Position numbers and translations under genes: made by a program
Part shown: piece after piece, positions 1-32,000 of the stretch
Position numbering within the stretch: the first letter of the stretch is position 1
How the letters are laid out: each line of letters opens with the position of its first letter
The notes under the pieces: model-generated
The model's database searches: none
What the model was told of the DNA's origin: nothing
Seen by the model: only the letters and a program-made list of their open reading frames with translations
NCBI GenBank assembly: GCA_030604855.1
Contig: JAUVVC010000003.1
Location: forward strand, 204,247 to 236,246
Direction of reading: 5' to 3'
Length of the DNA: 32,000 nt
Source of the DNA: Erysipelotrichaceae bacterium
GTDB lineage: Bacteria; Bacillota_I; Bacilli_A; Erysipelotrichales; Erysipelotrichaceae

Positions 1-679
1 CACGACAACCGAGACCACAGGCTTCAACGCCTAAGTCTTTCCCTGATGCCATGAACAGTTCCCAGAGCTTGACGGTATCCTCCGCCTTACAATAGATCTC
101 ATAGCCATCTTCACCGGTATAACCCGTACGACTGAGTACTACTTTGATGTCTTGAATCAACAGATCCTCTTGAAAGCCATAATACCCAAGTTCCACATCC
201 GTGAATCGTTTGAGTAAAGTATCCGCAAAGGGACCTTGAACCGCAATCTGTCCAACAGAATCACTGATGTTTTCAAAGTTCACATCACCCTTAAGCTGTG
301 ATCTGAAATACGTCTCATCCTTTTCGATGTTGGCCGCATTCACCACAATCAAATAGCGATCCTCATGGGTCTTGTAAATCAAGAGATCATCGACGCTGCT
401 GCCATCTTCACGAACCAAGATTCCGTAACGGGCTTTTCCGATTTGCAGATCACGGAAATCATTACTGACAAGATACTGAAGGTTTGAAAGTGCATCCGGT
501 CCTTGGAGGATGAATTCGCCCATGTGGCTCACATCGAAGAGTCCGACTTTTTCACGAACTGAATGATGTTCATGGAGGATGCCGTTCGCATAATGCAAAG
601 GCATCCAGAAGCCGCCAAAATCAACCATATTACCCGAGTGATCTTGGTGCCAATTCGTAAGCGGTGTTGTTTTCATCAT
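1..679 (-). CDS. gcvT: Aminomethyltransferase (glycine cleavage T protein), first 226 codons; the 3' end runs off the window
   Basis: Absent from the ORF track because it is truncated. Reverse translation from ATG 679 gives MMKTTPLTNWHQDHSGNMVDFGGFWMPLHYANG..VGLFDVSHMGEF..RTGYTGEDGYEIY, which is GcvT-like. SD AAGGAAAC lies upstream and a glycine riboswitch sits directly 5'. Confidence 0.9.
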   Translation of the reverse strand, partial: MMKTTPLTNWHQDHSGNMVDFGGFWMPLHYANGILHEHHSVREKVGLFDVSHMGEFILQGPDALSNLQYLVSNDFRDLQIGKARYGILVREDGSSVDDLLIYKTHEDRYLIVVNAANIEKDETYFRSQLKGDVNFENISDSVGQIAVQGPFADTLLKRFTDVELGYYGFQEDLLIQDIKVVLSRTGYTGEDGYEIYCKAEDTVKLWELFMASGKDLGVEACGLGCR

Positions 680-690
680 TGTTTCCTTAA

Positions 691-722
691 CGCACAAAAG
701 GCGCTTAAAAAATAAGCGCCTT
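691..722 (-). terminator. Intrinsic terminator acting as the expression platform of the glycine riboswitch
   Basis: Minus strand reads AAGGCGCTTA-TTTTT-TAAGCGCCTT followed by TTGTG. The 5' arm (713-722) overlaps the 3' strand of aptamer-2 P1 (720-725), as expected for a glycine-ON switch. Confidence 0.75.
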
Positions 723-865
723 CGTCTTTTGACCTGAAAGATTCTCTTGCGATTGCCTCTTCGGTGGATGACTCTCTCTACGAAGCTTTGTCCAAATCCG
801 GTCCTTTTGCCTGAGCGTTCATGCGCACTGCGCCTTCGGCGTCAACGAATTGATCTCTCCCGGAT
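720..865 (-). promoter_or_regulatory. Tandem glycine riboswitch (two aptamers, about 865-796 and 785-720)
   Basis: Minus-strand read. Aptamer 1: ATCCGGGAGAGATC..GACGCCGAAGGCGCA..CTCAGGCAAAAGGACCGGAT. Aptamer 2: CTTCGTAGAGAGAGTCATCCACCGAAGAGGCAA..TTCAGGTCAAAAGACGAAG. Both carry the GGAGAG / CACCGAAGGGGCAA / CTCAGGCAAAAGGAC-type conserved cores and closing P1 helices. A TATAAT -10 (minus strand, 894-889) lies upstream. Confidence 0.85.
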
Positions 866-911
866 TCTTCAACCAAATATCTATGTTCATTATACTCAAT
901 CCATGACTTAA

Positions 912-2219
912 CTAAAAGCTTTCTACAAGGACTTCCTTAAAGATTTCACCAAGGCTGGGGTGGGCATAAATGAGTTTGGGAATATCGCGCATATCCAGCT
1001 CGAGATCCATCATCAGGATACAAGTATTGATGAGTTCGCTGGCATCACTGGATAAGATTTCAACCCCGATCAGATGGTAGTGTTCATCGATGATGAGTTT
1101 GAGATAGGCTCTGCGATTGATCTTGATTTTCTGCTTTGCCAAACTGCTGATGAGGACTTTCTTGACTTGAACCTTCAGATTCATTTGTTTGGCTTGGTCC
1201 TCACTGAGACCGGCATACGCTGCCTGCATCGGTGTGTAGATGACATACGGGATGGTTTTCTTCTGAATCGCTTTATTATGGGTTATGAAATCAATGATCT
1301 GCTCACCCAGATCACTTGCGACATGTGCAAGCTGGACAGCGCCGGACACATCCCCGATCGCATAGATATGAGGAACGGTGGTCTGATAACGTTCATTGAC
1401 AACGATGGCTTTGTTTGTGGATTGAACACTCGTTTTTTCTAATCCAAGTTCACTGAAATTGCCGATGCGACCAGTCGCTTCAATGCATTGATCGAACTCG
1501 TATGTTTCACTTTCCGTTTTGATGATGAAGTGATCCGTATGTTCGATGGCTGTGATTTTTGTATTGGTGTGGATTTGGATGCTGTATTGTTTCAACTCGC
1601 GCTCTAGGGCTAAGGACAAGTCCTTGGGGGCTTGAATAAGGCAACGTGGTGCAATGTCGAAGAGATGGACGGAATGACCCATCATGGCCAGGAAACTTGC
1701 AAGCTCCACACCAATGACACCCGCTCCGATCAAAGCGATGCGTTGCTCACGTTGAAAAGGCTTATTCAAGACATCCCAGCTTTCCAATATGTCAGCGTGC
1801 GGATAGAATCGTTGAGCTTTAGCGCCGGTCGCAATGATGAACACATCGGCGGTGTAGCAATTGCCCTCCGCGTCTTTCACATGGTGGTTGTCTTCAAATT
1901 GGACAGCGGTATGCATCAATTGAATCTTGGCTTGCGTCAAGCTTCGTTCAAGTTGTGTCTTCAACTCATTTTGTATCGTGGATTTATGTGCATACACGGC
2001 ATCCACGGAATCCAATATCTTCAACTCGGGATTGAAATGTTTGCTTTGATAGAGATGATGGGCATCTTCCAAAAGACTTTTCGTCGGAATACAGCCCTCA
2101 TTCAAACACACGCCACCTGTATGATCATTGGTGAAAAGAATGACCTCATGACCTTCCTGACGCGCTTTAAAAGCTGTCGTATAACCGGCTGGGCCGGCTC
2201 CGATGATGATGATTTTCAT
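912..2219 (-). CDS. lpd: Dihydrolipoyl dehydrogenase-type flavoprotein disulfide reductase (E3 / L-protein)
   Basis: 435 aa. N-terminal GAGPAG FAD fold, redox-active GGVCLNEGCIPTK motif, second GAGVIGVE NAD fold and C-terminal YAHPSLGE dimer-interface motif. Confidence 0.85.
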   Translation of the reverse strand: MKIIIIGAGPAGYTTAFKARQEGHEVILFTNDHTGGVCLNEGCIPTKSLLEDAHHLYQSKHFNPELKILDSVDAVYAHKSTIQNELKTQLERSLTQAKIQLMHTAVQFEDNHHVKDAEGNCYTADVFIIATGAKAQRFYPHADILESWDVLNKPFQREQRIALIGAGVIGVELASFLAMMGHSVHLFDIAPRCLIQAPKDLSLALERELKQYSIQIHTNTKITAIEHTDHFIIKTESETYEFDQCIEATGRIGNFSELGLEKTSVQSTNKAIVVNERYQTTVPHIYAIGDVSGAVQLAHVASDLGEQIIDFITHNKAIQKKTIPYVIYTPMQAAYAGLSEDQAKQMNLKVQVKKVLISSLAKQKIKINRRAYLKLIIDEHYHLIGVEILSSDASELINTCILMMDLELDMRDIPKLIYAHPSLGEIFKEVLVESF

Positions 2220-3193
2220 AATGTGATGCCTTGATCGTGCAAGGCTTGGATGAGATCTGATACAGTAGGGTCATTGAGACGGCTGAGAGCTTTTATCAAT
2301 TCAGCCTCATTGGCCTCAATGCCCAACACGCAACTCTCAATCTTTCGCGACCACTCCGTATCCATCGCATCCGTATAGAGATGATTGTCACGGATGAGGC
2401 CATTGTGCACATCCATCTGCCATTCGACGCAACCAAAATCGAAACATTCACTGAAGACCACTTTTTCATTGCGGTGAAGATTATACAGCCAGGTTTCGTT
2501 GCTAAAGGCTTCCACAAGCAAGGGATCAAATGAGAAGGGGATATTGCAGAATTGCGCGCGGACTTGATACACCTTTTCCATTGTATCGAAGAGATGCGTT
2601 TTCAATTGATCGATCGTTATCGGGATGATTTCATTCAGATTGGCGATTCTCGCCGCAACAGAAGCGACATTCTTCCGTTTAAGTTTCTTTGGGTTCACAT
2701 TCAGATACAAGCCTAGTTTGGCTTTATCCACATTGACCAAAAGTGTCCCATGATGAAGATGCATGCCACTCTGATGGGCAAAGGCATTGCCGGATACTTT
2801 GGCACCATCGACTTCAATGTCATTGCGTCCATTGACTTGGGCGTTATAGCCAAGATCACACAAAGCTTGGGCGATCACTTGCATCTGCTTGGGAATGTCA
2901 AAAACGGAATCGTCACCGATGAATGTGAAATTCAAGTTGCCGAGATCATGATAGACCGCACCTCCTCCGGAGGTACGACGGGCTAAGCTTCCCTTGTCTT
3001 CTTTGAGTTTCTTTAGATGGACTTCGCTTTGAGCGCTTTGGTTCTTACCGATGACGACGGTATGTTCGTTCTGCCATAGATAAAAACGGATGGTGGCTTC
3101 TGGACAGCTTTCCATCAAGTGTTTCTCTAAAGCAAGATTATAATGCGGGTTATGATTTAAAGATGTGTAGTATTCAAGTTTCATTGGATTCAC
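2216..3193 (-). CDS. lplA: Lipoate-protein ligase A
   Basis: 325 aa. Contains RRTSGGGAVYHDLGN and GRNDIEVDGAKVSGNA (catalytic Lys region) and a C-terminal accessory domain. ATGA overlap with the lpd start. Confidence 0.85.
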   Translation of the reverse strand: MNPMKLEYYTSLNHNPHYNLALEKHLMESCPEATIRFYLWQNEHTVVIGKNQSAQSEVHLKKLKEDKGSLARRTSGGGAVYHDLGNLNFTFIGDDSVFDIPKQMQVIAQALCDLGYNAQVNGRNDIEVDGAKVSGNAFAHQSGMHLHHGTLLVNVDKAKLGLYLNVNPKKLKRKNVASVAARIANLNEIIPITIDQLKTHLFDTMEKVYQVRAQFCNIPFSFDPLLVEAFSNETWLYNLHRNEKVVFSECFDFGCVEWQMDVHNGLIRDNHLYTDAMDTEWSRKIESCVLGIEANEAELIKALSRLNDPTVSDLIQALHDQGITL

Positions 3194-3267
3194 CTGTTCA
3201 AATTATACCAAAAGCACAGAACTATTCGTAGCGAAAACAATGTGCTAAACTAGCGACAGGTGAAAAT

Positions 3268-3528
3268 ATGAAAGAACTGATTTTTTTTGAACTAAAATCC
3301 TGCCCCTATTGCATCCGGGCAAACACGTATTTGAATGAACTGCTGCATGATCCGAAGTACCAATCCATCTCCATTCGCAAGATCGATGAAGCGAAGGAGA
3401 AAGCCTTGGCCAACCAATATGATTATTATCTGGTCCCAACATTCTATTACCAGGATGAGAAATTGTTTGAAGGCATCATGCGTAAAGAAGATGTTCAGAG
3501 GGTATTGGAAGCCGTATTGGCAAAATAA
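3268..3528 (+). CDS. Small glutaredoxin/thioredoxin-fold protein (CPYC active site)
   Basis: 86 aa. CPYC lies near the N-terminus after a beta-strand (FFELKSCPYC), and VPTF follows later (cis-Pro region). SD GGTGA upstream. Confidence 0.7.
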   Translation: MKELIFFELKSCPYCIRANTYLNELLHDPKYQSISIRKIDEAKEKALANQYDYYLVPTFYYQDEKLFEGIMRKEDVQRVLEAVLAK

Positions 3529-3548
3529 AAAGGCATGAGCCTTTTTTT
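3527..3548. terminator. Bidirectional intrinsic terminator between convergent genes
   Basis: AAAAAGGC-ATGA-GCCTTTTTTT, with an A-run on one side and a T-run on the other. Confidence 0.75.
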
Positions 3549-4197
3549 ACAATATGAGAATGAAATAGAGAAGGGATACCAACATGGGGATGAAGAGATT
3601 ATCGATCCCATGGGGAGAGATTGCCTCCACGAGCGTGGCGACGAGGGCTAGACTGCCGATATGCATCCAGTTCAAATTTTGAAAGACAAACATTTGATAG
3701 ATTCCGATCACAAACATAGAAGCGACGAACATCGCGAAGCTGCCTTCAAGCGTCTTATGTCCTTTGAAGATCGTGTAGGGATGTTTACCGAAGAATTGAC
3801 CAATGATAGCCGCAAAGCCATCCCCATAAGCCATGACCAACAAACCAACCCCACCAACGATGTGAAGACTGGGTGTGCTGAACGTCAAAGCTGTGATCAA
3901 GAGGACGGCGATCGCATAATGAATCGTTCCCCAATTGGAATGACGACGTTTCGAATTGATGGCAGGAATCCAATTGTATGCGACATTTAAGCTGTTGAAG
4001 AGGATGAAGAAGACCGGTGCGACCAAAGCCAAGCGGGTGTCTTTGATCAACCATGTCGCAATCAACCACCAATTGGCGACCATGATGTGAGCGAAGGTTC
4101 GACTCATCTCATAAGGGAGATGGGTAAGTCGCGTAGCGATGCCGATGATGAGACCGATGTAGAGCATCGATACGAAAAGACCAATTATACTTTCCAA
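3547..4197 (-). CDS. Polytopic membrane protein of the CTP-dependent polyprenol/diacylglycerol (dolichol/phytol) kinase family
   Basis: 216 aa with about 6 TM helices. The GDGFAAIIGQFFGKH..KTLEGS motif is typical of this cytidylyltransferase-like kinase family. SD GGAGG. Confidence 0.6.
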   Translation of the reverse strand: MESIIGLFVSMLYIGLIIGIATRLTHLPYEMSRTFAHIMVANWWLIATWLIKDTRLALVAPVFFILFNSLNVAYNWIPAINSKRRHSNWGTIHYAIAVLLITALTFSTPSLHIVGGVGLLVMAYGDGFAAIIGQFFGKHPYTIFKGHKTLEGSFAMFVASMFVIGIYQMFVFQNLNWMHIGSLALVATLVEAISPHGIDNLFIPMLVSLLYFILIL

Positions 4198-4272
4198 AAT
4201 AAACCTCCATTATGTCTCACTTAAGTGTAAAATCGAGCAAATTATATCGTCTTTTTGACAAAAGCACAAGAA

Positions 4273-5055
4273 TTAGTGAACGCGATAGATCTCGATGATG
4301 AAACTTAGCTCTGTTTCTAGGGTATTTTGAAGCTGTAGATTTGCCAAAGCTTCAGCTTTTGTCTTGAAGCGGTAGGGGGTCATGGTCAATAGGTTTTGAA
4401 TCATTTCTGTGCTGTTCAGCCTCAATAAATGATCGAACTTCATGGACTCGATCAATTCAAAACGCGTATCGTTTATCGTAGTGTTTGGATTCAAACGAAC
4501 CGTTTCATAGAGGACTTCCTTGAGTCCGTAAAGGTGACGAGGACCTGGAGTGACACAGATGAAATAACCTCCAGATTTGACGATGCGAGAAACTTCATCG
4601 AGCTTGTATGGTGCAAAGATGCACAAGGCCCCATCCATACTTCTATCCATCAAAGGTGTATCGGCAATGCTGGCACAGAAGTAGGTCGCTTTGGAAGCCT
4701 TGCTTGCGATCTTTAGTGCGGTCTTGGAAAGATCCAAGCCGATCCACTGTGTCTCAGACTCCGCCAAGGCATTAGTATAATAGCCTTCACCACAACCCAG
4801 ATCAACACAAACGTTCAGCTTCAATGCCTTGAAGATCTCAACCAGGGCATCTCTAAGAAAGCTGTAATGACCTGCATTTAAAAAGGCGTGTCGCGCCTTG
4901 ATCATATCAGGGTGATCACCCAAGATGCGTGCGCTGTTGGAGCTTAAAAGATGGGTGTAACCTTGTTTGGATATATCGAAACTGTGTTTGTTTTGACACA
5001 CCCATGAATGCTCAGAGCGCTTGAGCTGGGAGTTGCAATGTGGGCATTTGAACAT
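4273..5055 (-). CDS. rlmA: 23S rRNA (guanine-N1)-methyltransferase RlmA/RrmA family
   Basis: N-terminal Zn ribbon MFKCPHCNSQL..WVCQNKHSFD..GYTHLL followed by SAM motif DLGCGEGYY. The start is ambiguous: ATG 5055 matches the family N-terminus, ATG 5073 and TTG 5082 are in frame, and none has an SD. Confidence 0.8.
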   Translation of the reverse strand: MFKCPHCNSQLKRSEHSWVCQNKHSFDISKQGYTHLLSSNSARILGDHPDMIKARHAFLNAGHYSFLRDALVEIFKALKLNVCVDLGCGEGYYTNALAESETQWIGLDLSKTALKIASKASKATYFCASIADTPLMDRSMDGALCIFAPYKLDEVSRIVKSGGYFICVTPGPRHLYGLKEVLYETVRLNPNTTINDTRFELIESMKFDHLLRLNSTEMIQNLLTMTPYRFKTKAEALANLQLQNTLETELSFIIEIYRVH

Positions 5056-5121
5056 GATGCTTAATTTTATCATAGATGACAAAGTTTGACACTTTGTTTA
5101 TACTGAAGTGGAGGTGTGAAT

Positions 5122-5871
5122 ATGAAATTTGTATCATGGAATGTGAATGGGATAAGAGCCATTTTCAATAAGGGATTTGAAGATATTTTTAATGATTTTG
5201 ATGCGGACTTCTTTTGTCTTCAAGAAACGAAGATGCAGGAAGGGCAATTTGATTTCAGCCCTAAAGGATATTTGAAGTATTTCAATTATGCGGAAAAGAA
5301 AGGGTATTCTGGGACAGCGATCTATACCCGTCATGAACCGATGTCGGTTCGTTATGGAATCAATGTGGAGGAACATGACCATGAAGGTCGTGTCGTGACC
5401 TTGGAATACGATCGTTTCTTTTTAGTTTGTGTGTACACGCCCAATGCGCAGGAAGAACTCAGACGTTTGAGTTATCGTATGGATTGGGAAGATGCCTTCA
5501 GAGCCTATTTGCTTGAATTGGATCAATTCAAACCGGTCATCCTTTGTGGCGATTTGAATGTAGCCCATGAAGAAATCGACCTTAAGAATCCCAAGACCAA
5601 TCGTAAAAACCCAGGTTTCTCGGATGAGGAACGTGCTAAGTTTACCGAGCTGTTGAGTGTGGGCTTCATCGATACCTTCAGAACCTTGTATCCTGAGAAG
5701 GTTCAATATTCTTGGTGGTCGTATCGGATGCGTGCACGTGAAAACAATACGGGATGGAGAATTGATTACTTCGTCATTTCAGAGCGTTTGAAAACGGAGT
5801 TAAAGGAAGCGTTGATTCATGATGACGTGTTTGGATCGGACCATTGTCCCGTATCCATCGAGGTGTTCTAA
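5122..5871 (+). CDS. exoA: Exodeoxyribonuclease III (AP endonuclease)
   Basis: MKFVSWNVNGIRA..FCLQETK..GYSGTAIY..CGDLNVAH..SDHCP motifs. SD GGAGGTG lies 5 nt before ATG 5122; the track's GTG 5116 start is less likely. Confidence 0.9.
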   Translation: MKFVSWNVNGIRAIFNKGFEDIFNDFDADFFCLQETKMQEGQFDFSPKGYLKYFNYAEKKGYSGTAIYTRHEPMSVRYGINVEEHDHEGRVVTLEYDRFFLVCVYTPNAQEELRRLSYRMDWEDAFRAYLLELDQFKPVILCGDLNVAHEEIDLKNPKTNRKNPGFSDEERAKFTELLSVGFIDTFRTLYPEKVQYSWWSYRMRARENNTGWRIDYFVISERLKTELKEALIHDDVFGSDHCPVSIEVF

Positions 5872-7064
5872 TGTTTGAAGAAATCGTACCGGAGTTTCGT
5901 TTGAATGAACAGGAAGTATTGGACATTAAGGCAAGCAAAGCACCAAAGAAACAATACTGTCCTTATTTTGAAGAATGTGGCGGCTGCCAGTTGTTAAGTT
6001 GGGACTATGCCAAGCAAGTGGAATGGAAGAAAGCCAAACTCAATGAGACTTTTAAGCGTGAGCTGCCTTTCATAGAGGCGGAAAGCATCACGGCGTATCG
6101 ACATAAAAACAATTTTTCGTATAAACAAGATAAGTTGAACATCATCGCAGGTTATTTCAAACCGAAATCGCATCGTTTGATGAACATCAAGCATTGTTTG
6201 ATTCAAGATCCTACCGCTGAGAAAATCTTCTTAGACATTAAAGAAATCATGCGTAAGACACGCATCCAACCTTATGATGAAATGAAGGGTGAAGGCGTAC
6301 TTCGACATGCTTTGGTTCGTGTATCCCATGCGACGAAGGAAGTCATGCTTACCTTGGTGGTGGGACAAAGTCCTTATCCAGGTCGTAAGAACTTCATTCA
6401 AGCGATTCGGAACGCACACCCCGAAATCACGACGATCATTGAAAATGTGCATCCCGAGAGAAGTCCTTATCTCTTAGGGAAAAAAGACAGTGTGGTGTTT
6501 GGGCGTGGAACCATTGAGGAACATCTCCTAGACAAAACATTCTTCCTTCAATCCAAAACATTCTTTCAGGTTCATGTGCCTCAGGCAGAGAAACTCTTTA
6601 GCGAACTGCTGAAGCGTGGTTCGTTCAGCTCAGAAGATGTGGTGGTGGATGCGTATGCAGGGGTCGGCGTCATCGGTATGCTGGTGGCGGACCAAGTCAA
6701 AGCTGTAATCAGTGTTGAAAGCAACCCGGATTCGATCGCCGTCGGGCAAAAGAATGCGAAGTATAACAAACTTGAGAACATGCGTTTCATTAAAGCAGAT
6801 GCGACGCAATGGATTCAAGAGACCAAAGAAGCGTTCAATGTCTTGATTATGGATCCTCCACGATCAGGAGCGGGTGAGGGCTTCATGATTGAAGTGTTAA
6901 AGAAAGCCCCTAAGAAGATCATTTACATCTCATGTAATCCTTTGACACAAGTTCAAGATATCCGTATTTTAGGCAAACGTTATGTCGTCAAGGATAACTT
7001 TGGCATTGATTTGTTTCCACAGACGGTTCATGTGGAATCGGTGTTGATTCTAGAACGCGTATGA
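5871..7064 (+). CDS. 23S rRNA (uracil-C5)-methyltransferase, RumA/RlmCD (TrmA) family
   Basis: Fe-S Cys cluster CPYFEECGGCQL plus a later Cys. SAM fold DAYAGVGVIG, DPPRSG and catalytic SCNP. ATG 5871 overlaps the exoA stop (TAATG). Confidence 0.85.
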   Translation: MFEEIVPEFRLNEQEVLDIKASKAPKKQYCPYFEECGGCQLLSWDYAKQVEWKKAKLNETFKRELPFIEAESITAYRHKNNFSYKQDKLNIIAGYFKPKSHRLMNIKHCLIQDPTAEKIFLDIKEIMRKTRIQPYDEMKGEGVLRHALVRVSHATKEVMLTLVVGQSPYPGRKNFIQAIRNAHPEITTIIENVHPERSPYLLGKKDSVVFGRGTIEEHLLDKTFFLQSKTFFQVHVPQAEKLFSELLKRGSFSSEDVVVDAYAGVGVIGMLVADQVKAVISVESNPDSIAVGQKNAKYNKLENMRFIKADATQWIQETKEAFNVLIMDPPRSGAGEGFMIEVLKKAPKKIIYISCNPLTQVQDIRILGKRYVVKDNFGIDLFPQTVHVESVLILERV

Positions 7065-7067
7065 TTT

Positions 7068-7101
7068 AAAAGGTTCCTCACATGTGCTGGGAACCTTTTT
7101 T
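7068..7101. terminator. Bidirectional intrinsic terminator
   Basis: AAAAGGTTCC-(12 nt loop)-GGAACCTTTTTT between convergent genes. Confidence 0.8.
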
Positions 7102-7121
7102 ACGGTATAAATGGGAATGTT

Positions 7122-7412
7122 CTAAAATGAATAACGTCGTGGACGCTTGGTTCTGCGTGATGCCAATAAGAGAAACAAGATTCCCAAGATGAGAAACATC
7201 AAACTGATTCCAAGGATCCAAAAAGCACGATCGATGAAATACCAAGCATTGACTTGTGTTTCAAATAAGGCAACCAAGCCTAAAAGGATGAGCCCTCGGG
7301 GTGGTTTGGGGCTATGAATGAGGTTGAGTAATGCTGTGATTAAGTCGATTTGCATCAAAATGGCCAAGATAAGGAGGATGAAAGATGTCATATATAGGAA
7401 TGTTTTTTGCAT
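7122..7412 (-). CDS. Small hypothetical membrane protein (about 3 TM helices, basic C-tail RRTKRPRRYSF)
   Basis: 96 aa. Lies 48 nt downstream of the last GntR gene on the same strand, with GAGGG as SD. I recognise no family. Confidence 0.55.
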   Translation of the reverse strand: MQKTFLYMTSFILLILAILMQIDLITALLNLIHSPKPPRGLILLGLVALFETQVNAWYFIDRAFWILGISLMFLILGILFLLLASRRTKRPRRYSF

Positions 7413-7460
7413 AGCGAGACCCTCGTCTTAAATTCTATCAAAAAACATAAGATAAGTGTA

Positions 7461-8198
7461 CTAGACATCGAAACTTACGGTGACATTTTGTCCTTGAATG
7501 TAGGCGATGCTGTATTCAATGATCTGTCCATCGGGTGCATAGGCGATCGTATCCAATTTGAAACCTGGTGAACCAGATTCGATTTTGAAATGTTTACACA
7601 GTTCATCATTCAACACAACCGCATGAATGGTTCGTTTGGCGTAGTCCACGACATTCATCGGATGATTGCTGAGATACTGTGAGATGGAAGTTTTACTCGT
7701 GTCAAGATGTTCGAGTTCCGGAAATAACTGAAGGGGTCGATAGAACTCAAAATAGAAGAGGATTTGATCGTCACCTTTGTATAAGCGTTTGATGCACATG
7801 TATCGCGAATCCTTTTCACGGCTCAAGAAGTCGTCGTGTTGCTCATGGCAAGAGATGATAGTATGCTCAAGTTCAATCGTACTTGGTTCCATTCCAGATA
7901 AACGAATCTTCTCACTTAAGGGTTTCGTAGAAGCCAATAGACCGTAATGGAAATCCTTGTGTTTGACAAAACTCCCCTTGCCTTTTTGGCGAAAAATCAG
8001 GTGTTCATCCAATAGTTGTTTATACGCTTGACGGATGACCGGACGGGATAAACCGAATGCGGAACGATAGTCTTCTTCGGTTGGGAGTTTTTCTCCATCG
8101 CTCAATTTGCCACTCAGGATCGCTTCTTTGATGTGACGATAAAGTTGTTGGTGCAAAGGCGTTGAACTGTGCTTATCTAATTTCAAATCACTGAACAT
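7461..8198 (-). CDS. GntR-family regulator, HutC/UTRA subfamily (class B, copy 2)
   Basis: 245 aa. wHTH LPTEEDYRSAFGLSRPVIRQAYKQL..GKGSFV followed by a UTRA-like C-terminal domain. The start overlaps the upstream gene by 11 nt. Confidence 0.85.
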   Translation of the reverse strand: MFSDLKLDKHSSTPLHQQLYRHIKEAILSGKLSDGEKLPTEEDYRSAFGLSRPVIRQAYKQLLDEHLIFRQKGKGSFVKHKDFHYGLLASTKPLSEKIRLSGMEPSTIELEHTIISCHEQHDDFLSREKDSRYMCIKRLYKGDDQILFYFEFYRPLQLFPELEHLDTSKTSISQYLSNHPMNVVDYAKRTIHAVVLNDELCKHFKIESGSPGFKLDTIAYAPDGQIIEYSIAYIQGQNVTVSFDV

Positions 8199-8934
8199 CG
8201 TCTTTCTCCTTTGCGATGATTTCTAGAATATGGCGTTCACCCGGGAAATATGAGACGCGACTGAAATAGGTTTCGCCTTGATCGTCCTGCATGTTCATGA
8301 AGTATCGAAAACAAGCGGATTTACGCTGAACTTCCAAAATATCCGCTAGGCTATCATCAAGGATGACCACATTAATGGAGGTCTCAACAACATACTTCAC
8401 ATCTGGATAGTAAGACATCAAGGCCTTAGAGAGACCGATGTTTTCCTGATAGATTTCATCAAAGTCCGGGAATTTGTTTTGAGGGACATAAAAGTATTCA
8501 AGATAAACAGGGATATGGGAGGCTTTGCGAATACGCTTGATGCAATAGATTGCAGAATCCATTTCACGAATCCCATGTGGGAGATCCTCTTTATCAATGA
8601 TTTCAAAGCTGAGTTGATGAGACTCGGGCTTGAATCCTAAGTCTGTGATCAATTGATCGTAATCTAAGTTGTAAGGAAGATTTGTGAAGATCATCTCACG
8701 ATGAACGAAGGTACCCTTGCCTTGAATGCGTTTCACAAGACCCTCATTGATGAGTTCGACGTATGCTTGACGAACGACGGGACGTGAGATGTTGAAGACT
8801 TCACAGAGAGCATATTCTGTGGGGAGTTGTTCCTTGTCTTTAAGGATGCCCGAAAGAATGGCATTCTTGATGCTGTTCTTGAGTTGGAGATAGAGAGGTA
8901 TGCTGGAGAATTTATTGATGGTGATGTAATTCAT
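8188..8934 (-). CDS. GntR-family regulator, HutC/UTRA subfamily (class A, copy 2)
   Basis: 248 aa. MNYITINKFSSIPLYLQL..LPTEYALCEVFNISRPVVRQAY..GKGTFV, ending SYFPGERH plus an acidic tail. Confidence 0.85.
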   Translation of the reverse strand: MNYITINKFSSIPLYLQLKNSIKNAILSGILKDKEQLPTEYALCEVFNISRPVVRQAYVELINEGLVKRIQGKGTFVHREMIFTNLPYNLDYDQLITDLGFKPESHQLSFEIIDKEDLPHGIREMDSAIYCIKRIRKASHIPVYLEYFYVPQNKFPDFDEIYQENIGLSKALMSYYPDVKYVVETSINVVILDDSLADILEVQRKSACFRYFMNMQDDQGETYFSRVSYFPGERHILEIIAKEKDDVQ

Positions 8935-8941
8935 AAGGTAC

Positions 8942-9679
8942 CTAGAAATAGTTCAGCTGCATGCTGGTGCCAATGCCTTTGACGTAGGTGTGACTGATTT
9001 CGATGACACGGCCGTACTGGTCATAGGAGAAGGTTTCAATGCGGAAACCAGCGGATCCCAAGGGTAGATTGAGATGGGTGCAGATCGAATCTTCAATAAG
9101 AATGGCTTTGACATGTCGTTTTGATTGAATAGTTCTAAAATCAAAATTCTTTTTGACATAATCGGATAAGGCTTGATTGGGCGCTAGATTTTCCAACATG
9201 TTGGGATAAACGATTTCAGGCAGATACAGTTCGATATAGAAAAGCGGCATCGAATCCCCGAAGTAGATGCGTTTGATCCGCAGTATCGGGCTTGTTTCCA
9301 AGAGTTCGAATTGATTTCTTAGCTCAGGCGTGCAATCGATGCGTTCGATGCTTATATGCTGAATGCTTGGCTTCATGTTGTTGATGTCGATTTGGTGGTT
9401 CAAAGATGCAATGGAGTCCAAGATGGTATAACGGATGTTGCTTTTCAGCACAAAGCTTCCTTTGCCTTTATGACGATAGATCAACTCTTCTTCGATCAAC
9501 TGCTTATACGCTTGGCGTACGACCGGACGTGAAATGTTGAAGTGAAGACAGAGTTCCTCTTCAGTAGGGAGTTTATGCCCAGGTGGATACTGATTGGAGC
9601 GGATAGCCATCTTGATTTCGTTTGCGAGTTGCTGATGTAAAGGAATCAAACTGTTCTTATCGAGTGTTAAGCGTTTCAT
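8942..9679 (-). CDS. GntR-family regulator, HutC/UTRA subfamily (class B, copy 1)
   Basis: 245 aa. LDKNSLIPLHQQL..LPTEEELCLHFNISRPVVRQAYKQL..GKGSFV. ATGA overlap with the upstream gene. Confidence 0.85.
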   Translation of the reverse strand: MKRLTLDKNSLIPLHQQLANEIKMAIRSNQYPPGHKLPTEEELCLHFNISRPVVRQAYKQLIEEELIYRHKGKGSFVLKSNIRYTILDSIASLNHQIDINNMKPSIQHISIERIDCTPELRNQFELLETSPILRIKRIYFGDSMPLFYIELYLPEIVYPNMLENLAPNQALSDYVKKNFDFRTIQSKRHVKAILIEDSICTHLNLPLGSAGFRIETFSYDQYGRVIEISHTYVKGIGTSMQLNYF

Positions 9680-10422
9680 GTGTCGACCTCGTGTATATCG
9701 ACGTCGATACTGTGACGTTCGCCAGGGAAATAACTGATTTTAAAGAATATAAGTGTTTTGTCATCGGTATAGTGAATGATGTCGAATTTTATGGCAGCGG
9801 ATTGGAATTCAACTTCTAAGAGTTGAGCGATGGAGTCATCCAGATTCACGGCTGAAACCAAGCATTCGCTCTTAAGATTTTCATAACCATAGATATCTCT
9901 GATCAATCGTGTGATCGAAAATTCGTTGGATATATGGACTGCCAGATCTTTAAAGAGATGGATTGGAAGATAAAAGATCTCGTAGAAAAGAGGGATATCA
10001 TCAGCTTTGCGGATGCGTTTAAAGATGTAATAACTTTTATAATCCGGTAAAGGAAAGTGGAAAGGAGGCAGGTCATCGTGGTCGATGATATCGATACTGA
10101 TGATTTGAGAGGAAGGTTGGAATCCTTTGGCAAGGACTTCTTCATTAAAGGTTTGCTTAAAAAAGATGTTTGAAAACTCGATCTTCTTTCTGACGAAACT
10201 GCCACGTCCTTGGAAACGTTCAATCAAGCCTTCTTCATGTAAGGCGCGATAGGCTTGGCGAATGACAGGGCGTGAAATATTAAAGGTTTCAGCTAAAACC
10301 TCCTCAGGTGGCAACTTATCTTTGTCCTTTAATTGACCGTTGTGGATCGCAGCTTTGATGGAATCGTAAAGTTGAATGTACAGAGGCGTTTTTGAGAATT
10401 TGTTGATGCGGATGTAGTTCAT
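9676..10422 (-). CDS. GntR-family regulator, HutC/UTRA subfamily (class A, copy 1)
   Basis: 248 aa. MNYIRINKFSKTPLYIQL..FNISRPVIRQAY..GRGSFV, ending SYFPGERH plus an acidic tail. First gene of the array. Confidence 0.85.
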   Translation of the reverse strand: MNYIRINKFSKTPLYIQLYDSIKAAIHNGQLKDKDKLPPEEVLAETFNISRPVIRQAYRALHEEGLIERFQGRGSFVRKKIEFSNIFFKQTFNEEVLAKGFQPSSQIISIDIIDHDDLPPFHFPLPDYKSYYIFKRIRKADDIPLFYEIFYLPIHLFKDLAVHISNEFSITRLIRDIYGYENLKSECLVSAVNLDDSIAQLLEVEFQSAAIKFDIIHYTDDKTLIFFKISYFPGERHSIDVDIHEVDT

Positions 10423-10504
10423 TCGAGTTTCGTCCTTATGGTATACTTAATTGAAGCACTGCTTACAGTATAACAAATTTAATGCAGATTGGTAATGTCA
10501 TAAC

Positions 10505-11692
10505 ATGATATCGTATAAACTACCGGATTCCGTAAAAATCGTCTTGAATCGCTTGGAAACTGAGGGTTTCGAAGCTTTTGTCGTGGGTGGATTTGTCCGT
10601 GACTTGTTGTTGAATCGAGAAACACATGATTGTGATGTCACGACCAATGCGAGACCCCATGAAATTGAACACGTATTCCTGGATTATAAACAATCACATA
10701 TTGGTAAGGACCATGGAACAGTGGGTGTGAAGGTCAATGGGGAGTGGATAGAAATCACGACCTATCGTGTGGATGAGGCTTCATTGGACCATCGTCGTCC
10801 TCAGGCGGTACGTTTTTCAACGCATCTAAAAGAAGATGTGATGCGTCGTGATTTCACGATGAATGCCTTGGCGATGGATGGCTCGGGTGCGTTGATTGAT
10901 TTTGTAGGGGGTCAAGAAGATATTCGATCGAAAGTGATTCGATGTGTGGGAGATCCCCATTTGCGCTTTGATGAAGATGCTTTACGGATTCTTAGGGCAT
11001 TACGTTTTGCGGCTCAATTGAATTTCAAGATTGACGAGAAGAGCATCACAGCGATGCGCACACATGCACATCTGCTCAGTGGGTTGGCGGTGGAACGTGT
11101 TTTTCAGGAACTTCAGCTCATGTTTGGGGCGAAGCATGCATCCCTTGCTTTTGAGTATGGACAAGATATTCTGAGACACGTCATCGAAATGAAGCAGCTC
11201 AGTCCTATTGAAATTGAGCTGTTGGATAGGTTTGAAGACGTACGAAGTAAGTGGGTGATCTGTTTTCTGACGAAGCCTGTGGATGAATTACGCAGTCAAT
11301 TGGCCAGATTGAAAGCACCGAAGAGATTCATTCAAGATTGTGCGCAGTTGCACACAGTTTTTCATCATCGTTTTACCAAGGATGATTATGCAATGAAATG
11401 GATGATGCATCAGTATCCAAGTCTGATCTTACAGTTATCCATGGATCTGAAGAGGAAACTTCAAGATCCAAACTATGATGAAGATGCACATCAGCTGTTG
11501 AATCGTTTAATGGACGAGAACGCTTGTGTCCATATCAAGGATTTGGACCTGAATGGGCATGATTTGATGGAATATCAAATCAAGGGAAAGCAGATTCAAA
11601 ACCTGTTAGAGAAGGCTTTGGACGGTGTCATGCGCAATCAGGTTGAGAATTCCAAAAAAGCACTCCTGGCTTGGCTCAACTTGACATCGTGA
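10505..11692 (+). CDS. cca: CCA-adding tRNA nucleotidyltransferase
   Basis: 395 aa. GGFVRDLLL..D.D (PolyA_pol head), RRDFTMNA, and ED.LRILRALRF motifs. Confidence 0.9.
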   Translation: MISYKLPDSVKIVLNRLETEGFEAFVVGGFVRDLLLNRETHDCDVTTNARPHEIEHVFLDYKQSHIGKDHGTVGVKVNGEWIEITTYRVDEASLDHRRPQAVRFSTHLKEDVMRRDFTMNALAMDGSGALIDFVGGQEDIRSKVIRCVGDPHLRFDEDALRILRALRFAAQLNFKIDEKSITAMRTHAHLLSGLAVERVFQELQLMFGAKHASLAFEYGQDILRHVIEMKQLSPIEIELLDRFEDVRSKWVICFLTKPVDELRSQLARLKAPKRFIQDCAQLHTVFHHRFTKDDYAMKWMMHQYPSLILQLSMDLKRKLQDPNYDEDAHQLLNRLMDENACVHIKDLDLNGHDLMEYQIKGKQIQNLLEKALDGVMRNQVENSKKALLAWLNLTS

Positions 11693-11734
11693 AGTGCTCT
11701 GTGTATGATTAGTCATATTTTATAGGAGGATTTT

Positions 11735-11824
11735 ATGAACGACGATACTGGTTGTGACCAGCGATGGTCCACCACTACCAATAAGAAGTCTACAGCGTAT
11801 GGCCAGGGGGGATGCACTGTATGA
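11735..11824 (+). CDS. Candidate 29-codon upstream mini-ORF (MNDDTGCDQRWSTTTNKKSTAYGQGGCTV)
   Basis: The best SD in the region (ATAGGAGGA, 5 nt spacer) precedes ATG 11735. Its TGA overlaps ATG 11821 of the transporter gene as ATGA. There is no homology evidence. Confidence 0.3.
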   Translation: MNDDTGCDQRWSTTTNKKSTAYGQGGCTV

Positions 11825-13143
11825 CGGCTGTGTTCCTATTACTTGTATTGACTGCATTCAATGCATTCTTTACAGCCTCTGAAATGGCTTTGATTTCAAT
11901 CAACGATAATAAGATGCGTATGTTAGCGGATGAAGGACATAAAAAAGCAAAGCAATTGCTTCATGTCTTGGATTCCCCGACACGCTTTTTGTCAACCATC
12001 CAAATCGGTGTGACTTTGGCTGGCTTTTTATCATCCGCATTTGCATCCGATCAATTCAGTGAACCTTTGGTTGCGTTGATTGCCCCTTACGTGCCGATTG
12101 ATGCGGATCTGCTTAAAACAATCTCAGTGGTCTTGATCACTTTGGCATTGTCGTTTTTAACGCTTGTCTTTGGCGAATTGGTTCCCAAACGGATTGCGAT
12201 GAACAAAGCGGAACCGATTGCGTTTGCTGTGGTTGGTGTTCTTCAATTTATCGCTATCATTGCGTTGCCCTTTGTCAATCTCTTGAGTTTGACGACCAAT
12301 GGTATCCTTAGCCTTCTTGGCTTCGATCCCAATGCGCATCCCAATGATGTGACAGAGGAGGAGATCCGCATGATGGTTGATGTGGGTGAAGAAAAGGGTA
12401 CGATTCGTGAAACGGAAAAAGAGATGATTAACAACATCTTTGAGTTTGACAATAAACTTGTGTCGGAAATCATGACCCATCGTCGTGAAATCAGTGGGAT
12501 TTCCGTTGATGCGACGCTTCAGGAAGTGAAGAAGATCGTCAAGGATGAACAATACACGCGTTTTCCGATCTACGATGAATCCTTGGATAATATCGTCGGT
12601 ATCGTTCATTTGAAGGATGTGTTGAAATATTACGATCAAGCTCGAACCAAAACCTTTAGTTTGTCACGGATCATGCGCAAGCCTTATTTTGTGCCAGAGT
12701 CGAAACACTTGGATGAACTCTTCTTCGAATTACAGAAGAACAGTACGCATATGGCGGTTGTCATCGATGAGTATGGTGGGACAGCCGGTATCATTACGAT
12801 TGAAGATTTGATTGAAGAAATCGTTGGGGACATCTCTGATGAGTATGACGAAGACGAAAAAGCCTTGGTTAAGATCAGCGATCAGACCTATGATGCGGAT
12901 GGCAACTTGGAACTGGAAATCCTTGAAGAAAAAGTAGGTCTGGTTCTACCTCAAGAAGATTATGAAACCTTAAGTGGATTTCTGATCAGTAAACTCGGAC
13001 GTATTCCCGATGATCATGAACTCATGGATTTGGAACATGAAGGTGTTTTGTTTAAGATCTTGAAGATCAAAGATAAACGCATCCTAAAAGTACGTATCGT
13101 CCTACCCCACGAAAAAATAGAACTTCAGACAAAAGCCGAATAA
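11821..13143 (+). CDS. CNNM/CorC-type (DUF21-CBS pair-CorC_HlyC) membrane protein, putative Mg2+/divalent cation efflux; annotated in databases as hemolysin family
   Basis: N-terminal TM domain LTAFNAFFTASEMALIS, GELVPKRIA, two CBS motifs and a C-terminal CorC_HlyC domain. The start is either ATG 11812 (track) or ATG 11821 (coupled to the mini-ORF stop). Confidence 0.85.
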   Translation: MTAVFLLLVLTAFNAFFTASEMALISINDNKMRMLADEGHKKAKQLLHVLDSPTRFLSTIQIGVTLAGFLSSAFASDQFSEPLVALIAPYVPIDADLLKTISVVLITLALSFLTLVFGELVPKRIAMNKAEPIAFAVVGVLQFIAIIALPFVNLLSLTTNGILSLLGFDPNAHPNDVTEEEIRMMVDVGEEKGTIRETEKEMINNIFEFDNKLVSEIMTHRREISGISVDATLQEVKKIVKDEQYTRFPIYDESLDNIVGIVHLKDVLKYYDQARTKTFSLSRIMRKPYFVPESKHLDELFFELQKNSTHMAVVIDEYGGTAGIITIEDLIEEIVGDISDEYDEDEKALVKISDQTYDADGNLELEILEEKVGLVLPQEDYETLSGFLISKLGRIPDDHELMDLEHEGVLFKILKIKDKRILKVRIVLPHEKIELQTKAE

Positions 13144-13144
13144 A

Positions 13145-13168
13145 AAGACTCACCGCAGGGTGAGTCTT
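13145..13168. terminator. Hairpin terminator between convergent genes (better U-tract for the minus-strand gene)
   Basis: AAGACTCACC-GCAG-GGTGAGTCTT. An A-run lies on the left side, giving TTTTTA for the minus-strand transcript. Confidence 0.7.
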
Positions 13169-13188
13169 CTTCATAAGGATATGATTTC

Positions 13189-13872
13189 TTAGTTTCTGGT
13201 AACTTCATTGATGAGGTAAGCCGCATCAACAGAGAGTTCGCCAGTATTGGTGATGAATGAAGCGTATTTGGAGTCTGTATATTGACCCATACCGCCGACG
13301 TTGTAAATCTTGCTCATGTCATAACCTTTGACTTCAAGGATCTTCATCATTTGTGCAACACGTCCACCGGATTGACAGAAGAGGAAGAGTGTCTTATCTT
13401 TTGGGAACAATGCATTCAACAACGCATCGGATTCTTTGTAGACAGCGACAGGTGCATCAATCGCACCACCATACAATTGAACCATCGTTGCATCGGTATG
13501 TGCATTCGCATTGAAGATGTATGCAAAGTAAGGAACGACTTCGAAGTTGCGGAAATGCTTCATGGAGTAATCTTTGAAATCACGAAGATCGATGTAGACG
13601 ACATCATCGCGATTCATGTATTGGTCTAAGTTTTCAACACCGATCGAAGAACAGCTTGCGGCATAGACGCCAGCTTCACAATTCTTTTCAGGCTGGTCCT
13701 TTGCTGGGACATATTTCTTTGTGGTATCGATGGGTGCAGGAAGTTCTGCTTGAAGTACATAACCATTTTCAGCTGGATTCAAGACCCAACCTTCTTCTTG
13801 GAGTTGGGCTTCAGATTTAGCACAACCCACTAAAGCAAGACTTAAAACAAGTAACGCTAATAATTTTTTCAT
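13189..13872 (-). CDS. Rhodanese-domain lipoprotein with intact active-site loop (putative extracytoplasmic sulfurtransferase)
   Basis: 227 aa. Signal peptide plus lipobox LALVGC. Rhodanese fold VVYIDLRD..LFLFCQSGGRVAQM (CxxGxR catalytic loop). 13 nt after the upstream lipoprotein gene. Confidence 0.8.
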   Translation of the reverse strand: MKKLLALLVLSLALVGCAKSEAQLQEEGWVLNPAENGYVLQAELPAPIDTTKKYVPAKDQPEKNCEAGVYAASCSSIGVENLDQYMNRDDVVYIDLRDFKDYSMKHFRNFEVVPYFAYIFNANAHTDATMVQLYGGAIDAPVAVYKESDALLNALFPKDKTLFLFCQSGGRVAQMMKILEVKGYDMSKIYNVGGMGQYTDSKYASFITNTGELSVDAAYLINEVTRN

Positions 13873-13885
13873 TTCCTTTTTCCTT

Positions 13886-14617
13886 TTAGTCGAAGTATTC
13901 GTCTTCTGAGTGGTATGTCATAATGGCATGTAACATCCGAATGATGTTGTTTGTGGAAACGGATGAGCCGGTGAAGGTATCCAATTTGAAAGCATCGCGG
14001 CCATTGGCTTGATAATCTTCCAATTTAATATCTTCCATGACACTTAATGATTTGATGTAGGCATAATCTTTGTCGATGAAGTAAGGGATGTATTCAGTCT
14101 TGAAGACGGAATAACTTACGCCTGCTGGAGTTGGATTGCTATCGCCCCAGAAACCTCCATTGTATTCACCATTCGGATCTTTATCAAAGGATAAGTAACG
14201 AACGATGACGTCATCAGCTGCTTTCGATTCAGGTAGACTCAATTCAACATAAGCAGTTTGCCAATAGTTGACAGATGCCGCACGACAGGTACAAGAGAGA
14301 TACGTGATTTGGTATTTGATGTAATCACGTGCTACGTACTTGTAGTGTACGAAAGCGTAGAAGCTGGATTCGTTGCGTGGTCCATCGATATGGTCGATGG
14401 GAACGATGGCAACGGTGTTTGCGATTGAACCGGGTCCTAAATCAGCACTTGAATTCAAGAATTCATTGATTTGTTCCAAACTGAGTTCAGATCCATCACT
14501 GCACTCAACGGGTGTGTTCGCAACAGGATCGCCAGTCGGTTCCGCTTGGTCGGCAGCACAAGCATAAAGGCTAGACAAGACTAGACTAAGCAATAAAATG
14601 AATAAGATTTTTTTCAT
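13886..14617 (-). CDS. Lipoprotein of unknown function with FMN-binding-domain-like C-terminus
   Basis: Start at ATG 14617 (SD AAAGGAG), giving MKKILFILLLSLVLSSLYAC as a lipobox-like signal. The track's 14710 start is a spurious extension. The C-terminal KLDTFTGSSVSTNNIIRML resembles the D-x-x-[ST]-G-[AS]-[ST] flavinylation motif. Confidence 0.75.
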   Translation of the reverse strand: MKKILFILLLSLVLSSLYACAADQAEPTGDPVANTPVECSDGSELSLEQINEFLNSSADLGPGSIANTVAIVPIDHIDGPRNESSFYAFVHYKYVARDYIKYQITYLSCTCRAASVNYWQTAYVELSLPESKAADDVIVRYLSFDKDPNGEYNGGFWGDSNPTPAGVSYSVFKTEYIPYFIDKDYAYIKSLSVMEDIKLEDYQANGRDAFKLDTFTGSSVSTNNIIRMLHAIMTYHSEDEYFD

Positions 14618-14755
14618 TGTGACTCCTTTCACAAATAATTTTAGCGAATCAAAAGGAAGATTACAGGATAACTTACTACAAAAATCATAAAAATGTAATA
14701 TATTTATCATTTTTTATGTTATAACTTGAAGGTAAGGAAACGAATAGACAACAAT

Positions 14756-15415
14756 ATGAGAAGAATTTCACAAGTACTTGTTATCGGGTTATGCATACTG
14801 GGGGCATTCACGGCGTGTCAAGCCGCGCCGGTTCTTGAAGAAGACGTCAACATCACGATTCCAGTTAAAAATGAATCGGTAAAAATACAGGATTCACCCA
14901 TAACAAGTTTGAATCTGGATGACTACTTATTTAGAGAAGATGTCTTTTATGTGGATACACGTGAATTGAATCAAGTGATGGAAGAGGGGTCGATTGCTGG
15001 TTTTGTGACCTATCCTTTTTATGAGTTGCTTGCGAATTTGGTTGAAGGGAAGACTTTGTTCAAAATGACGAAAGTTCTGGATTCCAACAATGCCTTATTG
15101 ATTGAATTGGGGGGTGTTGGAAGTTATGTACCTCGTTTTGAAGAATCAGAATACTTATTAAAGGCTTTGTTTCCTAAGGATAAAACCATCTTCATCAGTT
15201 CCACGGCTGGGGTTGAAGCGACGTATTTAGCAAATCTCTTGATTCAATATGGTTACGATCCTCTTAAGATATACAATGTCGGTAACTTCAGCAACGACTT
15301 AGGCACACTCGTCGCGTATCGAAACAATAAAAAAGCCAAGTACTTTGTACCTGGCACGAATGTCTTCACTTTGGATTATGCGTTTGATTTAGGTGAATTG
15401 ACAGCGCTTGATTGA
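14756..15415 (+). CDS. Rhodanese-like lipoprotein lacking the catalytic cysteine (paralog of 13189-13872)
   Basis: MRRISQVLVIGLCILGAFTAC lipobox. Aligns with its paralog: LKALFPKDKTIFISSTAGVEA..GYDPLKIYNVG versus LNALFPKDKTLFLFCQSGGRVA..GYDMSKIYNVG. No Cys after the lipobox. TTG 14726 is an alternative start. Confidence 0.75.
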   Translation: MRRISQVLVIGLCILGAFTACQAAPVLEEDVNITIPVKNESVKIQDSPITSLNLDDYLFREDVFYVDTRELNQVMEEGSIAGFVTYPFYELLANLVEGKTLFKMTKVLDSNNALLIELGGVGSYVPRFEESEYLLKALFPKDKTIFISSTAGVEATYLANLLIQYGYDPLKIYNVGNFSNDLGTLVAYRNNKKAKYFVPGTNVFTLDYAFDLGELTALD

Positions 15416-16429
15416 TTACTTAAAGGCTCTTAGATAAGGTTCTGGCAAATGGTCCAGATCCTTTTCTTTTGCATAGGCTTGGATGACGATGTAAGGATTT
15501 CTTAAGAGTTCACGACCGAATGCGACAAGATCGGCTTCGTTGTTCGCGAGAATCGCTTCAGCTTCTTCCATGGTATGGATTAAGCCGACCGCAATCGTAG
15601 GCAAGCCAAGACCTTCTTTGATCGTCTTACTAAAAGGAACCTGGTACAAAGGCTTCAAGTCGATGCGTCGAAGTGCGTTCCCGCCGGAACTGACATGAAC
15701 GAAATCCAAGTGTTCTTTGACCGGTGTTAAGATTTCAATGATGTCTTGTGGAGTGATACCCTCTGGATCGTAATCTGTCGCAGAGATGCGGACTTGTAGA
15801 ACGGCTTGTTTACCGATGGTGCTGCGCACATCCGTGATGAGCTCACGCAAGAGTCGAGCACGATTGTCCAAACTGCCGCCATAGTTGTCATCACGATGAT
15901 TGCTCAAAGGAGAAAGAAATTCATGAAGGAGATAGCCATGTGCGCCATGGATTTCGATGCCATCGAAACCAGCTTTGAGGGCACGGTTTGCGGCATTGAC
16001 GAAACACTGCTTGAAACGAATGAGATCATCGATATCCATCGCGACGGGTTGTTCATACTCTTCGCTGAATGTGATTGCGCTTGGAGCGATGTGTGGCGTT
16101 GCGCTGGACATGCTTTTACGACCGGCATGCGCCAATTGGATGAAGGCTTTTGCGCCATAGCGATGAATTTCCTGGACAAGGCTTTGAAGACCTTCGATGA
16201 ATTGATTATCCCAAATCCCAAGATCCTGATCGGTGATGCGACCTTCTGGACTGACTGCGGTTGCTTCAACGATGACCATACCGACGCCTCCAATGGCACG
16301 ACTGCCATAATGGGTGAGATGGAAGGGTTGGACAAAGCCATTGATCGCTGAATACATGCACATGGGTGGCATGACGATGCGGTTTTTCAATTCGATGTTT
16401 TGGATAGGGTAGGCACTTAGACTTAACAT
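15416..16429 (-). CDS. namA: NADPH dehydrogenase / NADH:flavin oxidoreductase, Old Yellow Enzyme family (YqjM/NamA type)
   Basis: 337 aa. NRIVMPPMCMY..HAGRK..GFDGIEIHGAHGYL..NHRDDNYGGS motifs. SD AAAGGAG. Confidence 0.85.
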   Translation of the reverse strand: MLSLSAYPIQNIELKNRIVMPPMCMYSAINGFVQPFHLTHYGSRAIGGVGMVIVEATAVSPEGRITDQDLGIWDNQFIEGLQSLVQEIHRYGAKAFIQLAHAGRKSMSSATPHIAPSAITFSEEYEQPVAMDIDDLIRFKQCFVNAANRALKAGFDGIEIHGAHGYLLHEFLSPLSNHRDDNYGGSLDNRARLLRELITDVRSTIGKQAVLQVRISATDYDPEGITPQDIIEILTPVKEHLDFVHVSSGGNALRRIDLKPLYQVPFSKTIKEGLGLPTIAVGLIHTMEEAEAILANNEADLVAFGRELLRNPYIVIQAYAKEKDLDHLPEPYLRAFK

Positions 16430-16491
16430 GTTGGACTCCTTTATAACAGTTACAGTTTAAAAGACGACCTCACTAAAGTAAAGGAGATTGA

Positions 16492-16905
16492 TTAGATGAA
16501 GTACATCGGATCGTTTTGCTTAAGTGCTAGATCTTTTATTTTGAGTTGTTTCAAATGTTCAATCATGGATTCGTGAAGAGGGCGATAGATTTGATCACTG
16601 AGGTGTTTGTTTAAATGAACATCCAACAAAGCGGATTCATCTTCATAAGCAATCAAATCAGGATCCAAGGCTTTGAACACCGTATGAACATCAAGTTCTT
16701 CAAGGTTCAAGAGACGATAACCACCTTGAGGTCCTTTGATGGAATCCACAATCTGATTGTTCTTCAGTAAGGTGAAGACTTGTTCCAAGTAGGTTTTAGA
16801 TAAGCCGAGCTCTGAGGCGATCGACTGTATCGAGACATATGTGGGCTTATCCGCTAATGCGAATACAACGGCTAAACCATAACGAACTTTTGTGTTGAAT
16901 ATCAT
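16492..16905 (-). CDS. Rrf2-family transcriptional regulator (CymR-like by context)
   Basis: MIFNTKVRYGLAVV.. wHTH ..LSKTYLEQVF. No three-Cys cluster motif, so it is CymR-like rather than IscR-like. Start at ATG 16905 (SD GGAG); the 16926 extension would overlap the cysK promoter. Confidence 0.8.
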   Translation of the reverse strand: MIFNTKVRYGLAVVFALADKPTYVSIQSIASELGLSKTYLEQVFTLLKNNQIVDSIKGPQGGYRLLNLEELDVHTVFKALDPDLIAYEDESALLDVHLNKHLSDQIYRPLHESMIEHLKQLKIKDLALKQNDPMYFI

Positions 16906-16925
16906 CGTTTCTCCAATCACTTCCA

Positions 16926-16954
16926 TTGACTTTGCACTGGATAATGGCTATATT
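16926..16954 (+). promoter_or_regulatory. Sigma-A-type promoter for cysK
   Basis: TTGACT - 17 nt - TATATT, about 45 nt upstream of the cysK ATG. Confidence 0.55.
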
Positions 16955-16967
16955 ATAACATATAAAA

Positions 16968-16984
16968 CATAGTAATTAACTATG
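16968..16984. promoter_or_regulatory. Candidate Rrf2/CymR operator (perfect 6-5-6 inverted repeat)
   Basis: CATAGT-AATTA-ACTATG lies between the -10 box and the SD of cysK in the divergent intergenic region. Confidence 0.4.
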
Positions 16985-16997
16985 CAAAGGAGTAAAT

Positions 16998-17933
16998 ATG
17001 TCAAGAGTCGTACAAAGTGCACGTGAATTGATCGGTAACACACCGTTGTTGCGTTTGAATCGTTTTGAAAAAGAATTGGGAATCGAGGCGCAGATCTATG
17101 CAAAACTTGAATCCTTCAATCCAGCGGGAAGCGTCAAGGATCGCATCGCTTTAGCCATGATTGAGCGAGCTGAACAAGAAGGTTTGTTGAAGAAAGATTC
17201 AGTGATTGTGGAGCCTACCAGTGGGAACACGGGTATCGGTTTGGCAGCCATTGCCGCAAGCAAAGGGTATCGTATCATACTTACGATGCCTGAAACCATG
17301 AGTATGGAACGTCGAAAACTGTTGAAGGCTTATGGGGCAGAATTGGTTTTGACTGAAGGTCCTTTAGGCATGAAAGGCGCAATCGCAAAAGCGGAAGAGT
17401 TGTCGAAAACGATTCCAAATGCGTTTGTTCCATCGCAGTTTGAGAATCCAGCCAACCCGGATGTCCATTATCGGACGACCGGTAAAGAGATCTATGAAGC
17501 TTTGGACGGTAAAGTCGATGCCTTGATCGCAGGGATCGGGACCGGGGGAACCATCAGTGGAGTAGGTCGTTTCCTTAAAGAAAAGAATGAAGCTGTTTGG
17601 GTCGTTGCATCGGAACCCTTTGATGCGCCACTCTTGAGTGAAGGGCGTGCAGGTCCACATAAGATCCAAGGTTGGGCAGCTGGCTTTATTCCAAAGACCT
17701 TGGATACTACGATTTATGATGAGATCTTAAAGGTTAAAACAGAGGAAGCTTTTGACAAAGCGCGATTGCTTGCTAAAATAGAGGGTGTACTGGTAGGCAT
17801 CTCAAGTGGGGCTGCTTTACACAGTGCCGTTGAATTCGCATTACGCGCAGAAAATAAAGGTAAGAACATCGTCGTCATCCTACCAGACAACGGTGAGCGC
17901 TACCTATCGACAGCCTTATTTGAGGCTGAATAA
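16998..17933 (+). CDS. cysK: Cysteine synthase A (O-acetylserine sulfhydrylase)
   Basis: 311 aa. NPAGSVKDR (PLP lysine), [17 protein letters not shown] and SSGAA motifs. Confidence 0.92.
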
Positions 17934-17941
17934 GGAGAGAA

Positions 17942-18514
17942 ATGAATCGTCGCCAATCCATCCAACGCATCACACGTTTAGGTATCTTGATGGGTCTTAT
18001 CATCCTGATGACCTTTATTCCGAATATCGGGTATATCCAAACCGGTTTATTCTCAATCACCACCATTCATATTCCCGTTTTGATCGGAGCTGCTTTGATG
18101 GGCCCCATCGGTGGTTTTGTCTTAGGACTGACCTGGGGTTTGACCAGTTATTTCTATGCCTTGACCTTAGGAACCATTGAAGCCATGATCTTCTTGAATC
18201 CAATGGTGTCCATCGTACCACGGATCTTGGTGGGCTTGATCGTATCGTATACGACACTGGCCTTGGATAAGTTCGATATGAAGGAAGTCTTGAAGTATGG
18301 TTTGGTCGCAGGCATCGGGACCTTGAGCAATACGGTGTTGGTGCTCAGTGCGATTTTCACCTTTGCTTCAGAAGGGGTCTTGAGCTTCAATCAAGCCTTC
18401 TCCACCATCATCACCATCATCATCTCCACCAATGGTTTGCTCGAGTTGTTCGCAGCTGTGATCATCGTTCCAACGGTTGTGAGAGCCATTCGAAAGATTT
18501 CACCTCAACGTTAG
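17942..18514 (+). CDS. ECF-transporter S-component-like membrane protein (substrate unknown)
   Basis: 190 aa with 5-6 TM helices. N-terminus ..IQRITRLGILMGLIILMTFIPNIGYI.. is typical of ECF_trnsprt-type S components. 8 nt after the cysK stop, with SD AAGGAGAG. Confidence 0.6.
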   Translation: MNRRQSIQRITRLGILMGLIILMTFIPNIGYIQTGLFSITTIHIPVLIGAALMGPIGGFVLGLTWGLTSYFYALTLGTIEAMIFLNPMVSIVPRILVGLIVSYTTLALDKFDMKEVLKYGLVAGIGTLSNTVLVLSAIFTFASEGVLSFNQAFSTIITIIISTNGLLELFAAVIIVPTVVRAIRKISPQR

Positions 18515-18529
18515 TGTTGAGGTTTTTTT
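18502..18529 (+). terminator. Intrinsic terminator of the cysK-S-component unit
   Basis: ACCTCAAC-GTTAGT-GTTGAGGT followed by TTTTTT. The stop codon TAG sits in the loop. Confidence 0.85.
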
Positions 18530-18604
18530 ATGGGCATAAGCTTTGATAATTCATGGAGAGCTTGATAAAGTTAGTATAGGCTAACATTTAAAAGGAGAAC
18601 ACAA

Positions 18605-19210
18605 ATGAACTATCAATTACCGAATTTACCTTATGCATACGATGCGCTTGAACCGTATATCGATGCACAAACCATGATCATCCATCATACGAAACATCAT
18701 CAAGCGTATGTGGATAACCTGAATGGGGCTTTAGCGAAGCATCCTGAAGTTGAACTCAATCTTGAAGCGTTGCTTAAGAATCTGGACAATGTCCCAGCGG
18801 ATATCCGCAACGTTGTTCGCAACAACGGTGGTGGTGTATTCAATCACAACCTATTCTGGACTGTTTTAGCGCCAGCACGTGGTCAAACACCCAGTGGGGC
18901 TTTACTTGAAGCGATTGCGAAGGCATTCGGCAGTTTGGATAATTTCAAGGCTGAATTCGAAACAGCTGCGAAGACACGCTTCGGCAGTGGGTGGGCATGG
19001 TTGATCGTTGATGCGGAAAAGAACTTGAAAGTCGTATCCACACCCAATCAAGACACACCGCTCAATGAAGGCACACCAATCTTGAACTTGGATGTCTGGG
19101 AACATGCGTATTATCTGAAATATCAAAACCGTCGTCCTGAATACGTCGGCAACTTCTGGAATGTTGTCAATTGGGAAGAAGTTGAACGTTTGTACTTAGC
19201 TGCTGTATAA
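18605..19210 (+). CDS. sodA: Superoxide dismutase (Mn/Fe family)
   Basis: 201 aa. [34 protein letters not shown] motifs. SD AAAGGAG. Confidence 0.93.
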
Positions 19211-19211
19211 T
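19182..19211 (+). promoter_or_regulatory. Candidate promoter inside the sodA 3' end that would give a leaderless hlyIII mRNA
   Basis: TTGAAC - 18 nt - TATAAT (19206-19211). The ATG at 19218 begins 6 nt after the -10 box and has no SD. Confidence 0.35.
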
Positions 19212-19217
19212 GCAAGC

Positions 19218-19865
19218 ATGCAAAAGAAACAACCCCTCGAACAACTCAGTTTAGGTGAAGAGATTGGAAATTCAATCACCCATGGTTTAATGGCTGCTTT
19301 GATGATCATCGCTTTACCCATCAGTGCGATCTATAGTTACAATAAAGGCGGATGGACCCAAGCTTTGGGTGTGTCCGTCTTTGTGATTAGTTTGATGCTT
19401 ATGTTTTTAAGTTCCACGCTCTACCATGCCATGGCGCCAAAGAGCAAACACAAATTGGTGATGCAGATTCTGGATCATATCTTCATTTATTTCGCGATTG
19501 CAGGTTCGTATACACCGATTGCCATTTCTTTAATTGGTGGATGGAAAGGGATCTTGATTCTGATCATACAATGGACCATGGTTCTTGTAGGAATCCTTTA
19601 CAAGTCACTTGTTAGACGTAAGGTTCCAAAGGCATCGTTGACCATCTATTTGACGATGGGCTGGATTGCTGTGTTGTTCATACCTGATCTGGTTCGTACT
19701 GCGAACATCTGGTTTGGGATCTTGATTGCCTTAGGTGGCATCTTCTATAGTGCCGGGGCTTGGTTCTATGCGCAGAAACATCGTCCTTATTTCCATTTCA
19801 TTTGGCATCTGTTCATCAACATCGCAGCAGCTACGCATTTTATTGCCATCCTGTTCTACATTTAG
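19218..19865 (+). CDS. Hemolysin III / PAQR-family membrane protein
   Basis: 215 aa with 7 TM helices. Contains EEIGNSITHG, STLYH, DH..IY..IAGSYTP and HLF motifs. Confidence 0.85.
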   Translation: MQKKQPLEQLSLGEEIGNSITHGLMAALMIIALPISAIYSYNKGGWTQALGVSVFVISLMLMFLSSTLYHAMAPKSKHKLVMQILDHIFIYFAIAGSYTPIAISLIGGWKGILILIIQWTMVLVGILYKSLVRRKVPKASLTIYLTMGWIAVLFIPDLVRTANIWFGILIALGGIFYSAGAWFYAQKHRPYFHFIWHLFINIAAATHFIAILFYI

Positions 19866-19881
19866 TTAAGAATTACTCACG

Positions 19882-19912
19882 AAAGTCGCCGTATAAGCGA
19901 CTTTTGTTTTGT
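19882..19912 (+). terminator. Intrinsic terminator
   Basis: AAAGTCGC-(7 nt)-GCGACTTT followed by TGTTTTGTT. Confidence 0.75.
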
Positions 19913-19918
19913 TATAAT
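19910..19918 (+). promoter_or_regulatory. Extended -10 promoter element for the MFS gene
   Basis: TGTTATAAT (matches TGnTATAAT) lies 24 nt upstream of ATG 19943, with SD AAGGGA in between. Confidence 0.45.
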
Positions 19919-19942
19919 GAAATCAAGTTAAAGGGACAAATT

Positions 19943-21184
19943 ATGAAACTTAATAAAACAGAATTGAGTTGGATTCTCTATGATGTGGCTAATTCAGCGT
20001 TTATTTTGATTGTTACGGCAACCATCCCAATCTATTTCAGATCTTTGGCAAGCAATGCCGGTGTTGCGGATCACACCATTTCCGCCTGGTTTGGCGGTGC
20101 GACCTCCACAGCGGTCATTATTTTGGCCATCTTATCTCCGATTTTAGGAGCGATCGCCGACTACAAGGGTATGAAGAAGAAGATGTTCGTCGGCTTCTTA
20201 GCGGTCGGTATCCTGGGTGCTTTGACCATGACCATCATGCAGGATTGGCTGGCCTTCTTGTTCTTGTTCGTGTTGGCACGTATCGGCTATTCCGCCTGTA
20301 ACATTTTCTATGACTCCATGTTGGTGGATGTGGCTGAGGATGATCGCATGGACATGTTGTCTTCGATGGGATATGCTTTTGGATACATCGGCAGTACGAT
20401 TCCATTCATCATCGGGATCGTCATCATCTTCACCAAGCCCTTTGGCATCACAACGACGATGGCGACACAGATCTCCTTTGTCATCACGGTCATTTGGTGG
20501 GCGTTGTTAAGTATTCCATTGCTGAAAAATGTTAAGCAAAAGTATTATCTTCCTCCAATTGAAAATGTTGTGAAGACATCCTTCGCACGTGTTTTTAAGA
20601 CCTTGGCAAAGATTCGAAAAGATAAACGGATGTTTTATTTCATCGTTGGGTATTTCTTCTACATCGATGGCGTCTACACCATCATCTCCATGGCTACGAC
20701 CTATGGGGGCGAAGTCGGTATTGACAGTACCTTGATGATCGTGGCATTGTTGCTGACGCAGATCATTGCCTTTCCCTTCGCGATCTTGGCTGGTATCCTT
20801 GCGAAGAAATATGGTCCGATTCGTTTGATCAAGATCTACATTCTCATTTACATATTTATTGCCATCTTTGGTTTCCAATTGGATCAAGCATGGGAGTTCT
20901 GGTTCCTGGCCGTCATGGTTGCCTTGGCTCAAGGGGGCGTGCAATCGCTCTCCCGCTCTTACTTTGGTAAGATCGTACCAAAGAACGAGTCCAATGAATA
21001 CTTTGGTTTCTTCGATATCTTCGGTAAATTCGCTGATTTCTTTGGACCACTCATTCTAACCGCAGCTGCGTTGATCTTCCAATCCTCACGTTATGGAATC
21101 CTCGCTTTGATCATTCTCTTTATCATCGGTTATTGGATGGTGGATAAAGTACATAAGATTGATGTTGCGAACGTAAGACAATAA
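19943..21184 (+). CDS. MFS transporter, UMF1 (Atg22-like) family
   Basis: MKLNKTELSWILYDVANSAF.. is the typical UMF1 N-terminus; about 12 TM helices. The track's 19760 start is an in-frame extension across the terminator and promoter and is rejected. Confidence 0.8.
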   Translation: MKLNKTELSWILYDVANSAFILIVTATIPIYFRSLASNAGVADHTISAWFGGATSTAVIILAILSPILGAIADYKGMKKKMFVGFLAVGILGALTMTIMQDWLAFLFLFVLARIGYSACNIFYDSMLVDVAEDDRMDMLSSMGYAFGYIGSTIPFIIGIVIIFTKPFGITTTMATQISFVITVIWWALLSIPLLKNVKQKYYLPPIENVVKTSFARVFKTLAKIRKDKRMFYFIVGYFFYIDGVYTIISMATTYGGEVGIDSTLMIVALLLTQIIAFPFAILAGILAKKYGPIRLIKIYILIYIFIAIFGFQLDQAWEFWFLAVMVALAQGGVQSLSRSYFGKIVPKNESNEYFGFFDIFGKFADFFGPLILTAAALIFQSSRYGILALIILFIIGYWMVDKVHKIDVANVRQ

Positions 21185-21189
21185 CTTAA

Positions 21190-21218
21190 AAAAGTGTGCT
21201 CTCAAGGGGCACACTTTT
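21190..21218. terminator. Bidirectional intrinsic terminator
   Basis: AAAAGTGTGC-(9 nt)-GCACACTTTT between convergent genes. Confidence 0.8.
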
Positions 21219-21221
21219 ATG

Positions 21222-22916
21222 TTATAAGGCTGAATCATCCACTTTGTTCAGGTAATCTTTTACAGTAACCATGACTTCAGGAATGCAGGTCGGATCGAAT
21301 GGAGACTTCAACTTAGCTTCTTTGACGATGTTCAAGAAACTTAAGGTACCACCCGCATTGCAAATGTTCAAATAATCCTTGAATGCATCTGGATCATTCT
21401 CTTGGCTGCGTTTCCAGAACTGAAGGGCGCAGACACCGGCCAAGGTGTAATCGATGTAATAGAAAGGATTCGCAAAGATGTGACTCTGTGTGAACCAGAA
21501 GGTGCCTTGATCGTAGAATTCATTCTCGCTGTAGTCTTTGTGTGGGGTATACATCTTCTCTAAGCGACGCCACGTCTCTTTGCGTTTTTTTGGAGAATAC
21601 TCCGGATGGGCATAGACTTCATGTTGGAAATGATCGACTGAGACGCCATAGGGAAGGAATTTAAGCGCATCCGCAAGATGGGCGTATTTGAATTTAGCGG
21701 TATCTTCTTTGAAGAAGCGATCCATCCATGGCCAGGTCAGATATTCCATGCTCATCGAATGGATCTCACAGGACTCAAGGGTAGGCCATTGGCATTCCGG
21801 CACATCGATCCAACGGGATTGGAAGACTTGAAATGCGTGACCGGCTTCATGGGTTAGGACTTCCACATCGTGTGCGGTCTCGTTGAAGTTCGCAAAGATG
21901 AAAGGTGCTTTGTGATCGGCGATGTAGGTGCAATACCCACCGCCTTGTTTGCCTTTCTTAGAGGCAAGATCCATCAGTTCATGGGTCTGCATGAAATCAA
22001 AAAAGGCATTAGTCTCAGAAGAGAGTTCTTTGTACATGACTTGAGCTGCCTTGACCATCGTAGGCATGTCTTCTTTGGGGACAGGATTGCCGGACTTGAA
22101 TTCATACGCGATGTCGTAATAGGCTAATTTATCCACATCGATGCGCTTGGCTTGTTTCTGGTAAAGTTCTTGGGTAAAGGGAACGACATTCGTCAATACC
22201 GATTCACGGTAACTCGCAACCATGTCTTGATTGTAGTCCAAACGATTCATGCGTAAATAGCCGAGAGGAATGTAATTCTCGAAACCAAGCTTCTGTGCGA
22301 TTTTGGTTCTGAGTTGAACCAGCTGATCATAGATCGTGTCAATGGCTGTTTCGTTCTCTGAAAGGAATCTTGTACGGGCTTCAAAAGCACGTTTACGTAA
22401 GGAACGATCTGGAGCTTGGGTCAAAGGTGTCAATTGACTTAAGGTATAGGTTCTGCCATCCAAATCAATCTGAGCACTGGCAATCAGTTGATAGTAAGAA
22501 CTGACCAAACGGTTTTCTTCTTGGAGTTCTTCGATAATGGAAGGATCAAAGGTCTTCAGTGCGTTGGCAGCGATTTTAAAGAATGGTTCAGGAACCCAAT
22601 CCTTGAAATCTTCCAAATACGGTGAACTTAACACAGCCTTATAAAACAAGCTGTCCAATTCCGCATAGAGGGGTTTGTACTCATCCCAGAAATCATTCTC
22701 TTCTTTATAGAAGGCATCGTTTGTGTCGATGGAATGACGGATGCTTGCAAGCGTGGACATGGAGTCAACGGCTTTTCTCAGATCGTTGATCTTGCGGAAG
22801 TATGATCGCTGTTCCGCCGCATCCAATGCATTGGTAAAAGCTTTGAGAGCTTCATTAAAGCTTAGTTTGTATGCTTCAAAGTCAGGTCTGGTATAAGGGA
22901 ATTCGTTGAATTTCAT
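21222..22916 (-). CDS. pepF: M3B-family oligoendopeptidase F
   Basis: 564 aa. Zn motif THEAGHAF and a downstream E (..SCEIHSMSME..); length and architecture match PepF-type enzymes. Confidence 0.85.
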   Translation of the reverse strand: MKFNEFPYTRPDFEAYKLSFNEALKAFTNALDAAEQRSYFRKINDLRKAVDSMSTLASIRHSIDTNDAFYKEENDFWDEYKPLYAELDSLFYKAVLSSPYLEDFKDWVPEPFFKIAANALKTFDPSIIEELQEENRLVSSYYQLIASAQIDLDGRTYTLSQLTPLTQAPDRSLRKRAFEARTRFLSENETAIDTIYDQLVQLRTKIAQKLGFENYIPLGYLRMNRLDYNQDMVASYRESVLTNVVPFTQELYQKQAKRIDVDKLAYYDIAYEFKSGNPVPKEDMPTMVKAAQVMYKELSSETNAFFDFMQTHELMDLASKKGKQGGGYCTYIADHKAPFIFANFNETAHDVEVLTHEAGHAFQVFQSRWIDVPECQWPTLESCEIHSMSMEYLTWPWMDRFFKEDTAKFKYAHLADALKFLPYGVSVDHFQHEVYAHPEYSPKKRKETWRRLEKMYTPHKDYSENEFYDQGTFWFTQSHIFANPFYYIDYTLAGVCALQFWKRSQENDPDAFKDYLNICNAGGTLSFLNIVKEAKLKSPFDPTCIPEVMVTVKDYLNKVDDSAL

Positions 22917-22972
22917 AAGTTTACCTCGTTCTAAGTTTAAACCTTTTCAAACGCCTTGAAAAGTTCAAGCTG

Positions 22973-22981
22973 TGCTATAAT
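22973..22981 (+). promoter_or_regulatory. Extended -10 promoter element; likely leaderless transcript
   Basis: TGCTATAAT lies 7 nt before ATG 22989, with no SD. Confidence 0.4.
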
Positions 22982-22988
22982 GATTGCG

Positions 22989-23924
22989 ATGTTAAACAAG
23001 ATCAAAAAAATTGCGGGCATAAGCCTGCTTGTCCTATTGAGTTCATGCTCACTCTTGCCTTCAAAACCTTCCGTGGATGAGACCTTTGTCAATACTTCCA
23101 CCTATGCGCATGGTGTGACATTCACTTTGGCCGGACTTCCATCTTATGTGGAAGAAAAAGAAGTGTATCGCATCGCGGATGAACAGGAGTTGGCGTTGTT
23201 GTCGCTGGTTAAAAGTGAAGATTCGATCTACAAAGTGAACTTTGTGAGTGAAGCTTCGATTTCTTTAAACAAGACCTTTGCTTATTTGGAAAGTGTTTTA
23301 CCCTACAGTTTCAAACTATCTTTAGGGGAAATGAATTACACACGTAGAGACGAGCTTTTAATAAGCCTCCAGTCACTTGAAATCATGCCGATGGTCGATG
23401 TGGAAACTCAGGTTGTGAAGCCTGCGCTTGAATGGAATAAGAACTTTATTCAATCCGATATGACACAAAAGGAAATGATCAAGGTTTACCACGATCGCCT
23501 CTTACTGAATACGGCATACGATACCAGTGTTTTGGATTTGGACCTTTCGGTTGTTCAAGATCATCCATCATTTGAAGCCTTGGGGATATTTCAATATGGA
23601 ACCGCTGTCTGCAGTGGTTATGCGCGGGCATTCAATGCTTTGGCTAAAACCAGTAAGATTCCCAGTCTGATCGTTTCATCCTTATCCATGCAACATGCTT
23701 GGAACTTGGTTTACGATGGCTATGAATGGAAATATCTGGATGTGACTTTTAATGATCCGATTCCGGATCGGCTGGATCGTGTCTTGTATACGTACTATAT
23801 GTTGAATGAAAAGCAGTTTTTGAGTGATGGTAAACATCGCTTTGATTCAAGTGGAGACAACACCTTAAGCGCTGCGGAATATCTTGAATTTGCGTACCGT
23901 GTCTATCCTGAAACAAGACCTTAA
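22989..23924 (+). CDS. Transglutaminase-like (Cys-His-Asp) lipoprotein
   Basis: MLNKIKKIAGISLLVLLSSC lipobox. Core reads GTAVCSGYARAF..QHAWNLV..YLDVT. The track's TTG 22956 start is unlikely. Confidence 0.75.
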   Translation: MLNKIKKIAGISLLVLLSSCSLLPSKPSVDETFVNTSTYAHGVTFTLAGLPSYVEEKEVYRIADEQELALLSLVKSEDSIYKVNFVSEASISLNKTFAYLESVLPYSFKLSLGEMNYTRRDELLISLQSLEIMPMVDVETQVVKPALEWNKNFIQSDMTQKEMIKVYHDRLLLNTAYDTSVLDLDLSVVQDHPSFEALGIFQYGTAVCSGYARAFNALAKTSKIPSLIVSSLSMQHAWNLVYDGYEWKYLDVTFNDPIPDRLDRVLYTYYMLNEKQFLSDGKHRFDSSGDNTLSAAEYLEFAYRVYPETRP

Positions 23925-23943
23925 AAGTTTTCAATGTATACGC

Positions 23944-23971
23944 TTGCATTAAAATATTTATAAGCTACAAT
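23944..23971 (+). promoter_or_regulatory. Candidate sigma-A promoter of the ank / EF-G2 leader
   Basis: TTGCAT - 16 nt - TACAAT (coordinates +/-1). Confidence 0.45.
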
Positions 23972-24004
23972 GGAAGTATAAGCATAGAAAGAGGTGTTCA
24001 TAAT

Positions 24005-24079
24005 ATGGCAAGGGTAACTGTTTTTCTTGTCACTGATGGCAAGCAGCATCCAACTGAGGTTGTTGTCTTCGCCTGTGAA
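24005..24079 (+). CDS. Candidate leader mini-ORF (24-31 codons; the end is uncertain)
   Basis: SD AAAGAGGTG lies 7 nt before the ATG. As I read the bases the product is MARVTVFLVTDGKQHPTEVCCLRL. One T fewer in a T-run would extend it to a TAA at about 24098-24100, at the foot of the terminator. My indexing here is off by 1 nt against the ORF track. Confidence 0.25.
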
Positions 24080-24098
24080 TGCTTCGAGAATGATTTTT

Positions 24099-24135
24099 AA
24101 GATGGGTCAAGTATGTCCATCTTTTTATTTTTCTT
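24099..24135 (+). terminator. Intrinsic terminator / putative attenuator upstream of ank
   Basis: AAGATGG(GT)-loop-(GT)CCATCTT followed by TTTATTTTTCTTTGTTT. Only about 25 nt, consisting of the SD GAGGAGG, remain before the ank ATG, leaving no room for a separate promoter. Confidence 0.6.
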
Positions 24136-24161
24136 TGTTTGAAAAATCGAGGAGGTAAAGT

Positions 24162-24830
24162 ATGGATCAAACAAATCAATTATTCTGGGATGCGGCCGCA
24201 AGTGGTGACTTTCAAAAGGTCGTCGCTACCGTAAACCAGGGCGCGGATGTGAACATTCGCAACGCAGAGGCTAGAACGGCATTGATGCGGACGGCAAAAC
24301 GTGGACATGAAAAGATTGTTCGCTATTTGTTGGACAAGGGTGCGGATGTCAACGCGAAAGACAACAACAGTAAGACGGCTTTGATGGGTGCGGCTAAGAA
24401 GGGACATCTTGAAATCGTCAAGATGTTGTTGGATGCTGGTGCAGAGGTCAATGTCCAAGATGTCAAAGGACGCAGCGCATTAATGCGGGCAGGCTTCTTG
24501 GGTCATTCGGATGTGGTGGAATTATTGCTTAAAAAAGGTGCGAATCCAGATGCTAAAGATGAAATGGGTCGTACGGTCTTGATGGAAGCGTGTTTGGCAT
24601 TCCGTTATGATGTCATCAAGCTCTTATTGAAACAAAACGCGAAAATCAATGAACAAGACAACAATGGATGCACGGCCTTGATGCGTGCTGCTTACAGTGG
24701 GTATGCGGAAATGGTTCAGTACTTATTGGATCATGGGGCAGACAAAGAATTGTTGGATGCGGAAGGCAATAAAGCCATTCATTATGTCCGCACAGATTGT
24801 TTAACGGATCTTAAGCCGTTGTTGAAATAG
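24162..24830 (+). CDS. Ankyrin-repeat protein (about 6-7 ANK repeats, no signal peptide)
   Basis: 222 aa. Repeats of G(A)DVN..D..G.TALM.AA..GH.EIV..LL. Strong SD GAGGAGG. Confidence 0.9.
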   Translation: MDQTNQLFWDAAASGDFQKVVATVNQGADVNIRNAEARTALMRTAKRGHEKIVRYLLDKGADVNAKDNNSKTALMGAAKKGHLEIVKMLLDAGAEVNVQDVKGRSALMRAGFLGHSDVVELLLKKGANPDAKDEMGRTVLMEACLAFRYDVIKLLLKQNAKINEQDNNGCTALMRAAYSGYAEMVQYLLDHGADKELLDAEGNKAIHYVRTDCLTDLKPLLK

Positions 24831-24843
24831 GAGTCAAACGAAA

Positions 24844-26925
24844 ATGAAAGATTATGCAGCACATGAAGTGAAAAACATCTGTCTCTTAGGTCATTCCGGT
24901 TCGGGAAAAACAGCGGTCGTCGAAGCGATGCTTCACTTGACCAAAGTTACGGATCGGATGGGGAAAACCCTTGATGGAACCTCCGTTTTGGATTATGATC
25001 CTGAAGAAATCAAACGTGGACAATCGGTCTTCACATCGCTTGCGCCCATTGAATGGAAAGATCATAAGATCAACTTTGTCGATACACCGGGTTATTTCGA
25101 TTATGCCCAAGAAATGGAAGCCGGCTTAGCGGTTTCGGATAATGCTTTGATTGTCGTGGATGGTAAAGATGGAGTTCAAACAGGAACCTTACGTGCCTTC
25201 AAACAAGTGACAAAACGTAAACTTCCTTCCATTTTCTTCATCAACAAACTGGATGAAGAAAACGCCAATTTTGAAAAAGTGTACGATCAGTTGCGAGATA
25301 CTTTTGGTAAAACGGTCATTCCATTTGAATTGCCGATTTATGATAAAGGTCAAATCGTAGGTTCGGTCAATGTCTTGAGGAATAAAGCCTGGTATCTGAG
25401 TGATCGTGAGAATGCGAAAGAGGTTCCTGCTGAGCTCAGCGCTCAAGTGGAAGAATATCGCAATCAGATCAGTGAAGCGGTTGCGATGACCTGTGATGAT
25501 TTGATGGAAAAATTCTTCTCTGGTGAGACCTTTGATGAGGCTGAACTTGTTCAAGGGGTGCGCTTGGGTGTTCGTTCAGGTGAAATCCGTCCGGTTTATG
25601 CAGGCAGTGCAGTCAAGATGCTTGGGATTGAGCGTTTATTGGATCTGATTGGCGAGTATTTCCCGTCCTATGGTGAAATCGGAACCGTTGAAGCCTTGGA
25701 TGCTCATGATGAAATCATCAAGATGCATACCGATGAATCCGAAGCCTTCAGTGCCCTGGTATATAAAACGTTGATCGACCCCTTTGTCGGACGCATCTCA
25801 TTTGTTAAAGTCATGAGTGGTGTCTTGACCTCCGATACGCAAGTCGTGAATGTCCAAAAAGACAAAGCGGAGAAAGTCGCACAGATCTTTATCATTAAAG
25901 GTAAACATCAGTTGGCGGTAGGAAAACTCTTCACCGGTGACTTGGGTGCAATCGTCAAGCTTCAATACACACAGACCAACGATACCTTGGCTACGAAAGC
26001 CAAACCGGTACGTTATCCAAACATCGTCTTCCCAGAAGGCTTGTTGGCAATGAGCATCTGGCCTAAGAGTAAGAATGATGAAGATAAGATGAGCACATCG
26101 CTTCAACGAATTGAAGAAGAAGATCCTTCATTCAAGATGATGAAGAATGGTGAGACCAATGAATTGGTTGTCTATGGACTTGGAGACCAACACTTGGATG
26201 TCGTCGTCAATAAGTTGCGGAATAAGTATAAGGTTGAAGTGGATTTGAAAGAACCTCGTATTCCTTATCGTGAAACCATTCGATCGACCGTTACGGTAGA
26301 AGGTAAACATAAGAAACAATCCGGTGGGGCAGGTCAATTTGGAGATGTCTTCATCACCTTCGAACCATGTGACAGTGAAGATATGGTTTTTGAAGAAAAA
26401 GTCTTTGGTGGAGCTGTACCAAAACAGTACTTCCCAGCAGTAGAACAAGGACTCCGAGAAGCCATGGTCAAGGGTGTCCTAGCCGGTTATCGTGTCGTGG
26501 GTGTCAAAGCAACCTTGATCGATGGTAAGTACCATGAAGTCGATTCAAAAGAAATCGCCTTCAAAATGGCCGCTCGTCTCGCATACAAAGCAGGGATGCC
26601 ACAAGCAAAACCTGCATTGCTCGAACCGATTGTAAAAATAAGTGTGACCATTCCTGAAGAGTATACAGGTACGGTCATCGGTGATTTCAACAAGCGTAGA
26701 GGATTGATTCTGGGAATGGAATTGAATGATGAAGGTGAACAAGTCGTTTCCGCAGAAGTTCCCATGTCGGAAGTCATGCGTTATTCAACAGAACTCAGAT
26801 CCTTCACACAAGGAATCGGTACCTACACACAAGTGTTTGATCGATATGAGCCAGCACCGCAACCGATTGCCGATAAAGTCGTTGCAAATGCGAAACATCA
26901 TATGGATAATGAAGAGGATGAATAA
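24844..26925 (+). CDS. Elongation factor G paralog (EF-G2-like translational GTPase)
   Basis: 693 aa. G1 GHSGSGKT, G3 DTPGY, G4 NKLD, and the domain IV loop GKYHEVDSKEIAFK. Starts 13 nt after the ank stop, with GGAG as SD. Confidence 0.85.
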   Translation: MKDYAAHEVKNICLLGHSGSGKTAVVEAMLHLTKVTDRMGKTLDGTSVLDYDPEEIKRGQSVFTSLAPIEWKDHKINFVDTPGYFDYAQEMEAGLAVSDNALIVVDGKDGVQTGTLRAFKQVTKRKLPSIFFINKLDEENANFEKVYDQLRDTFGKTVIPFELPIYDKGQIVGSVNVLRNKAWYLSDRENAKEVPAELSAQVEEYRNQISEAVAMTCDDLMEKFFSGETFDEAELVQGVRLGVRSGEIRPVYAGSAVKMLGIERLLDLIGEYFPSYGEIGTVEALDAHDEIIKMHTDESEAFSALVYKTLIDPFVGRISFVKVMSGVLTSDTQVVNVQKDKAEKVAQIFIIKGKHQLAVGKLFTGDLGAIVKLQYTQTNDTLATKAKPVRYPNIVFPEGLLAMSIWPKSKNDEDKMSTSLQRIEEEDPSFKMMKNGETNELVVYGLGDQHLDVVVNKLRNKYKVEVDLKEPRIPYRETIRSTVTVEGKHKKQSGGAGQFGDVFITFEPCDSEDMVFEEKVFGGAVPKQYFPAVEQGLREAMVKGVLAGYRVVGVKATLIDGKYHEVDSKEIAFKMAARLAYKAGMPQAKPALLEPIVKISVTIPEEYTGTVIGDFNKRRGLILGMELNDEGEQVVSAEVPMSEVMRYSTELRSFTQGIGTYTQVFDRYEPAPQPIADKVVANAKHHMDNEEDE

Positions 26926-26950
26926 GCGTGGAGAAATCCACGCTTTCCTT
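26924..26950 (+). terminator. Intrinsic terminator after EF-G2
   Basis: AAGCGTGGA-GAAA-TCCACGCTT followed by TCCTT (weak U-tract). Confidence 0.6.
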
Positions 26951-26961
26951 AAGGGGTGTTT

Positions 26962-27897
26962 ATGGCGAAATTGTATTGCATCGGTGGGACCACCATTGAT
27001 TTAGTGGGAAGACCATATCAAAAGCTGAATCTATATGATTCGAATCCTGGAAAAGTTAAATTATCCTTAGGTGGGGTGGCACGCAATATTGCCGAGAATG
27101 CAGTAAAGTTGGATACGGAAGTGGTTTTGATGAGCTTGTTTGGAAAAGATGCCCTCGGTCAGTTTGCCCATCAACAATGCCAGAAACTCAATTTGGATCT
27201 GCGTTACAGTCGTTTCATCGAACATTCCGATACCGCAAGCTATCTGGCCTTATTGGACGATAAAGGAGAGATGTTTCTAGGCTTAGCGGATATGGAGATT
27301 CTAGGTCAGTTTGAAGAAACTGACTTTGATACGATCATTCAAGCGATGAATCCAGAGGATTACTGTTCCATTGACACGAATTTGAGTGAAGAGTTGTTGG
27401 AGCGTTTATGCGAACGTATTCCAGCAAAGATCGTTATGGATCCGATCTCCTCAAAGAAGGCACATCGAGCCAAACGGATCTTGAAACATTTGGATGTTTT
27501 TAAACCCAATAAAATGGAGGCGGAAATCTTGTGTGGATTCACCCTGGACACAGAAGAACAGATTTTTAAAGCCCTAACGTATTTCCATCAACAGGGCGTC
27601 AAAGAAATGTTCATTTCAGCGGGTGAAGCGGGAATCTATGCCCAAGTCGATGATGAGCAATACCATTTCTCACACGATGCAATTCCCGTGATCAATACAA
27701 CTGGTGCCGGAGATGCCTTTTTAGGGGTATACTTAAGTCAACGTATACGAAACAAATCATGGATCGAAGCGTGTCGATTGGGGATTTGTGCGTCTTATCT
27801 GACCATTCAAGATAATGAAACCGTGTTGGAGAATCTCAGTGCACAGGTGCTCGAAGATTGTTCAAAAATCATTAGAATCACGATAGAAAGAAAATAG
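26962..27897 (+). CDS. PfkB-family carbohydrate/nucleoside kinase (pseudouridine-kinase-like)
   Basis: LGGVARNIAEN near the N-terminus (YeiC/PsuK-like) and C-terminal TGAGDAF. SD AAGGGG lies 5 nt before ATG 26962. Confidence 0.75.
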   Translation: MAKLYCIGGTTIDLVGRPYQKLNLYDSNPGKVKLSLGGVARNIAENAVKLDTEVVLMSLFGKDALGQFAHQQCQKLNLDLRYSRFIEHSDTASYLALLDDKGEMFLGLADMEILGQFEETDFDTIIQAMNPEDYCSIDTNLSEELLERLCERIPAKIVMDPISSKKAHRAKRILKHLDVFKPNKMEAEILCGFTLDTEEQIFKALTYFHQQGVKEMFISAGEAGIYAQVDDEQYHFSHDAIPVINTTGAGDAFLGVYLSQRIRNKSWIEACRLGICASYLTIQDNETVLENLSAQVLEDCSKIIRITIERK

Positions 27898-27905
27898 GTA
27901 TCCAA

Positions 27906-28373
27906 ATGTACGAAAAATGTGTGGCATTATTATCGGAAAGAGGTGTTGAGCTAACGGACATTGCACAATGTGTTCTTTATCTTCAATCGAAATATCATCC
28001 GGAAGTCAAAGAGGATGAAATCATCACGGTCATTCAAAATGTGATCAAAAAACGCGAGGTCCAACACGCGATCATCACGGGCGTCACCCTTGATAAATTG
28101 ACAGAATCGAATCAGTTACAAGACGATGATTTGCATGCTATACTGAGTAATGACTATAGCTTATATGGGATTGATGAGGTCTTGGCATATGGCATCTGTA
28201 ACTTATATGGATCCATTGCTTTGACGAACTTTGGGTTCATCGATCGAGAGAAACCCTTGATTATCAAAGAGCTCAATGAGCATGGTCACATGTGTCATAC
28301 TTTTCTAGATGACATCGTCGGTGCGATCGCTGCGGCAGCCGCAAGTCGGATCGCACATCATAACGCAGATTAG
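27906..28373 (+). CDS. Phosphatidylglycerophosphatase A family protein (soluble YutG-like)
   Basis: 155 aa. LYGIDEV..YGSIALTNFG..HTFLDDIVGAIAAAAASR matches the YutG/PgpA-like family as I recall it. Confidence 0.65.
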   Translation: MYEKCVALLSERGVELTDIAQCVLYLQSKYHPEVKEDEIITVIQNVIKKREVQHAIITGVTLDKLTESNQLQDDDLHAILSNDYSLYGIDEVLAYGICNLYGSIALTNFGFIDREKPLIIKELNEHGHMCHTFLDDIVGAIAAAAASRIAHHNAD

Positions 28374-28381
28374 GAGGGCGT

Positions 28382-28804
28382 ATGAAGAAATTACTCATCA
28401 GTGCATTAATGATTGCCATGATTCTCAGTGGTTGTACACAAAAGGGTTTGACCCAAGTCAAGCCGGCTGAGATAACAAAGAAATTCGAAGCCAATGAAAG
28501 CTTCGTCGTCTATTTTGGACTGTCCTACTGTGCGGCGTGTAAGATTTTTAGAAGCATCGTTGAGACCGTCATCGATGAGACCGGTACGGTTGTCTACTAT
28601 GTCGAATATGACAAAGAGGATCAAGCAGTTCTTGAGGACTTGGTTAAATCCCATTTGGAACAGAATGAAGCGTTTGGCTATTCCTTCCCGATCATTTACG
28701 TGATCAGCGAAGGGAAAATCGTCGATCAGTTCTCACTGGCTCAAACTGATACCGAGGAAGAATTTAAAGATCGGTTGATTAAAAATGGAGTCATTGCAGA
28801 GTAA
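28382..28804 (+). CDS. Thioredoxin-fold lipoprotein (CxxC = CAAC)
   Basis: MKKLLISALMIAMILSGC lipobox followed by FVVYFGLSYCAACK. SD GGAGGG. Confidence 0.7.
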   Translation: MKKLLISALMIAMILSGCTQKGLTQVKPAEITKKFEANESFVVYFGLSYCAACKIFRSIVETVIDETGTVVYYVEYDKEDQAVLEDLVKSHLEQNEAFGYSFPIIYVISEGKIVDQFSLAQTDTEEEFKDRLIKNGVIAE

Positions 28805-29585
28805 AGAACTCACTTCAGTCATCAATGCTGAAGACATCAAAAAACAATTGCTTCACCTTGGCATCAAGCAAGGTGATGTTTTAGAAGTGCATGCGTCCAT
28901 GAAAGCCATTGGCTATATATTGGGTGGCTCGAATACGGTTTTGGATGCCATTTTGGACGTGATTGGATATGAAGGAACCTTGGTGATGTCCGCCCAAGCG
29001 TTTGGCAACAGTGAACCTGCCTATTTTGAACATCCGCCTGTGGATGTTGGACTTTATCAAAAGATTCGTAGTTCACACCCGGTGTATCAAAGCAAGTTTG
29101 AAGATTTGCGCTACATGGGGGCATTAGCGACTTCCTTGCAGAAAAGGCCTGCGGTTTATTTTTCCAATCATCCCATCGCCAGTTTCATGAGCATCGGCAA
29201 ACATGCGAAATGGATCACGCAATCGCATCCATTGAATGATGAATTCGGATTGCGATCCCCCTTGGCCCGAATGGTTGAATTAAAAGCGAAGGTCATATTG
29301 ATCGGTGTGGATTATGATTCTTGTACTGGCATGCATTTGGGTGAACATCTCAGTGGTGTACGAGCTCTTCAAATTCAAGGCTCGCGCATGAATGTTTCCG
29401 GTAAGGAAGAATGGGTCAAGTTTCTAACACAGGACTATGATTCGGATGATTTCAAACCGATTGGTCGAGCGATGGAAGTGCAGAATAAAATCCAAGTTGG
29501 ACTGGTGGGTAATGCGGTCACTAAAGTATTTGATTTGGAAACGGCTGTGCGCTTCACACAGAAATATTTCGAGGAAAATGTATGA
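28785..29585 (+). CDS. AAC(3)-family aminoglycoside N-acetyltransferase-like protein (YokD-like)
   Basis: 266 aa. L..LGIKQGDVLEVHASMKAIG...GG..TVLDAILDVIG.EGTLVM is the typical Antibiotic_NAT N-terminus. The start overlaps the upstream gene by 20 nt and has no clear SD. Confidence 0.7.
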   Translation: MESLQSKELTSVINAEDIKKQLLHLGIKQGDVLEVHASMKAIGYILGGSNTVLDAILDVIGYEGTLVMSAQAFGNSEPAYFEHPPVDVGLYQKIRSSHPVYQSKFEDLRYMGALATSLQKRPAVYFSNHPIASFMSIGKHAKWITQSHPLNDEFGLRSPLARMVELKAKVILIGVDYDSCTGMHLGEHLSGVRALQIQGSRMNVSGKEEWVKFLTQDYDSDDFKPIGRAMEVQNKIQVGLVGNAVTKVFDLETAVRFTQKYFEENV

Positions 29586-30022
29586 GATTCACGATGCCAT
29601 TCTTCGATCGCTTCTTAGAAGTGATTGAAGATGAAAAAGGAATTTCCAGTCTTAGCTTCACAGATGAGCATGATGCGCCGCTCACAGAACCGAACTCAAG
29701 TATGCTGGAACTCAAAGAATATGCCGAAGGAAGACGTAAGTTCTTTACGCGTCCTCTGGTTTTGAAGGGTACAGAATTCCAGAAAGACGTTTGGGATGCC
29801 CTCTTGGCCATCCCTTATGGAGAAACCCGAACTTATCAAGAGATTGCGGAGGCAGTAAGAAGACCGAAGGCACTCCGTGCCGTCGGACAAGCCTGTCATG
29901 TGAATCCGATCGGCATCATCGTGCCCTGTCACCGTGTCATTGGGAAAAATGGCAAACTGACGGGTTATGCGGGTGGCTTGGATTATAAAGTATTATTGTT
30001 GGAACATGAAAAAATGGGCTGA
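29582..30022 (+). CDS. ogt: Methylated-DNA-protein-cysteine methyltransferase
   Basis: 146 aa. GT.FQ..VW..L..IPYGET.TY..IA and the active site PCHRVIG. ATGA overlap with the upstream gene. Confidence 0.9.
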   Translation: MRFTMPFFDRFLEVIEDEKGISSLSFTDEHDAPLTEPNSSMLELKEYAEGRRKFFTRPLVLKGTEFQKDVWDALLAIPYGETRTYQEIAEAVRRPKALRAVGQACHVNPIGIIVPCHRVIGKNGKLTGYAGGLDYKVLLLEHEKMG

Positions 30023-30035
30023 TTAAGCCCATTTT
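30011..30035. terminator. Perfect palindromic bidirectional terminator embedded in two convergent gene ends
   Basis: AAAATGGGCT-GATTA-AGCCCATTTT. The ogt TGA (30020-22) and the GAF-gene TAA (30025-23) lie in and around the loop. An A-run lies 5' and a T-run 3'. Confidence 0.7.
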
Positions 30036-30490
30036 CTTATGAGTAGATTGACGACTTCGATCATGAACTCTTCCAACTCCAAATCGAAGCGATTCTTGAT
30101 CGGTGCATCGATATCCATTACACCGATGACTCGACCGTGCACGATAACGGGAATGACCAACTCAGACTCACTCGCACTGTCGCAAGCGATATGTCCTTCG
30201 AAGAGATGGACATCATCAACGTTCAGAACTTGTTTACGTGATGCAGCGGTTCCACACACGCCATTGCCCATACGGATGCGTGTGCACGCTGGAAGACCGT
30301 TAAAAGGTCCTAAGACCAAGTCATCTTCCTTTAATAAATAGAAGCCAGTCCAATTCAAATCAGCGATCATGTGATAGATAAAGGAAGCGACATTCGCCAT
30401 ATTGGCAATATAATCGGGCTCGTCTTGGATCAAAGCCTCCACTTGCTTCAAGAGTAATTCGTAGTCATTTGTTTTTTCGAGATTGTGCAT
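30023..30490 (-). CDS. GAF-domain protein, free methionine-(R)-sulfoxide reductase (fRMsr/YebR) family
   Basis: 155 aa. NWTGFYL..LGPF.G.PAC.RI..G.GVCGTAA..HIACDS.S.SE.V.P pattern. Confidence 0.75.
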   Translation of the reverse strand: MHNLEKTNDYELLLKQVEALIQDEPDYIANMANVASFIYHMIADLNWTGFYLLKEDDLVLGPFNGLPACTRIRMGNGVCGTAASRKQVLNVDDVHLFEGHIACDSASESELVIPVIVHGRVIGVMDIDAPIKNRFDLELEEFMIEVVNLLIRKWA

Positions 30491-30534
30491 AGTTTCACCC
30501 TAGCTATTTTAGCATAGCTTGTGTTAGAATTAAA

Positions 30535-30650
30535 CCGTGAACAGGGGTGCCTTATGGCTGAGATGCGAACCGCAGACCCTCATCACCTGATCTAGGTAAA
30601 ACTAGCGTAGGGAGTTACACTTTCCTTACGCCTCACGGAGGTGTTTTTTT
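30535..30650 (+). promoter_or_regulatory. TPP (THI-box) riboswitch with terminator / SD-sequestering platform
   Basis: CAGGGGTGCC..GGCTGAGA..ACCCTCATCACCTGATCTAGGTAAAACTAGCGTAGGGA core. This is followed by ACAC.TCC..GGAGGTGT plus T7, which contains the SD, directly before the thiT ATG. An extended -10 TGTTAGAAT lies at 30522-30530. Confidence 0.88.
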
Positions 30651-31145
30651 ATGAAAAACCAGCGATTAGTATTGGAAATGGCTTGGATGGCTTTGTATGC
30701 GGCTTTGTTTATCGTATTAGATTACATCTCAAATCAGATCCCCTTCTTTAGAATGCCCAACGGTGGCACCCTCGGCTTCAGTACGATCGTGCTCTTGATT
30801 GCGGCATACCATCTTGGTTGGAAAAAGGGTGTCAGTGTCGCCTTATTGACGATTCCACTTCAAGGCTTCTTTGCGCCTTACTATTTCCAACACATCCTCG
30901 GCTTTGTGATGGAATATATTTTGGCTTTTAGTGTCTATGGTTTAGCTCCATTGTTTCCAAAATACAGTGGCATCGTGATCGTGAATACGATACGATTCTT
31001 GTTGCATCTGGTCGCAGGTGTGTATTTCTGGGAGACGACATGGTGGGCATCTTTCACTTACAATGCTTGGTACATGATTCCAACGATGCTAGTTGGTTTG
31101 ATTTTTGTCCCAATCGTCGTCAAACGTTTGAGAATAAATAGGTAA
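30651..31145 (+). CDS. thiT: Thiamine ECF-transporter S component
   Basis: 164 aa with 6 TM helices. ThiT-like ..MEYILAF..GLAPLF.. and ..HLVAGVYFW.. regions, and it is controlled by the TPP riboswitch. Confidence 0.8.
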   Translation: MKNQRLVLEMAWMALYAALFIVLDYISNQIPFFRMPNGGTLGFSTIVLLIAAYHLGWKKGVSVALLTIPLQGFFAPYYFQHILGFVMEYILAFSVYGLAPLFPKYSGIVIVNTIRFLLHLVAGVYFWETTWWASFTYNAWYMIPTMLVGLIFVPIVVKRLRINR

Positions 31146-31172
31146 GAAACCTCAGCTCTATATATAATAAGG

Positions 31173-31228
31173 AAAGACAGTTTTGGTCCGAGTGGTTACG
31201 TGGCTTAAGACTGACTTTTTCTTTTTAT
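31173..31228 (+). terminator. Weak, AU-rich imperfect hairpin plus T-run; possible thiT terminator
   Basis: AAAG-A-CAGTTTT..(loop)..AAGACTG-A-CTTT followed by TTCTTTTTATT. One A/A mismatch and a large loop. Confidence 0.35.
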
Positions 31229-31275
31229 TCGAATTGAAAAAAGGTATAATAAAAAGGCACGCATAAGGAGGAGTC

Positions 31276-31809
31276 ATGAAACTTGAAGTTGGACAAAACA
31301 TAAGCATTCAAAGCTACAAGCATGACGGTACACTTCACCGGACTTGGCTGACTTCCAAAGTGTTGGCCGTTCATGATGACCACTTTGTCGTTGCGAACAA
31401 TCGAACATGGGTTGTCGAAGCGGATGGAAGACGTTGGTACACGCGTGAACCTGCGATTTGTTTCTTCTATACAAAGCGTTGGTATAACGTCATTGCGATG
31501 ATTCGTAAATCGGGTATCTACTATTATTGTAATCTTGCGTCCCCGAGTTTGTTCGATGGAGAAGCCATCAAAAACATTGACTATGATTTGGATGTGAAAG
31601 TTTTCCCGGATGGTAAAGAAATCATCCTGGATGAGGATGAGTACGAAGAGCATGGTAAGCAGATGGATTACTCAGATGCGATCAAAGATGTGGTCGAGAC
31701 AAGCTTGGCTAATCTATTGGAAGTGATTGATCGAAAGGAATACCCCTTTGACACGACGCGTGTTCAAGAATATTTCGAGAAATATCTCAGCATGTTGCGA
31801 TCTAAATAA
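31276..31809 (+). CDS. DUF402 protein (UPF0374; nucleoside tri/diphosphatase Ntdp-like)
   Basis: 177 aa. IQSYKHDG.LHR.W..YNVI.M....I.YYCN.ASP....IKNIDYDLD.KV.PDG pattern. SD AAGGAGGAG. Confidence 0.75.
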   Translation: MKLEVGQNISIQSYKHDGTLHRTWLTSKVLAVHDDHFVVANNRTWVVEADGRRWYTREPAICFFYTKRWYNVIAMIRKSGIYYYCNLASPSLFDGEAIKNIDYDLDVKVFPDGKEIILDEDEYEEHGKQMDYSDAIKDVVETSLANLLEVIDRKEYPFDTTRVQEYFEKYLSMLRSK

Positions 31810-31880
31810 AGGGATATTTAAGGCTTTCAGAGGGTTTCAAAAGAATATCGAAATTTCCTTAAGAAAGTCGATGAAAAGCG

Positions 31881-31909
31881 TTGACAGGGTTGGAATGGTT
31901 TGATATTAT
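31881..31909 (+). promoter_or_regulatory. Strong sigma-A promoter, probably an rRNA operon promoter
   Basis: TTGACA - 17 nt - TATTAT, followed by a leader typical of Firmicute rrn operons. Confidence 0.6.
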
Positions 31910-31962
31910 AAGTAGGCACTCACCGAGAACGGCAGTTGAAAAACAGCTTGGTGAAGAGCGCT

Positions 31963-31978
31963 GATCTTTGAAAACTAA
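31963..31978 (+). promoter_or_regulatory. boxA-like antitermination element in the rRNA leader
   Basis: GATCTTTGAAAACTAA followed by ..GGAAACAACGTCAATTTTA, a sequence type that precedes 16S genes in Bacillota. The 16S gene itself would start beyond the window. Confidence 0.5.
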
Positions 31979-32000
31979 ATAGGAAACAACGTCAATTTTA

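Follow-up and report, generated by a model that had tools for sequence, protein, structure and literature searches.

A duplicated A-B module of HutC-type regulators beside cca in uncultured Erysipelotrichaceae: a four-repressor operon that may act through mixed dimers

GntR/HutC proteins are among the commonest metabolite sensors in bacteria and are treated as homodimers in regulon reconstruction and biosensor design. The locus analysed here raises the question of what four such regulators do when their genes follow one another in a single array, and whether each protein acts by itself or together with its neighbour. The window (the whole stretch of DNA that was analysed, 32,000 nt) carries on its minus strand four intact HutC-type genes encoding proteins of 248, 245, 248 and 245 aa, referred to as A1 (9676..10422, the first gene of the operon), B1 (8942..9679), A2 (8188..8934) and B2 (7461..8198). 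A fifth minus-strand ORF, encoding a small hydrophobic protein of 96 aa (7122..7412, cluster c5), lies 48 nt downstream of B2. The ATG of B1 overlaps the stop codon of A1 (4 nt, ATGA), A2 starts 7 nt past B1 and B2 overlaps A2 by 11 nt, with Shine-Dalgarno-like GAGG, AGG or AAGGAG sequences located within the upstream neighbour gene. All four proteins contain both PF00392 (GntR; 60–68 bits, gathering cut-off 27 bits) and PF07702 (UTRA; 39–82 bits, gathering cut-off 23.8 bits). In the HutC subfamily, the chorismate-lyase-like UTRA domain both takes up the effector and mediates dimerisation, and effector binding frees the protein from DNA. These results agree with the original prediction in the coordinates, strands and lengths of the five ORFs, in the overlaps and gaps at their junctions, and in the assignment of a GntR winged helix and a UTRA-like domain to each regulator. 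Scanning of the array on the minus strand revealed one upstream promoter-like site and no internal terminator. We infer that one operon encodes four functional HutC-type repressors and a small membrane protein, probably from a single transcript.

The four proteins fall into two classes that alternate along the array. Global identity was 42% between A1 and A2 and 39% between B1 and B2, compared with 32%–36% across the classes, close to the one third to 40% that had been estimated by eye within classes. Among the four, identity reached 51%–63% in the wHTH and only 22%–33% in the UTRA domain. A neighbour-joining tree of the window proteins and their orthologues from six other genomes placed positions 1 and 3 in an A clade (bootstrap 95) and positions 2 and 4 in a B clade (bootstrap 87), indicating that the two classes are not an artefact of visual comparison. 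Since the positions group in this manner, the A-B pair was duplicated en bloc, and the tree therefore backs the pair duplication that had been proposed. Individual positions were recovered with bootstraps of 100 (A1), 90 (A2) and 96 (B1), B2 being the only position that was not monophyletic. Purifying selection acts on all four genes, with dN/dS values of 0.033 for A1, 0.097 for B1, 0.017–0.031 for A2 and 0.04–0.08 for B2. A2 showed the lowest change of the four and shares 92% amino acid identity with its counterpart in locus L005. In agreement with the earlier statement, all four genes are intact.

The five-gene unit, always divergent from cca, was found in at least eight other Erysipelotrichaceae genomes or metagenome contigs, where the array and its coupling are kept at 58%–83% identity. 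Eight further four-gene arrays were recorded (L002/L003, L004, L005, L006/L007, L008, L009 and L081), and single A-B pairs with an ATGA-type overlap were found in other surroundings, downstream of an MBL-fold gene, at L001 and L076. In each of the 10 distinct A/B loci, A precedes B and the two genes overlap or are separated by no more than 7 nt; conservation of A-B adjacency and coupling across genomes, which had been set as a check on the original prediction, thus held at all the A/B loci detected. No solitary A-type or B-type gene was detected among 185,579 species genomes scanned for sequences sharing the search peptides, nor in the contexts of the 82 B-type clusters sampled. The retention of this pairing in many uncultured Erysipelotrichaceae hints that A and B may function as a mixed pair, and the hetero-oligomeric regulator suggested in the original prediction thus has partial support. 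Our favoured reading, held tentatively, is that the locus is an autoregulated four-repressor operon that arose from a duplicated, coupled A-B module and would most likely work through A:B dimers.

A credible possibility, to which we give less weight, is that the operon encodes four independent, co-transcribed homodimers. These could sense different metabolites and serve their own distant sugar loci, or they could form a cascade in which one protein controls the operon and the others its targets, as in RhaS/RhaR, gene order then reflecting ancestry and co-expression. All solved HutC regulators are homodimers, and their dimer mode has been described as strictly conserved (PMC4918961). Furthermore, the DNA-binding residues are intact in all four proteins, and divergence of the sensor domains to 22%–33% identity would be expected if their ligands differ. 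Against independent homodimers, duplication and retention concerned the pair and not the single gene, neither class was found on its own in the genomes and contexts sampled, and the gene overlaps have been kept in at least 10 loci.

The surroundings of the array and of its relatives bear on the same question. No catabolic or transport operon was present in the whole 32-kb window, and the only sugar-related gene, encoding a PfkB kinase, lies approximately 16 kb away; the lack of a cognate operon that had been noted close to the array extends across the full window. The nearest relatives are single regulators and C-D pairs, the latter being coupled HutC genes in other uncultured Erysipelotrichaceae. 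C-D loci contain PTS IIA/IIB components, an SIS_2 protein, RDD, GH4, MupG, a GlmU-like enzyme and PTS EIIC, and sometimes an MFS transporter. Association of orthologues with ordinary sugar loci had been named as a sign of simple paralogue accumulation. This association was found in part, which weakens the hetero-oligomer reading: the C-D pairs and related single regulators are routinely located in ordinary PTS/SIS/GH4/MupG sugar loci, whereas the array itself is an orphan. The family is therefore a normal sugar-regulator lineage, the orphan place of the array beside cca being derived, and because the C-D relatives are also coupled pairs, the unusual feature is the pairing rather than the orphan status. 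Related single regulators that share the recognition helix act alone in sugar loci, in favour of independent homodimers; conversely, for the one compact sugar locus that a C-D pair serves, two separate repressors would seem superfluous. In favour of mixed dimers, the C-D pairs show a parallel asymmetry: the Arg pair is present in the product of the first gene but has been lost from that of the second in 11 of 13 cases. The neighbour-joining groupings of A with C and of B with D both had a bootstrap of 0, so pairing may have arisen repeatedly by plain tandem duplication.

The asymmetry between A and B lies in the sensor domain. AF2 models of A1 (mean pLDDT 87.5) and B1 (mean pLDDT 82.5) both gave HutC-like structures: the best PDB matches of A1 were YvoA/NagR, DasR and PhnF, and B1 adopts the HutC fold with a disordered C-terminal segment (236–245). 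The A1 model matched the DNA-binding domain of YvoA (4u0y) with a TM score of 0.93 and an rmsd of 0.8 Å, and both models matched the effector domains of DasR, PhnF, YurK and HutC with TM scores of 0.74–0.88. A1 retains the equivalents of NagR R48, G69, R133, R135 and E145, and among 27 A-type sequences the residues R136, R138 and E148 either do not vary or reach at least 90% conservation. In the B-type, the position of NagR R135 is occupied by a Tyr that is invariant in all 36 sequences (R-x-Y), the E145 position carries a hydrophobic residue and the C-terminal PG(D/E)R motif is absent. In one B2 subgroup (L002, L006, L008 and L009), the loop matching NagR 165–167 is deleted and the recorded UTRA match is no longer reached. 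Judged from these residues, the two classes differ in their sensor domains, A carrying the canonical phosphate-binding residues and B a pocket that appears remodelled.

Such remodelling could mean that the B-type proteins are ligand-insensitive modulators, comparable to a built-in "dominant-negative" partner and not to a co-sensor, that pair with A in mixed dimers or sit on the same operators and thereby provide basal repression or blunt induction. The missing phosphate-binding Arg, E145 equivalent and PG(D/E)R motif would fit such a role, as would the loss of the phosphate loop in the B2 subgroup, the pocket of B1, which is conserved to the same degree as the remainder of its domain (0.51 vs. 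0.49), and a rate of evolution about three times that of the A-type. Nevertheless, we consider this explanation unlikely: B is under clear purifying selection along its whole length, its AF2 model folds as a complete UTRA domain, and the invariance of the replacing Tyr suggests a new pocket function and not decay. In B2, conservation at pocket positions is 0.63, compared with 0.47 for the whole domain; B may therefore bind a ligand of its own instead of being a silent partner, and the same figure also speaks for independent homodimers. A comparison of the net charge of the sensor domains showed no clear complementarity between A and B.

All four proteins appear to read the same DNA. The recognition helix SRPV(V/I)RQAY is identical in all of them, and the equivalents of NagR Arg48 and wing Gly69, which make base contacts, are always present. 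Arg38, another base contact of NagR, is replaced by Glu in A1, B1 and B2 and by Tyr in A2, in keeping with an A/T-rich TGTWATNACA dyad as the target and not the G-rich dre site. Given the same DNA-reading residues, the four proteins are expected to bind one kind of operator. Four homodimers would then compete for the same sites instead of each having its own regulon, which argues against independent action; on the other hand, because A and B share these residues, a symmetric operator is just as compatible with homodimers as with heterodimers.

A candidate operator of this kind, the dyad O1 (TGTTATGACA, 10496..10505), abuts or overlaps the −35 element of the putative array promoter. O1 has the form usual for HutC operators, a short palindrome with a GT...AC core near the promoter that it would regulate, and no other exact match to TGTWATNACA occurs in the 32-kb window. 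It occupies the same place in other arrays, being exact in L004, L005, L006, L008, L009 and L081 and carrying one mismatch in L002. Across 75 loci of related regulators, 52 sites were counted against 11.8 ± 3.9 expected (approximately 4.4-fold), and such sites, which lie near regulators that share the recognition helix, were intergenic in 48 of 55 cases (87%, p ~6e-30). TGTWATNACA thus offers a concrete predicted operator consensus for a clade of uncharacterised Firmicute regulators. The motif search yielded no second clear operator or target genes outside the operon. The array promoter-like site, identified by a consensus scan, consists of TTACCA-17 nt-TATACT with a TG extended −10 (10467..10495, minus strand), and the blocks TTTGTTATA(A/C)T and ACATTAC are conserved in all four-gene loci. 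With this arrangement, the array would repress its own promoter through O1.

The same 82-nt control region is shared with cca (10505..11692, plus strand), the divergent neighbour, which encodes a CCA-adding enzyme (Pfam PolyA_pol and tRNA_NucTran2_2). O1 runs into the cca start codon by one base, the A, and an extended −10-like element facing cca, TGGTATACT (10439..10447, plus strand), can be read within the array leader, where it may drive cca; this region is the reverse complement of the block AGTATA(A/C)CATAA found in all four-gene loci. Control of cca might accordingly be the main conserved task of the array, tying tRNA 3′-end repair to a metabolic signal. The divergent cca neighbour is found in every four-gene locus and at one C-D pair (L013), a repressor bound at O1, downstream of the −10-like element, could block transcription or translation, and no good Shine-Dalgarno sequence was read ahead of cca. 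We regard this as improbable as the principal function, because the single A-B pairs (L001 and L076) and most C-D pairs lie away from cca, cca of L013 has its own ribosome-binding site approximately 270 nt from the regulator promoter with no nearby dyad, and autorepression of the array promoter explains the position of O1 equally well.

At the other end of the operon, the original prediction described a protein with three transmembrane segments; two strong hydrophobic segments and one weaker one were found, and three transmembrane segments are plausible. Its C-terminal tail is basic and conserved (RRRY.F; RPRRYSF in the window), and dN/dS was 0.12–0.20. The ORF lies downstream of B2 in all four-gene arrays with enough sequence beyond that gene, apart from L004, in which the only ORF found at this position is divergent and 77 aa long. 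Homologues of the 96-aa protein form only seven clusters, none with a Pfam family. An alignment of six loci revealed a conserved block between B2 and this ORF that ends in an extended −10-like TGATAGAAT (7432..7461, minus strand), from which the small ORF may be transcribed as from an internal promoter; no terminator was found by scanning between the two genes. Farther downstream, between the convergent small ORF and a U5-methyltransferase gene, a GC-rich hairpin flanked by T and A runs (7065..7101) has fold energies of −15.2 kcal/mol as minus-strand RNA and −13.0 kcal/mol on the plus strand. As an equivalent hairpin and T run lie downstream of the small ORF in other loci, it is likely a two-way terminator that closes the operon.

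In the mixed-dimer model that we favour, an older two-gene module, A followed by a coupled B, was duplicated as a unit to give the four-gene array. The working forms would be the mixed dimers A1:B1 and A2:B2, with coupled translation supplying A and B in equal amounts. Sensing of a phosphorylated (amino-)sugar-like metabolite would fall mainly to the A subunit, and the two modules would bring two inputs to one operator type. The analysis established the gene structure, its conservation, the block duplication, purifying selection, the HutC fold, the common DNA-reading residues, the pocket differences between the classes and the enrichment and placing of the dyad, whereas the single transcript, autorepression, the nature of the ligand and, more than any other part, the plausible heterodimer are inferred. 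A broader proposal is possible but more speculative: HutC proteins may act as obligate asymmetric heterodimers in an ancient Erysipelotrichaceae module, represented by C-D pairs in amino-sugar loci, that in one lineage was duplicated into a free-standing, four-protein, two-input regulator of its own promoter, cca and the small membrane protein. To our knowledge, the HutC family has so far been known only as homodimers. If mixed pairs do form, a heterodimeric mode would be added to the family, together with a natural route to multi-input repressors that use one operator type. If the proteins are four separate homodimers, the finding shrinks to an unusually stable tandem paralogue array in an uncultured lineage.

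Among characterised regulators, two GntR/HutC repressors of GlcNAc use, NagR (YvoA; Bacillus subtilis) and DasR (Streptomyces coelicolor), share the two-domain build and provide the best match in sequence (4u0v, E 1.6e-22) and in fold (Foldseek E ~1e-19 to 1e-20, for A1 and B1 alike). NagR Arg133, Arg135 and Glu145 hold GlcNAc-6-P and GlcN-6-P; their equivalents are present in the A-type, whereas the B-type lacks those of Arg135 and Glu145. NagR and DasR are encoded by single genes, act as homodimers and lie with or control nag genes, in contrast to four coupled genes with no catabolic neighbour. Set against the NagR/DasR orthologous group, all four proteins lack Arg38 but keep Arg48 and Gly69, A1 and A2 but not B1 and B2 carry the full set of phosphate- and sugar-binding residues, no nag or amino-sugar genes occur in the 32 kb, and the best scores against NCBIfam equivalogs (78–105 bits) did not reach the cut-offs (157–297 bits) in any of the four proteins. 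RhaS/RhaR of Escherichia coli (AraC family) resemble the array as tandem paralogous regulators in one autoregulated operon, but are activators of another family, each working as a homodimer at its own promoters within a cascade. DevA/DevE of S. coelicolor are, like the array, adjacent duplicated GntR paralogues with no sugar operon, and DevA is autoregulatory (PMC3187754). Unlike the array, they are approximately 58% identical, belong to another GntR subgroup, have distinct developmental roles and form separate transcription units (devA with devB, devE upstream), without alternating classes, gene overlaps or pair duplication. The C-D pairs likewise consist of two coupled HutC genes with the SRPV(V/I)RQAY helix, of which the first has R-x-R plus E and the second usually F/L-x-Y/H, and TGTWATNACA-type dyads lie near several of their loci (L010 and L017), as at the array. 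They differ from it in that D keeps a PG(D/E)RN motif that B lacks, and in that each is one pair embedded in a conserved sugar locus.

Six-frame ORF listing placed the four consecutive minus-strand regulator genes exactly where the original prediction had them: A1 (9676–10422, 248 aa), B1 (8942–9679, 245 aa), A2 (8188–8934, 248 aa) and B2 (7461–8198, 245 aa), followed by a small ORF for a 96-aa hydrophobic protein (7122–7412). The expected GntR winged helix-turn-helix (wHTH) and UTRA domains were found in each of the four proteins, both above the Pfam curated cut-offs. None of the four reached an NCBIfam equivalog cut-off, including those of PhnF, HutC, TreR and LSA1692, and assignment to a named subfamily was therefore rejected. 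As first read, A1 and B1 shared 4 nt (ATGA), B1 and A2 were 7 nt apart, and A2 and B2 overlapped by 11 nt; a Shine-Dalgarno-like motif lay within the upstream gene at each of these junctions. In the 48-nt spacer between B2 and the small ORF, a block that included an extended −10-like element (TGATAGAAT) was conserved, and a hairpin at 7065–7101 (−15 kcal/mol) closed the unit. Scans found no minus-strand terminator inside the array and no RNA element or tRNA in the array region. The small membrane protein had just sub-threshold PspC-TM and ATP8 matches in Pfam and seven homologue clusters, all unannotated; thus, its placement in a known family was also rejected.

The moderate within-class similarity judged by eye was borne out by global identities of 42% (A1–A2) and 39% (B1–B2), against 32%–36% between classes. 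Most of the similarity was carried by the wHTH (51%–63% identical), with 22%–33% identity in the UTRA domains. In a neighbour-joining (NJ) tree with 100 bootstraps, the first and third positions formed one clade (95) and the second and fourth another (87), in agreement with two alternating classes, and A1 (100), A2 (90) and B1 (96) were each monophyletic. These clades and the monophyletic positions indicate that the array is an en-bloc duplication of an A–B pair, and they place this duplication before the divergence of the array-bearing species, as its proposed old age implied. Between loci L004 and L005 (dS about 1.0–1.3, unsaturated), dN/dS was 0.033 for A1, 0.097 for B1, 0.029 for A2 and 0.079 for B2, i.e., B-type genes evolved at about three times the rate of A-type genes; the value for the small ORF was 0.12–0.20. 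All four regulator genes are under purifying selection and functional. In a comparison of the window with L005, amino acid identity was far higher for A2 (92%; 8188–8934 vs. 4860–5606 in L005) than for A1 (73%), B1 (66%) and B2 (80%), though the genes belong to one operon.

Relatives of A1 were scarce, with 37 clusters in a collection of 5.8 billion proteins and 72 loci from a scan that took one genome for each species and in which loci were chosen by the peptide SRPV[VI]RQAY; the nearest were uncultured Erysipelotrichaceae MAGs (best identity 74%). Scripted ORF calling and a search with an HMM built from the four proteins detected the four-gene array at L002/L003, L004, L005, L006/L007, L008 and L009, and at L081, which was added later, so that A–B adjacency and coupling proved to be kept across genomes. 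The L007 array lies on the complete chromosome OW818653.1, and OW818635.1 bears the L011 copy of the C–D pair described below. All these arrays were divergent from cca, the gene for the CCA-adding enzyme, beyond which lay a CNNM/CBS gene. The small membrane ORF followed the array wherever the contig reached that far, except in L004, where a divergent 77-aa ORF alone occupied this position. Two metagenome contigs (L001 and L076) carried a single A-like and B-like pair with an overlapping junction after an MBL-fold hydrolase gene. No solitary A-type or B-type gene was found in the genome scan or the sampled contexts. Two MAGs (L008 with L024, and L009 with L026) contained both the array and a separate coupled pair resembling C–D, a related HutC pair, giving six such regulators per genome.

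Residues of Bacillus subtilis NagR that touch DNA and effector (PMC4333415) were mapped onto the four proteins by alignment. Residues 2–161 of the NagR reference sequence match the HMMER alignment to 2wv0, and every named residue in it has the identity stated in PMC4333415. Arg48 and the wing Gly69 were kept in all four proteins, and Arg38 was replaced by Glu or Tyr. Both classes had the same recognition helix, SRPV(V/I)RQAY, and did not differ in the wing, (Q/K)G(K/R)G(S/T)FV; given these shared elements, the four proteins should read one and the same half-site. A-type proteins retained Arg133, Arg135 and Glu145 of NagR (R136 invariant and R138 and E148 at least 90% conserved among 27 A-type sequences), with Lys or Arg at position 224. 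B-type proteins retained Arg133, had an invariant Tyr at position 135 (36/36) and a hydrophobic residue at position 145, and had lost the PG(D/E)R motif from the C-terminus; in B2 of one subgroup (L002/L006/L008/L009), the phosphate loop at 165–167 was also deleted. It is unlikely that the B-type proteins with this altered pocket serve as ligand-blind modulators. The AF2 models of A1 (mean pLDDT 87.5) and B1 (82.5, with the C-terminal 10 residues disordered) both matched YvoA/NagR, DasR, PhnF and YydK. Charge complementarity between the sensor domains was considered and dropped, as A (about −8.5) was more acidic than B (about −3), neither was basic, and the order was reversed in the C–D pair.

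The simplest single explanation, which we favour tentatively, is an A:B heterodimer that would pair one canonical with one remodelled sensor site and would be present as two modules. In its favour, duplication and retention concerned the pair as a unit, neither class was found alone, translation is coupled, and the classes, alike in the residues that read DNA, show systematic differences in the sensor pocket. A possibility to which we give somewhat less credence is the main rival, in which the four proteins form separate homodimers or act in a cascade like that of RhaS/RhaR. It is favoured by the homodimeric state of every solved HutC protein (PMC4918961), but it is a poorer fit to the co-occurrence data and to the shared DNA specificity.

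The 82-nt spacer between A1 and cca (10505–11692, plus strand) was strongly conserved among four-gene loci. It contained a promoter-like site for the array (10495–10467, minus strand; TTACCA-17-TATACT with a TG extension) and an extended −10-like element facing cca (TGGTATACT, 10439–10447, plus strand). The predicted operator dyad O1 (TGTTATGACA, 10496–10505) abutted the −35 element, and its final base was the A of the cca ATG. Array and cca seem, from this layout, to use overlapping divergent promoters. Within 10439–10505, each extended −10-like element fell in the leader of the opposite gene; cca lacked a clear Shine-Dalgarno sequence, and the A of its start codon was the last base of the predicted operator. 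That cca is the main target of the array appears highly improbable.

O1 was the sole exact match to TGTWATNACA within the 32-kb window. Across 75 non-redundant loci, this motif occurred at 52 sites (11.8 ± 3.9 expected) and in 40 loci (10 expected). In a recount with newer loci, 48 of 55 sites were intergenic, although intergenic sequence made up 17% of bases (p about 6e-30), and 21 of the 55 were perfect palindromes. The motif, whose most frequent form was the perfect palindrome TGTAATTACA, marked intergenic DNA close to HutC genes with the SRPV(V/I)RQAY helix in Lachnospiraceae, Collinsella, Solobacterium and others (e.g., L040, 3824–4066; L028, 1577–1665). We predict that TGTWATNACA is the operator type of this regulator clade and that O1 is an autoregulatory site; the motif is also a candidate consensus for the operators of many regulators that are as yet uncharacterised. 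Other sites in the window were discarded as evidence for local targets. The ATGTTATA and one-mismatch matches at 14717, 16951 and 21219 were intergenic but resembled TGnTATAAT extended −10 elements, and in L002 and L081 the 14717 site did not persist as a dyad. As extra operators, the TTTGTTATA(A/C)T and AGTATA(A/C)CATAA blocks were likewise rejected, being better explained as the two divergent extended −10 elements.

The original prediction of an array lacking a cognate operon held for the 32-kb window, which contained no sugar operon and otherwise carried housekeeping and miscellaneous genes, but not for the related C–D pairs. These coupled pairs, found at 13 further non-redundant loci (15 with near-duplicate records; L010/L011, L012–L019, L021, L022, L024 and L026) with ATGA junction overlaps or gaps of ≤ 12 nt, were embedded in a sugar locus of conserved layout. 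The genes for PTS IIA and IIB diverged from the pair; upstream, on the strand of the pair, lay a SIS_2 protein gene, sometimes with an MFS transporter, and genes for RDD, GH4, MupG, a GlmU-like enzyme and PTS EIIC converged from downstream. The regulators therefore belong to a normal amino-sugar lineage, and the array's orphan position is a derived state. At L077–L080 and L016, from other uncultured Erysipelotrichaceae, the locus comprised PTS IIA/IIB, SIS_2, two coupled HutC genes, RDD, GH4, a 101-aa ORF, a MupG-like 6-phospho-N-acetylmuramidase, a GlmU-like NTP-transferase/hexapeptide protein and PTS EIIC. This gene set appears to serve the import and degradation of an amino-sugar disaccharide of the cell-wall type. 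At L013, the C–D pair lay beside cca and CNNM, as in the array.

The A/B asymmetry recurred in the C–D pairs: C proteins kept R-x-R and E, and 11 of 13 D proteins had F/L/I-x-Y/H, with R-x-R kept in the two basal ones and in related single genes. C proteins fitted the A-class HMM better than the B-class HMM by 36–54 bits; D proteins were ambiguous between the two HMMs, as were ordinary single HutC genes. Bootstrapped NJ gave a support of 0 for both A+C and B+D and did not separate the deep nodes. A/C and B/D orthology was thus not upheld, which leaves no ground for claiming that pairing arose just once. What recurs is the coupled pair.

Elsewhere in the window, a 222-aa protein consisting almost wholly of ankyrin repeats (24162–24830) was encoded directly upstream of, and on the same strand as, a full-length EF-G-like GTPase (24844–26925); such repeat proteins are uncommon among free-living Firmicutes. 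An aminoglycoside 3-N-acetyltransferase gene (28785–29585; PF02522, 204 bits) was flanked by an ORF with no Pfam match (28382–28804) and an O6-methylguanine methyltransferase gene (29582–30022). A TPP riboswitch (30533–30630, plus strand) preceded a ThiT/YuaJ-type thiamine transporter gene (30651–31145), and a glycine riboswitch (789–872, minus strand) lay at the opposite end. Three genes without a Pfam match (13189–13872, 13886–14710 and 14726–15415), two of them mutual paralogues (cluster c11), kept their synteny with the array at both L002 and L081; signal-peptide-like starts were seen in the 13886–14710 gene and in a divergent gene beginning near 14830.

The four proteins clearly fall within the HutC subfamily but outside NagR/DasR and other named orthologous groups. 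Full-text literature searches turned up neither HutC heterodimers nor coupled HutC pairs. The nearest precedent is DevA/DevE (PMC3187754), which are adjacent duplicates but are uncoupled and have separate roles. The fold and DNA-binding logic of the array proteins are ordinary. Their genetic architecture, both unusual and conserved, suggests a mode of action that can be tested.
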